This document shows, piece by piece, positions 1 through 64,000 of a stretch of 64,000 nucleotides of DNA. The notes below the pieces were generated by a model that was not told the origin of the DNA, did not search any database, and saw only the letters and a program-made list of their open reading frames with translations. The stretch lies in sequence record PX880099.1; one strand, written 5' to 3'. Made by a program: the position numbers and the translations under genes. The stretch comes from a phage. The first letter of the stretch is position 1. Each line of letters opens with the position of its first letter.

Positions 1-1
1 G

Positions 2-250
2 ATCGCCCAGGATGTAACAGCCTTTATTAATGCTAATCTTGCCGCTATCTCTGAGGCAATGAGCGACGGCGCAACAGCCAACCAGATCGGGAATGATTTA
101 CATTTTACCCGTAACGGTCACGGCGTAGGATTTTGGGATCGCCCTGAAATATACACCACTAACACGGCGAACCGCCTAACAAATGCAGCTAAGTTTATGC
201 CGAACGTGTCGGCTTACATTGGTGAAGATAATTTGATTTATATTGAATAA
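2..250 (+). CDS. hypothetical protein, 3' fragment (gene starts left of window)
   Basis: Frame open from window edge (codons 2-58, no stop) through ORF 59..250. Confidence 0.4.
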   Translation: MAQDVTAFINANLAAISEAMSDGATANQIGNDLHFTRNGHGVGFWDRPEIYTTNTANRLTNAAKFMPNVSAYIGEDNLIYIE

Positions 251-256
251 AAAGTA

Positions 257-284
257 TTGACACAGATCGCCAGTGTGCTAATAT
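257..284 (+). promoter_or_regulatory. sigma70-like promoter (TTGACA-16-TAATAT) followed by conserved leader CACGTAGGGCGG and hairpin 295-313
   Basis: TTGACA 257-262, TAATAT 279-284; leader hairpin GGGCGGCAATGGTGCCGCC. Confidence 0.6.
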
Positions 285-331
285 TTACCACGTAGGGCGG
301 CAATGGTGCCGCCGATAATGAGGAAAATAAA

Positions 332-631
332 ATGGAAACTATCGCTATTGTTACCGTAGAAAAACTGGTTGTTGGTGATGTGTTCGCGTTAATGGTGCCT
401 AACAGCAGCAAACTGGGCGCTTATGAAGTGATGGACCATAAAAATGAATCATTTGGCGACGGTTGCACAATGGCGGTAAAATCCTTAAAGGATGGAATCA
501 TCCGCCAGGCTAACTGGCACAAAGGGAATCAAGTCGGTTTAATATCAGCTAATTTCTTGCCAGAAGAGCAAACGTTAGACCAACTATCAGGCGGTAAGAC
601 GTTAGCCGAACTACTGGAAACAGCGATCTAA
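332..631 (+). CDS. hypothetical protein (99 aa)
   Basis: ORF with SD GAGGAAAATAAAATG downstream of promoter 257-284. Confidence 0.55.
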   Translation: METIAIVTVEKLVVGDVFALMVPNSSKLGAYEVMDHKNESFGDGCTMAVKSLKDGIIRQANWHKGNQVGLISANFLPEEQTLDQLSGGKTLAELLETAI

Positions 632-639
632 TCAACAAA

Positions 640-655
640 GGGGCGGCAACGCCCC
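640..655 (+). other. GC-rich stem-loop GGGGCGGCAACGCCCC (intergenic; no U-tract)
   Basis: Perfect 6-bp stem with GCAA loop between ORFs; near-identical copy at 922-937. Confidence 0.5.
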
Positions 656-675
656 ACATCAGAAAGGAAAAGATT

Positions 676-912
676 ATGAGTATTGCAACAGTATTAAACG
701 CCGTTAAAACCGCTGAATCATCCGGCTTGCATGTTGAGCTTATAGATCAACCAGGTGGCGATCTCCTTGTCCAGGTTTACCCGCCGAAAGTAGGGGATGA
801 TTATTATTGGGCTTATTCTGATACGTTCGAACAAGTAGACACGAAAGCGATCACGGCTTTTATTTTAAAAGCTATTGAAGAAAATAACTTTCATCATAAC
901 ATCAATCAATAA
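676..912 (+). CDS. hypothetical protein (78 aa)
   Basis: ORF with SD AGGAAAAGATTATG. Confidence 0.5.
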   Translation: MSIATVLNAVKTAESSGLHVELIDQPGGDLLVQVYPPKVGDDYYWAYSDTFEQVDTKAITAFILKAIEENNFHHNINQ

Positions 913-921
913 ACCATAAGC

Positions 922-937
922 GGGGCGGTAACGCCCC
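922..937 (+). other. GC-rich stem-loop GGGGCGGTAACGCCCC
   Basis: Second copy of hairpin family seen at 640-655. Confidence 0.5.
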
Positions 938-966
938 ATTAAACGCAATAGGAAGAGGATAGACGC

Positions 967-1257
967 ATGAAAAACATGATCGCAGTAGTTGCCCTAGTTG
1001 TTGGTATTAACGCGCCTGTACTGGCTAATGAGTTGTCAGAATCCATCACGCTAACCGATATCAACGCAATAAACCGGATCGGCGTTAATTATCGCCTATG
1101 CCTTGCCGCTAAAACTTTCCAGGACGGCACGACAGAATACCACGGATTCGAGGGTATCCGCTGCGGTGAGCTTGCACGCGACCTTAAAGAAGATCCAGAC
1201 CTTGAGGCCATACCGATGACCGTAAACGGTAAAGCTTACGTAAACCGCCAACAATGA
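967..1257 (+). CDS. hypothetical secreted protein (N-terminal signal-peptide-like segment)
   Basis: N-terminus MKNMIAVVALVVGINAPVLA is hydrophobic and signal-like. Confidence 0.5.
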   Translation: MKNMIAVVALVVGINAPVLANELSESITLTDINAINRIGVNYRLCLAAKTFQDGTTEYHGFEGIRCGELARDLKEDPDLEAIPMTVNGKAYVNRQQ

Positions 1258-1388
1258 GAAAGGTAATCATCACAATGGGGATCGTAGTAGCAACGCTGGC
1301 GCTTATCCCCTTCATGGTTGAACATGTGCTGATCAGTGTTGTCCTTGTAGTCAGTGACCTATTGGAAACGGTTGGCACCTGGTTTTAA
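1254..1388 (+). CDS. small hydrophobic membrane peptide (44 aa)
   Basis: ATGA overlap with upstream stop; translation MRKVIITMGIVVATLALIPFMVEHVLISVVLVVSD...; below ORF-track size cutoff. Confidence 0.35.
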   Translation: MRKVIITMGIVVATLALIPFMVEHVLISVVLVVSDLLETVGTWF

Positions 1389-1562
1389 GATAATAAATAG
1401 GGCTTGCAATAGTCCTATTTTTTGTTATACTTATTGAACGGGCGGCACCTGGGAGCAGGTGAAGATAATCACCGGAAGATCCCGCTATATATCGATAGCT
1501 AATACCTATCAAACAACAAAACATCAAAGAGATAAACTATCAAATCTTTACAATCCTACCTA

Positions 1563-1591
1563 TTGACACCGGATCACGCTTACATTATTAT
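1563..1591 (+). promoter_or_regulatory. sigma70-like promoter with CACGTAGGGCGG leader and hairpin
   Basis: TTGACA 1563-1568, TATTAT-like -10, then TCACGTAGGGCGGGAATGTTTCCCGCC. Confidence 0.6.
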
Positions 1592-1639
1592 TTATCACGT
1601 AGGGCGGGAATGTTTCCCGCCTGATTTAGGAGTCATATC

Positions 1640-1873
1640 ATGATCGAACAAATTAAAAGCACTAAACCAAATGTTAACGGTAATGTTTCTCACTTTATCG
1701 GGGATAATGAAAGAGGTACACCGTACGCCGCCGTAACCGTTCAACCGAACGGGGATTATTGGTTTACCGTGTACGGATCTTACTCTTTTGGACGTTCGGC
1801 ACATGATAAGATCTTGCAAGTGGTTAAGCCTACTGGGAAGAATATCACAGCAGAAAAATTTTATAAAAAATAG
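1640..1873 (+). CDS. hypothetical protein (77 aa)
   Basis: ORF with SD AGGAGTCATATCATG after promoter 1563. Confidence 0.55.
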   Translation: MIEQIKSTKPNVNGNVSHFIGDNERGTPYAAVTVQPNGDYWFTVYGSYSFGRSAHDKILQVVKPTGKNITAEKFYKK

Positions 1874-1874
1874 C

Positions 1875-1903
1875 TTGCTTTATATACCCTGTTAACTTAT
1901 AGT
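1875..1903 (+). promoter_or_regulatory. sigma70-like promoter (TTGCTT-17-TATAGT) with GCGTAGGGCG leader
   Basis: -35 1875-1880, -10 1898-1903, leader TATTGCGTAGGGCGAGC. Confidence 0.5.
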
Positions 1904-1951
1904 TATTGCGTAGGGCGAGCAATACAGCAAGCCCACAAAGAGGAAAATAAA

Positions 1952-2320
1952 ATGAGCAAATCAGCAATTAAAGCACTTGAAAAAGCACAAGAAGTGATCG
2001 CAACGTCAACCACTGGCGCAAAGGTTAATCTCGTTTGTTATCTGACAGATGAAACTATCCGTAAAAATTGGCGTAATGCTGATTTACTGGCTTGCTTATT
2101 GATTAATAGTGTCGCTAATGCTTTCCAGTGTGAAACAGCCGAGAGCCTGGAGGAAAACTTGTTTGATAATATGGATCAAGCCATTGAAACCTATATACAA
2201 TCAAACCTGGATAGCTGGAACAGTAAAACATGGCCCGACAATTTACGCGATACAACTGATCAACTGATCCGCCTTGCCCTGATGGTTGAACGCGATAACG
2301 TTTACAACAGCACAAAGTAA
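1952..2320 (+). CDS. hypothetical protein (122 aa)
   Basis: ORF with SD GAGGAAAATAAAATG. Confidence 0.55.
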   Translation: MSKSAIKALEKAQEVIATSTTGAKVNLVCYLTDETIRKNWRNADLLACLLINSVANAFQCETAESLEENLFDNMDQAIETYIQSNLDSWNSKTWPDNLRDTTDQLIRLALMVERDNVYNSTK

Positions 2321-2330
2321 GATTATACAA

Positions 2331-2356
2331 GGGCGCACTAAGCGCCCTTTAACGTA
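2331..2356 (+). terminator. intrinsic terminator-like hairpin GGGCGCACTAAGCGCCC + TTT
   Basis: 7-bp GC stem followed by short T run; sister copy at 2895. Confidence 0.5.
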
Positions 2357-2385
2357 AAGAAATGTAAATAATGCGCTATCCCCTA

Positions 2386-2414
2386 TTGACAGGGGATCGG
2401 CGTTATATTATATT
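2386..2414 (+). promoter_or_regulatory. sigma70-like promoter (TTGACA-17-TATATT)
   Basis: TTGACA 2386-2391; TATATT 2409-2414. Confidence 0.5.
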
Positions 2415-2459
2415 TAACTTACTGGCAGCAAACAACGAAACGAAACAAAGGACAACATC

Positions 2460-2879
2460 ATGAACATTAAATCAAATAATCCAGCTTACTCCTTCGATAA
2501 CGCTTTTTGTCACGGTAGCGCCGCCAAAGGCTTCGAAATCGATGGTAAATTGGTTATCGTGAACGTTGACGGGGAAGAGGTTGCAGTGTATCCGGTAAAC
2601 GATGTTAAAAGCCGTTTACAATGCCGCATGGATGTTACCGCATATCAGCTTGATCCGGTCCGTGTAGTTGCCTTGGTGTTAGAGGAAGAGATCAAAGCAA
2701 TGCATCACAGTAATAAGTTTATTGGTGACGCGCAGGATAATATGAACGTTTGCCGCCATAAAGTTAATGAAGCATTGAAAGAATGCGGTTTTAAGGATCT
2801 GATGATTAAACGTGATGAAAAATTCCGCTTTCGTAATGACCTGGCAAACCGGATCTACTCAATCTATGAAGCGTTATAA
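2460..2879 (+). CDS. hypothetical protein (139 aa)
   Basis: ORF with SD AAAGGACAACATCATG. Confidence 0.55.
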   Translation: MNIKSNNPAYSFDNAFCHGSAAKGFEIDGKLVIVNVDGEEVAVYPVNDVKSRLQCRMDVTAYQLDPVRVVALVLEEEIKAMHHSNKFIGDAQDNMNVCRHKVNEALKECGFKDLMIKRDEKFRFRNDLANRIYSIYEAL

Positions 2880-2894
2880 TTGACAACAAAACAA

Positions 2895-2920
2895 GGGCGC
2901 ACCAAGCGCCCTTTCTTTTT
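2895..2920 (+). terminator. rho-independent terminator GGGCGCACCAAGCGCCC + TTTCTTTTT
   Basis: GC stem followed by T-rich tract; closes the left gene block. Confidence 0.65.
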
Positions 2921-3505
2921 GCCCGAACAATATTGATAGCTTTCGCCTATGAAAAACCGACACAGAACAAAACTGAATAAATCGCGGTATCGAGCTAATC
3001 AACCAGCAAACGAATAACCATACCTCCCAGGGTTACAGGCTGTTAGAGAGCCATTTAGAGCGGTTAAAATCGATCAACAACCAACAACAAACCATCAAAA
3101 ACACCCTTTTACCTCCTTTCTAGTGCAATGATAACCATTATCATCTACCCATGATTATCTATGCAATATAAGCGCATAATTATAATGTTGATAATAGTTC
3201 GCAACAACTAACCAACAAACAACATAAAACAATAAGCAAACTAATCATAATCAAAGGAATAATAGCAAGATGATTGATAACGACAAACAATCAAACCATG
3301 ATGAATACTAAGCAAGATAACGATAACACGACAAAACAACCAACTAACGAACAATAACAAACGAAACCATTAAAATAATAACTATTAGCAAAATAGTGCA
3401 TGAATGAAATCATTACAAAACGAATCATTCATAGAGTCATCATTAGCACGCTATGCCGGACACATAGCGAGCTAATAATAAGCCAACTACACCCCAACAA
3501 TCATA

Positions 3506-3568
3506 ACCATCGGTGATGGTTATTTCTTGTTACTGCGTAGCTTGCAATAATTGCAAGCGTAATGACGC
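3506..3568. repeat. cluster of short inverted repeats inside the ORF-free region
   Basis: ACCATC-GGT-GATGGT (3507-3521); GCTTGCAA-TAA-TTGCAAGC (3540-3558); GCGT-AATG-ACGC (3557-3568). Confidence 0.6.
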
Positions 3569-4200
3569 TTACACTTATTGCGCTGGCTTATTATTAGCAT
3601 TATATGTAATTACCAAGATCATAACATTAGCGCAATAACAATAATCATTGTGGTAATTACGTAAGGAAACAATTAGCATGGCAATAATTATGGGGGCAAT
3701 GGGAGGATGATTATCATCATTCCGATACATTGCACACTATGCACATAATAGAATAAAAAGCAATAATTTTGGGGGCGAAATGTTACCGCCACAGGCGGGA
3801 ATGTTGAGCAAGTTCTCTTAAACGTAAATAAAATCAGAATAATCTTGATTTATTTTAGTTTTTATGTTAATAAACGTTTAAATAATAATCATTCTCATAT
3901 AAATAATAGTCTGCTTGTCATGAGCGGGATTAGTTGACAATGTTCCGTCATATGATGAGGTTGCCAAGCCATTGATAAATAAGTGTTTGTGTGATTTATA
4001 ATCAGGTGGCCCACCTTGTCGCTATGTTGGCATGAGCCTTGCATAAGTCATTGAATACGAATGATAATTATTCTCATTCGCATGATATTTGGGAATTGTC
4101 GCTGCGTGGACCTGACGGCCCGAAAATTCGCGTTAAGCACTTCTTACGTATGCACCATGATTTTTGCCATATCATATTGATTCTATTAGATATTCTTGCC

Positions 4201-4392
4201 ATGATTGCCATGAAACAGGGTGTCCCGAAATAATCTCTCCCCGTAGATATTTTGGGTTACTTTTTATACAAGAGTGGGGTGTCAAAAATAATCGGTATAT
4301 ATGGGATAATTGATAGGAATCCCCTATGATAATTCGATTGTAATTCCCTAAGATTGATCGTATGATGTTGGTGATTAATGATTGCCATGAAA
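4201..4392. repeat. direct repeats upstream of first early gene
   Basis: ATGATTGCCATGAAA at 4201 and 4378; GGGTGTC(CCG/AAA)AAATAATC at 4218 and 4277. Confidence 0.6.
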
Positions 4393-4419
4393 GATGGCTA
4401 ACGATGAGAGGAGATTATC

Positions 4420-4794
4420 ATGCAAGAGAGTAAAAATGTTCCGTTGAGCAGTGCAACATTGCTTCGCTTCTATAAAGCATGGATTGCCAACTATCCTGCA
4501 ATGAATCGCACAACGAGTGGCTTATGTGGTTGTCTGGTAGATTATGTAGATGATTTTGTTGGTGAGACAACTAGAGAAGAAGATAGAAGATGGCGTGATC
4601 ATTTGTTGGACCGTTTGAAATATGAAATGAGGAAACAATTTACATGTGCAGGGTTGGACTACAATCTTCCGTTCAATGCAGATTGCATGGATTACCTTTC
4701 AGAGTGTATAAACTTGGCGTGTCATACCAACACGTTACGTCTTCAATGGGTGAAAGACAGAATTGAAGATGCAAATAATGCTTGCATTGAATAA
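4420..4794 (+). CDS. hypothetical protein, paralog family A (member 1 of 5)
   Basis: SD GAGAGGAGATTATCATG; shares FYKAW..GLCGCL..LPF..WVKDR motifs with 9603, 12928, 16225, 17530. Confidence 0.6.
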   Translation: MQESKNVPLSSATLLRFYKAWIANYPAMNRTTSGLCGCLVDYVDDFVGETTREEDRRWRDHLLDRLKYEMRKQFTCAGLDYNLPFNADCMDYLSECINLACHTNTLRLQWVKDRIEDANNACIE

Positions 4795-4843
4795 AGATGT
4801 TTGTATAATGGATGACATAACAGATAGCCAATGAGGAGATGAA

Positions 4844-5053
4844 ATGAAGAATTTGAAAACTGTCACAATGTTCTTGACTAATCCTACACGTGTGCAAGCA
4901 CTGGCTAAAGCCAGCCGTGTAGCTGTAGAATTCCAAAACTTTAAGCCGTCCGTTGTGACAGGCAGTGAAACGTGTGTTATCGATTTCATTAACGAATACT
5001 TCCGAGGGAATCCGGTTGGTCGTTACTTTATTAAGGGTCTGAAGGATGCATAG
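4844..5053 (+). CDS. hypothetical protein (69 aa)
   Basis: ORF with SD GAGGAGATGAAATG. Confidence 0.5.
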   Translation: MKNLKTVTMFLTNPTRVQALAKASRVAVEFQNFKPSVVTGSETCVIDFINEYFRGNPVGRYFIKGLKDA

Positions 5054-5054
5054 C

Positions 5055-5276
5055 ATGAAACGCATGAAAATTCGTATTGAGAATGATGGTGGTTATAAAG
5101 GACTTACCCGTGCAAAATTCCCACTTGTGTTGGAAGCTACGGTGGAATACAGTGGGCTTGCTCATGTGCGATTCTCGAAGATGATGGAAGTGCAGGAATG
5201 GTTTTGGGACGAGATAGATGCACGAGAAGGGGAAGATTATGTTTTCTTTCCTCACGAATATGAAATTGTTTATTAA
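5055..5276 (+). CDS. hypothetical protein (73 aa)
   Basis: ATG 5055 immediately after upstream stop, SD AAGGA 9 nt upstream; track ORF starts 5046. Confidence 0.45.
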   Translation: MKRMKIRIENDGGYKGLTRAKFPLVLEATVEYSGLAHVRFSKMMEVQEWFWDEIDAREGEDYVFFPHEYEIVY

Positions 5277-5288
5277 AGGTTGTATGCA

Positions 5289-5528
5289 ATGATCACACCA
5301 CAACAAAATGAAGCAGCAATGGATCTTCTTGATAGTTTGTATTTCGATAATTGGTACTCTGAATGTGAATGGATGAATATGCAAACTCTGAAAGAGAAGA
5401 CAAAAGCGTTGATTACAGTAGATCAATTTCTTGCAGAGACGGAAAGAATGAATTATGATATGGCATCTCGCGCACGACGCGTTTCCATTTTCAATAAAAT
5501 GTTAGCATTATGGGGAGGTAGAAAATGA
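5289..5528 (+). CDS. hypothetical protein (79 aa)
   Basis: Track ORF begins at TTG 5280; first ATG at 5289 with SD AAAGG. Confidence 0.45.
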   Translation: MITPQQNEAAMDLLDSLYFDNWYSECEWMNMQTLKEKTKALITVDQFLAETERMNYDMASRARRVSIFNKMLALWGGRK

Positions 5529-5986
5529 GACAATTCACTATACTGGCAGCTTATGTGCAATGTGTTCACGATTATGTTAGTGCTCATACAGGTTTGCTGG
5601 AAGTTACCAGTAAAATTGAAGGTAATATGGGTACTGTCTGTGTGCAACATACTTTATCCAATGTGCCGTTTAAAGTGTTCACTGTTGTAGCTGCCGATTA
5701 CAATCGTGTAGATGTGCGTTTCTTGGATCATAATTTTCGTAACGCACTAGATAATATCGAAGATTATCTTCCCGTGAAACCTTTGTCATTTCCACCAAGT
5801 CGTGCAAATAATGTAGTGACAAATCTTAATGAAAGAAATGTGGCTATGCACAAAAAAGTCCGTCAACTGAAAATGCTGATGGAAATGCAAGAAGAGATTG
5901 AAAAAGAACTGAAAGAAGATTTTGGTATGCTTCCAAAAGACGCTTTGAAATGGTATGATGAACTAGGAGGAGAAAGTTATGAATAA
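5525..5986 (+). CDS. hypothetical protein (153 aa)
   Basis: SD GGGGAGGTAGAAAATG; ATGA overlap with upstream gene. Confidence 0.55.
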   Translation: MRQFTILAAYVQCVHDYVSAHTGLLEVTSKIEGNMGTVCVQHTLSNVPFKVFTVVAADYNRVDVRFLDHNFRNALDNIEDYLPVKPLSFPPSRANNVVTNLNERNVAMHKKVRQLKMLMEMQEEIEKELKEDFGMLPKDALKWYDELGGESYE

Positions 5987-6173
5987 AGGAACTACTGTAT
6001 ATTTAGTGACTAAGAACACCCCAGGTTGGAATCAGTGCACAACGACTCCATATAAGATTTGTGCAACACTGGAACTAGCACAACGTGCAGAAGCGGAAGT
6101 TGATGCTATGCGATACAGCTACGGGGAGATCATTCCTTTCACTCTGGAACAAGAAGGAGCACATAGTGTTTAA
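5979..6173 (+). CDS. hypothetical protein (64 aa)
   Basis: SD AGGAGGAGAAAGTTATG. Confidence 0.5.
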   Translation: MNKGTTVYLVTKNTPGWNQCTTTPYKICATLELAQRAEAEVDAMRYSYGEIIPFTLEQEGAHSV

Positions 6174-6621
6174 GGTAGGGTTTACTTATAAATTCAAAAG
6201 CGTTGCTGACCAAGGAGATATGGCAACACATGACAAAGCAAATATTGCTGTTTGCCAAGCGATTGGAAACGAAGTTTTCAAAGTTATGAATACAGATGAT
6301 AAGTATGGTCATGTTCTTGAGTTTTATATCAATGGTACCCTCTATACAGCAGGTGTTACCCCAGGGTTTAATTCGTATACTTATTTGATTGATAACGAAG
6401 AATTTAAATATTTTGAAGAAGTAAAGGAGGAAACAATGGGTAAAGCAGAACCACAATGGCATGTTGTGATCGTAGGATCAGAGTGTGTAGATGTTTGTTC
6501 TAGTTTTGAAAAAGCTTCTGAAGTCGCTACAAAAGCTAAGAAGGACTATCCGTCGAAGACGGTTGAGATTTACGCTCGTGTTGCAGTAGCAAACGCCACA
6601 ATCACTATTGATAAGGAGTAA
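6166..6621 (+). CDS. hypothetical protein, tandem paralog family B (member 1 of 4)
   Basis: GTG start 6166 after SD GAAGGAG; N-terminus VFKVGFTYKFKS matches the MFKVGF.Y.FKS starts of the next three genes. Confidence 0.5.
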   Translation: MFKVGFTYKFKSVADQGDMATHDKANIAVCQAIGNEVFKVMNTDDKYGHVLEFYINGTLYTAGVTPGFNSYTYLIDNEEFKYFEEVKEETMGKAEPQWHVVIVGSECVDVCSSFEKASEVATKAKKDYPSKTVEIYARVAVANATITIDKE

Positions 6622-6626
6622 AGCCA

Positions 6627-7085
6627 ATGTTCAAAGAAGGTCATGTCTACCGTTTCCAGGATGAGGATTATATGCGACTATATTCTACCTTTGATAACAG
6701 TATTGCGGCTATCATTGGAGAGAATTTTTTCGAGGTGTTGAGCACTGATGCAAATGGTAATATCTTGTCAATGGTTGTAATAGGTATGAGAGATGGTATT
6801 ATCACTGCTGGTGATGGGGATCGTTACATAATCAATTCTGCTCATATAGATTATTTTGTTGACGGTGGTGTTCGTGGTGGTCGTGGAAAACCCCAAGAAG
6901 AACCTGTTGATACGACAAAAGAAGAGTGGTATGTTGTAATGACTGATGACACCTGTATTTCTGGATTTGAAAGTTATGAAGAAGCTTTGAAAGAAGCAGC
7001 AGAGCATAAAATGGCTAATCCTACAGAAGAGGTTGAAGTTTATAAACGTCTGGTTGTTGCTACCATCGGCGTATCTTTTGTTTAA
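6627..7085 (+). CDS. hypothetical protein, paralog family B
   Basis: N-terminus MFKEGHVYRFQD; C-terminal module WYVVM..YEEALKEA..VEVYKRLVV shared with family. Confidence 0.55.
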   Translation: MFKEGHVYRFQDEDYMRLYSTFDNSIAAIIGENFFEVLSTDANGNILSMVVIGMRDGIITAGDGDRYIINSAHIDYFVDGGVRGGRGKPQEEPVDTTKEEWYVVMTDDTCISGFESYEEALKEAAEHKMANPTEEVEVYKRLVVATIGVSFV

Positions 7086-7097
7086 AAGGGGAATGTT

Positions 7098-7883
7098 ATG
7101 TTTAAAGTAGGTTTTGTTTATAATTTCAAATCGGAAGATACCAAAAAGAATTTTGGTAAAGCTAGTATTCGTAACGCTTTCTTTGTAGGTTGCATTCAAG
7201 ATAGCAAGTTTAAAGTTTTAGATGTTGATTTTCTAGGTTCTGTGTCAAAGGTGAAGGTATTAGACACAAATAAGATCATCGAAGGTAGTTCTGGGCTTTT
7301 TCCTGAAGGCTATAAGCTTGTAAGTTGTATAGATTATAGTCGTTTTGAAGAACATCCTCCTGAAGATTATGAGGATTCTCCTACAGGAGGTTGTGTCTTT
7401 GTAGAAGGTGGTGTCTATAAGTTTGCAAGTGAACAAGATCGTAAGCTTTTCGCCAATTATATTGACGGCGGACAAACGACAAACAATGTAAACCGAAAAA
7501 TTTCCGATCTTATTGGAGATGATCCTTTCGTGATCACAAAGATGGTTGGACAAGATGTAACAGCAATCCGTAGGCTTGTATGTAATACAAATCATGTAGC
7601 AGGTGAAGGTTGGTTCAAAGAAGCTTGTGCACTGCTAATCAAAAGCGATAACCCTTACTTTAAAAATATTAAAAATGCTGTTGAGCCTAAACAAGAGGAA
7701 CCCGCAGCGAATTTTAAACACTATGCTATTGTTAAAGGTATGAATGTCCAACTGGTGTCACATTCTTACGAAGAGATCGCCACAGAAGCAAAAAAGATGA
7801 AGGAAGAATACCCAATTTCTACTGTTGAGATCTATGAGCGTATTGGTGTTGTTAGTATTGAGCCTACTGCGGTAATAAAATAA
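7098..7883 (+). CDS. hypothetical protein, paralog family B (261 aa)
   Basis: N-terminus MFKVGFVYNFKS; C-terminal ..YEEIATEAKK..VEIYERIGVV. Confidence 0.55.
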   Translation: MFKVGFVYNFKSEDTKKNFGKASIRNAFFVGCIQDSKFKVLDVDFLGSVSKVKVLDTNKIIEGSSGLFPEGYKLVSCIDYSRFEEHPPEDYEDSPTGGCVFVEGGVYKFASEQDRKLFANYIDGGQTTNNVNRKISDLIGDDPFVITKMVGQDVTAIRRLVCNTNHVAGEGWFKEACALLIKSDNPYFKNIKNAVEPKQEEPAANFKHYAIVKGMNVQLVSHSYEEIATEAKKMKEEYPISTVEIYERIGVVSIEPTAVIK

Positions 7884-7892
7884 GGAGCTATT

Positions 7893-8330
7893 ATGTTCAA
7901 AGCTAATGCTGTTTACTGTTTCAAAAGTAAAGCTGCCTGTGAAGCTTTCTCTGTGATCTCGGATGAAAATTTCAAAATGGCAGCTTTGATTGAAGGGTCT
8001 TGTTTCCGCGTCGAAGATGTTAGTGAATCAGGGTCTGTTTGCTCATTGACTTTATTGGACAGCGGGGATATTATTGAAGCTGGACAGTATCCGTTCAGAA
8101 GTTGGGAGATATTGTTAGCTCGCGGAGAGCGTAACTTTTTTATGTGTGTGTCTGCGGGGGAAGTTGTGAAAGAAACTAATGATGTTTCTGTTTACAATTC
8201 TGAATTTATAAGTTATAGTGAGTATCAACATCTGGAAGGCATTGTTGGTCACTTGTTATCTCTGATTGACGTTGAATGTGACCTGCCTGAATCATTGAAA
8301 GAAGAATTGAAAGCATTAGATCTGTTATAA
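7893..8330 (+). CDS. hypothetical protein, paralog family B (N-terminal domain only)
   Basis: N-terminus MFKANAVYCFKS. Confidence 0.55.
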   Translation: MFKANAVYCFKSKAACEAFSVISDENFKMAALIEGSCFRVEDVSESGSVCSLTLLDSGDIIEAGQYPFRSWEILLARGERNFFMCVSAGEVVKETNDVSVYNSEFISYSEYQHLEGIVGHLLSLIDVECDLPESLKEELKALDLL

Positions 8331-8357
8331 TGTTTCGCACAACGAAAGGAGAATAAG

Positions 8358-8657
8358 ATGAATCTGACCGAACAGTTACGCCGTATTGCAAAAGAAACTT
8401 CCTTCAACTTCCCTGTTGAAGAAGTGATCGAGACATGTTTTGCTGAAGCACGAGCGGGAAACTTTTCAAGGAATTTCACGCCCTCTGATTTTGGTCTGGA
8501 TAATTCCCCTACCCACCCAGGGGAGATCTACAATCAGGTGAAGTGGATGGATGAAGCAGTAGCAATTCTTCGTGAGCGTGGGCTTATTGTTTATAAAGAA
8601 ATGGATCTGAATGGGGCATACGAGTGGATCACTATTGACTGGTCGGAGGTGAAATAA
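8358..8657 (+). CDS. hypothetical protein (99 aa)
   Basis: SD AAAGGAGAATAAGATG. Confidence 0.55.
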   Translation: MNLTEQLRRIAKETSFNFPVEEVIETCFAEARAGNFSRNFTPSDFGLDNSPTHPGEIYNQVKWMDEAVAILRERGLIVYKEMDLNGAYEWITIDWSEVK

Positions 8658-8866
8658 TGGTTACTATCACATTGACAGTTACACAAGAGCAAGCAGAAGA
8701 ATTACGTGATGCAGTAGCATATATGGGGCGCTCTTATTATATGCCTCATAAATCACAAGATGTTTTTGCTACAGCCGTTGAGAAAGCTTTAAACAAATAC
8801 CGAGAAACTCATGCCGTTCCTAAAGTATCAGTAGAAGAGTTTGGCACTTGGCACGAAGTTCACTAA
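8657..8866 (+). CDS. hypothetical protein (69 aa)
   Basis: ATGA-coupled to upstream gene. Confidence 0.5.
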   Translation: MVTITLTVTQEQAEELRDAVAYMGRSYYMPHKSQDVFATAVEKALNKYRETHAVPKVSVEEFGTWHEVH

Positions 8867-8876
8867 GGAGGTTTCG

Positions 8877-9110
8877 ATGAAAGGTAACAAGATGAAAGTT
8901 AATCAGGTACCGAGCGCATACACTCTGTGGCTTGCGCGAGCGTTAAACCAGACGATCAAAAATCCTAAGAAGCCAATGAAGAGTGGGAAGAAGTTTATGT
9001 CTAAGGGCAAAACAACCTTTGGCTTCACTCGTATGTCTGTTAAGATGAAAAGACTGGGGTATAAGCCAAACTACGCTCGTTACCCTTCCGAATACAACTG
9101 GTTTGATTAA
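8877..9110 (+). CDS. hypothetical basic protein (77 aa)
   Basis: ATG 8877 after SD AAGGAGG; Lys/Arg-rich. Confidence 0.5.
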   Translation: MKGNKMKVNQVPSAYTLWLARALNQTIKNPKKPMKSGKKFMSKGKTTFGFTRMSVKMKRLGYKPNYARYPSEYNWFD

Positions 9111-9125
9111 AGAGGAGAACAAAAC

Positions 9126-9410
9126 ATGAAAACATCTATTCGCGTGAAACATGATCCAAACAGCAGTTACCCATACGCGTATGTTGAACGTCATGAAGGA
9201 GACTATTACACCATAAAACGTAAAGTCCCAACTGATACAGGGTTTAACTTCGATGTTATCGCACTGGATGATCAAGGTGTTGATAATCTGGTGAACGCAT
9301 TACTCGCATTGAAGGAAGTACGACATGAAAATCAGACTAAAGGTAAAGTGGCTTTCGATTCTTGTGATCGTTTAGCCGAAGAGATTGCCGAATGGCGTGA
9401 CACTAACTAA
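9126..9410 (+). CDS. hypothetical protein (94 aa)
   Basis: SD AGAGGAGAACAAAACATG. Confidence 0.55.
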   Translation: MKTSIRVKHDPNSSYPYAYVERHEGDYYTIKRKVPTDTGFNFDVIALDDQGVDNLVNALLALKEVRHENQTKGKVAFDSCDRLAEEIAEWRDTN

Positions 9411-9425
9411 AACAGGAGAAAGATT

Positions 9426-9602
9426 ATGGCTACTTTTCAACAACTGAAAGATGTTTCACGTTTAGTAAGAAAAATCCGAGAAGCAGACGCTGCTGTGCGA
9501 AATGCACTAACGCCAGCAGAGCGTGAAGATCTTGAAGAGGAGGTGAAAACAGCCGAGAATGCTTTTGCTGCGTATCTTTCAACACTGTATACAGGAGGTT
9601 AA
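9426..9602 (+). CDS. hypothetical protein (58 aa)
   Basis: SD AGGAGAAAGATTATG; fills gap; below ORF-track cutoff. Confidence 0.45.
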   Translation: MATFQQLKDVSRLVRKIREADAAVRNALTPAEREDLEEEVKTAENAFAAYLSTLYTGG

Positions 9603-9917
9603 ATGTCAGAAGAACTTAAAGAATTTTATCAGGCATATCATAACTGGCTATTAGCTGGTGCTCCAGATAATAATCCTTTCTGGCATGATAAAGGGTTATG
9701 TAGCTGCCTATATCTTTGGTCTGGTGGTTATGATGACCTAAATTATGAAATGCAAATGCAATTCCGCGAAGCAGGTTTGTCTGAAGAATACCCGTTTGAT
9801 GATGGGGATTGGTTTAAATATGATTTTGCACAAAGAAACGGGCTGCTACATTTGAATGCTGCTCGTATAAAATGGGTAAAAGATCATGTCACACAGGAGG
9901 ATGTGCAATGCCTATAG
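9603..9917 (+). CDS. hypothetical protein, paralog family A (member 2)
   Basis: FYQAYHNWLLAGAPDNNPF..GLCSCL..IKWVKDH. Confidence 0.6.
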   Translation: MSEELKEFYQAYHNWLLAGAPDNNPFWHDKGLCSCLYLWSGGYDDLNYEMQMQFREAGLSEEYPFDDGDWFKYDFAQRNGLLHLNAARIKWVKDHVTQEDVQCL

Positions 9918-10108
9918 TGTTTGTTTTCTTGGCAATTGTTATGGTGGTTCTTTTCGCTGTATGGCTTTGGGATTTTGACCCAGGAGCCGCGCAGCAAAGA
10001 GCTACAGACTTGAAAGAACAATGTATTGTGCTCAAACATGAACGAAATGCGGAGAAATTTCTTGACCTGGAGTGTGATCGCCTTGTAAGATACAAGCAAG
10101 ATAAATAA
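9908..10108 (+). CDS. small membrane protein (66 aa)
   Basis: ATG 9908 after SD AGGAGG; TM segment IVFVFLAIVMVVLFAVWLW. Confidence 0.5.
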   Translation: MPIVFVFLAIVMVVLFAVWLWDFDPGAAQQRATDLKEQCIVLKHERNAEKFLDLECDRLVRYKQDK

Positions 10109-10122
10109 CCTTGAGGTGCAAA

Positions 10123-10311
10123 ATGGTAATTGAGATTAAACTTGAATATGCTGGGGCTGTTGCCTTGATCGCACAAATGCTTGGAGCAAAGATTGAAGAA
10201 GTGTATATCAACGCCTGGAGCGTAGAGATTGATGTTCCTATGGACAACATTGCTAATCGCTTGCTGGTGGCAGAGTGTGAACGCACCAACATAATCTACA
10301 AAGGAACATAA
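10123..10311 (+). CDS. hypothetical protein (62 aa)
   Basis: ATG 10123 after SD GAGGTG. Confidence 0.45.
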   Translation: MVIEIKLEYAGAVALIAQMLGAKIEEVYINAWSVEIDVPMDNIANRLLVAECERTNIIYKGT

Positions 10312-10312
10312 T

Positions 10313-10534
10313 ATGAAAATTAGAGTTTGTGATGTATTGGGTTATGTTGGTTTTGAGAATGTTCAGATTCCTTTTGTTGTTGAAGCACATCTTGTTAGTG
10401 AGGATATGACAACATTCTTTGTTACGATAGAAGAAATGTCCAAAGTTGAGGGATGGGAGTGGTTTGAAGAAGATGTTTGGGAAGGTTGTGATTACGTATT
10501 TTTCTCTGACGAAGTGAATGTTCTTGCGGAGTAG
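10313..10534 (+). CDS. hypothetical protein (73 aa)
   Basis: ORF directly abutting upstream stop. Confidence 0.5.
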   Translation: MKIRVCDVLGYVGFENVQIPFVVEAHLVSEDMTTFFVTIEEMSKVEGWEWFEEDVWEGCDYVFFSDEVNVLAE

Positions 10535-10536
10535 GT

Positions 10537-10743
10537 ATGTCTTGTTTTACAAAAGCAGTCTCCATATGTAAGAAACAGTATGAAAGTGATTACGGAATAT
10601 TTAATATTCCAGTAGATCATACAGTGTATTGTTCATGTGGTGGCAGAATGAAGAAAACAGTGATTTATGCGGATAATGGAGATGAACTTGTTCCAGTTAT
10701 GGTTTGCAAAGCTTGTCATTCTGTTAAAACATTAAAAGCGTAA
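10537..10743 (+). CDS. zinc-ribbon protein (68 aa)
   Basis: CSCGG...CKAC cysteine pairs. Confidence 0.5.
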   Translation: MSCFTKAVSICKKQYESDYGIFNIPVDHTVYCSCGGRMKKTVIYADNGDELVPVMVCKACHSVKTLKA

Positions 10744-10839
10744 GGAGTCGGGACACCCGACGATTGGAGCTAAAAATTTTGCGTACAACCCTTTCCGCCC
10801 AACAGGGGGCGCATCGGGTAAACAAAGAGGAGAGTTTAT

Positions 10840-11238
10840 ATGAAAAAGATTATCGTAGGTTTATTGTTACTCATTGCATCTCTTGGAACAGCGAATGCAT
10901 CTCAAGTTTATGAGTGTGTATCAGACGTAGTTGTTAAAAATCTGAAAGGTGAAGTGATTTCTGGTCCTAAGAAAATGGCTTCTGTTGTCATTAATAAAGA
11001 CAACTCCTTTATCCTTAAAAATTCGGGTGGTGCTTTGATGAGCGGTATTCTTCAAAACACAGGAGGAAAGAGTAAAGATGGAAGTTCTATGTACGGTTCA
11101 CAGCAGTTTATTGGCACTACCGAAGTTGTGATGATGCGCACAGAGTATCGAGATACTTTAGCTTGGTTTGCATTTCTAAAAAATGATAAAACAATAACGA
11201 ATGTTCTTACTCTAGAAGCTGATTGTACGCAACGATAA
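10840..11238 (+). CDS. secreted protein with signal peptide (132 aa)
   Basis: MKKIIVGLLLLIASLGTANA signal-like N-terminus; SD AGAGGAGAG. Confidence 0.55.
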   Translation: MKKIIVGLLLLIASLGTANASQVYECVSDVVVKNLKGEVISGPKKMASVVINKDNSFILKNSGGALMSGILQNTGGKSKDGSSMYGSQQFIGTTEVVMMRTEYRDTLAWFAFLKNDKTITNVLTLEADCTQR

Positions 11239-11246
11239 GGGGATTT

Positions 11247-11693
11247 ATGACTAAAGTGAGGCATTACGCTGTAAACTGCAACGATGCTTGGCGTTTGTGT
11301 CCTGATGATCCGACAGAAGGCACATTTGTAAGATATGAGGATTATAAAGAGTTATCGGATGCTGTGATCGCATTGTTAACTGATATCCGTTCACGTTATC
11401 CAGGACAAGATTTCACTTGCCCTCACATCAAACTTCTTGCTTGTCTGGTAGAAGGTGAGAAAGAAGTGGAAGATGGCTTCAAGCGTGTAGAGTATCAAGG
11501 TGAAACTTTAGAGGTTCCTGAATTTGTTAATTATATTGCAACAGATTCGAGTGGCGAGCGTTATGGCTACAGCCATAAGCCAGAGATTCCTGATTGGATT
11601 CCCGCTTGGAGATATTCCGTTAGGACCGGAGACTATATCTTCCTTGGTGTAGGTAGTAGTAAGGATTGGCGTTTCTCTTTGACAGAGGTTTAA
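11247..11693 (+). CDS. hypothetical protein (148 aa)
   Basis: ATG 11247 after SD AAGGGGA; track start is TTG 11223. Confidence 0.5.
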   Translation: MTKVRHYAVNCNDAWRLCPDDPTEGTFVRYEDYKELSDAVIALLTDIRSRYPGQDFTCPHIKLLACLVEGEKEVEDGFKRVEYQGETLEVPEFVNYIATDSSGERYGYSHKPEIPDWIPAWRYSVRTGDYIFLGVGSSKDWRFSLTEV

Positions 11694-11697
11694 TAAT

Positions 11698-11961
11698 ATG
11701 GAAGAAACATTACCAGCAGCATATCGTTTGAATGATGAGCGTATTTGGGAGTGGACCGACGTTTCTTGTTTTTACCCTGAAATAGTTCAGTATTGGCGAG
11801 CGAAAGGGTGTGTTGTAGTTATCAACCCTTGTGGACCAGTGGATGAAGATTGCTTGTATCTCGATGGAAAGTGGCACAGTTATTGTCGCTGGCCTTTTGA
11901 GTGGATGTGTAAAGAAGATCTCCCAGAGGGTTGGGAGTATCCAAAAGCAAATAGGAGATAA
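11698..11961 (+). CDS. hypothetical Cys-rich protein (87 aa)
   Basis: ORF; several Cys/Trp. Confidence 0.5.
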   Translation: MEETLPAAYRLNDERIWEWTDVSCFYPEIVQYWRAKGCVVVINPCGPVDEDCLYLDGKWHSYCRWPFEWMCKEDLPEGWEYPKANRR

Positions 11962-11962
11962 T

Positions 11963-12325
11963 ATGTCTAAAGATTTTGTTGAAGTGTTTGTCAAAGATGA
12001 AGAAACTGGTTTAGGCACGGGTTTCATTTGTGAAGAAACTTTTAAACGTGAACAAGAAAAAGCTATCCTTATGCGAAACTATGATCATGCACTAGAACAA
12101 TGGAAAAATGCAGAACAAAAATGCAAAAACCTTTATGCAGAAAATAGAAAACTACAAGATCAAATGGAGTTGTTAGCTATCAGTTTACGATCTCTCATTT
12201 TGGCTGTAGAAGATGGTTTTAAAAATCCAGATGGTTTTCCTGTGAGCGATATTGAACATGATTTGTATCTTGCTCGTGGTGCTTACTTTTATGTTAAACA
12301 GAAGTCTGTAGAAGGAGAGAAGTGA
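11963..12325 (+). CDS. hypothetical coiled-coil protein (120 aa)
   Basis: ATG 11963 after SD AGGAGATAAT. Confidence 0.5.
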   Translation: MSKDFVEVFVKDEETGLGTGFICEETFKREQEKAILMRNYDHALEQWKNAEQKCKNLYAENRKLQDQMELLAISLRSLILAVEDGFKNPDGFPVSDIEHDLYLARGAYFYVKQKSVEGEK

Positions 12326-12522
12326 TGGAAGAAAAACTGGAACGTATTATCGAGTTAGCCATGTCTATTGGCTACGACGATTGTTTTCTCCAAACTATTG
12401 GAGAAACACAGAACGATTACGACTCTTGGGTGAAAGAGTTGGAAGAACTCAAAACTTCCTTGATTGCTGACTTTGCTGAAGCAGAGGATAAAGCGGATCG
12501 TTACAACTATCTGTGTCGATAA
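12322..12522 (+). CDS. hypothetical protein (66 aa)
   Basis: ATGA-coupled. Confidence 0.5.
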   Translation: MMEEKLERIIELAMSIGYDDCFLQTIGETQNDYDSWVKELEELKTSLIADFAEAEDKADRYNYLCR

Positions 12523-12525
12523 ACC

Positions 12526-12553
12526 TTGACATTTCTTTTATGTATGGTATACA
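12526..12553 (+). promoter_or_regulatory. sigma70-like promoter (TTGACA-16-TATACA)
   Basis: TTGACA 12526-12531; TATACA 12548-12553. Confidence 0.5.
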
Positions 12554-12583
12554 TACATTATCAACACAGATAAGGAGAGAAAA

Positions 12584-12928
12584 ATGATTAAACTCTTATG
12601 TGCAGAGTCTTCTGTCGAGTTCCTTAAAGAGGGTAAGCAGTATCTAGCTTCCCAAGTTATAGATAATCCAGGTTTGTTTTATATTACAGACGAAGAAGGG
12701 GATACCCTGTGTATCTCTTTGATTATGGATTGTGGTCGGTTTCATGTAATTGAGGATGACACTATTCGTCTCTTTGAGGTTTCCTACACAAAAGACAATG
12801 GTCCTGTCCGTAAATATCAAATTCCAGCAAAATCCGCCTTTAACGCATGTGTACGATTAGGTCAAATCTACGGGGACGATAAAGATTGTCGTGAAGATGT
12901 ATTTATCAACGTGATCGAGGTAAAATAA
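12584..12928 (+). CDS. hypothetical protein (114 aa)
   Basis: SD AAGGAGAGAAAAATG. Confidence 0.55.
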   Translation: MIKLLCAESSVEFLKEGKQYLASQVIDNPGLFYITDEEGDTLCISLIMDCGRFHVIEDDTIRLFEVSYTKDNGPVRKYQIPAKSAFNACVRLGQIYGDDKDCREDVFINVIEVK

Positions 12929-13254
12929 TGAAAACAAGTAAAGATTTGATGGAGTTTTATAAAATTTATCTAGCATGGATTGATGTTGGTGCTCCTGATG
13001 GTAAACCTTTTCGGCGGGATTGTGGTTTGTGTGCCAACTTGTTCGATTATGTGCACAGAGGTAATTACAACCCCATTATAACAACCTTGTCAGATGAAAT
13101 GCACGCACAGTTTTACCATAAAGGGTTGAATCAAGGACTCCCTTTCAATGAGAACTACGATGCATATGTCTTAGAGTCAGATGCAGATGCCTGTCACCTG
13201 AACGTGGACAGAATTAATTGGGTAAGAGATCGTATTGCAGAGGAGGATGAATAA
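12928..13254 (+). CDS. hypothetical protein, paralog family A (member 3)
   Basis: FYKIYLAWIDVGAPDGKPF..GLCANL..INWVRDR. Confidence 0.6.
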   Translation: MKTSKDLMEFYKIYLAWIDVGAPDGKPFRRDCGLCANLFDYVHRGNYNPIITTLSDEMHAQFYHKGLNQGLPFNENYDAYVLESDADACHLNVDRINWVRDRIAEEDE

Positions 13255-13481
13255 TGTCGGATTATAACTGGTATGAACTTGAAGCTGTTTGTCAGTTTTA
13301 TGATTCAATAGTTCTACGTGATCCAATCTGTCAAGAATTGAGTCGCCGTGCAAGTGCATTGGCAATCCGTGTTAAAATAAATGGTTGGAACCCAGACTTG
13401 GAAAAAGAGTTGGAATTTCTCTTAGAAACAACACGTGTCTTCCACAAAGTGTTCCCTGAATGGTTTGAGATGGAAGAATGA
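13254..13481 (+). CDS. hypothetical protein (75 aa)
   Basis: Translationally coupled ORF. Confidence 0.5.
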   Translation: MSDYNWYELEAVCQFYDSIVLRDPICQELSRRASALAIRVKINGWNPDLEKELEFLLETTRVFHKVFPEWFEMEE

Positions 13482-13699
13482 TCATGTGGATTGTGCGTCT
13501 TAAGTATGATGGCCCTAATCCTTGGGTGAGAACAGTTTGCGGATGTGATACTAAAGAGTCAGCAGATAAAGCTGGAAGAATGATAAGTGCCTTTTATAAT
13601 AGTAAACCTCTTTGTTTAGAAATGTCTGGTGTGGTTTGTATGAGCATGTTCGAATACTACTCTTATGAGATCAAAGAACACCAAGGAGAATGGAAATAA
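13478..13699 (+). CDS. hypothetical protein (73 aa)
   Basis: Coupled ORF. Confidence 0.45.
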   Translation: MIMWIVRLKYDGPNPWVRTVCGCDTKESADKAGRMISAFYNSKPLCLEMSGVVCMSMFEYYSYEIKEHQGEWK

Positions 13700-13703
13700 A
13701 TCG

Positions 13704-13732
13704 TTGACAGAAGGATCTGTCTTTGTCATAAT
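13704..13732 (+). promoter_or_regulatory. sigma70-like promoter (TTGACA-17-CATAAT)
   Basis: TTGACA 13704-13709; CATAAT 13727-13732. Confidence 0.5.
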
Positions 13733-13761
13733 CATCTCATCGAAACAAAGAGGAGAAAATC

Positions 13762-14175
13762 ATGAAAAAGTTTATTTGCACCCGTTCCACTAACAGTGAT
13801 ATCCTTGTAGGTAAGGTTATCAAAGGAGAACTCTTCCATGCAAACGGTAAGAAATATATTCTGCTGAAAGATTCTTTCAACGGGGAATATCCGCGCTGCA
13901 CTTTCTTCAATTACAACACTCCGTTTGCTTTAGAAGGAGATGCTTGGGAATGGGCTGAACTCAATCCTTGTTGTGAGGAAGAAGAATCTATGTTCTTAGG
14001 TTTAAACGTTTACCGTGTAGATTACACCATGTGCGGAGCGGAACATTCTGTTCGCGTAGAAGCCGAATCCAAACTACAAGCACCTTTCAAGGCAGGATTG
14101 ACTTTGGGTCATTGTTTGGCAAACATTGAAGATGTTGTGATCCAAAGAGTTGTTTTAGAGAAAGAGGCTATTTGA
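13762..14175 (+). CDS. hypothetical protein (137 aa)
   Basis: SD AAAGAGGAGAAAATCATG. Confidence 0.55.
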   Translation: MKKFICTRSTNSDILVGKVIKGELFHANGKKYILLKDSFNGEYPRCTFFNYNTPFALEGDAWEWAELNPCCEEEESMFLGLNVYRVDYTMCGAEHSVRVEAESKLQAPFKAGLTLGHCLANIEDVVIQRVVLEKEAI

Positions 14176-14227
14176 GAGAAGACGGCACAATATTTAAATA
14201 TAAAGATTAACCACAAAGGAGATAGAT

Positions 14228-14527
14228 ATGCAAGTTGAAGACCTGATCAAAATTTTGAATGAAGCCAAAGAGAAAGGTGCTATCAAGGACTGGAAACGTG
14301 AAACAAGTGAAGACCTATCTCACTGTTGCCGAGAATTTTACATCGAAGGTATTGCTAACGATCATTATACTATTGAATGGTATATTAACTTAATGACTCT
14401 TAAACACGGTTCATTTGAGGTTTGGTTTGATGACATTGATGTAAATGGTTTTCATCCTGGCTATAAAATCGCTATGCAGTTATCTTATCGTAGAGAAGTT
14501 GTAGCACATTTGGGTTTACATAACTAA
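14228..14527 (+). CDS. hypothetical protein (99 aa)
   Basis: SD AAAGGAGATAGATATG. Confidence 0.55.
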   Translation: MQVEDLIKILNEAKEKGAIKDWKRETSEDLSHCCREFYIEGIANDHYTIEWYINLMTLKHGSFEVWFDDIDVNGFHPGYKIAMQLSYRREVVAHLGLHN

Positions 14528-14537
14528 GGAGAAAAGA

Positions 14538-14861
14538 ATGCAAGCAGTTGTTAACGAAGCTATTATGAACTTATCCTTCTTGTTAGCTGGTTTAGGAGGT
14601 GTTCTCATAGGTTTGGCTCTTATCTGGTGTATTCGTCGATTAATCGGGTACCGACAAAAAGGTGTTTCATGTTTTGTATCTTACAATTTTACAACTGCTT
14701 ACAGCAATGAGGTTGGATCTGGTAATGCTCAAGCATTTTTACCAACATATCCTCCTACGGTGGAAGATATTCGAAACTTGGAAGTAGAACTTATGGGACT
14801 AAGTGATAACTATACATCTCTCGTTATTCAAAATATTTTTCGACTAAAACAGGAGGCGTGA
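14538..14861 (+). CDS. membrane protein (107 aa)
   Basis: TM segment LSFLLAGLGGVLIGLALIWCI. Confidence 0.5.
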   Translation: MQAVVNEAIMNLSFLLAGLGGVLIGLALIWCIRRLIGYRQKGVSCFVSYNFTTAYSNEVGSGNAQAFLPTYPPTVEDIRNLEVELMGLSDNYTSLVIQNIFRLKQEA

Positions 14862-15074
14862 ATGAAGGCACATTACCCTCATCCCTTTGATCCTAAAAAC
14901 AAAGCCGTAATTCTTCGTCAGTGGCAACGGGTTTGTCGTACTAAATGTCCAATTAATAGCCAACACAATGTGGACAAGGACTATCTTGGGACATTTGTTG
15001 AATACACTTACATAGACAAAAACAAGCGTAAACAACATGTCGAGGAATACTGTTTAAGAGTAGAATGGCTGTAA
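14862..15074 (+). CDS. hypothetical protein (70 aa)
   Basis: Coupled ORF. Confidence 0.5.
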   Translation: MKAHYPHPFDPKNKAVILRQWQRVCRTKCPINSQHNVDKDYLGTFVEYTYIDKNKRKQHVEEYCLRVEWL

Positions 15075-15086
15075 ATAATAAATACC

Positions 15087-15115
15087 TTGACAAGTGTTTA
15101 TTCGTTTTGTAAAGT
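15087..15115 (+). promoter_or_regulatory. sigma70-like promoter (TTGACA-17-TAAAGT)
   Basis: TTGACA 15087-15092; TAAAGT 15110-15115. Confidence 0.5.
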
Positions 15116-15144
15116 GAGAATACAGCAATGGTTTAGGAGTGGTT

Positions 15145-15816
15145 ATGAAAAAGTTTGTTGTTTACAGTCGTCTTTCTAAACAGAAAAAAGGTGAGGCACA
15201 ATATGGTATGGAGAGCCAAGAGAATGATATCCGTTACTTCTTAGACTCTGTGCCTGATGCGGAAGTTATTGGTCAATTTTCTGAATACTATTCTGGTAAG
15301 GGCGATTGGAAGCAACGTAAGGAACTGGTTAAAGCGGTTGAAATGTGTAAAGCTACCGGAGCAACTTTATTGGTAGCTAAAGTTGACCGCTTGGGTCGTA
15401 ACAACGCCTCCGTAGCAACTCTTCTGGAGATGATCGATGTTAAGATAGCCATCATGCCAGACGCAGATAAAATGGTTATACAGCTTCTATCTGTTCTGGC
15501 TGAACAAGAAGTTAGAGGTATTGCTGATCGTATTAAAAAGGGTCTTGCTGTAGCAAAAAGTAAAGGTGTTTTATTAGGTAGTGCTAATCCTAAAACTGCC
15601 GCTGCACGTAGAAAAGGAAAAATGGAATACAACTCTGTTAAAGCAGACGCTTTTGCAGAGACATTCCGTGAACGCTTGGAGATCCTTAGAGATTTAAATA
15701 CACCTTACAAAACTATTGCTGAAAAATTCAATAGTAAGAAAATAGCAACAGCACGTGGTGGTAAATGGGATGCTAAAACTGTTTCTCGTTTGTGTGCCAG
15801 ACTTAACATTAAATAG
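15145..15816 (+). CDS. serine recombinase (resolvase/invertase family)
   Basis: N-terminal catalytic motifs VVYSRLSKQKKGE...G.ESQ and LLVAKVDRLGRN; C-terminal recombinase-like segment GGKWDAKTVSRL. Confidence 0.8.
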   Translation: MKKFVVYSRLSKQKKGEAQYGMESQENDIRYFLDSVPDAEVIGQFSEYYSGKGDWKQRKELVKAVEMCKATGATLLVAKVDRLGRNNASVATLLEMIDVKIAIMPDADKMVIQLLSVLAEQEVRGIADRIKKGLAVAKSKGVLLGSANPKTAAARRKGKMEYNSVKADAFAETFRERLEILRDLNTPYKTIAEKFNSKKIATARGGKWDAKTVSRLCARLNIK

Positions 15817-15824
15817 GAGAGGAT

Positions 15825-16235
15825 ATGAAACAAGAAAATGAATCTGTAGATCACTTAATCATGCTGTCAACCCTTTTTGCCGGATGGGACGTATTTTTTG
15901 AAAATTTGTTCAATTCTGCTACAGATGGTTCCGATTTTATGCGGCAGTTTAAACGACGAACTGTTGAGGACTATGCTTTCTATTCAGGTCGGATTGAAAA
16001 AGGTTACGAAGATACAAATACAACACTCACCATTAAAGTTTTAGATGTGATGTTTAGTGTTATAGATGCTATCGACGAAAGTCTTCCGATCCTGGACAAT
16101 TGTAATACGAAAGCCTATGTTTACAAAATAGCCCGTGCTTATGTGTCTGCAAACAGTTGTCTTCTTTCCACGCAGATTGCCGTGAACAATCTTGCCAACT
16201 TGTTCGACGAAGGAGAAACTTTTTATGACAATTGA
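15825..16235 (+). CDS. hypothetical protein (136 aa)
   Basis: SD AGGAGAGGATATG. Confidence 0.55.
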   Translation: MKQENESVDHLIMLSTLFAGWDVFFENLFNSATDGSDFMRQFKRRTVEDYAFYSGRIEKGYEDTNTTLTIKVLDVMFSVIDAIDESLPILDNCNTKAYVYKIARAYVSANSCLLSTQIAVNNLANLFDEGETFYDN

Positions 16236-16590
16236 TTTGAAGTGTAAAAGGATTCTTTTAGATTTCTATAATAATTGGTTAGAACACCTCCGTCTCTTTC
16301 CAAGAGAAAGTGGTTACGCTGATGTTGGCTTATGCCGAGGTCTACGTATGTATATAAGTGATGAATTTCGGGCCGAGCATTCTTTAGCATATTCTGTTTA
16401 TGGTATGCAATTAGCCAGTTTTGAAAACGCTGGCTTAGATACAACTTTCCCATTTAACACAGCAAAATCTTTTGAGCAAGAGTGTAAGGAAAAACGTTGC
16501 ATGTTTAATGAAAAACGTGTACAGTGGGTTAAGGATCGAGTTAAACAACTGGAACAAGAGTTGGATTTCTTCTATGATGAGGCAGAATAA
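16225..16590 (+). CDS. hypothetical protein, paralog family A (member 4)
   Basis: ATG 16225 after SD AGGAGA; LLDFYNNWL..GLCRGL..FPF..VQWVKDR. Confidence 0.55.
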   Translation: MTIDLKCKRILLDFYNNWLEHLRLFPRESGYADVGLCRGLRMYISDEFRAEHSLAYSVYGMQLASFENAGLDTTFPFNTAKSFEQECKEKRCMFNEKRVQWVKDRVKQLEQELDFFYDEAE

Positions 16591-16862
16591 TGGATAGACA
16601 AACCTTAAAAACAATGGCAGATGCCACTAATTCCCCGTACTTTGAAAAAGTAAGTAAATTGGTAGCTCAAGCCGCAGAGGAAGGATATTATAACATAAAC
16701 ATCCACAACCCAAGTCTTATACTAGAAATGCCAAGTGATAAGAAGATACAAGAAAGTATCTGTGAAGGTATTGTTAGTTACTGGCGCGAGCGTGGGTGTG
16801 GTGCAAACATGGCTTTAGACAGTGCAAACATTGTAAGATATATAAATATTTCTTGGGGGTGA
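16590..16862 (+). CDS. hypothetical protein (90 aa)
   Basis: ATGA-coupled. Confidence 0.5.
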   Translation: MDRQTLKTMADATNSPYFEKVSKLVAQAAEEGYYNINIHNPSLILEMPSDKKIQESICEGIVSYWRERGCGANMALDSANIVRYINISWG

Positions 16863-16866
16863 TTTT

Positions 16867-17478
16867 ATGATTCAATGCACTCATATCCAAATTACTTGGA
16901 GAGATGAACTTTACCATTTGGGACAATTTACTGTAGGGGAAACATACCCTATCATTAAACATAATCCTAACATCGCAAACTTTGACAGGATGGTTCTTGT
17001 TGAGGACGATCTAGGTCAAACTTATTCTTTAGATCTAAAATATCCGTTTTCTTACGGCTACGATTGGATCGTTACTTTTGAAGACGTGGAGGAAAATAAA
17101 ACAATGAACGAAAAAAATTCTTGGTATTATCGTTGTGAACTGCCGCCAGTAGGTGAAAAGGTTATCTTTGTTCCTGATTTGGAAAGATATTCTTGGGACA
17201 GTTCTTATTCTGTTCCTAAAGAAGGCACCGAAGTTGAAGTTATTGCACATCGCACAACTTCGCATGGTAACGATGTAGCAGTTGTTTTCTGGGATGATGA
17301 AGGCGCTGCTTGTGCAGGTGGCTTTGTTGCAGGTAATTTTGAACCCCTGCCAGATCCTTTGAAGGAGGCAATTTTAGGCGTAGCTTCTTTTGGACTCTCT
17401 TACACATCTGCACAGGAGATCGTAGAAGGTATTTTAAACGGTACCGTTCCAAACGAAATTTTCAAACAGATTAAATAA
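16867..17478 (+). CDS. hypothetical protein (203 aa)
   Basis: ORF with no competing frame. Confidence 0.55.
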   Translation: MIQCTHIQITWRDELYHLGQFTVGETYPIIKHNPNIANFDRMVLVEDDLGQTYSLDLKYPFSYGYDWIVTFEDVEENKTMNEKNSWYYRCELPPVGEKVIFVPDLERYSWDSSYSVPKEGTEVEVIAHRTTSHGNDVAVVFWDDEGAACAGGFVAGNFEPLPDPLKEAILGVASFGLSYTSAQEIVEGILNGTVPNEIFKQIK

Positions 17479-17484
17479 CAGTTG

Positions 17485-17510
17485 CACCCCGTTCTTCGGG
17501 GTGTTATTGT
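17485..17510 (+). terminator. hairpin CACCCCGTTCTTCGGGGTG + TTATTGT
   Basis: 7-bp stem with UUCU loop, weak U tract. Confidence 0.45.
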
Positions 17511-17529
17511 ATACGTAAAGGAGGAGATA

Positions 17530-17868
17530 ATGTATTACACTGAAGACTACATACTGTATAACTTTTTTAAAGGCTGGTTGAAATGGGCTGAACAAGCTCC
17601 TGTCGGAGATTGTGTTTTTCCTTGGGATTCTCGTCAAGGTTTGTGTCGTTGTTTGGAAGATTGGCTTATAACCACAAACTACAACTCAGAAACTAAGAAA
17701 TCTACATCACAGAGACTAAAAATGTTATTTGAAGAAGATGGTTTAGATCCGATTTATCCTTTCGGTGAGGAAAGTTTCCACAATGGTCTTTTCCTTGGCA
17801 CTCAACATTATGATAAAGATCGTGTAGATTGGGTAAAAGAAAAGGTAGCACAGTATGAATGGGGTTAA
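17530..17868 (+). CDS. hypothetical protein, paralog family A (member 5)
   Basis: ATG 17530 after SD AAGGAGGAG; FFKGWLKWAEQAP..GLCRCL..YPF..VDWVKEK. Confidence 0.55.
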   Translation: MYYTEDYILYNFFKGWLKWAEQAPVGDCVFPWDSRQGLCRCLEDWLITTNYNSETKKSTSQRLKMLFEEDGLDPIYPFGEESFHNGLFLGTQHYDKDRVDWVKEKVAQYEWG

Positions 17869-18058
17869 GAATTATCACCGCTGGTTAGAAAGCTATCTTA
17901 AGAAATGTGAACTTGGTGTTCCAGGTTATACTTACGACACGGACGAGATTCTTGATGAAATGGAAGTTTGGTTTAAAGAGCCTCGTGAACTATTGGCAAA
18001 TATTCTAATGGCTTGGGATGGTACGGCACAAAGCATCGGAGGAGGTAGAAATGAGTAA
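17855..18058 (+). CDS. hypothetical protein (67 aa)
   Basis: Overlapping coupled ORF. Confidence 0.45.
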   Translation: MNGVKNYHRWLESYLKKCELGVPGYTYDTDEILDEMEVWFKEPRELLANILMAWDGTAQSIGGGRNE

Positions 18059-18185
18059 GAAATTGTTTAATATTCGTGAGAACCGTGATGGATCGTTCTC
18101 TGTAGTCAATGAGTTTAACGTTTCGGTTGGGACTTTTATTACTAAACGTCAAGCAGAACAAGTAAGAGATACTTTAAACAAGTAA
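18051..18185 (+). CDS. hypothetical protein (44 aa)
   Basis: Strong SD GGAGGAGGTAGAAATG; below ORF-track cutoff. Confidence 0.4.
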   Translation: MSKKLFNIRENRDGSFSVVNEFNVSVGTFITKRQAEQVRDTLNK

Positions 18186-18202
18186 GTTTTTAAGGGGGAC
18201 TT

Positions 18203-18622
18203 ATGTTAGGTAACATCAAAGCTTTTTTCAAACGTATTGTTGAAGGAAGTCCAACAGAAGGTGCATTAGGAAGATCTCTAACAGGAGAACCCCTTGCCAT
18301 AATTTCTATCAGTCGGCATGGTGGATATTCCATTCGACAAACACCTTTAGGTATAGAAGGTAGTATGCTTTCTTGGACAATATCTCAAGTTGGTGATAAC
18401 AGACTTGCAGCTATAGCGTTACTTCGTGGGGAGTATGACTATTGTTTATCAGCATCTTGTAAAAAGCACCTCATAGAGCACATTAGAGACAGAGTAGAAA
18501 GAGAAGGCGGATACTTCTTCGAAACTAAGAGAAACGAACAAGGAACTCTTGACTTCACTAAGGTTTACTGGGACAATCATACTCGTCAAACTGTTGAACA
18601 ACTTCTGGAGGAAAGATGTTAA
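18203..18622 (+). CDS. hypothetical protein (139 aa)
   Basis: SD AAGGGGGACTTATG. Confidence 0.55.
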   Translation: MLGNIKAFFKRIVEGSPTEGALGRSLTGEPLAIISISRHGGYSIRQTPLGIEGSMLSWTISQVGDNRLAAIALLRGEYDYCLSASCKKHLIEHIRDRVEREGGYFFETKRNEQGTLDFTKVYWDNHTRQTVEQLLEERC

Positions 18623-18825
18623 AAGCTTTTGCTGTATACTCTACTGTAGGATTCTTTTATTGGATTATAGTTATTGTCGGATGTTGGTTAGGTTCTTGTG
18701 TTGTGATGGGAGAATGGTTAACATACAATGTATTCGAATGGGATGTAGTTTGTAGATCATTACTTGTTATATGGACTGCTATTGTTTGTTGGATAACTGT
18801 TAGTCTAACATTAGATCTATATTGA
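18616..18825 (+). CDS. small membrane protein (69 aa, 2 TM)
   Basis: Hydrophobic stretches FFYWIIVIVGCWLGSCVV and LLVIWTAIVCWITV. Confidence 0.5.
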   Translation: MLKAFAVYSTVGFFYWIIVIVGCWLGSCVVMGEWLTYNVFEWDVVCRSLLVIWTAIVCWITVSLTLDLY

Positions 18826-19118
18826 TTAATAGATGGTAGATAGATGATCATAGTTTATCTACCTTCACTTACGTTTCATACCTCACTATCGTGAGTAACA
18901 TGAAACATTATTATATAGAAATCTACTACTCGCTATCGCTCGTAAACATATGTTTAGGGTACCATACTTTTTTGAAAAAGTCAATGGTGACTCACCTATC
19001 AATTATCTGTTTAAGATAAGTCTTACCTATCAATCTAACTCTTAACTAGTATTGCACCTATAGTAAGACTATTCCTATAGTTATTAACCCTCTTCTTCTG
19101 TAGAATGTAATTAGATCC

Positions 19119-19147
19119 TTGACAAACTCACAAAACTTGTGTTACAT
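19119..19147 (+). promoter_or_regulatory. sigma70-like promoter (TTGACA-17-TTACAT)
   Basis: TTGACA 19119-19124; TTACAT 19142-19147; in AT-rich gap 18830-19185. Confidence 0.5.
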
Positions 19148-19185
19148 TGTGTCTCACAGGTGAATAATACCGAACAGGAGGAAGA

Positions 19186-19401
19186 ATGAGTTCCAATTTT
19201 CTATACAAAGCAAAAGATTCACGAGATGGAGAGAACCATTGGTGGTTGATCACAGAAGATGGTGTTATCATCCTACCGTGGGACGGAGAGACGAAAGTTC
19301 AAATATTAGAGAAAGTAAAAGGTGTTAGTTTTAATGTTAGTCATGACATAACAACTTTCAAAGCTTTTGCTGTGAATCCTAGTCTTGTTGCTGAATGGTA
19401 A
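19186..19401 (+). CDS. hypothetical protein (71 aa)
   Basis: SD CAGGAGGAAGAATG. Confidence 0.55.
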   Translation: MSSNFLYKAKDSRDGENHWWLITEDGVIILPWDGETKVQILEKVKGVSFNVSHDITTFKAFAVNPSLVAEW

Positions 19402-19414
19402 TCCAGGAGAAAAT

Positions 19415-19633
19415 ATGACTAAAATGTATGCAGCCGTTGATAAGCTGGATGGGTCTGATTCTGTTTTTATTTTGAATAAAATGGGTGTCTTAGTTTATGC
19501 CCGAACTTCTCAAAACATAGAACACCAAGTGGAAGCAGCACAAATTTTAGAGCAAATAACCCCTCCATACCTATACTCAAATGTTGAGCGTTTTAACGAT
19601 GCACTTGGTTTGACGTTAATAGCGGAATGGTAA
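19415..19633 (+). CDS. hypothetical protein (72 aa)
   Basis: ATG 19415 after SD CAGGAGAAAAT. Confidence 0.5.
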   Translation: MTKMYAAVDKLDGSDSVFILNKMGVLVYARTSQNIEHQVEAAQILEQITPPYLYSNVERFNDALGLTLIAEW

Positions 19634-19635
19634 TA

Positions 19636-19821
19636 ATGGCGAAAATGTTGGAAATTGATAATGTCGTAACAATCAACTTTACGTCCATACCTTGCCCCTA
19701 TTGTGGTGGTGCAGGATATGTTATGGCGGATGTAGGTCAAATTTACGAGTGTAACCCGTGCAAAACCACAGGCTATATCGAAATAGAATCAGAGGAGAAA
19801 CACTATGAGCCAAAACGCTAA
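19636..19821 (+). CDS. zinc-ribbon protein (61 aa)
   Basis: CPYCGG...CNPC. Confidence 0.5.
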   Translation: MAKMLEIDNVVTINFTSIPCPYCGGAGYVMADVGQIYECNPCKTTGYIEIESEEKHYEPKR

Positions 19822-20254
19822 AGAAAAAGAAGTAATCACGGTAATCCGTCAGATGGAAGGTGCCGAAAACAACGCTTTTGTTACTAAGATTCTTCTTAAT
19901 ATCTTTGAAGATATTATTTTAAACAATCCTGGTCATAAAGATTATCAGTATGATGTTATGATGGGTGCTTTGCTTGAGATTAACAAAAACACTTTTGCTG
20001 AATATGAGCAACACATGCTTTTACCAGAGGAAGATCAGGATTATTTGTTATCTGGTGCTTTAAGTGCACAAGAAAATTTCTACCACGTTCTTAATATGGC
20101 TTATGCAGATGAACTTGCTGTTTCCCTTGAAGAGCGTATTCAAATGGTTCGTGATGTGATGAATGAACAAATCCAAGAAGTTGAAGACTTGGTAGCAGAA
20201 CCTTTAGCAGAAATTCGTGCAGCTATTGAAAAACAAAAAGGAACTCAATCATGA
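19805..20254 (+). CDS. hypothetical protein (149 aa)
   Basis: SD GAGGAGAAACACTATG. Confidence 0.55.
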   Translation: MSQNAKEKEVITVIRQMEGAENNAFVTKILLNIFEDIILNNPGHKDYQYDVMMGALLEINKNTFAEYEQHMLLPEEDQDYLLSGALSAQENFYHVLNMAYADELAVSLEERIQMVRDVMNEQIQEVEDLVAEPLAEIRAAIEKQKGTQS

Positions 20255-20418
20255 TGCAAGTAGGTGATGTGGTTTGCCTTAAAGGTGCAAACAAACAAAT
20301 GACAGTAATAGAAAGTTATGGTGAATCTTGTAAAGTAACTTGGTTCGATGAAAACGGGGAATTGCAACACGCCATATTCGATCAAAAAGCTTTGAGGAAG
20401 GTTGAAGAAAAAGAATGA
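20251..20418 (+). CDS. hypothetical protein (55 aa)
   Basis: ATGA overlap at both ends; fills coding gap; below ORF-track cutoff. Confidence 0.45.
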   Translation: MMQVGDVVCLKGANKQMTVIESYGESCKVTWFDENGELQHAIFDQKALRKVEEKE

Positions 20419-20678
20419 GCCATCCGTCAATATTTTTCTGTTTTGTAGATCTTGAAAACGAGTCTTTAATCGTTGATAGTGAGGGTTACTTCACTTATTG
20501 GGAATCCGAGCACGAAACTATAAGTGTAGTGAAAGAAATTATGCAAACCAATCCAAGCCTACCAGCGCATAAGTACGGTATTGCAAAAGTGTTTGTTACT
20601 AAAACAGAGTACACAAAAGAGCGAAGCACTTTGTACCATAATATTGAAGTGATTCACTATTTCAAAGATGTTATTTAG
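20415..20678 (+). CDS. hypothetical protein (87 aa)
   Basis: ATGA-coupled. Confidence 0.5.
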   Translation: MSHPSIFFCFVDLENESLIVDSEGYFTYWESEHETISVVKEIMQTNPSLPAHKYGIAKVFVTKTEYTKERSTLYHNIEVIHYFKDVI

Positions 20679-20686
20679 GAGGTTAT

Positions 20687-21295
20687 ATGGAAGAGAAGAT
20701 TTGGGATGGTAAAGATCCTTTAGAAGTTGGACACGTAGCGCGTGTCAAAAAATCTACTACGGGTCCTGGTTTTTCTGGTTTGTATCATATACCAGAAGAA
20801 GGTCAGCACGTTACAATTTTGGCTCGTGACAAACAAAACGGAGCAACGCCTGTGTGGATTGTTCGTTGGTATGACAAAGATCTTAACATTTGCTTGTCAC
20901 CTATTATGGCTCATTTGCTGGAAGCCCCTTGCTCTGAAGAAGCTCTCATTTTTGTTTCTGCTTTTCAGAAAGCCACAGGTTTAACATTAGATGCAAAAGA
21001 TGTGCAAAAAGCACTTGACATTATTGAGGAAGACAACGATACTACATCTAACGACGAACTGGTTGAAGTTACAATATTATCTTCAGCAGATATCCGAGAG
21101 ATTGAGAATTGTGATTTTCCAATCACATTTAAAATGTCGCAGAAAGACGTGCAGTCATCTGGAAGTTGTTTTGGCATACCTCGTTGGTTTTTTGATTCTA
21201 TCAAAAATTCTACTACAGAGGGATCAGACTATGATCAAGATGACATGCTTTGGTTCTTAAAAAACCGAGAGATTGTTCTCTCACCACTTAAGTAA
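20687..21295 (+). CDS. hypothetical protein (202 aa)
   Basis: SD AGGAGGTTATATG. Confidence 0.55.
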   Translation: MEEKIWDGKDPLEVGHVARVKKSTTGPGFSGLYHIPEEGQHVTILARDKQNGATPVWIVRWYDKDLNICLSPIMAHLLEAPCSEEALIFVSAFQKATGLTLDAKDVQKALDIIEEDNDTTSNDELVEVTILSSADIREIENCDFPITFKMSQKDVQSSGSCFGIPRWFFDSIKNSTTEGSDYDQDDMLWFLKNREIVLSPLK

Positions 21296-21304
21296 GGAGA
21301 AATA

Positions 21305-21406
21305 ATGGTTTCATTTATCGTAGGTGTAGTTGTAGGCTATCTTATTAACAAATATCAAGACGTTATCACGGCAAAAGTAAAAGACATTTTAGACTCATCT
21401 AAATAA
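21305..21406 (+). CDS. small membrane peptide (33 aa)
   Basis: SD AAGGAGAAATAATG; MVSFIVGVVVGYLI hydrophobic. Confidence 0.3.
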   Translation: MVSFIVGVVVGYLINKYQDVITAKVKDILDSSK

Positions 21407-21458
21407 TCTATCAAAGCTGCATCTTCAATAGGTGCAGCCTTTTAAAAGGAGATATGGC

Positions 21459-21632
21459 ATGACTAAACGCACTGATTTTAAATGTATGCATTGTGGGAAA
21501 TCTTTTGGGGATCATCAAGCTCGCACATTCAACTGTCCACGTAAAGGTCGCGGAAATTTTAAAGGTTTTAATCCCGCACATGTTTATTCTCCAGATTACG
21601 ATAAGCCAGAAGAAGAAAAATTTGTTATTTAA
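21459..21632 (+). CDS. zinc-binding protein (57 aa)
   Basis: ATG 21459 after SD AAAAGGAGA; CMHCGK...NCPRKG. Confidence 0.5.
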   Translation: MTKRTDFKCMHCGKSFGDHQARTFNCPRKGRGNFKGFNPAHVYSPDYDKPEEEKFVI

Positions 21633-21644
21633 TAAGGAGGTCAT

Positions 21645-21926
21645 ATGGAACTCGTTCAAGAATTGTATAATGCTTTAGGAGCAAAAGGAAAAGATTGGCC
21701 CGAACATGCGCTTATTGCTATAAGAGACTCCGATGGTGAGATTAAGTTTTCAAGCGTAAGTAAAGAGCACATCGTAGAAACAAAACTGGGTATTTACATG
21801 CGTGGAACTTATTGCTTATTCAACACCAGAATGGTAGAAGCCCCTGTTATCGAGGATGGAACAAAAGGTTGCCCCACAATCGTAACAAAATCTGAATATG
21901 AGAAGTTTTTCTACGCTAAGGCTTGA
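21645..21926 (+). CDS. hypothetical protein (93 aa)
   Basis: SD AAGGAGGTCATATG. Confidence 0.55.
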   Translation: MELVQELYNALGAKGKDWPEHALIAIRDSDGEIKFSSVSKEHIVETKLGIYMRGTYCLFNTRMVEAPVIEDGTKGCPTIVTKSEYEKFFYAKA

Positions 21927-21951
21927 CACAGAAACAATACTATAGGATAGT
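21923..21951 (+). promoter_or_regulatory. sigma70-like promoter (TTGACA-17-GATAGT) just upstream of a terminator hairpin
   Basis: TTGACA 21923-21928; GTAGCAATAG repeated at 21961 and 21999. Confidence 0.4.
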
Positions 21952-21970
21952 GATCCTATCGTAGCAATAG

Positions 21971-21992
21971 AACCCGCTTCGGCGGGTTTTTT
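21971..21992 (+). terminator. rho-independent terminator AACCCGCTTCGGCGGGTT + TTTTT
   Basis: UUCG tetraloop hairpin followed by T6. Confidence 0.7.
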
Positions 21993-22017
21993 CATATCTG
22001 TAGCAATAGGAGGTCGT

Positions 22018-22248
22018 GTGTTAAATAAAATCGAAGAAGGTTGTATGGCATTTTTGGTAGATAACCCGTTTCCCTTTATGGTTAAGGTCCATGTAGGAGA
22101 GTATTTAGGTTATGACGAATGGGATTGTAGTATCAATAGTGAAATGCACCACTACCAACCAACAATACTTAAGACGGATCAAATGGCGCGTATTACAGTA
22201 GAGGATGAATTGATCATTGAGTTATACGAGAGAGCACTACACAAGTAA
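22018..22248 (+). CDS. hypothetical protein (76 aa, GTG start)
   Basis: SD AGGAGG then GTG 22018. Confidence 0.45.
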   Translation: MLNKIEEGCMAFLVDNPFPFMVKVHVGEYLGYDEWDCSINSEMHHYQPTILKTDQMARITVEDELIIELYERALHK

Positions 22249-22293
22249 GCTAGAACCCACCTAAATCGAACAGAGACGCTCTAAAATAGAAAA

Positions 22294-22319
22294 GGCACCC
22301 ACTTGGGTGCCTTTGTTTT
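22294..22319 (+). terminator. terminator GGCACCCACTTGGGTGCC + TTTGTTTTA at the rightward/leftward block boundary
   Basis: 7-bp stem, T-rich tail; convergent transcription point. Confidence 0.7.
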
Positions 22320-22590
22320 ATTCTTCGTTAGATTGCGTCTCAGACGCGTTAAATTCGGTTTCAGTACAACTTGCTAGGTAACTTATATTTTGCATCACTA
22401 CGACTACAGGTGTTTGAAGTTTATCTTCTAGCCCCGCAGCCACTTGAGCCAAGGCATTATCAATATTTGATTTCCTAACGCCTGTTCCATGTCCTGTTGC
22501 CAAGTAAAGATTACCTTCCCCTTTTTGTGTAGCATTAGCAAAGTAGTAAACGTAATGTGCAAGGTAGTAATCACGGATTTCTTCAGTCAT
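22318..22590 (-). CDS. hypothetical protein (90 aa)
   Basis: ORF with SD AGGAG (reverse strand). Confidence 0.5.
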   Translation of the reverse strand: MTEEIRDYYLAHYVYYFANATQKGEGNLYLATGHGTGVRKSNIDNALAQVAAGLEDKLQTPVVVVMQNISYLASCTETEFNASETQSNEE

Positions 22591-22609
22591 TTTATTCTCC
22601 TAATAAGAA

Positions 22610-22625
22610 AGGGGCCGAAGCCCCT
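22610..22625 (-). other. conserved hairpin AGGGGCCGAAGCCCCT (copy 1 of 3)
   Basis: Identical 16-mer at 34715 and 40883; gives a UUCG-loop hairpin in leftward RNA. Confidence 0.6.
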
Positions 22626-22633
22626 TGAGTGGT

Positions 22634-23449
22634 TTATTTGTTTAAGTGGTCTTCGACCATTTTAATGAAACCTTCATTGCTGAAGGCTGTTGCAGCTTTT
22701 TCTCGGTAAACAAAAACTCCACGATCTTCATAGAGAAGTGTTTCTTCGTAATTAACTCCAGGGTTAACTACAACCATTTTTGTACCCATACTAAGCGCAG
22801 GGAATAATTCCCAATTAAAATTGATAACTTGGTTTGAACATCCTACTACTACAACCAAATCTTGCATGGTCAAAGTATCGAACAAGTGAGCCATATCTGC
22901 ATACAAAGGTGCAGCCTCACCAAAAAATACAACATTAGGCTTCACCCAGTTATAATCATCTATGTTTATACTATTGTAACCAATATCTACCAGTGTTTTG
23001 TAATCTCCAGGATGCATACGGTAAACTACTTCAGGAAGATATCCGTGCACGTGAATAACAGAATCTCTGTCTACACCTGCTCGCTCTAATAGATCATCAA
23101 CGTTTGTCGTCAAGTTTACTACTTGGTTAGGATATTCCTTAAACCACTTTGCTATTTGAATATGTGCAGCATTAGGTTGTACATCTTTAAGCTCAACACG
23201 TCTTTTGTTATAAAATTCGTGTGTTTTGGCATACAAATCCATACCGTTCTCGTCTACACCACCGACCACTGGAAGATCTGGAGATGTTCTAACACGATAA
23301 CCTGCTTGGAAAGCTCCAATATCGCAGACCTCTTCTAAATCATATTCTTCCCATAAGGCACGACCACTATCGGTGTCTGTTCGGAATGTTCTAATCCCAC
23401 TATCTGCACTTAAACCTGCACCGCTTACAAAAATCACTCGTCTTGGCAT
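22634..23449 (-). CDS. Sir2-family (sirtuin-like) protein
   Basis: VIFVSGAGLSADSGIRTFR (GAG..SGI.TFR), TTNVDDLLERAG (TQN.D.LHERAG-like), VIHVHG; no internal Zn-ribbon cysteines seen. Confidence 0.65.
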   Translation of the reverse strand: MPRRVIFVSGAGLSADSGIRTFRTDTDSGRALWEEYDLEEVCDIGAFQAGYRVRTSPDLPVVGGVDENGMDLYAKTHEFYNKRRVELKDVQPNAAHIQIAKWFKEYPNQVVNLTTNVDDLLERAGVDRDSVIHVHGYLPEVVYRMHPGDYKTLVDIGYNSINIDDYNWVKPNVVFFGEAAPLYADMAHLFDTLTMQDLVVVVGCSNQVINFNWELFPALSMGTKMVVVNPGVNYEETLLYEDRGVFVYREKAATAFSNEGFIKMVEDHLNK

Positions 23450-23925
23450 TCTTCCTCCTCATAATCATCATAATCTTCGTCATCCAAATCGTACACTTCG
23501 TCTTGAGAATAACTCACTTCAAAGTAAATATCAAACTCCGCAAACAAACGTAGAATGTTGGACATGCTATAATAATTATCGTAGGCAGATTCAGCTTCAT
23601 AGTAAACATAAAGCAAATGGTTAGCCTTATCATCTTCCAAATATTTCCCGTCTGCATACGCATAGTCTGCATATGCTTTACCTGCATCTTCCACAAGAGA
23701 ACGATCAAGCAGAGTAGGAAATGGTTTCTCTTTTTCTTTTAGTTTGCTCACCAACCAGTGTGCAATATCATGCCAATCTGCATCCTCTCCGCTGAAGCAG
23801 CTTGCGATTTCGCCAAACTTGGCATCTCCTAAGTCTCCGCTAATAGTGATCATGGTTGAACTATTGTAACCACAAGTTTCGCAATTTGAACAACTGTTGT
23901 GCACATGAATTTCTACTTGAAACAT
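23434..23925 (-). CDS. hypothetical protein with N-terminal Cys cluster and acidic C-terminal tail
   Basis: HNSCSNCETCGY near N-terminus; C-terminus DLDDEDYDDYEEEECQDE; stop overlaps Sir2-like start. Confidence 0.5.
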   Translation of the reverse strand: MFQVEIHVHNSCSNCETCGYNSSTMITISGDLGDAKFGEIASCFSGEDADWHDIAHWLVSKLKEKEKPFPTLLDRSLVEDAGKAYADYAYADGKYLEDDKANHLLYVYYEAESAYDNYYSMSNILRLFAEFDIYFEVSYSQDEVYDLDDEDYDDYEEEECQDE

Positions 23926-23936
23926 ATTCCCTCCTA

Positions 23937-23965
23937 TAAAAGAAAAGCCCCCTGAAACAGGAGGC
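23937..23965 (-). terminator. hairpin + U-tract on leftward strand
   Basis: Stem GCCCCCTG/CAGGAGGC (1 mismatch), followed on reverse strand by TTTTCTTTTA. Confidence 0.45.
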
Positions 23966-23983
23966 TTTGTTCAGATATCGGCA

Positions 23984-24637
23984 CTATACCAGACTTTCAA
24001 GGTATTTGTCAAGGGCTTCTTGATCACCTTGACAAACATAGCAACGGAAGTCTTGAGCCGAAGGTTGTTTATTTTCATCCCAGTCCCAATAAACATTACC
24101 CTTATAACGTGAACCAGGAAACTCAAAAGAGGCTGTATGTGTAATGTATCCTGGGCCACCAGTGAAATCACAGAATGAGAATTGGGGGTATGCCGCCTTT
24201 ACTGCCTCAATAAACCAAGCTTTACGATCTAAAGCTTCATTGATGCTATACGCATGTCTCTCCATTTCTTCCCACGTTTTCCAGACACTTCTTTCATCAG
24301 GAGAAAAGACAAGCCATTCTGGAAGGTAGAGAGTGTCATAGTAATCATCATATTCGATCTCGGAGGCGCACGAGGCTGACTCCTCCAGTCTTGAGTAATC
24401 AAAAGCAGAATATACCCACCAACCATCTTCCAGTAAGGCTTTGATAGGGACGAAGCCTTTATCAGCATATTGATCGAATTGTTTGACACGGTGGCTTGTG
24501 CAGTCTTCAAACTCACATTCTAAACGATATGACCCTTTTCGACGAGCCTCAAGACCGTGTGTACTGAAAATAACAACACTTCCTTCACCATCATTACGAT
24601 CTACTTGATAAGCAACTACTGGTTTTGAATTTGACAT
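23984..24637 (-). CDS. hypothetical protein (217 aa)
   Basis: ORF, last gene of leftward operon 23984-26651. Confidence 0.55.
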   Translation of the reverse strand: MSNSKPVVAYQVDRNDGEGSVVIFSTHGLEARRKGSYRLECEFEDCTSHRVKQFDQYADKGFVPIKALLEDGWWVYSAFDYSRLEESASCASEIEYDDYYDTLYLPEWLVFSPDERSVWKTWEEMERHAYSINEALDRKAWFIEAVKAAYPQFSFCDFTGGPGYITHTASFEFPGSRYKGNVYWDWDENKQPSAQDFRCYVCQGDQEALDKYLESLV

Positions 24638-25320
24638 TATTTCTCCTTATCTAGAAGATTATTAGACAAAAACACTGCACGGGCAAAACCACGTGCTGTT
24701 AGTGATCTAAGTTGTTTTGTTTTTGCACTAGCTCCACCTAAGCTTTTCCAACCCCAGAAGCAGCCTATATGATCTACTGGTTTCTTCACTGGTTGAACAA
24801 AACCATTGCCGTGCCAAATACAAGTTTTCTTTGTATACCCATCACGGGTAGGCATTTTAGGATGAAAGCTTCCTTCCTCTTCAAACAAATACCCACCATA
24901 CTCATAAGGATCAAAGTAAAAATCGGGTTTACGCCATAAGGTTGAAAGTTTACCTACTGGGTTCTCAATCATCCAAGGAACATTATATTTGTTACCCAAA
25001 GCTTCCACTACACGAATATTAGCTAAAGCTTCATCTAATTCCTCTGTGCTACGTTCGTGTTTGCTACCACTACCTGCTAACATAGTGCAAGGTGGAAATC
25101 CAAAAATAATATCGGGTTTAGGTATCCCATAATCTTCAGGGTTGAATGTAGAATCTATCCAGGCATTCACATAGGTTATGTTTGGGTGCTCCATCCTAAC
25201 CTCGTATTTACCGTGATCCCCTTCATCAGCGTTTACACAAAAACACTTGTGACCTGCTTCGGCATAACGTAACACCATGATCCCAGATCCGTCAAACATA
25301 GACAAAACTGTTTTACTCAT
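24637..25320 (-). CDS. C5-cytosine methyltransferase-like protein (short, about 228 aa)
   Basis: Motif I-like LSMFDGSG, motif IV-like FGFPPC, motif VI-like ENPVG; start moved to ATG 25320 (SD GGAGG). Confidence 0.45.
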   Translation of the reverse strand: MSKTVLSMFDGSGIMVLRYAEAGHKCFCVNADEGDHGKYEVRMEHPNITYVNAWIDSTFNPEDYGIPKPDIIFGFPPCTMLAGSGSKHERSTEELDEALANIRVVEALGNKYNVPWMIENPVGKLSTLWRKPDFYFDPYEYGGYLFEEEGSFHPKMPTRDGYTKKTCIWHGNGFVQPVKKPVDHIGCFWGWKSLGGASAKTKQLRSLTARGFARAVFLSNNLLDKEK

Positions 25321-25708
25321 TACCCCTCCATTCAAGACAAGCCATAACTTTACGCCAATCACTTTCTGTAAGAAAAATCTCGTTTGCTTTCTTCCACAAA
25401 TCTAAATCGTGAAGGGTTGGAATACGATATGTTAGTTCACAGAATCTATGCTCTTCTTCTGTAATATAACCAAAATGCAGAGCCACATCGTGAAACCAAC
25501 ACCAACCATGCATCTCTCGAACAACATGGTCATGTTGAGACATTGTTTTATGCCGTAAACCTAACCAACAAGGAACGGATACTTTAGTAGTCTTTAATCT
25601 GTGATCAACAGTATTAGAGTATTCAATAATAGCTGTCAGTTTCAATCGTGCTTTTTCTAAATCCTCATGCGTCACTTTGAAATAACTTTCTGAAAGATAT
25701 CCACACAT
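25313..25708 (-). CDS. hypothetical protein (131 aa)
   Basis: ATG 25708 with SD AAGGAGG 8 nt upstream; track start is TTG 25726. Confidence 0.5.
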   Translation of the reverse strand: MCGYLSESYFKVTHEDLEKARLKLTAIIEYSNTVDHRLKTTKVSVPCWLGLRHKTMSQHDHVVREMHGWCWFHDVALHFGYITEEEHRFCELTYRIPTLHDLDLWKKANEIFLTESDWRKVMACLEWRGNE

Positions 25709-25709
25709 A

Positions 25710-26651
25710 TTAATAACCTCCTTCAAAAGGCTTTACTACATGTTGATTAGCTTTAAAACGTTCAACATAGTCGTTTTCACCCATGTTTTCATATAGTTTA
25801 GTAACAACATAAAAGTTTTCCCAAGCATATTCCCTAAACCAACCACTAGTGATGGATGTGCAGACTTTAGATAAAGCCATTATAAAACTTTGCTTAGGGG
25901 TTGGACCTCCGATCTCTTCACCGAAAGGAATTTGTGAACGTTCCAAAGCCAAAACACACGCTTCTTCATAAACACCTAACAGGCGCACATGTTTTGGTTG
26001 AGCAAAAAACTTTTCTTTGCTGGTCATAACTTCACTTCCATCTTTCATATAAGATTTATATGCTGGAGCATCCATTACCGCGATTGCTTCATGGATAGAA
26101 TCATGATCATAAACATACGGAACCTCATCACCTTTAAAGAAGTCTTTACTTTTTACGTTTAAGTTTGGATGAGAGTAAGTGTATGTTTCTTTCTCACGCA
26201 ACTCATAAATACTCTTAAGATTTTCTGGGATCTTTGCGCCCAGTGATCGCATGAAATGAATATCTTTCATAGTTTTAAAGAAGTGAGGACTATCCTTTTT
26301 AAAACGATGACTCATTTTAAGAAGGTAGAGCACATCTAAAGGAGCAACAACGTGTCCAGCGTAAGTTCGACGAATATCATCAGAGTCTTCACAATAACTA
26401 ATCAAAGCTTCTGTGCTATCTCCTTGAGAAGCAATATCGTATTCCAAATGTGCACCAGCTATCATTTTGACATGGCCTTTGTTCCCTTTACGTTCTACAA
26501 GTTCAACAAACTCATCTTGAGAGAACATTTTTGATAATTCTTCCCACTCTTGTTCTGTACACAGGTAATCTAGATCTACACAAGGGCGATACAAGTCTTT
26601 TCCCATGTCCATAGCATGAATTTGTAATGCACGGCTACCAATTAACACCAT
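25710..26651 (-). CDS. hypothetical protein, possible nucleotidyltransferase-like N-terminus
   Basis: LIGSRAL...VDLD resembles GS...DxD; weak. Confidence 0.5.
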   Translation of the reverse strand: MVLIGSRALQIHAMDMGKDLYRPCVDLDYLCTEQEWEELSKMFSQDEFVELVERKGNKGHVKMIAGAHLEYDIASQGDSTEALISYCEDSDDIRRTYAGHVVAPLDVLYLLKMSHRFKKDSPHFFKTMKDIHFMRSLGAKIPENLKSIYELREKETYTYSHPNLNVKSKDFFKGDEVPYVYDHDSIHEAIAVMDAPAYKSYMKDGSEVMTSKEKFFAQPKHVRLLGVYEEACVLALERSQIPFGEEIGGPTPKQSFIMALSKVCTSITSGWFREYAWENFYVVTKLYENMGENDYVERFKANQHVVKPFEGGY

Positions 26652-26681
26652 AATATTTCTCCTCTATTGGTTGATAGGTTA

Positions 26682-26710
26682 AGTTTATCAAGCTTCCAGA
26701 TTCCTGTCAA
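26682..26710 (-). promoter_or_regulatory. leftward sigma70-like promoter (TTGACA-17-TAAACT)
   Basis: Reverse complement of 26705-26710 is TTGACA; of 26682-26687 is TAAACT. Confidence 0.5.
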
Positions 26711-26715
26711 TAAAA

Positions 26716-26733
26716 AACCCGCCGAAGCGGGTT
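26716..26733 (-). terminator. leftward terminator AACCCGC-UUCG-GCGGGUU + U5
   Basis: Hairpin with T-run on reverse strand (plus-strand AAAAA 26712-26716). Confidence 0.65.
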
Positions 26734-26741
26734 ATTATTTA

Positions 26742-27014
26742 CTAACACATTGAGGAAGAAGAGATCCAAACACCTCTTGTGGTTAAACCATTTTCATCCA
26801 ACTCTACACCATAATCTTCACAAATGAAATCAATATAGTGATCTGCGGCTGGCGTTCCTGTAGGGTAATAAGTTTCTCCGTTACCGTAGTCACCTATCCA
26901 AGCTTGTTCCTGGAACTGTTCACAAAGTTCTTCAATTTCCTTACGAAACTTTCTTTGTGCTTGTTCCATCTCTTTAACTTTCTTTTTTATCAGCAGTTCG
27001 CCTTCAGATTCCAC
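26742..27014 (-). CDS. small protein with C-terminal W-x-SSSS-x-C tail (family C, member 1)
   Basis: C-terminus TRGVWISSSSMC. Confidence 0.5.
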   Translation of the reverse strand: MESEGELLIKKKVKEMEQAQRKFRKEIEELCEQFQEQAWIGDYGNGETYYPTGTPAADHYIDFICEDYGVELDENGLTTRGVWISSSSMC

Positions 27015-27023
27015 AATCTCTCC

Positions 27024-27284
27024 TTAACAGCTACTACTGTGCCAAACGCCTTGAGAATTAACGACGAAACCATCATCACCTTCACCATAACAAGAAGAGG
27101 ATTGCCAATCTTCAAAACAGATTGCGTCATTTTCTAAACTAAGACCAAAACCAGCATCTTCAGCTTCTTTTGTAAGTTCGTCCACTAAAGCCATAATAGC
27201 TTGGGCTTTTTCAGTTAATTCTTCAACATTACGATCACTCATTAGTATTTCTCCTCCGGTTGGAAAACTGAACGACAAGCCCAC
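27024..27284 (-). CDS. small protein with C-terminal WHSSSC tail (family C, member 2)
   Basis: C-terminus SQGVWHSSSC plus internal EDWQSSSCYGEGDDGF. Confidence 0.5.
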   Translation of the reverse strand: MGLSFSFPTGGEILMSDRNVEELTEKAQAIMALVDELTKEAEDAGFGLSLENDAICFEDWQSSSCYGEGDDGFVVNSQGVWHSSSC

Positions 27285-27556
27285 ATACTAGCTTCTTTTA
27301 AATGTTTAATAGCACAACGGATTTGATCAATACGTTCGTATGCAAGATCTAATTCTTTTTCTGTGCCGTCAAAAGACCCATGATATGCTTCACAATACTC
27401 TTCCTCTAAAGCTTTGAAGATTAAACCTAAACGCTCTTCTGCATCTTTAATAGCGTTAACCTTGCCAATCTTATCGTCAGTATGCGCCTTATAACCTTTG
27501 ATATCTTCGATTCCCACTTTACCTCCTATTAACAACTTAAAGAAGATGGATGCCAA
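27242..27556 (-). CDS. hypothetical protein (104 aa)
   Basis: ORF. Confidence 0.45.
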   Translation of the reverse strand: MASIFFKLLIGGKVGIEDIKGYKAHTDDKIGKVNAIKDAEERLGLIFKALEEEYCEAYHGSFDGTEKELDLAYERIDQIRCAIKHLKEASMWACRSVFQPEEKY

Positions 27557-27726
27557 TTTGTTCCAGTATTCTCATTTTCATCTTCTGGATCATAATAACC
27601 ACCCATCCCATATTCAGGGGAGAAACGGAAACCTTTACCAGTCTCATCTGCTAACTGCTCTGCTTCCGCTAAAGCCTCATAAGCTGCTTTTACGGCTTCT
27701 TCTACTGTTTTAAACTTGGTCGTCAT
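27529..27726 (-). CDS. small protein with C-terminal WHPSSLSC tail (family C, member 3)
   Basis: C-terminus TGTNWHPSSLSC. Confidence 0.5.
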   Translation of the reverse strand: MTTKFKTVEEAVKAAYEALAEAEQLADETGKGFRFSPEYGMGGYYDPEDENENTGTNWHPSSLSC

Positions 27727-28000
27727 AAAATTTCTCCTCTCCTAAAGACATGTTGACATGAAATGCACGATATGTAAATTCGTTGTCCGTTGTGTTTGAA
27801 TAAAACTCAAATTGAACAACACCGTCTTGAGAAGACAGATACATGCCAATTTGAACTGTTCCTTCTGGTACCAGGTAAGCATACTCTGGACGTAGTGTTA
27901 CATTGTAAAAATAAAGTTCCCCAACACCCATTTCATCCCAAGCTTCCCAAGCGGTAACGAAGTTACTTTCAAAACTTGTTACTGATCCGAACTCTGCCAT
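27710..28000 (-). CDS. hypothetical protein (96 aa)
   Basis: ORF. Confidence 0.5.
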   Translation of the reverse strand: MAEFGSVTSFESNFVTAWEAWDEMGVGELYFYNVTLRPEYAYLVPEGTVQIGMYLSSQDGVVQFEFYSNTTDNEFTYRAFHVNMSLGEEKFYDDQV

Positions 28001-28491
28001 AAAACCTCCTCAATCTTGTAGTTTGACTCCATCTCCAACACATTTCCACGAACGTCTCTCCGAAGAAAGGCATAAGCTTTATTAGGTATTGTAGACTCAT
28101 ATTTAACCATATCTGGCACAGCAAAAGATACTACTACTCCTGCTGGGCTTCTGTCAAGAGCCTTATTAATATTTCTAAGGATATCGTTAGCCAAGATTTC
28201 TGCCAATTCTCCAAGAACAGTTTCGGTTATATCTTTATATCCCATTAAGTATTTGTTGATATCTTTCATCTCTGTATTGTTCAGAGTATAGTCCAAAGGA
28301 TAGAAATTCAAAGCGGAGTCACTTTTATGTGTCCACATGAAATGCACCCGATCCGAGCAGAATCGTAACCCTCTGTGAAGAATATCTTCTACAACAGGGA
28401 GAATTTCTTTTGTCACATCATTAACCATGTTGTAATCTAAGATTTCTGCCAAGTTTGTTCTTTGTTCACCACGTTTACGTTTAGGAATCAC
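27979..28491 (-). CDS. hypothetical protein (170 aa)
   Basis: ORF. Confidence 0.5.
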   Translation of the reverse strand: MIPKRKRGEQRTNLAEILDYNMVNDVTKEILPVVEDILHRGLRFCSDRVHFMWTHKSDSALNFYPLDYTLNNTEMKDINKYLMGYKDITETVLGELAEILANDILRNINKALDRSPAGVVVSFAVPDMVKYESTIPNKAYAFLRRDVRGNVLEMESNYKIEEVLWQSSDQ

Positions 28492-29062
28492 TTGTTATTG
28501 CCCTCATTACCAAAGGTCGTAGAAAATCGTAAATCTCTTGTTTTGTTTTCCCACGAATGTTTAAACAAGGAACATTATTGGCTTTAGCTATCTTCCAAGC
28601 CGTAGCTGTTCCACCTTTTGCATCTCCATGTTTATCAGTATTAGCACAAGCCAACAAGAAACATGATGGAGCAGGATTCTCCAAATCTCTACCTAACACT
28701 TGATGCACATTACGTTGGTGCAATTTTCTAGCACCCTGCTTAAGCTTTTCATAGGCTGGGTGAACATCTTTGATCCATTGCACAGAGATAGCATAGTTCA
28801 TTGTATCTGGTTTTGCAAGAACAATAACATCCCCTGGAATCTGATTACCTTTGAAATTTTCCCAAGGAACATAAATCTCCTTGTTAGTAGGATTTTCAGA
28901 CTCTTGGACACCTGTTTCAAAAGCAGAATCACTACCCTCTGCCTTCCCAGACCTTAATTTAAACCCAAGGTTTGAAAGCCATTTCCCTATGCCTACCATC
29001 AAAGCCCACTCTTCTTCGGATATGTCTCTACTTCCAACTCCCGTATAGAACAGTTCTGCCAT
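28481..29062 (-). CDS. DprA/Smf-like (SLOG-type Rossmann fold) protein
   Basis: FYTGVGSRD ... RSGKAEGSDSAFETG resembles the GxR ... SGGAxGxDxxA pattern; start at ATG 29062 (SD GAGGTG). Confidence 0.4.
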   Translation of the reverse strand: MAELFYTGVGSRDISEEEWALMVGIGKWLSNLGFKLRSGKAEGSDSAFETGVQESENPTNKEIYVPWENFKGNQIPGDVIVLAKPDTMNYAISVQWIKDVHPAYEKLKQGARKLHQRNVHQVLGRDLENPAPSCFLLACANTDKHGDAKGGTATAWKIAKANNVPCLNIRGKTKQEIYDFLRPLVMRAITSDS

Positions 29063-29069
29063 AATCACC

Positions 29070-29378
29070 TCAACAAGTAATTTCAAAAGGTGTATAGGGT
29101 TCCGTATTTCTCATGATCCAAGGACTGCTAGGATTGCTCGGATCATAAGGACCGAAAGGTTTTATGGTAGGTTGTGTTTCTTTCTTCTGAATCTCTTCAA
29201 AAATACGACGAAGTTCAGAATATTCTTGATCCACCATAAGATTCGGTGCATCTGATTCTACAGCTTGCAGGTTATTTTCCTTAAAAACAACCTCACGAAC
29301 AAGATTAACATCCTCTGTTTCTAAGATAACTTCTTTACGGATATTACCTACACTTTGAATAATTGTAATCTTATACAT
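29070..29378 (-). CDS. hypothetical protein (102 aa)
   Basis: ORF. Confidence 0.5.
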   Translation of the reverse strand: MYKITIIQSVGNIRKEVILETEDVNLVREVVFKENNLQAVESDAPNLMVDQEYSELRRIFEEIQKKETQPTIKPFGPYDPSNPSSPWIMRNTEPYTPFEITC

Positions 29379-30121
29379 TAATCCTCCTCAAGAGTTGAAT
29401 AAAATTGAAGACCACCGTCCATATCGAAATAAGCAAATGTTAAGTTATTATTGAACACAGATCCAGTATCCATATAAACACGATTCGCATTGATAATAGG
29501 TGTTTTTACATAAGAGTGTCCATGAAACACATAATCCACACCCATCACAACAGGAAGTTTCATTCCCTCTTTAGCACAGTCTACCATGTCTCTGTCCCAC
29601 ATAAGTGCTTCAGCAAAACGGTTTTCCTGTGTTTTTGTCATCTTCAAAATGTATTCTGGAATATCTGTTACAGGGAGATATTCCAAAGAAGATGGATACC
29701 CACCATGAATAAACGCAAGTTTCATGCCTCTGTAGTTAACAATGAGAACAACAGGTAAATCTTCTGTCATCATTGCTAAGGCTGTAGCTCCTTCTTCACC
29801 ACATTCTTCAAGGACCGTATATCCTCCATTTTGATACCAACACTCGAAGTAGCTACGATCTCCTTCCAGCATACCTTTAATCATCATATCTTCATGATTT
29901 CCACGAACAGCGTAGCGATTGTGTTTACGAGTAAATTCTAAAACACAACGAAAGTTTTGCTTTCCACGGTCAGTAAGATCTCCTAAAGATACAACTACAT
30001 CTGTATCTCGGATACCTAACTTTGCCTTTCCTTTTTCATACAAATTATAACAACCGTGTAGATCTCCAATTATAAAAAGATCTTGATCGCTTTTAACAGT
30101 AATTTCTCTGTGTATGATCAC
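29378..30121 (-). CDS. Ser/Thr protein phosphatase (calcineurin-like metallophosphoesterase)
   Basis: GDLHG, GDLTDRG, GNHE motifs. Confidence 0.85.
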   Translation of the reverse strand: MIIHREITVKSDQDLFIIGDLHGCYNLYEKGKAKLGIRDTDVVVSLGDLTDRGKQNFRCVLEFTRKHNRYAVRGNHEDMMIKGMLEGDRSYFECWYQNGGYTVLEECGEEGATALAMMTEDLPVVLIVNYRGMKLAFIHGGYPSSLEYLPVTDIPEYILKMTKTQENRFAEALMWDRDMVDCAKEGMKLPVVMGVDYVFHGHSYVKTPIINANRVYMDTGSVFNNNLTFAYFDMDGGLQFYSTLEED

Positions 30122-30447
30122 TTATCCTCCTCAAAATCTAAGAAAATAAAAATATTTACCTTTCCTTCAATCTCTTGTTCTAAAACAAGATCGGCAAATT
30201 CTGCATAAGCTTTCTCTTCAACTTTTTCAATATGTTCTGCGGCATCTTTAAAAGGTGTATCCCCATCCACCTTTACTAATAAGAAAAGAGATCGCATTTC
30301 GACGCTTTTACTGTTACGAGGAAGGAAATCTACAGCTTCAACAATTCTCCAACCCAAATAGCCAGGGGTTTTATGAATCTCCCCTAAATACTTTTCTAAG
30401 ATTTTACGACCCTCGTCGATAAGGGCTTGTTCTGTAGTAATTTCCAT
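30118..30447 (-). CDS. hypothetical protein (109 aa)
   Basis: ATGA-coupled ORF. Confidence 0.5.
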   Translation of the reverse strand: MEITTEQALIDEGRKILEKYLGEIHKTPGYLGWRIVEAVDFLPRNSKSVEMRSLFLLVKVDGDTPFKDAAEHIEKVEEKAYAEFADLVLEQEIEGKVNIFIFLDFEEDK

Positions 30448-30457
30448 TCCTTCCTCC

Positions 30458-31048
30458 TCAAATTATTAACGAAACCGCATGACTAAATCTTGGTTCAGAT
30501 ATAACCTCTGCTACAGTCACATATGTATCGTGCAGCCAAAAAGATTCTACTCTACAAACACAAATACCGTTGATAATGAAATCTACACAGGATTTATTAT
30601 TTTCGCACACCTGTTGACTATAAACAACCCCTAAAGAGTCATAAAGTGATCTCACTGTTGCTATCATTTCATCTGTTTCGTCTTCCTGTGAAACAAAGAA
30701 AACGAATACAGACAAGTTATTAGCGAAAGTATTGCTATTCTCTACTTCAACCGACTTACAAGGTAAAAAGGAGTAATATTTACCGCTAGGTATCAATTTC
30801 GCCTCAACCTGGTTAAGTATGCTTTGAGATGGTTTTGTTACATAAAAAAGATTTTCTGTTGGGTTTTCAACATTACTCCTTACTATGCAACGAGTGGGGT
30901 TCGAAGGATCAAAAACATGATCGAAATCGACACACACAGGTAAGTTAACAACTTTAAACTTTTTGCTAAGAATGCTTACTGCTGTAAAAATCAAACCAGC
31001 ATTTATTTTGCCAGTGAAAGTTGAACGCATAACTACTCCTCGGATCAT
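30458..31048 (-). CDS. hypothetical protein (196 aa)
   Basis: ORF. Confidence 0.5.
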   Translation of the reverse strand: MIRGVVMRSTFTGKINAGLIFTAVSILSKKFKVVNLPVCVDFDHVFDPSNPTRCIVRSNVENPTENLFYVTKPSQSILNQVEAKLIPSGKYYSFLPCKSVEVENSNTFANNLSVFVFFVSQEDETDEMIATVRSLYDSLGVVYSQQVCENNKSCVDFIINGICVCRVESFWLHDTYVTVAEVISEPRFSHAVSLII

Positions 31049-31239
31049 TCTACCAAAGAGAATTCCGCCTCTTCCAGGTAGATTACAGACCTTGTTGCAT
31101 GATATTTAACGCTCCAGAAATTACCTTCGCGCCGTAAAAGTATCTCATTCACATCAAGATTGCTTAGAAAAACCATATAACTTAAAGCTTGTTGACGCGT
31201 TGAGAATTGTTTCTCTAAAAGTTCTTCTCCGCTCTGCAT
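31045..31239 (-). CDS. hypothetical protein (64 aa)
   Basis: Coupled ORF. Confidence 0.45.
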   Translation of the reverse strand: MQSGEELLEKQFSTRQQALSYMVFLSNLDVNEILLRREGNFWSVKYHATRSVIYLEEAEFSLVE

Positions 31240-31284
31240 AATCCCTCCTTAAAATACTCCCTCCGAAAAGGGAGTATAAGTATA

Positions 31285-31488
31285 TCACGTAGTTGTTATG
31301 TTGTCTTCTTGGATACTAGAATCCACTTCTGCAAACATATCTTCTGCACTGTAATTATTTCCAGTCCAGCGTGATAAAAGGACAGCACCAATCTCTTTTG
31401 CATGAGATTCGGACTCCGCATAAACGTTAGTCCCAGTGTCACCTTTTTTCTTTTCATGTGCATAAATGCAGTAATAATTGTAAGCCAT
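31285..31488 (-). CDS. hypothetical protein (67 aa)
   Basis: ORF. Confidence 0.45.
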   Translation of the reverse strand: MAYNYYCIYAHEKKKGDTGTNVYAESESHAKEIGAVLLSRWTGNNYSAEDMFAEVDSSIQEDNITTT

Positions 31489-31724
31489 TAGTCTTCCCAG
31501 TCATTGTCCTCGGTAGAGTGAACCAAAGCTCGCACGATACCACCGTAATCTACTGCCTGATTTGCAGCATGTTCGGCATAAACTTCAATGGCTTTTTTGA
31601 AGAAAAGAGCAGTAGCTGCTTCAATATTATCCATTTCGCCATCTACATCAGTAGAAAGTGAAAGGTTGAGGCTTTCATCTACTTCATCAAAATCAATAGC
31701 CACTGTCATAATTAGTTTACCCAT
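31488..31724 (-). CDS. hypothetical acidic protein (78 aa)
   Basis: ORF. Confidence 0.45.
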   Translation of the reverse strand: MGKLIMTVAIDFDEVDESLNLSLSTDVDGEMDNIEAATALFFKKAIEVYAEHAANQAVDYGGIVRALVHSTEDNDWED

Positions 31725-31736
31725 AGTTCACACTCC

Positions 31737-32246
31737 TTAAACAAAATAAAATGGTTGAGAGAGGCCCAAACGATTCTTTGGGTCGTATACATACCAAGCG
31801 TATGCTGTCTTATCTGTTCCACCTGCAACAAACGAAGGCCGTTCTGAAAGGACTATAAGGTTCGTTGGTGGATTCTTTTGATGGAACTCTCGTCGTTTCT
31901 TTGACTCCAAGAAGCCCAACCGAAGAAGATAAATACAAACATCCGCCTCTTTTAAGCTCTTTTCCAAGAACTCCATTGCTAACTTGAATGGAGGATTTGT
32001 GATTATAATGTCGGGACGATTTTCCCATTCATGACTAAAATAATCTTTACCTTCTTCAAGTTCACAATATTCTGAACCTTCAGGAAAATGGCGATAAATC
32101 GCTTCAGCTTCACCTCTACAAGGTTCTGCAAAAACCCAACCTTCTTCCTTTAGATTTTTGAAATCTATAACACTAAACAAACTATTGATTGCTTTTTGCG
32201 GTGTCGGATAATAATCGCTCGTTGGGCGATCATAATCTAATGCCAT
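31737..32246 (-). CDS. putative DNA methyltransferase (NPPF motif, N6A/N4C class)
   Basis: DIIITNPPF (motif IV-like). Confidence 0.4.
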   Translation of the reverse strand: MALDYDRPTSDYYPTPQKAINSLFSVIDFKNLKEEGWVFAEPCRGEAEAIYRHFPEGSEYCELEEGKDYFSHEWENRPDIIITNPPFKLAMEFLEKSLKEADVCIYLLRLGFLESKKRREFHQKNPPTNLIVLSERPSFVAGGTDKTAYAWYVYDPKNRLGLSQPFYFV

Positions 32247-32664
32247 CTAAAATCTCCTCTTTTGTAATATTATCCAACTCTTTAAAGGATGAAATCTCAT
32301 TTAATAATCCTATTTGATCAGCCTCTAGAGGATAAGTGTTTTTATCTGTTTTTCTAGACAGAATATCTTCAACAAACTTATCAATAGCCAAAGAAGAATC
32401 ATAAAATTTTAAAAGTTGGTAATCCATAGGAGATATTTTGTCATCTCTTAGAAATATTTCTAACATGTTTTCAGGAGTATCGTGGTTTAGTTTATGTTCA
32501 CCAAAAATATTAACTTCGTAAACATCTTTGCCAAACCAACGTTTTTTCTTTTCAACAGTATAGGTTTTTGCCACCAGACCATCTAAACAGTTTCTTGCCC
32601 TCTTACATGTTTGACGGTAAGAGTGGATAGCGCCTTCAACAAACTTAGCAGGAACTTGTAACAT
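32230..32664 (-). CDS. hypothetical protein (144 aa)
   Basis: ORF. Confidence 0.5.
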   Translation of the reverse strand: MLQVPAKFVEGAIHSYRQTCKRARNCLDGLVAKTYTVEKKKRWFGKDVYEVNIFGEHKLNHDTPENMLEIFLRDDKISPMDYQLLKFYDSSLAIDKFVEDILSRKTDKNTYPLEADQIGLLNEISSFKELDNITKEEILDGIRL

Positions 32665-32709
32665 TATTAATCTCCTATGTTTAAGAAATGCCCCCGAAGG
32701 GGCAGTTTG

Positions 32710-33402
32710 TTAAATAGCGGTTCCTTCGAAATCCGCCACATTTACGAGATTAATATTTTCAGATTTAGAAGTCAAGTTGTTTTCTGCAACAGATTTTTCT
32801 TCAGTATCCGCCTCGTTACCTGCCACGTTACGAGGTTCTTCTTCACCGTAGGGATTACCGAATTTCAAAAGATTGATTAATTCTTCTTTGGAGAAGTTTT
32901 CTAAATCATCGTCTGTTAATTCAATAATCTCGTCTTGTTCTTCAATAAATGTTTCACCACCAGAAAAAGCATCTCGCTTTTTAGCTACTTCCATAGCCTG
33001 TTCTGGTGTTGCCCCTGCATCAAGAGCAGCTAAAGCAAAGTCTGACCCACTCCCCACTGCATAATATTCTTCATCAATCGGATATGCACGTGTTGGGTTG
33101 TTACCTTCGTGCAGGAAAATACGTCCGTCTGGATGAACAACAAGTGCAATAAACTCTTCATCTTCTTTGTCTGGATCAGAATGAATCATCAAACCAGGGA
33201 CAGCATCGCGTGCTGCTTCGCACTGTAGATTTTGTTCAAACCATTGAAAGAAAGAAAGCACGGAGGTCAGACGACCAGCACCACCTACAAGGTAATCTCC
33301 AATTTTTCGGACCTTTTTGAAATTAATAGAATCTACACGTCCACCAAAAGTTACCTTACCATCACTCAAAATCTTATTTTTGGTTGCAATAATTGTCGTC
33401 AC
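32710..33402 (-). CDS. HslV-like Ntn-hydrolase peptidase (proteasome beta-type) with acidic C-terminal extension
   Basis: MTTIIATKN (Thr right after Met), GGAG, AVGSGSDFALAAL resemble HslV TTIV...GFAGG...AIGSGG..A.AAA. Confidence 0.6.
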   Translation of the reverse strand: MTTIIATKNKILSDGKVTFGGRVDSINFKKVRKIGDYLVGGAGRLTSVLSFFQWFEQNLQCEAARDAVPGLMIHSDPDKEDEEFIALVVHPDGRIFLHEGNNPTRAYPIDEEYYAVGSGSDFALAALDAGATPEQAMEVAKKRDAFSGGETFIEEQDEIIELTDDDLENFSKEELINLLKFGNPYGEEEPRNVAGNEADTEEKSVAENNLTSKSENINLVNVADFEGTAI

Positions 33403-33905
33403 TATTCTTCCTCCTCTGTTAATGTTTTAAGAACCGCTTTCCCGCCATTCACATATTTGCAGATGTATTCTATCGCACGTAGTGTCTCTTTGTCAACAAA
33501 AATTTGATCAGACGTTGCGAGCGGGTTATTAAGAAGATCACTGCAATCACGAACAAGCAGTGCTTTCTTATTAAACAAATTACTTAAGAACAGTAACTTC
33601 GCCTCTTCTTCTGTTATATGCAGAAGGCTAGGATCGGAGCCAGCTATTCCTATTATACAATCAAACAAGCTTTCTTTACTATCAGAAAGTTCTTGAAAAT
33701 GGTTTAAAAGCCAATCTTCTCCTAGACACCAACATTTAAACATTTCCAGTTTATCTCGGAGGGTCATATTCTCTAAAGTAAGAGCAATCTCTTTTTCAAT
33801 ATGGTTTACACAAATTTGACGAAATTCGTTAGGTTTTACGAGTCCCGTTTGATAGCACTCATCTATACCGCTTCTTCCGATAGCTATTGTTGCTACACCC
33901 ATCAA
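33402..33905 (-). CDS. hypothetical protein (167 aa) upstream of HslV-like gene
   Basis: ATGA-coupled to HslV-like ORF. Confidence 0.5.
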   Translation of the reverse strand: MMGVATIAIGRSGIDECYQTGLVKPNEFRQICVNHIEKEIALTLENMTLRDKLEMFKCWCLGEDWLLNHFQELSDSKESLFDCIIGIAGSDPSLLHITEEEAKLLFLSNLFNKKALLVRDCSDLLNNPLATSDQIFVDKETLRAIEYICKYVNGGKAVLKTLTEEEE

Positions 33906-33937
33906 TCCTCCTTATAAATGGCTTCCCTGCCATGTTA

Positions 33938-34696
33938 TTAAATAAACACTTCAGTAATCAGTTTAGACAAACGTCCACGTTTATTATCGTCCGTTGTCAG
34001 TTCAACGTATCCAATAAAATCTACAATTGGCTCACGAACACCTTCTTCATTTTCTGGATACAAAAGTTCCAAAATTTGATGCAGACCATTGCTACGTTTT
34101 TTAATTGCATATGTCTGGCGAACATCGCCTAATACAATAACATGCGTATTAATACCTGCACGTTCAATAAGAAGTTTAAGTGTTTCTGTTGACATAAGTT
34201 GTGCTTCGTCAATAATGACGATTGTATTATCCAGGGTAGCCCCCAACAAATAGTTAGGAATATTCAATTCGATCTTACCTGATCCAATATCGTTTTCCAA
34301 TTTGTTGGCTGTCATGAATTGCTGGAAAATACGTTTTGTAGATTCATAGTGTGCTGCTAGTTTATCTGTTTTATCCCCAGACAAGAAACCAATCTGGTCA
34401 TCTCCGACTTCAGTAGGGTTCTTAATAAAAAGTAGTTTACGGAAGTCTCCTGAACGAAGCATCTGCAAAGCTTTCCATAAAGCAACAGAGGTTTTACCAG
34501 TCCCTGCCGGAGCATTTACAACAGTCAGATCATTCCAAATCATACTTTGAACAATCTTATTTTGGTCCCCTTCAGGCATAAATTCATCTAAACGGTAATC
34601 GTCATTACCTACCGCTTTTGCTGCATAACGGCTTTCAATCTTTGCTGAATTAGCCAGTTTCTGCCGTTGTGTTTTAGCTGCGGTTTTATTTCCCAT
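33938..34696 (-). CDS. phoH: PhoH-like ATPase
   Basis: Walker A NAPAGTGKT; Walker B IIDEAQ; start taken at ATG 34696 (MGNKTAAK). Confidence 0.85.
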   Translation of the reverse strand: MGNKTAAKTQRQKLANSAKIESRYAAKAVGNDDYRLDEFMPEGDQNKIVQSMIWNDLTVVNAPAGTGKTSVALWKALQMLRSGDFRKLLFIKNPTEVGDDQIGFLSGDKTDKLAAHYESTKRIFQQFMTANKLENDIGSGKIELNIPNYLLGATLDNTIVIIDEAQLMSTETLKLLIERAGINTHVIVLGDVRQTYAIKKRSNGLHQILELLYPENEEGVREPIVDFIGYVELTTDDNKRGRLSKLITEVFI

Positions 34697-34714
34697 AGTA
34701 GCACTCCTTTTAGA

Positions 34715-34730
34715 AGGGGCCGAAGCCCCT
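34715..34730 (-). other. conserved hairpin AGGGGCCGAAGCCCCT (copy 2 of 3)
   Basis: Between lysozyme stop and phoH start. Confidence 0.6.
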
Positions 34731-34733
34731 TTA

Positions 34734-35234
34734 TTAGTTGTAAGCATCTAAAGTTCCAGAAGTCAGAACTTTAATTACTCGTTCAGCACGGTTTGGCGTC
34801 TGGCTATACCATCGGCTTTTACGCATGTTTTTACCTGCTTGAGTATAATATGCATTGCTGATTAAAGTCAAGCTATTTTGAAACCCTTCAGCACCTTTTA
34901 ACCCCAACTGGAAAACCATGTTGATTATTCCCAATTTACGAGTATCACTAACCTTATCATAGATTGGTGATAAGATAGTACTGTTTTTTATGTCTCTCTT
35001 CACTTTTGCAACATCGTCAGCAAAGATTTGACGGGCTTCTTTTTCTGTGATAACTCCATTAGTCTTACGACCAAGAAGATTATCTAAGATTTGAATAGCC
35101 TTTGCTTTATCTTTTATTTTAGTCAGAAGGTGTCCTATGCCGACTGTCCAATAACCAAGATGGTCTTGATAAACAGTAAGCTTCAGTCCTTCATCGACTC
35201 GTAGCATATCAAACTCATCTACTACTTTAGCCAT
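34734..35234 (-). CDS. T4-type lysozyme (endolysin, GH24)
   Basis: LRVDEGLKLTVYQDHLGYWTVGIGHLLTK and C-terminal RWYSQTPNRAERVI closely match T4 lysozyme. Confidence 0.95.
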   Translation of the reverse strand: MAKVVDEFDMLRVDEGLKLTVYQDHLGYWTVGIGHLLTKIKDKAKAIQILDNLLGRKTNGVITEKEARQIFADDVAKVKRDIKNSTILSPIYDKVSDTRKLGIINMVFQLGLKGAEGFQNSLTLISNAYYTQAGKNMRKSRWYSQTPNRAERVIKVLTSGTLDAYN

Positions 35235-35241
35235 TTACTTC

Positions 35242-35391
35242 CTATTCGTCGTCTCCTACTCCGTGATCCAACTCGTTAAACAACAGATGTTCTGGAGAAG
35301 TTTCACGTTTTGGTTTCGTTTTCTTTATGTTGGACTTCAGCTCATTTGCCAAAGCACGAGAAAAGATCTTACGTTTCTGTTTACTTTTCAT
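35242..35391 (-). CDS. small basic protein (49 aa)
   Basis: MKSKQKRKIFSRALANELKSNIKKTKPKRE...; below ORF-track cutoff. Confidence 0.3.
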   Translation of the reverse strand: MKSKQKRKIFSRALANELKSNIKKTKPKRETSPEHLLFNELDHGVGDDE

Positions 35392-35396
35392 AATTG

Positions 35397-35657
35397 TTAC
35401 TCCGCAATTTGAGCCATGAGATCACGCAGTTCGGTAAAACCGCCTACGTATGTTACCTCCCCGTTCACTTCAGACAGAATTTGTGGAAATGTGCGTGGAG
35501 GAACTCCGGTAAGATCAACAACTGTTTTAGTCATTGATTCTAAATCATAGTCTTGGTCAAGACTTAAATATTCAAACTGTTTATTGCGCATAGTCAATAG
35601 TTGTTTTGACATTTCACAAAATTGACAGTTAGGTTTACCAAAAATTACAAATTCCAT
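35397..35657 (-). CDS. glutaredoxin (thioredoxin-fold)
   Basis: FGKPNCQFCEMSK CxxC active-site-like; 86 aa; adjacent to rml and nrd genes. Confidence 0.7.
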   Translation of the reverse strand: MEFVIFGKPNCQFCEMSKQLLTMRNKQFEYLSLDQDYDLESMTKTVVDLTGVPPRTFPQILSEVNGEVTYVGGFTELRDLMAQIAE

Positions 35658-36499
35658 TACCTCTCCTTATTAAGTAATACTGCTAAAGACTGTTCAATAC
35701 CTTTATTTAAATCTGATTTTGTAAGATAGTGACTGGTTACTAGTTGTGACTTCACCGGACGTGCTGCTGGAGCATTATAGGTTGAAGCTGATACCGCCGA
35801 TATCTTAACAGGTTCTGGCATCTGTGTCAAGATCTTTTCCGCAAACTCCGCCCAAGAAATAAGATGGCTTCCTGCAAAATGGTAAGTCTTAACAGACCTT
35901 GACCAACCTGTTTTTAATACTTCAAAAATAGCTTCTGCTAAATCTGGAGCATATGTTGGACAAGAGAACTGATCAGCAACAATAATAAAATCACGTTGTC
36001 CATCATTATAGCGAGACAACATGGTTTTTAGAAAGTTATTTCCAAATTCGCTATATACCGAGGCTGTTCGAATAATATATGCATTTGGGTTAACTCCTCG
36101 CACCATTTTTTCACCAAGTTCTTTCGTATACCCATAATTGTTTATTGGGTTAGGTGTAGTATCTTCAAAAATAGGATGAGAATAATTAAAAATATAGTCT
36201 GTGGAAATATGCACAAAATCAATTTTAAGTTTGCTGCACACTGCCGCAATATTTGCAGGGCCATAAGCATTAACAGCCAAAGCAGTAGCAAAATCTTGTT
36301 CGGCTTTATCTACAGCCGTATAAGCGGCGCAATTAATAACACCATCTACATAATCTTCAATAATAGCGTTTCGCACAGCTTCAAAATTTGTAATATCTAC
36401 ACGTTCTTTAGGATAAATTAAAGATACATTTGCAGGGGCAACTTTACGTAAAGCTTGTCCCAGTTGTCCATTACCACCCAATACCAAATATGTTAGCAT
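35657..36499 (-). CDS. rmlD: dTDP-4-dehydrorhamnose reductase
   Basis: N-terminal YLVLGGNGQLG Rossmann motif; 280 aa; ATGA-coupled to rmlC. Confidence 0.8.
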   Translation of the reverse strand: MLTYLVLGGNGQLGQALRKVAPANVSLIYPKERVDITNFEAVRNAIIEDYVDGVINCAAYTAVDKAEQDFATALAVNAYGPANIAAVCSKLKIDFVHISTDYIFNYSHPIFEDTTPNPINNYGYTKELGEKMVRGVNPNAYIIRTASVYSEFGNNFLKTMLSRYNDGQRDFIIVADQFSCPTYAPDLAEAIFEVLKTGWSRSVKTYHFAGSHLISWAEFAEKILTQMPEPVKISAVSASTYNAPAARPVKSQLVTSHYLTKSDLNKGIEQSLAVLLNKER

Positions 36500-37059
36500 A
36501 CACCCTCGCTACGTAACTGTTGAAAAGATTTAGCCATTGCATCTTTTGTTGATAGGATAGGTTTAAAACCTTCATCAAAAATCATATCGAAGCCCCAATC
36601 GATCCCTATATCAGGATCATCCCAACGTAAACTTTGTTCACTAGAAGGGTCGTATGGAGTTGTGCATTTGTATTCAAAGATAGCATCCATACTCAAAACT
36701 ATAAAACCATGTGCCAAACCAGGTGGAAGCCAAAACTGCGTATGGTGTCGTGCACGAAGAACAACACCGTCCCAAGCACCGTAAGTAGGACTATCTTTAC
36801 GTAAGTCTACAGCGAAATCCAATACTTCACCACTTACACAACGAACAAGCTTACCTTGCGGATTATTTGTTTGAAAGTGCATTCCTCGCAAAACACCGAA
36901 GTTTGATTTAGACATGTTATCTTGAACGAAAGTTTGTCTACCAATAATATCTTCGTATTTTTGTTCATTATATGTTTCTAAAAAGAAACCACGGTCATCT
37001 TTATAAACGTCTGGTTTGATAATTACCGCACCTTCAATTTTTGTTTTTTCTACTTTCAT
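36493..37059 (-). CDS. rmlC: dTDP-4-dehydrorhamnose 3,5-epimerase
   Basis: [25 protein letters not shown]; start at ATG 37059 overlapping rmlA stop. Confidence 0.85.
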
Positions 37060-37934
37060 TTTCCCTCCGCTAATTTGAGTAGGTATTGCCCGTACTCTGT
37101 TTTCTTCAGTGAGTTTCCATGATAGACCAAAGTCTCTAAAGAAATCCACCCTTTTTTGAAAGCAATTTCTTCCAGGCACGCAATCTTCAATCCTTGACAG
37201 TTCTCAATAGTCTGCACGAATTGACCAGCTTCCATCAGACTGGCGTGTGTTCCTGTGTCAAGCCAAGTAAATCCTCGTCCGAGAACTTCTACTTGTAACT
37301 TCCTGTCTTCGAGGTAGCTGCGATTGATATCGGTGATCTCCAGTTCTCCACGCGCGGAAGGGGTTACTTCTAATGCACGTTGAATAACAGAGTTATCATA
37401 GAAATACAAACCTGTGACAGCATAATCTGATTTAGGATTTTCAGGTTTCTCTTCAATAGAAATAACTTGACGATTACTCCCAAATTCAACCACACCGAAT
37501 CGTTCAGGATCTTTCACCAAACACCCGAAGATACAAGCTCCGCCCCAAACATCTACCATCTCACTAGCGTTAATCAGTAGTTTACCAAAGCTTTGTCCGA
37601 AGAACAGGTTGTCACCTAAAATAAGAGCAACAGAGTCTTCTCCGATAAAATCTTTACCGATGATGAAAGCGTCCGCAAGACCTCGTGGCTCGGATTGGAT
37701 TGCGTAAGTGAGTTTTATCCCAAACATAGACCCATCTCCAAGAAGATGCTCAAAGTCTTCCTGATCGCCTGGTGTGGTGATGATTAAGATATCCTTAATG
37801 TCAGCCAACATCAATACCGATAAAGGGTAGTAGATCATGGGTTTGTCATACACAGGGAGCAATTGCTTGCTCACACTGCGTGTTACCGGATGAAGGCGGG
37901 TTCCACTTCCTCCCGCCAAAATAATACCTTTCAT
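37056..37934 (-). CDS. rmlA: glucose-1-phosphate thymidylyltransferase
   Basis: [39 protein letters not shown]. Confidence 0.9.
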
Positions 37935-37942
37935 AACCCTCC

Positions 37943-38935
37943 TTAAATCTTCTCACTCCACCATTGAGGGTTGTTTAAGTACCATTCAATCGTTGAGTAG
38001 AGATCTTGTTCAAATGTAGAGTTTGCACTCCAACCCAGTTCAGACTCTATTTTAGAAGGATTGATTTCATAACGCAAGTCATGTCCTTTACGATCTTCAA
38101 CAAAAGTTATCAAGTTGGAAGAAGGGTAGGTTCCTGCTTCTGGATGTACAGCATCCATGTAGTCACAAACCATATAGATGATCTCCATATTGGTTTTGGG
38201 ATTACGTGTTCCAACATTATACGTTTGACCTGGTTCTCCACCTGTTGCCACTTGAAGAATAGCTCGCGCATGATCCTCAACAAAAAGCCAGTCTCGCACC
38301 TGATCGCCTTTACCATACACCGGAATCTCTTTATTCGTCAAGATACTTGTGATGATTTTTGGGATCAGCTTTTCTGGATGTTGATAAGGTCCAAAGTTAT
38401 TGGAGCAGTTGGTTATCACAACAGGTAAACCGTAGGTACGGTACCAAGCTTTCACAAGATGGTCAGATGCTGCCTTAGACGCACTGTACGGGCTTGAAGG
38501 GGCATAAGCTGTCTCTTCGGTAAAGGGAACGCCAGAGTCTGCCATATCGCCGTACACTTCGTCTGTGGAGACGTGTACGAACATCTTCAGTTTATTTTTT
38601 GGGAGGAGCCTTGCAGCTTCCAATAAATTGTATGTGCCAATAATATTGGAGTCGATGAAAACTCGTGGATTCTTGATAGAATTATCCACATGACTCTCTG
38701 CCGCTAAGTGAATGATGAAATCGGGATTGCACTCTACTACTAAACTTTTGACCTGGGTTTCGTTTGCCAAATCTGTTATGCTTAGTTTAACGTGAGTGAT
38801 ATCGCCTACATTCTCAATATCTGCTGCATAGCCCATCTTATCAACGACAAAAACTTCGTTATTGGGATCTTGACAAAGAGAGCGCACCACGGCACTCCCA
38901 ATAAAACCAAGACCACCTGTTACCAGATAGCGCAT
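37943..38935 (-). CDS. rmlB: dTDP-glucose 4,6-dehydratase
   Basis: [30 protein letters not shown] (YxxxK), HVSTDEVYG. Confidence 0.9.
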
Positions 38936-38944
38936 CAGTTCTCC

Positions 38945-39271
38945 TTACCAGACATGTTGAGAAATAATAGTTTCCGTTTTAATGTTATATTTTTCAAGTA
39001 GCTTTGCATAGGCTTCTTTTGCATTCTCATTCAATTGCTCAAGATCTACAGCTATGCTTCCTTCTCCGCCTTCTAAATCAAGGCCATATATGCAATAAGA
39101 CTCATCCGCATCGTAGAAAGGAGAGATGCGGCTTAAGTCAAGACCTTCTTGTAAGAACCAGTTAAAATCTCCGTCAAATTCTTCTTCAATTCTAGGATCT
39201 TCTCCTACAGCCTCTTCCCACTTATTAAAAGGTGCACCCTGTAACATACGCCATTCGATATCAATACCCAT
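38945..39271 (-). CDS. hypothetical acidic protein (108 aa)
   Basis: ORF. Confidence 0.5.
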   Translation of the reverse strand: MGIDIEWRMLQGAPFNKWEEAVGEDPRIEEEFDGDFNWFLQEGLDLSRISPFYDADESYCIYGLDLEGGEGSIAVDLEQLNENAKEAYAKLLEKYNIKTETIISQHVW

Positions 39272-39425
39272 TTTTCATCTCCTCCTCTTCTTGAGCAGCT
39301 TTAATAATTGCTTCATAAATATCGTAAGCAATGCCTCCACAACATCTAGCTTCGAAAGCTATTGCTTCTGCAATGTGATCTGTTAATTCTCGTGGAATGC
39401 GAACATACTCTTTTTCACTCTCCAT
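39261..39425 (-). CDS. small hypothetical protein (54 aa)
   Basis: MESEKEYVRIPRELTDHIAEAIAFEARCCGG...; below ORF-track cutoff. Confidence 0.3.
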   Translation of the reverse strand: MESEKEYVRIPRELTDHIAEAIAFEARCCGGIAYDIYEAIIKAAQEEEEMKNGY

Positions 39426-39567
39426 CTTCTACCTCCAACCCTTCTTTTTCAAAGACTACTACTCGTCCCTCACCATGACAATTCAGGCAAGGAAATGTTA
39501 CCATAATTTCCACTTCCATCTGTCCCGTCCCACCGCACACAGGACAAAAAATAAGTTTTTCAGCCAC
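39415..39567 (-). CDS. small zinc-ribbon protein (50 aa, GTG start)
   Basis: SD AGGAGG then GTG; CPVCGG...CLNCHG. Confidence 0.35.
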   Translation of the reverse strand: MAEKLIFCPVCGGTGQMEVEIMVTFPCLNCHGEGRVVVFEKEGLEVEDGE

Positions 39568-39776
39568 TATTCCTCCTTAATTATTTCAAATTTGGCAACA
39601 CCATTTACAATAATATGACCACAAGACATAACTCCTAGCCAAGGATCGCCGTTTTTCTTCAGGCGTTTACCGAATACATCACAAAAACCATTCTTCATTT
39701 CAGAGGCTTCATAAGAAGCCCCTTTATCAAAAACGTCTTTGAATGTGTCAATTATACCAACACATTTCAAAATCAT
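39567..39776 (-). CDS. hypothetical protein (69 aa)
   Basis: ATGA-coupled to nrdB. Confidence 0.5.
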   Translation of the reverse strand: MILKCVGIIDTFKDVFDKGASYEASEMKNGFCDVFGKRLKKNGDPWLGVMSCGHIIVNGVAKFEIIKEE

Positions 39777-40861
39777 TCGAAGTCAAGCTCCTCATCATCA
39801 GAGAGATCTTTGTTAGCTGAATTCAATTTGTAGTTAGTTAACTGAATCTCTTGGGCTGCTGACTGAATCAAATCAGGATTCAACCATTTTTCCATCCAAG
39901 CTAAAGGGCTATGTTTAGGTGCTTTAAACTTGGCTTTCATTTTCAATCGACGATAAATAGGAGCAGCATTGAAATAAACCCACTGTTTAGACAATTCGGC
40001 GTTAAGACCTACAATAAAACGACCTTCACTAAACAGGTAGTCACACCACTGTTCCTCTTGTTCAACAACAGTGTCGAGGATCAAAGTCAACTCTTCAATA
40101 TTGTCTTCGTAAATTTTACGCCAAATTGGGTCATGCATCAATGCATCAATTACAGCATAATCCATCTTAACATGCAAGATTTCATCTAGCATAATTTTCT
40201 GGATCAGTTTACAAGCCCCAACAAACAGTTGTTGTTCTGCCATAGCAAAAGTAGCAGAGAAGGAAGATATAAACTGAATACCTTCTAATCCAATTAGGGC
40301 TACCATCCCTTTAAGAATCAGCAATCGAAGTTCATCGTTAGCTTCAATCAATCCTAGAGCATACTTATGACCAGCTTCTTCCAACTGACCCATGATATCA
40401 GCAATGATACCCATACGATTGAAAATTTTATCATTAATCATAATCTGATTGATGACTTCGATTGGATCTGGAGTACATTGACGGATTATTTCAGAATACG
40501 TTAACGCATGGAGAACTTCCATTTCACTCTGCTTCATCATCATAGCACAGGCTTCATTGTTACTCAAGAATGGAGAGAACAAAGTGATGATTGATTTTGC
40601 AAGAGAATCATTTTCCCATTGGAACGATAAGTTTTTAATCATAACATCATAGTTGTTTTTAGAACAAGCTACGAAATCTTTACGTGTCTGATCCAGATTG
40701 ACTTCATTCTCATCCCAATCTTGTGCTTTTTGAAGTTTGTAGAGTTTGTGCATCTCTGGATAAGTTACGTTAACAGAATCAAAGATCCCTAATTGTTCCC
40801 CTAAAAATACTGGATATTTTCCTGTTTTGTAAACTTCATTGTGTAAATTAATTGCTGCCAT
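39773..40861 (-). CDS. nrdB: ribonucleotide reductase small (beta) subunit, class I
   Basis: LIGLEGIQFISSFSATFAMAE, acidic C-terminal tail DDEELDFE. Confidence 0.85.
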   Translation of the reverse strand: MAAINLHNEVYKTGKYPVFLGEQLGIFDSVNVTYPEMHKLYKLQKAQDWDENEVNLDQTRKDFVACSKNNYDVMIKNLSFQWENDSLAKSIITLFSPFLSNNEACAMMMKQSEMEVLHALTYSEIIRQCTPDPIEVINQIMINDKIFNRMGIIADIMGQLEEAGHKYALGLIEANDELRLLILKGMVALIGLEGIQFISSFSATFAMAEQQLFVGACKLIQKIMLDEILHVKMDYAVIDALMHDPIWRKIYEDNIEELTLILDTVVEQEEQWCDYLFSEGRFIVGLNAELSKQWVYFNAAPIYRRLKMKAKFKAPKHSPLAWMEKWLNPDLIQSAAQEIQLTNYKLNSANKDLSDDEELDFE

Positions 40862-40882
40862 TTAAAATTCTCCTCAATAAAA

Positions 40883-40898
40883 AGGGGCCGAAGCCCCT
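40883..40898 (-). other. conserved hairpin AGGGGCCGAAGCCCCT (copy 3 of 3)
   Basis: Between nrdA stop and nrdB start. Confidence 0.6.
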
Positions 40899-40905
40899 AG
40901 TTTCA

Positions 40906-43146
40906 TCACATCTTGCAAGCTTCACAACCACCATCAGAATCTTCTTGTGCTAAAGAGTCTGCTGATTTTGTTCTACTATTAAGGTAATACAATGATTTGC
41001 CACCCAGTCTAGCAAAATTCAGAATAAACTGCATCTCAGCTTTCACGGATAAACGTCCACCTACCAATTTAGAATAATCTAGCCAAGAATCACAAGAAAT
41101 TCCTTGGTCAGTAAACTTGGTAAAGATACCATACATTTCTGCAAGATCTTTAGCCGGAGTATCCCAGGCGGATTGGTAGAACATTTTCAGTTTTTCGTAG
41201 TCTGGAACAATAAATAATACACTACCTTTCTGACTCTGTTTATACATAATAGTATCACGAACAGGATACAAAGAGTTAGTAGTATTGCTTACCAAACTGC
41301 TGGACTCATTAGGTGCAATAGCAGCCAATACACTGTTACGGATACCACCTTGTTCAATGATTTCAGCACGTAAGCCTTCCCAGTCCATTTTAAGATCAAA
41401 ATTACCGATACTATCTACTGTTTTAGCATAGGTGTCAATTGGTAGCCAACCTTGAGGCCATTTGGTCTTATCGATCCATTCCGCATTACCTTTTTCCTTA
41501 GCCAGACGCAGAGAGGCTTTTGCCAACCAAAAGTAATGACGTTCTGCAAGTTCATGCATTAATTTTTTAGCATAAGCATCTGAATAATTTACAAAATTAC
41601 TTGCCAAGTAATGCGCTAAGTTTGTAATACCTACACCAATAGATCTACGTGCTTTAGCAGTTATTTCGTTATGTTTAAATGGATAATCCATTGTTTCAAT
41701 AACGTTGTCAATTGTCAATACAGTGTAGTATGCAACATCCTCATATTCTTCAGGTAATACACGACCAGCAACAATAGAAGATAAGAAGCATAAAGCCAAT
41801 TCTTGATCTTCTGTATTCTCACCAGTAAAGAGATCCGGCATACTGTGGAAAGCTTTAGTTGGCAAGAAGATCTCTTGACACAGGTTTGATTGATACACCG
41901 TATCCAGGAAAGGTGTATGGTTGTTAACGTTGTCAGCAAAGAACATGTAAATACGTCCTGTTTCTGCACGTTGAACAATAATCTCTGTCAGAAGATCACG
42001 AGCCTTAACAAATTTTTTCTTAATGCGTCGTCTACTTACTTTGTCATAAACTGCATCAAACTCTTCTTCACTTTTATATAAAGCTTCATAAAGTTCAGGA
42101 GCATCATCACAACTAACTAACATCCAGTCTTCGTTTTTTGCTGCTCGACGCAAGAACGAACGGTTAACAACAATAGAATAATCTAGTTTATCCACTCGTT
42201 TATCTATAGGTGTTGTTGGATTCTTCAGTCGAATCAGATCGTCGAAGTCTGGTTCAAGTATGGTAAAGGTAACTGTAGCACTACCTCCACGGCTTGCTTG
42301 CTTTGAAGCTCCAACACTATCTTCCATCCATTTCAGATACGGAAGAAGACCACCGTGAATAATACGATTATTCTTAACACCTTGACCTGTGGCACGAGTT
42401 TGAAGATTAACACCAATACCTGCGTTATTCAACGTATACTCATGAGCTAAGTAATTAGCAATGGCTAAAGATTCTGCCGTATCGTCTGCACGGAATAAAC
42501 AACAAGACGCACTTCCTTTGATTGGAGTTCGTAGAGTTGTCAGATACGGCGATGGCAGATTAATCTTAAGATCGCTAACATAAGTATAAAGTTTTTTAAT
42601 ATCTTCTATACGGCGTTCTTTTGGTTGGATCTCCATAACCTTCATTGCGACACCAATGAAAAGAAACTGTGGAGACTCATGCACCACATCGTTTACTGCA
42701 TCTCGAATAAGATATTTATCCACCATTTGACGTAAAACAGAATAACCATAAGTTAGATTTTTATTATGCTTTACAATCTTACCGATTTCTTTGATCTCTT
42801 CATCAGTATAATCCATTTTAGCCCAATGACCACGTTCTACCATATCATGATAAAAGGTATTCAGTGAAGGGATACTGTGGTATCCCCCATGAGCCTGTTT
42901 GTAAATCATACCTAGAAGAAGTCTTCCTGCCATATCACTGTAAGCTTGTGTTTTCTTGTCAATACACGCTGCAATCATTGCTTTATGCAGATCACGTGTA
43001 GACACACCGTCATAACACCGCTTCACAGCTTCTAATTCAATTTCAGACCAGTTTAGTTTACCTGCTGCAAATTCCGACCACTTGCGAAGTTTTTCTGGGT
43101 TAAACTCCTCTGTCTTACCATTAGATTTAGTTACAAAACGAATCAA
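40906..43146 (-). CDS. nrdA: ribonucleoside-diphosphate reductase large (alpha) subunit
   Basis: 746 aa; SNLCQEIFLPT active-site region; C-terminal CEACKM. Confidence 0.9.
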   Translation of the reverse strand: MIRFVTKSNGKTEEFNPEKLRKWSEFAAGKLNWSEIELEAVKRCYDGVSTRDLHKAMIAACIDKKTQAYSDMAGRLLLGMIYKQAHGGYHSIPSLNTFYHDMVERGHWAKMDYTDEEIKEIGKIVKHNKNLTYGYSVLRQMVDKYLIRDAVNDVVHESPQFLFIGVAMKVMEIQPKERRIEDIKKLYTYVSDLKINLPSPYLTTLRTPIKGSASCCLFRADDTAESLAIANYLAHEYTLNNAGIGVNLQTRATGQGVKNNRIIHGGLLPYLKWMEDSVGASKQASRGGSATVTFTILEPDFDDLIRLKNPTTPIDKRVDKLDYSIVVNRSFLRRAAKNEDWMLVSCDDAPELYEALYKSEEEFDAVYDKVSRRRIKKKFVKARDLLTEIIVQRAETGRIYMFFADNVNNHTPFLDTVYQSNLCQEIFLPTKAFHSMPDLFTGENTEDQELALCFLSSIVAGRVLPEEYEDVAYYTVLTIDNVIETMDYPFKHNEITAKARRSIGVGITNLAHYLASNFVNYSDAYAKKLMHELAERHYFWLAKASLRLAKEKGNAEWIDKTKWPQGWLPIDTYAKTVDSIGNFDLKMDWEGLRAEIIEQGGIRNSVLAAIAPNESSSLVSNTTNSLYPVRDTIMYKQSQKGSVLFIVPDYEKLKMFYQSAWDTPAKDLAEMYGIFTKFTDQGISCDSWLDYSKLVGGRLSVKAEMQFILNFARLGGKSLYYLNSRTKSADSLAQEDSDGGCEACKM

Positions 43147-43162
43147 CTTCTCCTCCCTATTA

Positions 43163-43417
43163 TTAATGCATATTCAAAACATCTACATCATAACCGAACT
43201 TCATTTCATTAAAAAGTCCATTAGCATATAGAAAACCTTCAAAATGAGTTATGTCATCAAACCCTTTTGCTTTTGCTCGACGATCTGCTTCTTGTCTTTT
43301 AGGAGATAAACGTTTTGAAGTGTCTAGAATTACAGTTACATTACAACCAATAGTTTCATCAAAATAGACTTCGATTTCACAGCCTTCATATTTATTATCA
43401 GTCATTGTCCCTCTCAT
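43163..43417 (-). CDS. hypothetical protein (84 aa)
   Basis: ORF. Confidence 0.5.
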   Translation of the reverse strand: MRGTMTDNKYEGCEIEVYFDETIGCNVTVILDTSKRLSPKRQEADRRAKAKGFDDITHFEGFLYANGLFNEMKFGYDVDVLNMH

Positions 43418-43857
43418 TGATTAGTATCATCTGCTTTCGCAGGATCATAAGAGTTACCGAAATCATCCATCTTAATATGTGACGCACCCCAACCTGTAAA
43501 TTCTTCATCACCAAAATGAAAAATATCATTTTCTTGATAGATTCGTTTAAAACCACAATTAGGTGAAACAGGGAAAGTGAAAAGCGTTGTATTTGCAAAC
43601 ACTACTCGCTTATCGTTATTGCTTCGGATATTCACATTACGCTCAACAGAGTAGTGTGAATCTTCAGCCATACCCAGCATTACAAGCGACGCTCTAATAA
43701 CAGCATTTTGTTTCTCGTGTGGGATATTGCCATTGTGTTTATTTGATTCTAGTTTCCAGATAGGGGTAGACATTACAGTAGACATGCTTACGGTAGCCCA
43801 AGTTGTAGTATTTACTAATGACATATTTTCTCCTTCGTTTTGAATGGGAGGACTCAC
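43414..43857 (-). CDS. hypothetical protein (147 aa)
   Basis: ORF. Confidence 0.5.
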   Translation of the reverse strand: MSPPIQNEGENMSLVNTTTWATVSMSTVMSTPIWKLESNKHNGNIPHEKQNAVIRASLVMLGMAEDSHYSVERNVNIRSNNDKRVVFANTTLFTFPVSPNCGFKRIYQENDIFHFGDEEFTGWGASHIKMDDFGNSYDPAKADDTNQ

Positions 43858-43922
43858 CTCCTCCCAGTATTGTGCTATATTATACTAAAACTAATACTAA
43901 AGTCAATAACTATTTAAACAGA

Positions 43923-44921
43923 TCACCATTTAGTATGATTTGTTAAAAGTTGACGATGTTGAATCCAACCTTTGAAATTGCCAGACCAAAACTTACCATT
44001 ACGATCTACATGGGTAATACCTGGTTCCCAAGAGTTAAAATCCCAAGGAGCATTGATAAACAAATCTTCAAAACAGTTCTCTCCGTATTGTTCGCATGTT
44101 TCTTGCATTGGGGTGGCTTGATGTTCAAACGGAGAAGCATGAACCTTGCGCCCAGTCAGCAAACGACCATAGATATCTAAAGCTTTATCTTTAGTTGCAT
44201 TTAAACGACGATAGCTAACCTGTGCACAACACGAAGCTGAAATAGCTTTGGCTTCTTCCAAAGTAAGCACGACAACTTCTCCAGATTCATCTTGAACGTA
44301 GTATCCACCAAAAACAAAATGATCGTCACCTTCTGTGCCAATATTATCATAGAAATGGTCTACATAAGGTGTGTGCCATTGCCCTGGTTTCAGCACTTCT
44401 GGTGTAGATTCTTCATACTCTTTGTGCATCTCTTTAGCCAAAGCTTCGATAGTAGGATCGGCTTCTTTGTCATCACGTAGCCACCAGAAATTTTCATATT
44501 CTGTTGCTGTCAGAACTGTTTTAATTCGTTGGAAAGGTTCCAGAAGACGGTTTGCAACTTGTTTGTGGTACCCTGCCAAAGAGAATTCTTCTGCAAAACG
44601 TGCTGCACTAAGCGCGGCAAGATCCCACCACTCTTGAGCAGTATAACCTGCATCAATAAGAGCGTCATGATCAACACCTTTATCCTGCATACCAGGTTGG
44701 TTAGCCCCAAAACGATAAGGACGAGCAGGCTGATTTCGCACCATTTCGATCAGTGTTTTAACAGGTATAGCACGGCTAGAAGCAGCGTTACGACTGAATA
44801 GGCGGTGAGTCATCAGTTCTGAATGAATAATACGTGGATATTCAAGTTCGAAAGTTACAATCTCTTTTCCGTCTTCAGTGATGGAATGTGCAATAATACT
44901 AGCCGAAATCTGTTTTGTCAT
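43923..44921 (-). CDS. thyX: flavin-dependent thymidylate synthase
   Basis: ThyX motif THRLFSRNAASSRA (RHR...S...S.R). Confidence 0.8.
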   Translation of the reverse strand: MTKQISASIIAHSITEDGKEIVTFELEYPRIIHSELMTHRLFSRNAASSRAIPVKTLIEMVRNQPARPYRFGANQPGMQDKGVDHDALIDAGYTAQEWWDLAALSAARFAEEFSLAGYHKQVANRLLEPFQRIKTVLTATEYENFWWLRDDKEADPTIEALAKEMHKEYEESTPEVLKPGQWHTPYVDHFYDNIGTEGDDHFVFGGYYVQDESGEVVVLTLEEAKAISASCCAQVSYRRLNATKDKALDIYGRLLTGRKVHASPFEHQATPMQETCEQYGENCFEDLFINAPWDFNSWEPGITHVDRNGKFWSGNFKGWIQHRQLLTNHTKW

Positions 44922-44930
44922 TTTTTCTCC

Positions 44931-45539
44931 TTAGTTTTTAAAATTGTTCAAAGTGTTAAAAACATCCAAACATGTTAGCCACTGATCTTCTAAACCTGTG
45001 ATCACAACATTTGGTTTTTTCTTTAGTTCTTCTAGATGGTTATCTTTATAAGGCGTATTAAAATATATTTTAACCACTTCATCTGGAAAATATAGTAGGT
45101 TATCAGCCCTGTCATCTATTGCTATATCACAAGGCAATAAATATTTTTCTTTCGTAGCAAAAAAGCCGTTACCAGATCCTTTGCTAAAATCAATCGTATC
45201 TAATGTTCTTAAAACATGCTTATGTTTAGAACTTAAGTGACCACCTTTTGTCACACTTGCGATCAAAAGATTGCTACCTTTCCTTGAAACATACTTTAAG
45301 AAATCTGGCATACCTGGAACAAAACCCATTGTATCATAGAGATGAGGATTATCCAGAAATCCGTAAGGATCTATATTGAACTCCTCCCTGAAACCAGGAA
45401 AGTAGTTGGTAAGATCATAGTCTGCATTTTTTGTGAATGTGTCTATCTTAACACCAAGTCCACTAATCTTATTCAACCATTCTAACCAAGCAACATCTAA
45501 TGGAGCCACAACTAAATCCCAATCACATACTATCTGCAT
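44931..45539 (-). CDS. HAD-like 5'(3')-deoxyribonucleotidase (putative)
   Basis: N-terminal IVCDWDLVVAPLD resembles the D-x-D-x-V-[LV]-A HAD motif I; about 200 aa. Confidence 0.4.
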   Translation of the reverse strand: MQIVCDWDLVVAPLDVAWLEWLNKISGLGVKIDTFTKNADYDLTNYFPGFREEFNIDPYGFLDNPHLYDTMGFVPGMPDFLKYVSRKGSNLLIASVTKGGHLSSKHKHVLRTLDTIDFSKGSGNGFFATKEKYLLPCDIAIDDRADNLLYFPDEVVKIYFNTPYKDNHLEELKKKPNVVITGLEDQWLTCLDVFNTLNNFKN

Positions 45540-45575
45540 AAAACCTCCTCTCTCTTTTAGTATAGTTATCTTATA

Positions 45576-46151
45576 CTAACTTTCAATTTCCTGCAATAGG
45601 ATTTTGACTATTTGTTTGCGGCGTTTTGCTACTGTGCTTTCAGGTTCTATTTTACGCTTCTTCAACCAAGCTTTATCTTTCTTAGCTCTACACAAAGCTA
45701 TCGCTTCTTTTTCAGCTTTTGCTTCTTCAAAAGATATGCCTTGCTTGTCTGCATAAGCAAGAATAGAGTTGCACAATTTACAAACCATTCGCAAATCTTC
45801 TTCTTTCACATAGATTAAACGGAAAACAAAAAGAGGAATATCATCAAAACATTGAAGTTGTTTTGCTGCGTGAATATGATCCACTTGGAAGTCTTTCATT
45901 CCTCCTCTATGTCCACATATTTCGCACTCACAATTCCAAACTTGTTTTGGTTTTCCAGTTTTCTTATCTATCATTACATTGCCGTCTTTATCTACACGAT
46001 CAACTTTAAAACGCCTTGCATTGATAACCTTAATTTTATTAGGGTGTCTCATCCATGCTTTTCTAAAGCATCCCCTAAGATAAGTATAAAATTCAGCTTG
46101 TGTTTTCCAGGGTGTTCCTTCACCCCACATTATTTTTGGTTCACCTGCCAA
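45576..46151 (-). CDS. HNH-endonuclease-like protein (putative)
   Basis: CECEICGH...VDHIHA...KLCN; basic C-terminus. Confidence 0.4.
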   Translation of the reverse strand: MAGEPKIMWGEGTPWKTQAEFYTYLRGCFRKAWMRHPNKIKVINARRFKVDRVDKDGNVMIDKKTGKPKQVWNCECEICGHRGGMKDFQVDHIHAAKQLQCFDDIPLFVFRLIYVKEEDLRMVCKLCNSILAYADKQGISFEEAKAEKEAIALCRAKKDKAWLKKRKIEPESTVAKRRKQIVKILLQEIES

Positions 46152-46318
46152 TATTGCTCACCTTTTTAGCTGTATATTCCCCTGGTGGGATATTATGTTT
46201 AAAAAACAAAAGGCGGTCTAACCCCGCCTTGCACATTGTTTCTGGAATAGTCAAAGTTAGTAAAAGTTTATCACCTTTTCGGTTGAATATTTTATAAACT
46301 TCTCCTGCTCCATATTGT

Positions 46319-46720
46319 TTAGTATTGCTCGCCACTAATACGTTCCTTAAGTTGTTTAATAGCTTCGATTGCATCTACATAAGAAGAGTTATACATGTGT
46401 TTCAGTGCCACTCGTATTAAAGGATCTTTTGTGAAGAAATCAATAAGAAGCATAGCTTGATCATGTTTAGCTGCATTTGTCATAGATGGATAATTTTCAC
46501 GAACCATATACGTGTTATTTTGCATAAGGGTTCTTTCTAGTTCAATACAATGGATAGCTTTATCTAGGTTAATCTGACGTTCACCTTTAATACGTGTTGC
46601 GTATTTTGCCAATTTGCAAAAACAAGGTGTGCCACCAACCAAATAAGCTAGTTCAATAGGTTGCATTGCCATTTTTGTGTAGTGATCACCGTCAACCTGA
46701 TTATCAAAAGCATTAGACAT
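46319..46720 (-). CDS. hypothetical protein (133 aa)
   Basis: ORF. Confidence 0.5.
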   Translation of the reverse strand: MSNAFDNQVDGDHYTKMAMQPIELAYLVGGTPCFCKLAKYATRIKGERQINLDKAIHCIELERTLMQNNTYMVRENYPSMTNAAKHDQAMLLIDFFTKDPLIRVALKHMYNSSYVDAIEAIKQLKERISGEQY

Positions 46721-46976
46721 AATTTTCCTCCTGAATTCCTACTGCGCCTTCTTCTGGGTAGTCTGTATAATAAGCTACCCTACCTTGATAGATAACATCA
46801 CCATCATTATTGTAGATTGCTGTATCTTCTTGAATTGTTATTTCAACATCAAGTAAATCTGGGTCTTTCTCGATGGTATAGTTCAAACCTAACATTTCAA
46901 ACAGTTCGAAAATTTCGTTACCTGTTAATGTAATGCTCATATTTCCTCCTTTTATTGTGGTTAGCAGAGTATACAC
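46713..46976 (-). CDS. hypothetical protein (87 aa)
   Basis: ORF. Confidence 0.5.
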   Translation of the reverse strand: MYTLLTTIKGGNMSITLTGNEIFELFEMLGLNYTIEKDPDLLDVEITIQEDTAIYNNDGDVIYQGRVAYYTDYPEEGAVGIQEENYV

Positions 46977-47026
46977 TAATATAAAATTTTTGTCAATAAA
47001 AAAGGGAGCAATAAGCTCCCTGATTA

Positions 47027-47986
47027 TTAGATTCCAATAATAGTTGCTGCTCGTTTATCCTTGGATCTGGTGTTTGCTCTACTACGTGACAAACCTCCGC
47101 AAGATTCACAACGAATGATATCGAAAGAACTTACCGCAGTGTGGTATTGTTTACCAGTAACAACGTGAACGTGATCACTGCCACAACGAGAACAACGGAC
47201 CTTCTCATCTGGGTAATAAGCGGATAAGTTAGGATGCTGTGGAATCCACGGAAGGATTTTCATATACAAATCACGGAGTGAAACAACATCGCCATCATTG
47301 TAAATCTGCATACGTTCAAAAGCATCACGATCACCTTCACAACATGCTTTCCATAAAGGGAACCCCTCGTTATCCAGTTTTTCACTTTCTGTTTCGAAAT
47401 ATGCTCCCATTTCTTTAAGGGAGTTGGAAGGAAGTGCAAATTGTTTCTTAGCTGCCTTCAATGTATCAACAACTACATAATTAGAAGGAGGAGCCATATC
47501 GTGATATGCAAATCGTTGGTTAATGTATGCACGGTCAAACTTATACCCGTTGTGTGCCACAACTACATCTGCCTCATTCAGAAGGTTCCAAAGATCTTGG
47601 CAAAGCTCCCAATCATCTGTATGATCGATATCGAAAAGAGGATAAGAAGATAAGTTCTTACCTTCTACTTCACCTGTATACAAATCAGCAGAAGAGTAAG
47701 ATAACAAATAACCCCTACGAATTACCTGGTCTGGAGAAATGAAGGCTTTGAATCGACGGAAAGTATATGCAATCTCTGGTGCAGTTTCAACATCAATAAT
47801 TTTAATAACTGGTTGTTTCTTTTTAACTGGCTCTTGTTTACTTGCACCGAAACGTGCAAGGAAATCATTTACTGTGCTTTTTCTTGTTGGACTACCTAAA
47901 ACAATTGCTGCAATATTGCGAGAAGACATACCCTCTGCACTCATACTAAGGATATCTGCTTTCTGCTCTTCTGTTAATCTGCTCAC
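47027..47986 (-). CDS. DEDD-type 3'-5' exonuclease with N-terminal HTH-like region and C-terminal Cys cluster
   Basis: IIDVETAP (Exo I), VVAHNGYKFD (Exo II); RCSRCGS...CESCGG. Confidence 0.55.
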   Translation of the reverse strand: MSRLTEEQKADILSMSAEGMSSRNIAAIVLGSPTRKSTVNDFLARFGASKQEPVKKKQPVIKIIDVETAPEIAYTFRRFKAFISPDQVIRRGYLLSYSSADLYTGEVEGKNLSSYPLFDIDHTDDWELCQDLWNLLNEADVVVAHNGYKFDRAYINQRFAYHDMAPPSNYVVVDTLKAAKKQFALPSNSLKEMGAYFETESEKLDNEGFPLWKACCEGDRDAFERMQIYNDGDVVSLRDLYMKILPWIPQHPNLSAYYPDEKVRCSRCGSDHVHVVTGKQYHTAVSSFDIIRCESCGGLSRSRANTRSKDKRAATIIGI

Positions 47987-49101
47987 TCTGCCTCCTGTTG
48001 TGAGATGTATGACTGAAGCATACTCTCAAATGTTGTATCGTCATTATCCCAGCGTTTCATATATACCAACTGGAAAATTGTTTCTATCCATTCATCTGTT
48101 GTCATATGGACTTCTTCTCCATCCCAAGAAGTAAAATTAACACCATCTGGGAACCACGAGTAGTAAGTATCTTTAACTGTTTGGAAAAGCTCTGCTTGAG
48201 TTTTACAAGCTGAAAGAAGATTAAAACAAGTAATATCTCCAAACTTAATATCAAAATCTTGATAAGGTCGGATACTATCTGTTTTATCTCCCATTAGCAT
48301 CTGATAGGCTAACCAATAACTTCCCCAACCTTTAACTTCTTTCTTTTTACCTTTATCTACGATCCATATGTCGCCAATAGACTCGTCAATAAGAATTATA
48401 TCTGGATTTTTAAATACTCCATCCTCTTTGTAGAAATTAAAAAGGATACTAGGAGTATGTAAACTATCTTTATCTATAGACACTACGATATAAGAAAATT
48501 TACCCGTCCTTTTATAATCTTTATAACCTTGGAAACCATACTTCTCTAACTCATCGTCAGCCTCTATTACAGTAACAACATCACCATTGTGGAACTCCAC
48601 AAGATAATCTTTGGTTTCTGAAAGCTGAAGTGGTTTGATATCTAATCGTTCAGATTTATATTCTACAGGCATTTTGAAGGCGTGTCTGAAAGTTTTTCCT
48701 ACGCCAATAACTCCGCAATATTTTTCTAAACGTAGATGTTTTAGAATACCTAAGACTTTTGTTTTAGCTGCTTGGAAGGTGTGTCCGATATCTTCTGGCG
48801 GGTATTGCTTATCAATGATTTCGAACTCTTCCTTTGTGAAGGGACGTTTGTTTTTGGAGGCTCTTTCTGCATTTGTATCTCCTAGCCAACCTCCAATTTT
48901 AGTCTTGCTTTTACCCCAAAACTCTGTCTTATTTTTAAATTCCTTTTGAGCACCTGAAGGGATGTGCTTCGCAATGATTGTTCTTTTCTCTAATGCAGAC
49001 GCTGCTTGGAAAGCAATCTGATCATAATCAATTGCAGCTATTGTTTCTTCGTTGACATATAAATGAAGATCTTCAGGTTTAATTAAAATATAACCGCTAA
49101 T
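47983..49101 (-). CDS. T4 RNase H-like 5'-3' exonuclease / flap endonuclease (putative); start codon uncertain (possibly AUU)
   Basis: IAAIDYDQIAF, IEADDE, LIDESIGD and MLMGDKTDS resemble T4 RNase H acidic motifs; frame is open 143 codons upstream of the first ATG (48672) with no ATG/GTG/TTG; ATT at 49101 sits 5 nt after AGGGGGG. Confidence 0.45.
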   Translation of the reverse strand: MSGYILIKPEDLHLYVNEETIAAIDYDQIAFQAASALEKRTIIAKHIPSGAQKEFKNKTEFWGKSKTKIGGWLGDTNAERASKNKRPFTKEEFEIIDKQYPPEDIGHTFQAAKTKVLGILKHLRLEKYCGVIGVGKTFRHAFKMPVEYKSERLDIKPLQLSETKDYLVEFHNGDVVTVIEADDELEKYGFQGYKDYKRTGKFSYIVVSIDKDSLHTPSILFNFYKEDGVFKNPDIILIDESIGDIWIVDKGKKKEVKGWGSYWLAYQMLMGDKTDSIRPYQDFDIKFGDITCFNLLSACKTQAELFQTVKDTYYSWFPDGVNFTSWDGEEVHMTTDEWIETIFQLVYMKRWDNDDTTFESMLQSYISQQEAE

Positions 49102-49114
49102 ATTTCCCCCCTAA

Positions 49115-49324
49115 TTATTCATCGTCATCCTCTGTTGAGAATGTTTTAGTATACGGACATTGACGACTTTTCGGGATTGCTATAACTTCATCTTGGTTAG
49201 CGTTAGAATAGTAGCAATATTTTGTGTTGCCATTAACTTCAGAATCAGACAAGATTAAAGTAATTTGACCTGCTGCTACTGTGAAACTAAAAGCTAAAAG
49301 AACGACTGTCAGAATCTTTTTCAT
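49115..49324 (-). CDS. small secreted protein (signal peptide)
   Basis: MKKILTVVLLAFSFTVAAGQ. Confidence 0.5.
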   Translation of the reverse strand: MKKILTVVLLAFSFTVAAGQITLILSDSEVNGNTKYCYYSNANQDEVIAIPKSRQCPYTKTFSTEDDDE

Positions 49325-49396
49325 AACGCCTCCTAAAAAGCCTACCTCATTAAGTAGGTAGGCATAATATCATAACTAATCCCGCAAGTCAAGAAC

Positions 49397-50275
49397 TTAT
49401 TTAAGGATTGTTGCTTTGGTTAAATCTTCCATCAGACCTCGAATCTCATTGAAGCACAGAAGGACTGAAGCTTCAATACTACCTTCTTCGTCTGCAAAAT
49501 ATTTCGGAAAACGTAGTTTAGAAAGTTTAAACTCTTTATCCACTACAAAATCTACAACACCGTCATATTCAAGACCGATTGCAACCACATCTTTACCATC
49601 TTCTTTTAGTTCGACAGCTTTAGACTCGTATAGGGATTCTTTACTCCAAACAACAACGCCCTCGCTATCCTCCATTTTGATATAATTTCCGAGAGTAATA
49701 CGATCTGCTTCGTGATTCTCCAGCAATTCACCAAAACCTTTTACAATAGCTTCTTCGTGCACACTAAAACCTACCGAAGGGAAAGTCCCCAGAACGGAAC
49801 GGAGGAAAGAAGTAATCTCTTCTGCAACCTTTTTACTTCCATTAAGAACATAAAGAAGATTCGTAGTTTTATCCAAGACAACATAGTTAAAGAAATCTTC
49901 AGGTTCTGTTTCAGGCAATAGTGCAAATTCAATATCTTCCTTCATTGCTTTGACTACTTCTTTATCAACATAAAACTCTTTACCTTCGCTCTCCATGTCC
50001 TGACGCATTTCTTCTAGACGTTCATTCAGAATACGTTTAACTTTCTTTTTATCTACCTTCTTCACAGATTGACCTACATTAAGCAGTTCAAGATCTGAAA
50101 ACTCTTTTACAAATTTAGAGTCATCTTCGAAACGAACAAGACCGATAGTGTGTGACTGGGAGCCTTCTGCTGTTACAAACTCCAGAGGAATATCTGTAAT
50201 GCTGTTAAGGGATGCTACAGAAGCATTGTCACCAACAACCATAGGCAGAGCGGATTTAAAAGATTTTACAAACAT
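49397..50275 (-). CDS. RdgC-like recombination-associated protein
   Basis: Central segment KEVVKAMKEDIEFALLPE...LLYVLNGSKKVAEEITSFLRSVLGTFPSVGF aligns by eye with E. coli RdgC; about 300 aa. Confidence 0.5.
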   Translation of the reverse strand: MFVKSFKSALPMVVGDNASVASLNSITDIPLEFVTAEGSQSHTIGLVRFEDDSKFVKEFSDLELLNVGQSVKKVDKKKVKRILNERLEEMRQDMESEGKEFYVDKEVVKAMKEDIEFALLPETEPEDFFNYVVLDKTTNLLYVLNGSKKVAEEITSFLRSVLGTFPSVGFSVHEEAIVKGFGELLENHEADRITLGNYIKMEDSEGVVVWSKESLYESKAVELKEDGKDVVAIGLEYDGVVDFVVDKEFKLSKLRFPKYFADEEGSIEASVLLCFNEIRGLMEDLTKATILK

Positions 50276-50331
50276 GTTTCCTCCTATTTAATACATCTCA
50301 CATTACCGCCCATAAGGGGCGGCTTACAACA

Positions 50332-51057
50332 TTACTTATTAATAATACCTGCAATATTAGGTTTGACAAAGGTCGATGGTTTCATGATCTTACCTTTATC
50401 ATCAAAGAACACATACACTTTCTGTTTTTCATTATAAACAGCATGAACACCAGTGTATGCTCCTTCTGGACGATTGGCATTTCGTTCTTCAATTGCAGTG
50501 CATTCTTGTGCAATGGCTGAATCGATATCTGAAGTTTTCCAAGTTTTCAGCAACTGTTGTTTAGTTGGATACTTGGAATCATTACTTTTCAATACCTCTT
50601 TAATAATTTTCTTTTCTGGATATTTTGAACGGATTAGAGTGTCACGAGACATACGCATAATACCAGCAGCCATTAGTGCCATTTGAACTGGTTCTGTAAA
50701 TGTTTGTTCCAAAGCATCAAAATCAGTATACACAGTTGGAGTAAAAACATCGCCTACAGCATAGTCCAAGAAATTCATCGTATGTTCTTCACCAAAGAAC
50801 ATGTAAGTCAGATAACTGGATACTACAAAAATATCCGCTGCTGCATCCAAGAGTTCTACATGATCGTTTACTTTCGCGGCTGTTTCATACTCTTTAAGCT
50901 CTTCACGAACGAACCCGATTTGGGACATAAATAGCTCTTGAGTGAATTCAGGTTGTTCACCACCTCGTGCTTTGGCATTCCAATCAATCACGTGCTTTGC
51001 TGCATTTTTGAAAAATTCAGTATCGAATTTAATATCTTTAAAAAAATTCTCGATCAT
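50332..51057 (-). CDS. hypothetical protein, possible MazG-like nucleotide pyrophosphohydrolase
   Basis: VREELKEYETAAK...VELLDAAADI resembles the EExxE...D all-alpha pattern; weak. Confidence 0.35.
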   Translation of the reverse strand: MIENFFKDIKFDTEFFKNAAKHVIDWNAKARGGEQPEFTQELFMSQIGFVREELKEYETAAKVNDHVELLDAAADIFVVSSYLTYMFFGEEHTMNFLDYAVGDVFTPTVYTDFDALEQTFTEPVQMALMAAGIMRMSRDTLIRSKYPEKKIIKEVLKSNDSKYPTKQQLLKTWKTSDIDSAIAQECTAIEERNANRPEGAYTGVHAVYNEKQKVYVFFDDKGKIMKPSTFVKPNIAGIINK

Positions 51058-51066
51058 TATAACTCC

Positions 51067-51249
51067 TTATTTAAAATAGCTTTCTAGAAAGTTGCTAATA
51101 TTTACTACAGTCTCACCCATGTAAATTCCTGCGAAACCGAAAACAAGCATACGTGGAATATTGAAATACCATTTATCCGCCGGAAAAGATGCCAGAATTA
51201 CAATAGCAATTGCTATCAACATCATAAGAATTGTTGCTAAAATTATCAT
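51067..51249 (-). CDS. small membrane protein (60 aa)
   Basis: ATG 51249 overlaps upstream stop (ATGA); MIILATILMMLIAIAIVILASF. Confidence 0.45.
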   Translation of the reverse strand: MIILATILMMLIAIAIVILASFPADKWYFNIPRMLVFGFAGIYMGETVVNISNFLESYFK

Positions 51250-51440
51250 AAAAATGCCTCCAGGTATTTTGCACAATGATAAGCTAAGAAACAAGAAACT
51301 ACCGCATACCCAACTCCAGACATACATGAATCAATCGCAACACATATGGTTCTTTTCTTTGAATTCTTAGGAAAGTTTTCAGAAGCATTCATACAATAAA
51401 AAGAAAGCACACTGAAAACGATTAAAATGGCTAAGAACAT
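51246..51440 (-). CDS. small membrane protein (64 aa)
   Basis: MFLAILIVFSVLSFY hydrophobic N-terminus. Confidence 0.45.
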   Translation of the reverse strand: MFLAILIVFSVLSFYCMNASENFPKNSKKRTICVAIDSCMSGVGYAVVSCFLAYHCAKYLEAFL

Positions 51441-51449
51441 TTTTCCTCC

Positions 51450-52577
51450 TTATTCTGCTGGTTCCCAAGTGCCTGGGATCATTTCTCGGATACGAACACC
51501 AACAGGTTTTGTTGGAATACCTTCATCTGAAAATTCTTCATACTCTATTTCAACGAACTGATTAATCAAGGTAGAAGCATTCTCTGCTTTACGATAATTG
51601 ATAGTCTCATGAGCATCTTTACGCATTAAGAATTCGACTACTTTACCATTTTCCATCTCACCTGTCAACACTCCATCGCCATTTTTATCACTTTTTGAAT
51701 TTGTTACTTTAACTTCAAGGGTGTGGCGAGGCTTACGTTTAATAACGTCATAAGAACGTTTATCAAATTCGTAAACTCCGTGAGCATTACGATATACTAC
51801 ACCTTCAGCTTTCTCAAGTAAAGCTTTTTCATAGAAAGCATCAAACTGTTCTTGGTTTTCAATATACTCTGTATGAACTACACAAATAAGCTCATCAAGA
51901 CCATAATCCTCCACTACTGCCTTAAGAGCAGTAAGAACATCAACACGTTTTTCAAACGGTAGATCTGGAACTGGAATATCGTATACGTAATAATTCAGCA
52001 AAGGCGTATTTGCATTATGCTTCTTCCAGGCACTGTTAATTTGTTGCAGACTAAGGACACCTAACCCAGCAAACACTTCACCATCAAGAGGATGACCAAC
52101 AACTTCACTAATAAAGTTTGGAATACCTTTCCAATGAGGTGGCAGGTTATACACTTCTCCAGCTTTTGATAAACACTCCCCTTTCATGTTAATCATAGAA
52201 CGTAACCCGTTCAGTTTGTATTGTGCATAACCAGGGAACACAACCCTTTCAGGATAATCTTTATAATCCTGGCATTTCATTGGTGTAGAAGGAACATGGT
52301 TTTCAGCTTCTTCTTTTGTTTTATAATAGCCATTCTTTAACTGTTTTGTCCATTTGGCAAAAGCTTCAAGTTCAGCTTGTTCTTCCGGTGTTGTTTCATT
52401 GGAACGACCAATGTTTTTTGCTTCTGCTGTATAAGATTTTTCTGTGATTTTTCCACCTACCCTTCCATGAGCTACAGTAACAACTGCACCATCTGTATAC
52501 ACTGTCCACTGTTTAAGTTTTCCTTTTGAATCTTTACCGTACAGCGTTTGATTTGTTTGTTGCATTAGTCCTCCCAT
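51450..52577 (-). CDS. ATP-dependent DNA ligase (nucleotidyltransferase superfamily)
   Basis: Motif I YKLNGLR (KxDG-like), motif III HPLDGEVF, motif IV EGVVYR, motif V VIKRK. Confidence 0.55.
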   Translation of the reverse strand: MGGLMQQTNQTLYGKDSKGKLKQWTVYTDGAVVTVAHGRVGGKITEKSYTAEAKNIGRSNETTPEEQAELEAFAKWTKQLKNGYYKTKEEAENHVPSTPMKCQDYKDYPERVVFPGYAQYKLNGLRSMINMKGECLSKAGEVYNLPPHWKGIPNFISEVVGHPLDGEVFAGLGVLSLQQINSAWKKHNANTPLLNYYVYDIPVPDLPFEKRVDVLTALKAVVEDYGLDELICVVHTEYIENQEQFDAFYEKALLEKAEGVVYRNAHGVYEFDKRSYDVIKRKPRHTLEVKVTNSKSDKNGDGVLTGEMENGKVVEFLMRKDAHETINYRKAENASTLINQFVEIEYEEFSDEGIPTKPVGVRIREMIPGTWEPAE

Positions 52578-52786
52578 TTAAAAACTGAAATTTTCAATCT
52601 GTTACACACTTCATCCAAATCTGCGTCGAGTAACGTTGTAGATGTTGCCAACATATAATCAATGCTTGTGAAACCTTGCCCTTTGGCATAGTCAAGCATA
52701 TCTTCATACATATCTTCAAGATCACCGTCATCAAAAGTAGCTAGAAAATCCTCGTCCCCGCTACGAACATAAAATGCAGTACTCAT
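52565..52786 (-). CDS. hypothetical acidic protein (73 aa)
   Basis: ORF. Confidence 0.45.
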   Translation of the reverse strand: MSTAFYVRSGDEDFLATFDDGDLEDMYEDMLDYAKGQGFTSIDYMLATSTTLLDADLDEVCNRLKISVFKWED

Positions 52787-52974
52787 TCTTCTTCATCCCA
52801 AGATTCAAAAGCACAACAATCATCGGTTTCTATAATACCAACACGTCCGCAGGTATTGCAAGTGATTTTATCCCCGTAGAATAAATAATTTTTATCACCC
52901 TTTGTGTTTACAGTTATGTCATTACTACCACAAGGGCAAGTCAGCCAACCAACAACAACGATATCTTTTTTCAT
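52783..52974 (-). CDS. zinc-ribbon protein (63 aa)
   Basis: CPCGS...CNTCGR...CC. Confidence 0.5.
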   Translation of the reverse strand: MKKDIVVVGWLTCPCGSNDITVNTKGDKNYLFYGDKITCNTCGRVGIIETDDCCAFESWDEEE

Positions 52975-52983
52975 AATCCCTCC

Positions 52984-53310
52984 TTAAGCGTTCAGTTCGT
53001 TGTTGAGTTCGTAAATCTCTTCTTGAAGAGCATCAATCTCTTCCTCCAAACGGGAGATCTCTTCTTTTAGATATACCATTTCGGATTCTTTCTCTTCTAA
53101 TTCATTTTCAAATTTTACTTTATTAGCCTCATTTTCATAATGCAGTTCAGCGTAATCATCACGCATTTGTTCAATAAGATGAATCAGAGACAAGATATAA
53201 TTGTCTCCCGTTTCATCACGCCACTCTTCACCGTGACGGAGAACGGTAATTCGTCCAGTATCTTCATCTAAAATTGTCTCATATTTACGATCATCTGTAT
53301 AAATCTGCAT
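52984..53310 (-). CDS. coiled-coil protein (108 aa)
   Basis: Heptad-like LEEKESEMVYLKEEISRLEEEIDALQEEIYELNNEL. Confidence 0.5.
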   Translation of the reverse strand: MQIYTDDRKYETILDEDTGRITVLRHGEEWRDETGDNYILSLIHLIEQMRDDYAELHYENEANKVKFENELEEKESEMVYLKEEISRLEEEIDALQEEIYELNNELNA

Positions 53311-53319
53311 TATTTCTCC

Positions 53320-53724
53320 TTATTGAAGTTTAAGTGAACCACGAAGACGTTTCTCTTGCTGATCACGGATATATTGTGGAACATCGTGAATTGAATCATT
53401 ACCGTGCCTATTTTCAACAACTAAAGAGATAACTTGATAACCAAACTCTTCAGCAAGAGCTAGATAAGGTTTAAGTTCTTTCTCTGTGGTTGAAGTATTA
53501 GAAACAATAATCTTGTTAAGATTAGATGCCATAGCATCACGAACAATACCCTGACACCATGCGTGTGCTTTACCTACATTTTCTGGCTTCCAGTCGTAAA
53601 CACCACTTTCTGTGTAATGATATTGATCTGCCTCACAGATAGGCCAATAACCTTCAGAAATAATTTCTGCTACTGTAGATTTACCAGCACCTGAAACGCC
53701 ACGTAAAATGATAAGTTGTTTCAT
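53320..53724 (-). CDS. P-loop kinase (polynucleotide/nucleotide kinase-like)
   Basis: Walker A ILRGVSGAGKST; 134 aa; abuts RNA ligase gene. Confidence 0.55.
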   Translation of the reverse strand: MKQLIILRGVSGAGKSTVAEIISEGYWPICEADQYHYTESGVYDWKPENVGKAHAWCQGIVRDAMASNLNKIIVSNTSTTEKELKPYLALAEEFGYQVISLVVENRHGNDSIHDVPQYIRDQQEKRLRGSLKLQ

Positions 53725-54657
53725 TTATCCTCCAAAAAAGTTTTCGATTTTTTCACGTCGCTCTTGCTGATTTAAAGCAGCCCATTGAGTCTTCGTAAAA
53801 TTATTTCGAATCCATTCTAACAAAGCGTAATATTCTTCGTCAACCATTTGTTTGGCATTTTTTGGATTATCCCAAATCAGATCCCACTTTTTATCTCCAC
53901 CGCGCATAAGAAACTTCTTAGTAAGATAGTGTGGTGATTTAATTTTTAAAAGTAAGTTGAACGGATAGTTTGTTTCACGAACTACAAACCCTTCGTGTTT
54001 ACAATGTTTAGACATTTCAACAACATCTGAAAACTTAACCATTGGATGAACTTCAGGACGCTTAAATTTGGTGACAGAAGCAATTCCATCAAGAGCACCT
54101 TCAGGTAACATAAAACTTGTCCCATCAGGATTTTGAATTCTGGCACCAATTAAGTATGCACCTGGTTCTTCTTCGACAATATGCGGATCAGAAGGATCAC
54201 AGATTTCAAAAAGAAAAGTTGCTTTTGCACTCTCTGTCCATTTAATGAAATGTTCTATGTCATCACACTCTGAAACAATATGATTCTTTGCAATACTTGC
54301 AAAATCTGATTCAAGGCTTCCTGTTGTCGATACAATAAGTTGACCTTTATATACACCTACAGAGGCCATAAAACCATTTACTTTACGAACCACATCTACA
54401 AGTTCATCCGCTGGTAGATCTGTGCCATTCTCAAAACGATTAAAAATCTTAGTGAAAGGCCAAATAACAACATTGTCATCAGCATCAACAACAATTCCGC
54501 GACATTCTAGAAGACGAGAATCAATGCTCCATAAGTTATCCCAGAAAACTTTGTTCTTATACTTAAGAACAGATAGACCAGAATACTCTCCTTCTCTATA
54601 TGTTTTCTTATGAACTAAACCTTTTTCAACCAAATCGTCGCAATTAAATTTAGCCAC
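53725..54657 (-). CDS. RNA ligase, T4 Rnl1-like
   Basis: LLECRGIVV (T4 Rnl1 LECRGIMF), motif I RKVNGFM, motif IV EGFVVR, motif V LLKIKSPHY. Confidence 0.6.
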   Translation of the reverse strand: MAKFNCDDLVEKGLVHKKTYREGEYSGLSVLKYKNKVFWDNLWSIDSRLLECRGIVVDADDNVVIWPFTKIFNRFENGTDLPADELVDVVRKVNGFMASVGVYKGQLIVSTTGSLESDFASIAKNHIVSECDDIEHFIKWTESAKATFLFEICDPSDPHIVEEEPGAYLIGARIQNPDGTSFMLPEGALDGIASVTKFKRPEVHPMVKFSDVVEMSKHCKHEGFVVRETNYPFNLLLKIKSPHYLTKKFLMRGGDKKWDLIWDNPKNAKQMVDEEYYALLEWIRNNFTKTQWAALNQQERREKIENFFGG

Positions 54658-54658
54658 A

Positions 54659-55210
54659 TTACTCTCCTTTGATTATTTTGTGATGGTCTACAGTCACGAT
54701 ATCTCGTTTACTCATCATAGAAATTATCTCATCAAAATGCAAGATTTTTCCGTGTGCATCCCAACCCACATCTAACATTTTACCATAAGCTTCATCAGGG
54801 AAAGATCCGTGGGAATGCCCGTGTAGCATGATTGATCCACGACCTTGTTTATTCCAGGAGGCCATAGGGTAATGGCTTAAGACGAAGAACAGCTTCTGAT
54901 ATTTCACTTCGTCATAATACACCACTTCTCCATACTCTGCAAGCACTTCTCGGTGTTTGCTGTAGTCATGGTTCCCAACACAGTAGGTGATATCTCCTTG
55001 GAGACGGGAAGCAATTTTACGGGTATCTTCTTCTGTCCCAAAACAGAAATCGCCTAAATGCCACATCTTGACACCAGGACTCGTAGCACATTTATTCCAT
55101 GCTTCGATCAGTGCTTCTGTCATGTGGTCCATATCCTCCCACGGTCGATATTCAGGAGCAAACTCTCGTATACGTTTGTGCATAAAATGCAAATCACTTG
55201 TAATAAACAT
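54659..55210 (-). CDS. calcineurin-like metallophosphoesterase
   Basis: SDLHFMH, LGDFCFG, VGNHD, LHGHSH. Confidence 0.7.
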   Translation of the reverse strand: MFITSDLHFMHKRIREFAPEYRPWEDMDHMTEALIEAWNKCATSPGVKMWHLGDFCFGTEEDTRKIASRLQGDITYCVGNHDYSKHREVLAEYGEVVYYDEVKYQKLFFVLSHYPMASWNKQGRGSIMLHGHSHGSFPDEAYGKMLDVGWDAHGKILHFDEIISMMSKRDIVTVDHHKIIKGE

Positions 55211-55566
55211 TAGTATAATCCCTCGCTAAATAGGTCACGATCATGACCATTACGTTCGTAGTCAATCTGGTCTGCGTGTTTTGCAATGATGTATGCATCT
55301 TCACGACTCCACCAATTGTAATACTGATCAATAAAACCTTGATTGTTTGGAAGACAGTGTATTTTATCAAGCACACCTGCTTCTTTCAATACATTCAATT
55401 GTGCAGATAATACAGGATTTGCATGTCGAACACAAGGAATAATTAACTCTTCACCATTATTCAAAATATACTTATTCGCAGCACAAACAATAACACGTTG
55501 CGCATAATGTCCCTCACCGATCCAAGTGAGAGGTTGGTAACAAATGTTCTGACCAATACTGCTCAT
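55210..55566 (-). CDS. hypothetical protein (118 aa)
   Basis: ATGA-coupled to phosphoesterase. Confidence 0.5.
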   Translation of the reverse strand: MSSIGQNICYQPLTWIGEGHYAQRVIVCAANKYILNNGEELIIPCVRHANPVLSAQLNVLKEAGVLDKIHCLPNNQGFIDQYYNWWSREDAYIIAKHADQIDYERNGHDRDLFSEGLY

Positions 55567-55577
55567 TAAGTTTCTCC

Positions 55578-55922
55578 TTAATAGTGAACACGCTTCATTT
55601 GAATACCATAACGCAGCATGGATTCTTTTGCAAGCATGAATTTATCCCCAGCGGCGGGATTAGAAGTATGCACGAAAATGGTAGGTGAACCAAAACAAGG
55701 TTTACCAAACGCCAGAAGTTCTTCCAGGTGCAGGAAAACATCATACCCATCTTGGTCTGACTCCATACCTAAATCATTGTCAAAAGACCACTCGGTTACT
55801 CTTCGATACAGTTTAGCAGGATCATTGAGAAAGGCCATAGCTTCTTGTGACGTTTTAAACCAAATTGCATCTTCCTGTCCATAGTCGGCTGGGTTCCGCA
55901 TATCATCTATCCAAACTTTCAT
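55578..55922 (-). CDS. hypothetical protein (114 aa), receiver-like N-terminus
   Basis: MKVWIDDMRNP...WSFDNDLG pattern; family not confidently recognised. Confidence 0.45.
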   Translation of the reverse strand: MKVWIDDMRNPADYGQEDAIWFKTSQEAMAFLNDPAKLYRRVTEWSFDNDLGMESDQDGYDVFLHLEELLAFGKPCFGSPTIFVHTSNPAAGDKFMLAKESMLRYGIQMKRVHY

Positions 55923-55932
55923 ATAACCTCCT

Positions 55933-56403
55933 TTAAGCTGGCATGATTAAAAAAGAACTTTCCACTTCAAAATGCCAATCATCAACAAGCCCTGATTCCC
56001 AATCCTTCTCTTCATGGAAAGAGCAAATCCAACGATACATACCTGGCGGTGTATTCTCAACATCTTCTGGCAACCCATAATCCAAAGCTGTCTTACCGTT
56101 CTCTGTAAAACTAGGATGGAGATTAGGAGCTTTCAATACAGAAACCCTGCCTCCAACATCTACAGCCACAATCCACTCTGTCATGTATGGGCTGTCATAT
56201 TGAGGCTCATCAGAACCTACCTCAACAGCCTCTGTGCGTAAGATGATAATAGCCTGCTCTGTGATTGGGGCTTTGACAATATAACCGTGGTCCTCAAAAA
56301 GATCGATAACCTCGAACTCATCGCCGTTTTCGACACCATAACTCTTATTCAAAGAGATAAACTTCGGGTTATCATCGTAAGCTTTAGTTACTTTAATTCT
56401 CAT
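55933..56403 (-). CDS. hypothetical protein (156 aa)
   Basis: ORF. Confidence 0.5.
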   Translation of the reverse strand: MRIKVTKAYDDNPKFISLNKSYGVENGDEFEVIDLFEDHGYIVKAPITEQAIIILRTEAVEVGSDEPQYDSPYMTEWIVAVDVGGRVSVLKAPNLHPSFTENGKTALDYGLPEDVENTPPGMYRWICSFHEEKDWESGLVDDWHFEVESSFLIMPA

Positions 56404-56624
56404 TTTTCCTCCTTCACTTTAACCTCAAATTCTACAGGCTTACCCTCAATGTAAAAACACTGATACTCTGCCTTATCATCCTCGTCACGAGGCCAAGTTA
56501 CCAAGGAGTTATAGCAATCTTCTGGTGCTTTGAAGATGGTTTTAGTCTCCACAGTAACATTCCCATTAAGTGTTGCCAATACCACCCACCCAGCTACAGT
56601 GATCATAGTGCCTCCACTTTCCAA
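56400..56624 (-). CDS. hypothetical protein (74 aa)
   Basis: ATGA-coupled. Confidence 0.45.
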   Translation of the reverse strand: MESGGTMITVAGWVVLATLNGNVTVETKTIFKAPEDCYNSLVTWPRDEDDKAEYQCFYIEGKPVEFEVKVKEEK

Positions 56625-56785
56625 GTTTTACCATTATCAACCAAGGTCTTTGCTACAGCATACTCCTTCCCATTAACAAAGAAACAATAAACGATAAAAG
56701 ATTTCCCTATTGTTACTGTCCTAGTAACCTCTACGCGTTTAACACCTTGCATGTATTTTGCCTTACCGGAATAGAGCAAAATCAT
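56603..56785 (-). CDS. hypothetical protein (60 aa)
   Basis: ORF. Confidence 0.4.
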   Translation of the reverse strand: MILLYSGKAKYMQGVKRVEVTRTVTIGKSFIVYCFFVNGKEYAVAKTLVDNGKTWKVEAL

Positions 56786-57063
56786 TTTGCATTCCTCTTG
56801 TTGTTGATAACATCCATAGCAGTATATGGTTTATTAGTGCCATGATACTCCAGAATCATTGGAGAGCCTTCTTGCACCACTTCAAAGATACCATAGACAG
56901 AGCTTTCAGCAAATACCATTTGCTTCGTGCCTTCATCGTTTACAACGAGAGAAAACTTCTTGCCTGTCCCGTTGAGGATCTCATATTTCTTGCCAACAGT
57001 GAATAATCCAGAGTACCACTCACTATCTGTTGCTTTTACACACTTCAGGAAAGTCTTGATCAT
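56782..57063 (-). CDS. hypothetical protein (93 aa)
   Basis: ATGA-coupled. Confidence 0.5.
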   Translation of the reverse strand: MIKTFLKCVKATDSEWYSGLFTVGKKYEILNGTGKKFSLVVNDEGTKQMVFAESSVYGIFEVVQEGSPMILEYHGTNKPYTAMDVINNKRNAK

Positions 57064-57413
57064 TTCTTTTTGCTCCTCTTCTTAGATTTATCATACAAAC
57101 CTAACACAGCAGCCTCTTTTGCACAAGTAGGGACTGAAGTCATTCCTCTTCGCTTTGCATCGGGCAGGTTGAGCGTCCACCATCCGAACCAGTAGATTTG
57201 GTCTTCCGTGAGTGGTTCAGCCATTGGATCTGCCTCCTGCTCCTCAAGACGTTGCAACGCTTCTTCAATCTTCTCAATTGGTGTGTCAAAGACGAATGCC
57301 TCCGTATCAAACTTATCTTTCTTAGGAACTGATTTGGCTACTTTGAGAACCTCGTTTTTCGGTTTCTTAGTAACGTTCTTTGGCTTTGATAACTTCTTCG
57401 GTGTTTTCGCCAC
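57060..57413 (-). CDS. lysine-rich basic protein (117 aa)
   Basis: N-terminus AKTPKKLSKPKNVTKKPK; C-terminus KSKKRSKKK. Confidence 0.5.
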   Translation of the reverse strand: MAKTPKKLSKPKNVTKKPKNEVLKVAKSVPKKDKFDTEAFVFDTPIEKIEEALQRLEEQEADPMAEPLTEDQIYWFGWWTLNLPDAKRRGMTSVPTCAKEAAVLGLYDKSKKRSKKK

Positions 57414-57606
57414 TTACTACCTCCATGCGATCTAAAAAGTCATTCACAAATCTCCAATAACGTTGACCTGTTCTAAGATCTTCATAGATAACAACAGGAT
57501 CAAACACTTTAGATATTCCGGCAGGTTTTGGAAATTCCACGACCGTATATAAGCCACCTTTCGATACACAAGAATAGGTTACACCTGTAATTGGATATTT
57601 GCTCAT
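57367..57606 (-). CDS. hypothetical protein (79 aa)
   Basis: ORF. Confidence 0.45.
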   Translation of the reverse strand: MSKYPITGVTYSCVSKGGLYTVVEFPKPAGISKVFDPVVIYEDLRTGQRYWRFVNDFLDRMEVVSGENTEEVIKAKERY

Positions 57607-57797
57607 TTCTTTACGTACTCCATGATTGGGGTATGGTCGCCAGTGAGCGTCACACGGTTGTAGGAAACGTTTTGTGTCTTCAACGTCTCAACCCATTCCA
57701 GGAAATGTTCTTTCGCTTCTGTGTAGTTCTGGGTGCCTTTAACAACATGAATATCATCCAGGGTGACACGGAATACCATTTGAATAACGTCTTTCAT
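57603..57797 (-). CDS. hypothetical protein (64 aa)
   Basis: ATGA-coupled. Confidence 0.45.
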   Translation of the reverse strand: MKDVIQMVFRVTLDDIHVVKGTQNYTEAKEHFLEWVETLKTQNVSYNRVTLTGDHTPIMEYVKK

Positions 57798-57893
57798 TTC
57801 TTACCTCCTTTGTTGTCAAAATAGCTTACCAGAACATCGTGAACCACACAAATGGCGAAAATCAGAACAATTGTTGCCAGGACTGGGTGCTCA

Positions 57894-58217
57894 CTAATTA
57901 GTGCTATCATCTTTAACTACCTCCAGTTGCCTTTCGAGTTTAACTTTGTTTGAGAACTGATAATGACACAGCTTACAATCAATGTCAACAATCTGATCGT
58001 GATTTAACCCTACAATTTTAACTTCCTTTGCACCATCCCACTCTAAGTATTCGAAGTCTGATAAACAACTACTCTTACTTAAAATAAAATCCACCTGTTT
58101 CCACTCCACCTGCATATCATCGATATGATAAGCTGCACAGAATACATCATGGTAGTAAAATGCTATCATAACCATCTTTTCATCAACAGCAACTACTTCC
58201 CGCCTTGTAAATCTCAT
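57894..58217 (-). CDS. hypothetical protein (107 aa), first gene of leftward block
   Basis: SD AGGAGG before ATG on reverse strand. Confidence 0.55.
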   Translation of the reverse strand: MRFTRREVVAVDEKMVMIAFYYHDVFCAAYHIDDMQVEWKQVDFILSKSSCLSDFEYLEWDGAKEVKIVGLNHDQIVDIDCKLCHYQFSNKVKLERQLEVVKDDSTN

Positions 58218-58470
58218 TCTAGCCTCCTAAACGCGTCTCTGACGCACTTTTTATATATAAGATGATAAATCACCTTACCTCATAAGTAAACTTGCTCCAC
58301 GAGCCTCTTATGAAGCTTACGTCATAGGTTATACTATTGCTACCTATTTAAGCAAGTTTTTGCACACAGAAAATAATTTTTAATAAAACTCTTGACTTTT
58401 GTGTTCGAAGTATGCTACCCTAGAAATCTATTAACGAGCGCAGCGAGTTAAGGTTTTAGGTTGTTGATGT

Positions 58471-58505
58471 AGTACTCTGTACTCAAGTACTGTACTCCGT
58501 ACTAG
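58471..58505. repeat. tandem GTACT-containing iterons
   Basis: AGTACTCTGTACTCAAGTACTGTACTCCGTACTAG; further GTACAG copies at 58562-58585 and 58659-58668. Confidence 0.6.
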
Positions 58506-58506
58506 A

Positions 58507-58546
58507 TTAATAATTATTAAATATTCATAATAAATAATTATTAGAT
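58507..58546. repeat. AT-rich block with AATAATTATT direct repeats
   Basis: AATAATTATT at 58509 and 58535. Confidence 0.5.
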
Positions 58547-58636
58547 CTAACAAATAGGTACAGTGTATCAGAACTGGTATGTACAGATCAACTTCTATCA
58601 ATTAAAAATAAAATAATAAATTATTATAAATAATAC

Positions 58637-58665
58637 TTGATTTATAGATTAGTATGAAGTACAGT
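58637..58665 (+). promoter_or_regulatory. rightward sigma70-like promoter (TTGATT-17-TACAGT)
   Basis: TTGATT 58637-58642; TACAGT 58660-58665; 33 nt before ATG 58698. Confidence 0.4.
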
Positions 58666-58697
58666 ACGAAACATCTTAACAAGAATGGAGGTGTGCA

Positions 58698-58883
58698 ATG
58701 ATTAGTGAGAATCCGTGCAAATGGCATCATGTGCCTATTAAAGATTGTATGTCTTGTAATCCACGTTCTATTTATAACATTGCATCTTATGACGATGACA
58801 ATGTGTTAGACGATGATGAAGGCTGGGAGGATTTAGATTGGACTGGTTATGAAACCAAAAAGGATAAAATTATTCCTAGTTGA
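58698..58883 (+). CDS. hypothetical Cys-containing acidic protein (61 aa)
   Basis: SD GGAGGTGTGCAATG. Confidence 0.5.
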   Translation: MISENPCKWHHVPIKDCMSCNPRSIYNIASYDDDNVLDDDEGWEDLDWTGYETKKDKIIPS

Positions 58884-58920
58884 CTTAAGATATCCTTCGT
58901 GCTAAACTAGAAGTGAGGAG

Positions 58921-59172
58921 ATGCCGATCACTCCCCATTTGGGGTTCGAAGGATATATGCAAAATAGCTTTTATTTTAGGTGCCGTGCTTGTAATAGGCA
59001 TTTGACAAACCACTCCAGACGTGATAAAAATGGAGTCATCAAGGAATCAGACCTCTGTTCTATTTGCACAGGTTTGGCTTTTGATGATAGTCCCGAAAGG
59101 GTTTATCAGCATCAATGTATAACAGACGTTCTCGTGTCAAACTTGGTAGAGGACGAACAACTAACAGATTAG
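58921..59172 (+). CDS. zinc-finger protein (83 aa)
   Basis: CRACNRH...CSICTG; SD GAGGAGATG. Confidence 0.5.
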   Translation: MPITPHLGFEGYMQNSFYFRCRACNRHLTNHSRRDKNGVIKESDLCSICTGLAFDDSPERVYQHQCITDVLVSNLVEDEQLTD

Positions 59173-59180
59173 GAGGAACA

Positions 59181-59429
59181 ATGTCTCTATTAGAAAAACA
59201 CGTGTTTGAAGATGGTAACGGCAATGCAGTTTTTCTTTTCCATCCAGAAAAATACACATCTGAAAACAATGGTACAACTTCTATTGTAATCACTAAAGAT
59301 GTTAAAGTTATTGATTTCTTGGCTCTGATGCGAGAGATGGATCTTGAAATTAATACTTTTAACGCAGAAGCTTTGGTTGTTGCTCTTCTGGAAAAGAAAG
59401 ATAGTGAAGAAGTAGCAGAATATGCTTAA
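59181..59429 (+). CDS. hypothetical protein (82 aa)
   Basis: ATG 59181 after SD AGGAGG. Confidence 0.5.
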   Translation: MSLLEKHVFEDGNGNAVFLFHPEKYTSENNGTTSIVITKDVKVIDFLALMREMDLEINTFNAEALVVALLEKKDSEEVAEYA

Positions 59430-59436
59430 ATAACTA

Positions 59437-59466
59437 TTGACAAACGTATCCTTCATATGTTAGGAT
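59437..59466 (+). promoter_or_regulatory. promoter, tRNA-cluster type (TTGACA-N11-ATGTTAGGAT)
   Basis: TTGACA 59437-59442; shares ATGTTAG(R) downstream element with promoters at 60025 and 61189. Confidence 0.5.
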
Positions 59467-59479
59467 ACGTTCATCAAGT

Positions 59480-59670
59480 GTGGTAACAGGGTCGTTGACT
59501 TTTGTTAAGAGGGGCTTGCACTGCGGATAGTGTTAGAGACTACTTCTTCAGAGGTTAGCTACCAAAGAGGAAAAGGAATAGTCTCGGCTCAAGAACTTTT
59601 ACGCTGAAAGTTGGGCTTGGTCTTAGAGAATGTAGCGGTTCTCTACAATCGTCAGCGTCTCTGTTACCAC
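59480..59670 (+). ncRNA. candidate structured small RNA / tRNA precursor leader
   Basis: GTGGTAACAG (59480-59489) is the exact reverse complement of CTGTTACCAC (59661-59670); internal stem GAGACTA/TAGTCTC (59536/59579); no ORF; sits between promoter 59437 and tRNA-Met. Confidence 0.35.
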
Positions 59671-59676
59671 ATTTAT

Positions 59677-59751
59677 GGCCCTGTAGCTCAATGGGAGAGC
59701 TGTCGGCTCATAACCGATAGGTAGCTGGATCGAAACCAGCCAGGGCCACCA
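59677..59751 (+). tRNA. tRNA-Met (CAT), elongator type or Ile-lysidine
   Basis: Hand-folded cloverleaf: acceptor GGCCCTG/CAGGGCC, anticodon loop CTCATAA, T-arm GCTGG-ATCGAAA-CCAGC, CCA encoded. Confidence 0.75.
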
Positions 59752-59753
59752 AC

Positions 59754-59828
59754 GTCTTTATGGTGTAATGGATAGCACAGGAGTCTTCTAAACTCTTAGT
59801 CAAGGTTCGATTCCTTGTAAAGACACCA
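59754..59828 (+). tRNA. tRNA-Arg (TCT)
   Basis: Acceptor GTCTTTA/TAAAGAC, anticodon loop CTTCTAA, T-arm CAAGG-TTCGATT-CCTTG, CCA encoded. Confidence 0.75.
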
Positions 59829-60024
59829 GAACATTTTAACATGAATTAGCTCAAGTGATTTGAACCCACTACTGATCATGGTGGCAGAGAATGAGGCAAG
59901 TATGTCAGAAATTATAAACAAAGGCCACGGTTATATTAGAAGACATAAATGCTCGAAGAGCACCGTTCGTGGAGAACGGGGGTTGGTGGAGTCACCATTC
60001 ATGGTAAAATGTTTTAAAAAACTA

Positions 60025-60059
60025 TTGACAACAAACATTATTTTATGTTAGATTATAAG
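60025..60059 (+). promoter_or_regulatory. promoter, tRNA-cluster type (TTGACA-N11-ATGTTAGATT)
   Basis: TTGACA 60025-60030; ATGTTAGAT 60045-60053. Confidence 0.5.
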
Positions 60060-60062
60060 TAT

Positions 60063-60153
60063 GGAAGGGCAAATCGACGTGGCGACGAAAACGGTCTTGA
60101 AAACCGCCGAGCTTGAAAGAGCCTTGGGAGTTCGACTCTCCCTCCTTCCGCCA
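60063..60153 (+). tRNA. tRNA-Ser (TGA), long variable arm, atypical D-arm
   Basis: Acceptor GGAAGGG/TCCTTCC, discriminator G, anticodon arm ACGGT-CTTGAAA-ACCGC like E. coli Ser-UGA, T-arm GGGAG-TTCGACT-CTCCC; D-stem could not be paired by hand. Confidence 0.55.
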
Positions 60154-60158
60154 GATTA

Positions 60159-60244
60159 GGTAGATTGGTGAAATGGTAGCCACAACAGTTTGCTAAACTG
60201 TAGTCGGAAACGGCGTGTAGGTTCGAGTCCTACATCTACCGCCA
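60159..60244 (+). tRNA. tRNA-Ser (GCT), type II
   Basis: Acceptor GGTAGAT/ATCTACC, anticodon loop TTGCTAA, long variable arm, T-arm GTAGG-TTCGAGT-CCTAC. Confidence 0.75.
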
Positions 60245-60415
60245 AGTTATCTTTAATGTAGCTTGTTGCTCTTAGTTGCTTGGTGTAACTTTTTGGAAGG
60301 ATGGCTGCAACCATCTTACTTTAATAGAGTAAACTTTCGGCAGATGGCCCCCACCATCTTACCGATACCTCATAGTCAGTGGTGCGAACACTGGCTATTT
60401 TAAAGATAATTTTAT

Positions 60416-60490
60416 ACATCGTTAGCCAAGCGGTAAGGCACTTGACTTTTAATCAAGGGAGCGAAGGTTCGAATCCTTCACGATGTACCA
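60416..60490 (+). tRNA. tRNA-Lys (TTT)
   Basis: Acceptor ACATCGT/ACGATGT, anticodon arm CTTGA-CTTTTAA-TCAAG, T-arm GAAGG-TTCGAAT-CCTTC. Confidence 0.7.
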
Positions 60491-60495
60491 AACAC

Positions 60496-60582
60496 GTAGG
60501 TATCGCATAGCGGCAATTGCTGGAGACTGTAAATCTCCTGCCCTTCGGGGCTTCGTTGGTTCGAGTCCAACTACCTGCACCA
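60496..60582 (+). tRNA. tRNA-Tyr (GTA), type II
   Basis: Acceptor GTAGGTA/TACCTGC, anticodon arm GGAGA-CTGTAAA-TCTCC, long variable arm, T-arm GTTGG-TTCGAGT-CCAAC. Confidence 0.75.
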
Positions 60583-60589
60583 AATTAAA

Positions 60590-60674
60590 GATGGATTGGC
60601 CTAGTGGTTGGGCGACGGACTGTTAATCCGTGAACGAAAGTTCTAGCAAGGTTCAAATCCTTGATCCATCGCCA
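60590..60674 (+). tRNA. unusual type II tRNA with anticodon GTT (Asn codons) on a Ser/Tyr-like scaffold
   Basis: Perfect acceptor GATGGAT/ATCCATC, discriminator G, 3-bp D-stem GCC/GGC, anticodon arm ACGGA-CTGTTAA-TCCGT, 15-nt extra arm GAACGAAAGTTCTAG, T-arm CAAGG-TTCAAAT-CCTTG. Confidence 0.6.
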
Positions 60675-60753
60675 AATAGTGCTTGTAGAGTTAATAGAAA
60701 CCTCTAGAATTTTCTAGAATTGTAGATATCAAATCCTACCAAGCAAATATTTT

Positions 60754-60828
60754 GCTCCTATCGTATAACGGCTATTACGGTTGCCTTGTAAGCAACTTAT
60801 CAGGGTTCGAGTCCTTGTGGGAGCACCA
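60754..60828 (+). tRNA. tRNA-Thr (TGT)
   Basis: Acceptor GCTCCTA/TGGGAGC, anticodon arm GTTGC-CTTGTAA-GCAAC, T-loop TTCGAGT. Confidence 0.7.
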
Positions 60829-60850
60829 ATTTAACTCTAAAGGAGTGTAT

Positions 60851-61174
60851 GTGACAGAAAAAGAGTTAGAGAAATATTTTAATATCAATGTTTTCGATGG
60901 TTTTGATGATATTGAAGATGTTGAAAGATATTATGAAGTAGAGTTAGATAAGGATAACATTGTAATTCTTTCTGCCACTTATGATTGTGCATATTATGAA
61001 GGTGAATCTCACGTTTATTTCTATGATATGAAAACATCTTTGTTTTATGAAGTACACGCATATCATTGTTCTTGTTATGGCTTAGAAGGTCAGTGGGAAC
61101 CTGAAGAAATAGGTGATTTGAGCTTTACGGTTGCATATCTAAACAGACGTGGTGCATCTACTATTTTAAAATAA
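60851..61174 (+). CDS. hypothetical protein inside tRNA cluster (107 aa, GTG start)
   Basis: SD TAAAGGAG then GTG 60851; track ORF (from TTG 60752) trimmed because it overlaps tRNA-Thr. Confidence 0.5.
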   Translation: MTEKELEKYFNINVFDGFDDIEDVERYYEVELDKDNIVILSATYDCAYYEGESHVYFYDMKTSLFYEVHAYHCSCYGLEGQWEPEEIGDLSFTVAYLNRRGASTILK

Positions 61175-61188
61175 ATATTAAAAGCCTC

Positions 61189-61218
61189 TTGACAAAGGGG
61201 CTAATAATATGTTAGAGT
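61189..61218 (+). promoter_or_regulatory. promoter, tRNA-cluster type (TTGACA-N11-ATGTTAGAGT)
   Basis: TTGACA 61189-61194; ATGTTAGAG 61209-61217. Confidence 0.5.
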
Positions 61219-61229
61219 AATATTGTTAA

Positions 61230-61304
61230 GCGGGTATAGTGTTAATGGTAGCATATGAGGTTTCCACCCTCCAGGTGCAGGTTCAAGTCCTGTTACTCGC
61301 TCCA
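61230..61304 (+). tRNA. tRNA-Gly (TCC)
   Basis: Acceptor GCGGGTA/TACTCGC, discriminator T, anticodon loop TTTCCAC, T-loop TTCAAGT. Confidence 0.7.
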
Positions 61305-61404
61305 AGATTATTTAAATGGAATCGCTAGAGAAAATTTCTCTTTTCGCTCATGGTTTTCTCCTTCAAACTCTAGCGGTTCTTTTTAAGTGATTTTTTAGTT
61401 TTAT

Positions 61405-61479
61405 TGGAGATTAGCCTAGTGGGAAGGCAACGGCCTTTGAAGTCGTGATGACTAGGTTCGATTCCTAGATCTCCAGCCA
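61405..61479 (+). tRNA. tRNA-Gln (TTG)
   Basis: Acceptor TGGAGAT/ATCTCCA (U1-A72 as in E. coli Gln), discriminator G, anticodon loop CTTTGAA, T-arm CTAGG-TTCGATT-CCTAG. Confidence 0.7.
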
Positions 61480-61486
61480 ATATTTA

Positions 61487-61562
61487 CAGTGCGTAGCGCA
61501 GTTGGTAGCGTGGGAGCTTTGGACGCTTCAGGTCGCAGGTTCGAGTCCTGCCGCACTGACCA
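61487..61562 (+). tRNA. tRNA-Pro (TGG)
   Basis: Acceptor CAGTGCG/CGCACTG (C1-G72), anticodon arm GGAGC-TTTGGAC-GCTTC, T-arm GCAGG-TTCGAGT-CCTGC. Confidence 0.75.
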
Positions 61563-61567
61563 AATTT

Positions 61568-61642
61568 GCAGAGATAGCTGAGACGGATTAGTGCTACCCT
61601 GAAAAGGTAGAAAGGATGGATCGTTACCATCTCTCTGCACCA
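61568..61642 (+). tRNA. tRNA-Phe (GAA), non-canonical T-loop
   Basis: Acceptor GCAGAGA/TCTCTGC, anticodon arm CTACC-CTGAAAA-GGTAG, T-arm GATGG-ATCGTTA-CCATC. Confidence 0.6.
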
Positions 61643-61719
61643 AATAACACCATCCAAGGAGTAGACTTGGTTAACTGTCAATAGCACATTGAGGCTTCTT
61701 ACAGTGGTGTACTTATTAT

Positions 61720-61804
61720 GGCTAAGTGGTGGAATGGTATACACGATACGCTTAGAACGTATTGCCCCAAGGGATTGTGAGTTCGAGTCTCACCTTAGCT
61801 ACCA
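61720..61804 (+). tRNA. tRNA-Leu (TAG), type II
   Basis: Acceptor GGCTAAG/CTTAGCT, discriminator A, anticodon arm ATACG-CTTAGAA-CGTAT, long variable arm, T-arm GTGAG-TTCGAGT-CTCAC. Confidence 0.7.
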
Positions 61805-61819
61805 AATTATTAGATGTTT

Positions 61820-61898
61820 CGCGGGATAGAGGAGTCTGGTCGTCCTCGCCAGTTTCATATGCTGGAGATCGTTGGTTCAAATCCAACTCCCGTTACCA
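61820..61898 (+). tRNA. initiator-like tRNA-fMet (CAT)
   Basis: 5' CGCGGGA like E. coli initiator CGCGGGG; 1:72 mismatch (C/U); A11:U24 in D-stem; anticodon loop TTCATAT; T-arm GTTGG-TTCAAAT-CCAAC. Confidence 0.55.
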
Positions 61899-61917
61899 AA
61901 TTTTGCAAGGAGATAAA

Positions 61918-62331
61918 GTGACAGCCAAGAAATCAGCCCAGTTGGGAATGAACGTAAGTACCGCTACGGGCAGGTTAACAAAAGATATAATGTGGCGACT
62001 GATCGTTCAGACAAATCAGAACATGTGCTTTCATTGCGGTAAAGAAATGACGAGAGAAGACTTCTCCATCGAGCACAAAGTTCCTTGGTTGGATAGTGAA
62101 AACCCACAAGACTTATTTTTTGACTTGGACAATATTGCTTTCAGTCACTTATCCTGTAATGTTGCCGCAGCACGTAAGCCGAACAAAGGTATTATTCCTC
62201 ATGGAACATCATCAGGATATGATACTCACAAATGTAGGTGTGATGCATGCAAAGCAGCAAAAGCTGCAAGACGTAAAAAAGAATACACACCAGAAAAGCG
62301 CAGAGCAACTTACGAGCGTACTGGTAAATAG
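61918..62331 (+). CDS. HNH homing-endonuclease-like protein inside tRNA cluster
   Basis: CFHCGKEM...IEHKVPW...NIAFSHLSCN; GTG 61918 after SD AGGAG; track ORF (from 61762) trimmed because it overlaps tRNA genes. Confidence 0.65.
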   Translation: MTAKKSAQLGMNVSTATGRLTKDIMWRLIVQTNQNMCFHCGKEMTREDFSIEHKVPWLDSENPQDLFFDLDNIAFSHLSCNVAAARKPNKGIIPHGTSSGYDTHKCRCDACKAAKAARRKKEYTPEKRRATYERTGK

Positions 62332-62336
62332 ATAAT

Positions 62337-62419
62337 AGCCGGGTAGATTTAAAAGAGTATGGTACTCAATATGGCTCCAAACCATAGATCAGGGGGTTCG
62401 ATTCCTCACCTTGCTGCCA
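62337..62419 (+). tRNA. tRNA-Trp (CCA)-like, irregular (possible pseudo-tRNA)
   Basis: Anticodon arm TATGG-CTCCAAA-CCATA matches E. coli Trp loop; T-arm GGGGG-TTCGATT-CCTCA; acceptor AGCCGGG/CCTTGCT has 1 mismatch; extra nt between acceptor and D-stem. Confidence 0.35.
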
Positions 62420-62424
62420 ATTAT

Positions 62425-62500
62425 TGTGGTATCGTACAGATGGTTAGTACACTCGACCGATAATCGAGAAACAACGGTTCGACTCCGTTTACCACGACCA
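62425..62500 (+). tRNA. tRNA-Ile (GAT), C33 in anticodon loop
   Basis: Acceptor TGTGGTA/TACCACG, D-arm GTAC-AGATGGTTA-GTAC, anticodon arm CTCGA-CCGATAA-TCGAG, T-arm AACGG-TTCGACT-CCGTT. Confidence 0.55.
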
Positions 62501-62614
62501 AACTCCGTGCCAGCGGTGTCTTCGAAGAACAAGCCTAGTTCCTTCTAAGATGGAGGGGTGCGACTCCTTAACGCACAATCATAATAAAGCATTTCAAATT
62601 AACAGTATTTATTG

Positions 62615-62636
62615 GCCTCCTTATTGGAGGCTTTTT
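62615..62636 (+). terminator. rho-independent terminator GCCTCC-TTATTG-GAGGC + TTTTT
   Basis: Hairpin plus T5 immediately after tRNA cluster. Confidence 0.7.
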
Positions 62637-62705
62637 GCTATCTATTGAATAAAACTTGACTTATTATTTTTTATATGTTAAGATAAAGTTTAGGAGGATT
62701 TTATT

Positions 62706-63002
62706 ATGCCTAAACTAAAACGTGGTCGTGGAAGACCAACAGCCGAAATGCAACAGATTTACGCAATGGATGCGGCGCAAGCAAGTGTAAAAGAATTATT
62801 TGCAGAGCATTATTTAGAAGCTATGCGGTATATTGTTGAACTTGTTAATGATAAGGATGCAGCAAAACCTCTCCGCTTCCAAGCAGCTAAAGCTATTAAA
62901 GAGCAAGTAGAAGAATGGTTAGAAGAACATTATGAAGCTATGGAAGAAGAAACCCCTGCCGTGCAGAATACAGATGACGTTCCTAAAAAGATCGTAATCT
63001 AA
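62706..63002 (+). CDS. hypothetical protein with N-terminal AT-hook-like KRGRGRP
   Basis: SD TAGGAGGATTTTATTATG. Confidence 0.55.
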   Translation: MPKLKRGRGRPTAEMQQIYAMDAAQASVKELFAEHYLEAMRYIVELVNDKDAAKPLRFQAAKAIKEQVEEWLEEHYEAMEEETPAVQNTDDVPKKIVI

Positions 63003-63017
63003 TCCCTCTCCTCTCTT

Positions 63018-63086
63018 GGGGCTTTGCCCCCTCCTCCTTGTTATTTTTAACACCCCTCTCCGAAAGGTTAGGGGCTTTTTATTTTT
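63018..63086 (+). terminator. tandem terminators (GGGGCTTTGCCCC...; CCCCT...AGGGGC + TTTTTATTTTT)
   Basis: Two GC hairpins each followed by T-rich tract. Confidence 0.65.
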
Positions 63087-63091
63087 AATGC

Positions 63092-63121
63092 TTGCAATTG
63101 TATATCCTTTTGTGATAAGAT
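63092..63121 (+). promoter_or_regulatory. sigma70-like promoter (TTGCAA-17/18-TAAGAT)
   Basis: TTGCAA 63092-63097; GATAAGAT 63114-63121. Confidence 0.4.
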
Positions 63122-63142
63122 CAGATATGAGGAGGATAAAAT

Positions 63143-63313
63143 ATGCGCAATTTTGTAGTTAAAAATGATTTTAACCGTTCTTCTTATCATAAAGATAAAA
63201 AGAATGATTACACACGGGCTTGGAACTTGGAGGAAGAACTTTATGATGACAGAGAAGACGTGGGAAGAGATCCTAGCGGAGGCTCAACCAATGGAAGTGA
63301 AGAAGATAGTTAA
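63143..63313 (+). CDS. hypothetical acidic protein (56 aa)
   Basis: Strong SD GAGGAGG 6-7 nt before ATG 63143; below ORF-track cutoff. Confidence 0.4.
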   Translation: MRNFVVKNDFNRSSYHKDKKNDYTRAWNLEEELYDDREDVGRDPSGGSTNGSEEDS

Positions 63314-63380
63314 TAATGCCCCTTCTCTTCCTAAAATAAAATTTTATGAGGAAGCAGAAGATAATGAATCTAAAGACTAA
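63243..63380 (+). CDS. hypothetical protein (45 aa), alternative/overlapping frame
   Basis: SD GGAGGAAG 9 nt before ATGATG 63243; part of track ORF 63165..63380; overlaps 63143-63313. Confidence 0.3.
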   Translation: MMTEKTWEEILAEAQPMEVKKIVNNAPSLPKIKFYEEAEDNESKD

Positions 63381-63756
63381 AACTGTATTAGGTTTTGTTT
63401 TAATTGTTGTTCTTATTCTTACCGGAATGTTTGCTTATAACAAGATACGTGAGTCTGGCTACAAAGATGGTGTTGCCTATCAAACGCAATTATATCAAGC
63501 AGCCCAAGCAAAAGCAAAACAGGATTTTGATGTTCTTCAAAAAAGAGCCGATGAAGAAAGAGCATTATTAAATACTCAAATAAACAACTTGTCTAAAAAC
63601 AATGCACAATTAAAAGCAGATTTAGAGAAGAAGAAACAAACGATCAATGAGGATACAACGAATTATGCAAAAACTAATTCTGGCAGTATGTCTTGCTTTG
63701 CCCCTAATGATGACGGGTTGTTCATCATCAACAAAAGTTTCCCCAGTTCTTATTGA
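63346..63756 (+). CDS. i-spanin (Rz-like: N-terminal TM anchor + coiled coil)
   Basis: TM segment TVLGFVLIVVLILTGMFAY then charged coiled-coil region; the o-spanin gene is embedded in its 3' part; alternative start ATG 63364. Confidence 0.6.
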   Translation: MRKQKIMNLKTKTVLGFVLIVVLILTGMFAYNKIRESGYKDGVAYQTQLYQAAQAKAKQDFDVLQKRADEERALLNTQINNLSKNNAQLKADLEKKKQTINEDTTNYAKTNSGSMSCFAPNDDGLFIINKSFPSSY

Positions 63757-63991
63757 TGAGTGTAAGGCCGTAGCAATAGAAAAGGTTAGAGGTCCAGATT
63801 CTGATCTGATGGATAAAGTATCGACACCTGTGCCATACACTAAAAATCAAATTGCAAAAGGGGTTAGTAGATCTGAAGTTGTTAACAACCAAACTCAAAA
63901 CAATGCTCTTTGGGAGCAAGATAGACGAAAGGTTTTAGGTTTACAAACATATATTAAAACACTGCAAGAAAAAGGTATTATTGCTGAATAA
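63647..63991 (+). CDS. o-spanin (Rz1-like outer-membrane lipoprotein)
   Basis: Lipobox LAVCLALPLMMTGC; overlaps i-spanin 3' end in another frame; alternative start ATG 63665. Confidence 0.6.
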   Translation: MRIQRIMQKLILAVCLALPLMMTGCSSSTKVSPVLIDECKAVAIEKVRGPDSDLMDKVSTPVPYTKNQIAKGVSRSEVVNNQTQNNALWEQDRRKVLGLQTYIKTLQEKGIIAE

Positions 63992-64000
63992 GGAGGGAAT

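Follow-up and report, generated by a model that had tools for sequence, protein, structure and literature searches.

A conserved, covarying extra arm on a tRNA-Asn(GUU) of bacteriophages

According to textbooks, long extra arms in bacterial tRNAs are limited to tRNA-Ser, tRNA-Leu, tRNA-Tyr and tRNA-Sec. The arm of tRNA-Tyr, which in bacteria is ancestral to the isotype, comprises zero or one unpaired nucleotide on its 5' side, three or four base pairs and two or three nucleotides on its 3' side, and it belongs to a molecule with A73, a 3-bp D stem and the anticodon GUA, which the synthetase still reads. Variable arms also occur on tRNAs with anticodons of class I isotypes in eukaryotes, namely in the nev-tRNAs of nematodes and in other non-canonical V-arm tRNAs (Hamashima et al. 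2016); these have tRNA-Leu as their origin and receive Leu. The E. coli tRNA-Asn genes (asnT/U/V/W) encode a molecule with U1-A72 and a variable loop of five nucleotides, AUGUC. Allo-tRNAs, some of them from phage tRNA clusters, combine non-Ser anticodons with a long V arm and G73 or U73; their acceptor/T branch is 8/4 or 9/3, their D arms resemble that of tRNA-Sec, and insertion of Ser by them has been demonstrated (Mukai et al. 2017, PMC5389517). Phage T5 encodes a class I tRNA-Asn(GUU) of 78 nt, with a 5-nt variable loop, the anticodon stem GCAUC/GUUGA and the site UAAGUU; the T5 Lys, Asn and Thr tRNAs together neutralise the PARIS defence system (PMC12409363), and the presumed job of the Asn tRNA is to keep up AAY decoding when the host tRNA-Asn is attacked.

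We analysed a stretch of 64,000 nucleotides of phage DNA (the window), which belongs to a phi92-like coliphage, a myovirus of E. coli and Salmonella (Justusliebigvirus). In its array of 14 tRNAs (59677-62500), ARAGORN called 60590-60674 on the + strand as a tRNA-Asn(gtt) of 85 nt, the only tRNA-Asn among the 14, in agreement with the first-pass annotation, which had seen no canonical tRNA-Asn in the window. The gene and its parts are the following.

60590..60674, + strand: tRNA-Asn(GUU) with extra arm, whole gene, 85 nt including the encoded CCA (ARAGORN, Rfam, fold)
60590..60596, + strand: 5' strand of the acceptor stem, GAUGGAU (G1-C72, A2-U71, U3-A70), pairing with 60664-60670
60599..60613, + strand: D arm, GCCU-AGUGGUU-GGGC, four pairs including U13-G22
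60615..60631, + strand: anticodon arm, ACGGA-CUGUUAA-UCCGU, with the anticodon GUU at 60622-60624
60632..60646, + strand: extra arm, with stem 60632-60635/60640-60643 (GAAC/GUUC), GAAA tetraloop 60636-60639 and unpaired UAG 60644-60646
60647..60663, + strand: T arm, CAAGG-UUCAAAU-CCUUG (sequence, Rfam alignment), whose stem covaries in relatives
60664..60674, + strand: 3' strand of the acceptor stem, AUCCAUC, followed by G73 (60671) and CCA (60672-60674), from the sequence

In a search of the whole window, the covariance model RF00005 scored this gene at 56.5 bits (gathering score 29, E = 1.7e-9) and matched it over its full length, model positions 1-71, with the arm accommodated as a variable-region insertion; it is a tRNA by this model, and not a standard tRNA-Asn. 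The fold of minimum free energy (-29.5 kcal/mol, z = -2.57) has an extra hairpin in addition to the cloverleaf; folding as good as this was obtained in 3 of 200 shuffles, and no armless fold is preferred. ARAGORN, RF00005 and the fold thus bear out the earlier proposal of a tRNA with an extra arm, G73 and GUU at exactly these positions, and the 7-bp acceptor, the 5-bp anticodon stem with loop CUGUUAA and the T arm with loop UUCAAAU that it described are all found in the sequence (full layout GAUGGAU-UG-GCCU-AGUGGUU-GGGC-G-ACGGA-CUGUUAA-UCCGU-GAAC-GAAA-GUUC-UAG-CAAGG-UUCAAAU-CCUUG-AUCCAUC-G-CCA).

The variable region, GAACGAAAGUUCUAG, is 15 nt long and consists of a 4-bp stem, a GAAA tetraloop and three unpaired bases, and so departs from class I architecture with its variable loop of 4-5 nt. 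The acceptor stem GAUGGAU/AUCCAUC has seven Watson-Crick pairs and forms a 7/5 branch with a T stem of 5 bp, and the D loop has 7 nt, with G18 and G19 present and nucleotide 17 absent. What the first-pass annotation took for a 3-bp D stem, a class II hallmark, is a misreading, because U13-G22 pairs and the stem has four pairs: the Rfam alignment flags no non-standard pair in this D stem, it does flag 13-22 in the tRNA-Ser and tRNA-Tyr of the window, and in relatives of the gene the pair is Watson-Crick (GCCA/UGGC, GUUC/GAAC). The class II core, in which the D stem has 3 bp, 13-22 do not pair and the D loop is enlarged, is therefore absent. Judged by its sequence, the body of this tRNA is that of an ordinary class I molecule, with a GNRA-capped helix of 3-4 bp added inside the variable loop, and the arm is its sole class-II-like feature.

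Compared with the described systems, the gene matches E. coli tRNA-Asn in the loop CUGUUAA, in the anticodon stem except position 27, in G26, G73 and CCA and in the 7/5 branch, and differs from it in the 15-nt hairpin that replaces AUGUC, in having G1-C72, and in its acceptor, D and T stems, the sequences of which are unrelated. It shares G73 with the T5 tRNA-Asn, and its type is found in the Cys-Asn-Asp slot that holds this gene in T5-like genomes, but here the host site is kept and an arm is added. Where the allo-tRNAs have 8/4 or 9/3 branches, it has a 7/5 branch, and it combines a core of the class I type with a short arm and the full Asn identity set; its body, unlike that of nev-tRNAs, is not class II-derived. 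Bacterial tRNA-Tyr provides the likeness in the layout of the arm and, presumably, in a synthetase that reads the anticodon in its presence.

The gene is real, and it is conserved across hundreds of annotated phage genomes. In phi92, PHI92_gt008, annotated as tRNA-Asn GTT, is 100% identical over the 85 nt, and BLAST found equally identical copies in at least 50 other phage genomes. The window copy matched 155 phage records and the copy of the T5-like phage Lindwurm 696, 526 of them at 80% query coverage or more, these two sets of records being overlapping, while the copy of the Pseudomonas jumbo phage BRkr matched 25 Pseudomonas phage records; a second Pseudomonas copy, from a Phikzvirus, was also examined. 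Altogether we gathered 54 distinct extra-arm tRNA-Asn(GUU) sequences, some from phages (rV5/phi92-like, T5-like, T4-like and phiKZ-like) and others from contigs of viral metagenomes. The carriers include phi92, KP13-26, PVP-SE1 and Phapecoctavirus (Stephanstirmvirinae and Vequintavirinae), Lindwurm, Bas26, Stubb, PSTCR5 and SB9 (Demerecviridae), KpV477 and X20 (Straboviridae), and the Pseudomonas jumbo phages BRkr and fMGyn-Pae01. Many members came from two IMG/VR pattern scans in which the GAAA tetraloop was fixed; the first pattern also fixed the anticodon stem, the conservation of which is there by construction, and the scan was repeated without that constraint.

In cellular genomes, a pattern with an enterobacterial-type anticodon stem found no true extra-arm tRNA-Asn among 100,044 bacterial and archaeal species (one genome per species), its four matches being chance occurrences and not tRNAs, and the 85-nt tRNA had no BLAST match in all E. 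coli genomes. As far as a pattern with this type of anticodon stem can see, the extra-arm tRNA-Asn is restricted to phages. The Cys-Asn-Asp slot of T5-like genomes holds either the extra-arm allele or the T5 class I tRNA-Asn, the former being about twice as frequent in T5-like phages. Three viral contigs (L101, L131 and L136) carry both types together, a hint of non-redundant roles, and in the phages examined that have nearly complete tRNA sets the extra-arm gene is the only tRNA-Asn.

The layout of the arm is very uniform across this family. No unpaired base precedes the helix on its 5' side in 43 of the 54 members, exactly three unpaired bases follow it in 44, the stem has 3-4 bp with a basal G-C closing pair in most members, and the loop is of the GNRA type, with GUAA rather than GAAA in SB9, a copy found by BLAST. 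Acceptor stems, on the other hand, vary widely, the 1-72 pair being U-A in 29 members and G-C in 24. Covariation was evaluated on the 18 members with a 15-nt region, aligned without gaps over 49 columns that span the anticodon, extra and T arms; pair counts were taken from this sub-alignment, since a full-length MAFFT alignment put short arms out of register. Among these 18 sequences, double (compensatory) changes occur at all four pairs of the extra helix and 98.6% of its cells are paired. The pairing values observed over the three helices were reached in none of 500 shuffles, and sliding the 3' partners lowered pairing to 34-44%. These three results together indicate that the extra helix is under selection, and the 15-nt extra arm of the first-pass annotation is confirmed as a 4-bp stem that covaries in its relatives.

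The amino acid that this tRNA would carry can be approached through its identity elements. In E. coli the Asn identity set is GUU plus G73 and can be transplanted into tRNA-Lys (PMC9976931); both elements are present here, at 60622-60624 and at 60671, and G73 is found in 53 of the 54 members despite their widely different acceptor stems. The anticodon arm matches that of E. coli asnT (GCGGA-CUGUUAA-UCCGU; asnT, serU and thrU were taken by coordinate for comparison) at 16 of 17 positions, differing only at position 27 (G to A), and is identical to it (17/17) in KP13-26, X20 and BRkr. Such a host-Asn-like arm favours Asn, because SerRS would impose no such constraint. The pair U1-A72, which is G1-C72 in the window gene, is present in 29 of the 54 relatives, including the copies of the phiKZ-like phages of Pseudomonas, a host that is not known to have AsnRS and uses the indirect route. 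U1-A72 is the bacterial tRNA-Asn pair, and is required by GatCAB and not by AsnRS (PMC9976931).

A profile made from 11 class I tRNA-Asn, which is not isotype-specific and separates only class I from class II bodies, gave the extra-arm family a median score of 21.6, like that of class I tRNAs, as against 10-13 for tRNA-Ser, tRNA-Tyr and tRNA-Leu. Identity over the tRNA body designated no clear nearest isotype, all values lying between 0.60 and 0.75, and two contigs (L042 and L062) considered as missing links to E. coli tRNA-Asn lost weight as such, the D arm that they share being generic. One point counts against Asn charging: class II synthetases generally approach the tRNA from its variable-loop side, so the arm could hinder AsnRS.

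Our preferred reading, to which we give a probability of roughly 70%, is that the gene encodes a working phage tRNA-Asn(GUU) that is most likely charged with Asn by the host AsnRS, as its identity elements suggest, and that decodes AAC and AAU as Asn. The tRNA would probably be co-transcribed with its neighbours from a phage promoter, its CCA being already encoded; host AsnRS would read G34, U35 and U36 together with G73 and attach Asn, and the charged tRNA would then decode AAC/AAU. Because these codons make up about 5% of those of this AT-rich phage (50 per 1000 in the ORFs of the window), the tRNA may supplement or replace the host tRNA-Asn in infection; Asn codon usage in E. coli is about 39 per 1000. 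The neighbouring features to which we refer here and below are these, and the consensus scan gave two more promoter-like sites, at 59437 and 61189.

60025..60054, + strand: promoter-like TTGACA-N18-(TG)TAGATT, from a consensus scan only, located about 105 nt in front of the Ser-Lys-Tyr-Asn-Thr block
60159..60244, + strand: tRNA-Ser(GCU), the true tRNA-Ser of the window, with G1-C72 and G2-C71, used as comparison sequence
60416..60490, + strand: tRNA-Lys(UUU), with the host-like site UAAUCA and C16 in the D loop
60496..60582, + strand: tRNA-Tyr(GUA), of the class II form usual in bacteria, with A73
60754..60828, + strand: tRNA-Thr(UGU), with G39 (site UAAGCA), the same as in phage T5

The first-pass annotation had left two choices, a tRNA that puts Ser at AAC/AAU and a tRNA-Asn of aberrant structure; the second is favoured by our results, and the first is disfavoured by the D stem, by A2-U71, by a tRNA-Ser profile score of 5.7 bits and by the anticodon arm. 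In favour of a Ser-inserting missense tRNA, in which host SerRS would read the arm and G73 regardless of the anticodon, the window gene combines the extra arm with G73, G1-C72 and C11-G24, T5- and T4-like members carry G1-C72, G2-C71, C11-G24 and G73, and in the tRNA-Ser(GCU) of the same phage the arm is just as short, with 4 bp and a GAAA loop (variable region A-GUCG-GAAA-CGGC-GU). Allo-tRNAs, with their long V arm and G73 or U73, are a precedent for this idea: the SerRS of E. coli charged them, and in that species they placed Ser at both sense and stop codons (PMC5389517). G73, however, does not discriminate, since it is common to the Ser and Asn identity sets. As for the first two acceptor pairs, a review calls G1-C72 and G2-C71 absolutely conserved in E. 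coli tRNA-Ser, and C2-G71 an antideterminant for SerRS. Among 49 distinct phage tRNA-Ser in our first set of related loci, 47 have G1-C72, all 49 have G2-C71 and none has U1-A72; the window gene has G1-C72 but A2-U71, and among its 54 relatives C2-G71 occurs in 20 and U1-A72 in 29.

The rest of the molecule points the same way. The D arm is of the class I type, as opposed to the 3-bp D stem with an A13-C22 mismatch of the window's tRNA-Ser(GCU), and the geometry at the base of the arm is different, with 0 nt on the 5' side and 3 nt on the 3' side as against at least 1 nt and mostly 1 nt, respectively, in phage tRNA-Ser. A home-made profile from 46 phage tRNA-Ser gave the window gene its 5.7 bits and held-out tRNA-Ser 19.7-57.7, and the median of the extra-arm family, 10.7, is the same as for tRNA-Leu and tRNA-Tyr. 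SerRS would have no need of the host-Asn-like anticodon arm that is kept here, and, with Asn at 5% of codons, misinsertion of Ser would damage the phages' own proteins across hundreds of phage lineages. From these sequence comparisons Ser charging appears unlikely, and we consider a Ser-inserting missense tRNA highly improbable.

Similar considerations apply to a dual identity, in which a tRNA charged mainly with Asn would have a minor SerRS-charged fraction and so cause low-level Asn-to-Ser ambiguity in infection. Parts of both identity sets are indeed present (GUU and G73 for Asn, the arm and G73 for Ser), and some viral contigs carry class I and extra-arm tRNA-Asn together. All the points against Ser charging hold here too, competition from AsnRS, for which the identity set is complete, should dominate, and the ambiguity is required by no observation, so that a dual identity seems to us very unlikely. 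That the arm and G73 let SerRS charge at least part of the pool, so that throughout a widespread phage tRNA family Asn and Ser would be purposely blurred at AAC/AAU in infection, is a proposal to which we attach very little weight.

The preferred reading as a tRNA-Asn leaves the arm itself to be explained. A bolt-on hairpin of the same kind is present on tRNA-Thr(UGU), tRNA-Trp(CCA) and tRNA-Glu(UUC) in related phages, and similar hairpins occur sporadically on Ile tRNAs as well. The extra-arm copies of tRNA-Thr retain the features of their own isotype (G1-C72, C2-G71 and A73), as do those of tRNA-Trp (A1-U72 and G73), and the arm can therefore be regarded as an add-on and not as a Ser identity device.

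Our tentative proposal, which we hold at clearly less than even odds, is that the arm is an adaptive bolt-on that alters how host tRNA-targeting factors see tRNA-Asn. The leading candidates for such factors would be the Toprim nucleases AriB of PARIS and P2 OLD, both of which cut E. coli tRNA-Asn(GUU) at 40|41 (PMC12409363, PMC12445682), P2 OLD cutting anticodon stems, that of tRNA-Asn included, at paired CNG motifs (PMC12445682). In the window tRNA-Asn the 40|41 position precedes the base of the arm by three bases, and both the AriB site U36AAUC|C41 and the CGG/CCG motif of P2 OLD are retained. With respect to the host tRNA, the site UAAUCC is thus kept, an arm is gained and nucleotide 17 is absent. 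The arm would let tRNA-Asn keep a host-optimal anticodon arm and yet survive, where class I alleles such as that of T5 mutate the cut site instead.

The surroundings of the gene are compatible with this proposal. The AriB targets are clustered in the window within 60416-60828 (Lys at 60416, Asn at 60590, Thr at 60754), and each deviates from its host counterpart in a different way, tRNA-Lys by C16, tRNA-Asn by the extra arm and tRNA-Thr by G39, the site of E. coli thrU being UAAUCA. In E. coli tRNA-Lys, replacing U16 by C impairs cleavage by AriB (PMC12409363). Between the Lys and Asn genes sits tRNA-Tyr, an isotype that is the target of retron-Eco7 PtuAB (PMC11555353). For tRNA-Thr(UGU), the host site UAAUCA is kept in both extra-arm copies, which come from T5-like contigs, and changed in 16 of 17 class I phage alleles (Fisher's exact test, about 0.02, applied post hoc to sequences of the first set of fetched loci that are not independent). 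Such counts would fit two escape routes, one by mutation of the site and the other by adding an arm and keeping the optimal stem.

Two published observations on PARIS were considered and set aside. The rescue by T5 tRNA-Asn, taken at first as direct evidence, was dropped, as the T5 gene is a class I allele of 78 nt and its rescue for that reason says nothing on the extra-arm type. Phage Bas34 (SelmaRatti) needed the T5 tRNA-Asn in the PARIS study (PMC12409363), which suggested it as a natural test of AriB sensitivity; in its own extra-arm copy, however, the 3' strand of the acceptor has been exchanged, so that the stem cannot form, and this copy, which is not recognised as a tRNA gene, is uninformative.

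The nuclease shield is nevertheless the weakest step of our interpretation, since the counts behind it are small, post hoc and not phylogenetically independent and since it also leans on a published AlphaFold 3 model, and we hold it as doubtful rather than probable. Against it, relatives from unknown hosts show many different anticodon stems, and the intact nuclease motifs of the window tRNA-Asn would equally fit simple cleavage or a decoy. As a decoy, the gene would offer its host-identical anticodon arm to occupy AriB, OLD or other factors, with translation secondary or absent; the retained host-like cut site and CNG motifs agree with that, as does the class I tRNA-Asn carried beside it on some contigs. 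A perfect 7/5 branch, G73, an encoded CCA and an intact T loop are, however, all conserved, as expected of a charged tRNA used by the ribosome, and phages with nearly complete tRNA sets have no other tRNA-Asn, which makes a decoy improbable.

A functional tRNA-Asn whose arm has no role in defence deserves more weight, though we still consider it rather unlikely. The arm might be a tolerated insertion that persists as a helix solely because its disruption would worsen folding; alternatively, it might assist the processing or stability of a tRNA that is made fast and under-modified. Covariation speaks for selection on pairing, not on a particular function, and the variety of anticodon stems in relatives from unknown hosts suits this explanation, as do the sporadic hairpins of Trp, Glu and Ile tRNAs, isotypes that no nuclease is known to target. 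What it accommodates less well is the very uniform layout of the arm (G-C closing pair, GNRA loop, three unpaired bases) across phage families that share little else, the roughly twofold excess of the extra-arm allele over the class I allele in T5-like phages, and the association of the arm with unmutated nuclease sites.

The gene as such is already known, being annotated simply as tRNA-Asn in hundreds of GenBank records; what appears to be new is its architecture. Our full-text literature searches found no published description of an extra-arm tRNA-Asn, and the words "variable" and "extra arm" are absent from the paper on PARIS and the T5 tRNA-Asn (PMC12409363).

A conserved, covarying extra arm on the tRNA-Asn of phages as well studied as the phi92, rV5-like, T5-like, T4-like and phiKZ-like groups is unexpected and directly testable. 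It raises the question of how a class IIb synthetase, or the ND-AspRS/GatCAB route in Pseudomonas, copes with the extra helix, and whether tRNA architecture, and not mutation of the cut site, can protect against the nucleases of PARIS and P2 OLD. Recruitment of SerRS by the arm, if true, would represent a natural, virus-encoded codon ambiguity. If the shield idea is true, the arm would constitute a new anti-defence route, and would provide a simple design rule for nuclease-resistant tRNAs.

The added hairpin, a short helix and tetraloop in the variable region of an otherwise class I tRNA, was found on tRNA-Trp(CCA) and tRNA-Glu(UUC), and therefore extends beyond tRNA-Asn. These genes and three tRNA-Thr(UGU) genes with a variable-region hairpin lie as follows in the related phage loci and viral contigs (L-numbers) used for comparison:

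L042:4387-4473(-), L062:8187-8273(-), L136:2197-2282(-); L002:3305-3393; L034:8396-8483(-): extra-arm tRNA-Trp(CCA) and tRNA-Glu(UUC)
L035:4406-4492, L050:8998-9084, L121:1323-1408: tRNA-Thr(UGU) with hairpin, viral contigs, 86-87 nt

The variable region reads C-GGG-GAAA-CCC-CAUU in tRNA-Trp, which carries A1-U72 and G73, and A-GUAG-GAAA-CUAC-CUU in the tRNA-Glu of Klebsiella phage KP13-26. Contigs L035 and L050 are T5-like, and their tRNA-Thr (A-GGA-GUAA/GCAA-UCC-CGUU) retains G1-C72, C2-G71 and A73 together with a host-like anticodon stem that keeps UAAUCA, a site of the PARIS nuclease AriB. The copy in L121 has CGGUUAAUACCCUC and U73, and its anticodon stem differs.

Further atypical tRNAs and signals occur in the window and its relatives, the window features being:

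61820-61898: tRNA(CAU), 79 nt
61568-61642: tRNA-Phe(GAA), Rfam 49.2 bits
60703-60721: direct repeat TCTAGAATT, two copies 10 nt apart, tRNA-Asn/tRNA-Thr spacer
59437-59466, 60025-60054, 61189-61218 (+): three near-identical promoter-like sites (TTGACA, 18-nt spacer, TG, TAGnnT)
62614-62632: terminator-like hairpin

The tRNA(CAU) combines a 1-72 mismatch (C1, U72), a G2-U71 wobble, an 11-nt D loop and an anticodon stem without the three G-C pairs of the initiator; Met, fMet and Ile2 are its candidate identities. The T arm of the tRNA-Phe is atypical (region GGAUGG-AUCGUUA-CCAUCU, loop without UUC), and an identical gene is marked as a pseudogene in the phi92 RefSeq record, as is the phi92 tRNA-Ser(UGA), which has U73. 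Among 49 distinct phage tRNA-Ser genes from L001-L062 (e.g. L001:1232-1321), G73 is replaced by U73 in 19 and by A73 in five. The three promoter-like sites are spread along the tRNA array. The direct repeat coincides in part with a weak promoter-like match spanning 60691-60720.

Variation in tRNA-Lys(UUU) takes other forms, seen in two further genes:

L003:2348-2433: annotated tRNA-Lys(UUU), 86 nt, Salmonella phage PVP-SE1
L067:214-273: probable 5' half of tRNA-Lys(UUU), GUGAUAGCUCAGUCGGUAGAGCAAGUGACUUUUA..., Pseudomonas phage fMGyn-Pae01

The PVP-SE1 gene, whose anticodon ARAGORN misread, holds a mini-hairpin, GAC-GCAA-GUC, inserted in its D loop, a region of predicted contact with the second AriB monomer. 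The fMGyn-Pae01 fragment ends after the anticodon loop and is flanked by extra-arm tRNA-Asn and by tRNA-Asp, the GenBank annotation of which is stretched to 94 nt and covers part of it. The window tRNA-Lys (60416-60490) and that of phi92 (L001:1721-1796) have acceptor and T arms in common but differ in D arm and anticodon stem, the site being UAAUCA with C16 in the window and UAACUC in phi92; from sequence comparison, this looks like module swapping within the tRNA gene at nuclease-contact regions.

Class I and extra-arm tRNA-Asn(GUU) occur together on viral contigs L101, L131 and L136, the first of which additionally carries a 94-nt copy whose 24-nt variable region has GUAA hairpins. In phage T5 (L010:7953-8525) the class I gene overlaps ORF T5.069, and T5-type genes in relatives lie beneath a T5orf172-domain gene or one labelled 'putative homing endonuclease'; the arrangement suggests that homing exchanges the two alleles. 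Escherichia phage SelmaRatti (Bas34) carries a damaged extra-arm copy:

L014:3001-3083: extra-arm tRNA-Asn

Its acceptor stem is unable to form, since the 3' strand is ACCCGCU in place of ACGGCCC; GenBank annotates a shifted 77-nt tRNA there, and a stem is also disrupted in the 91-nt tRNA-His of this locus. The dependence of Bas34 on T5 tRNA-Asn in the PARIS study (PMC12409363) may result from the broken acceptor stem of its own tRNA-Asn.
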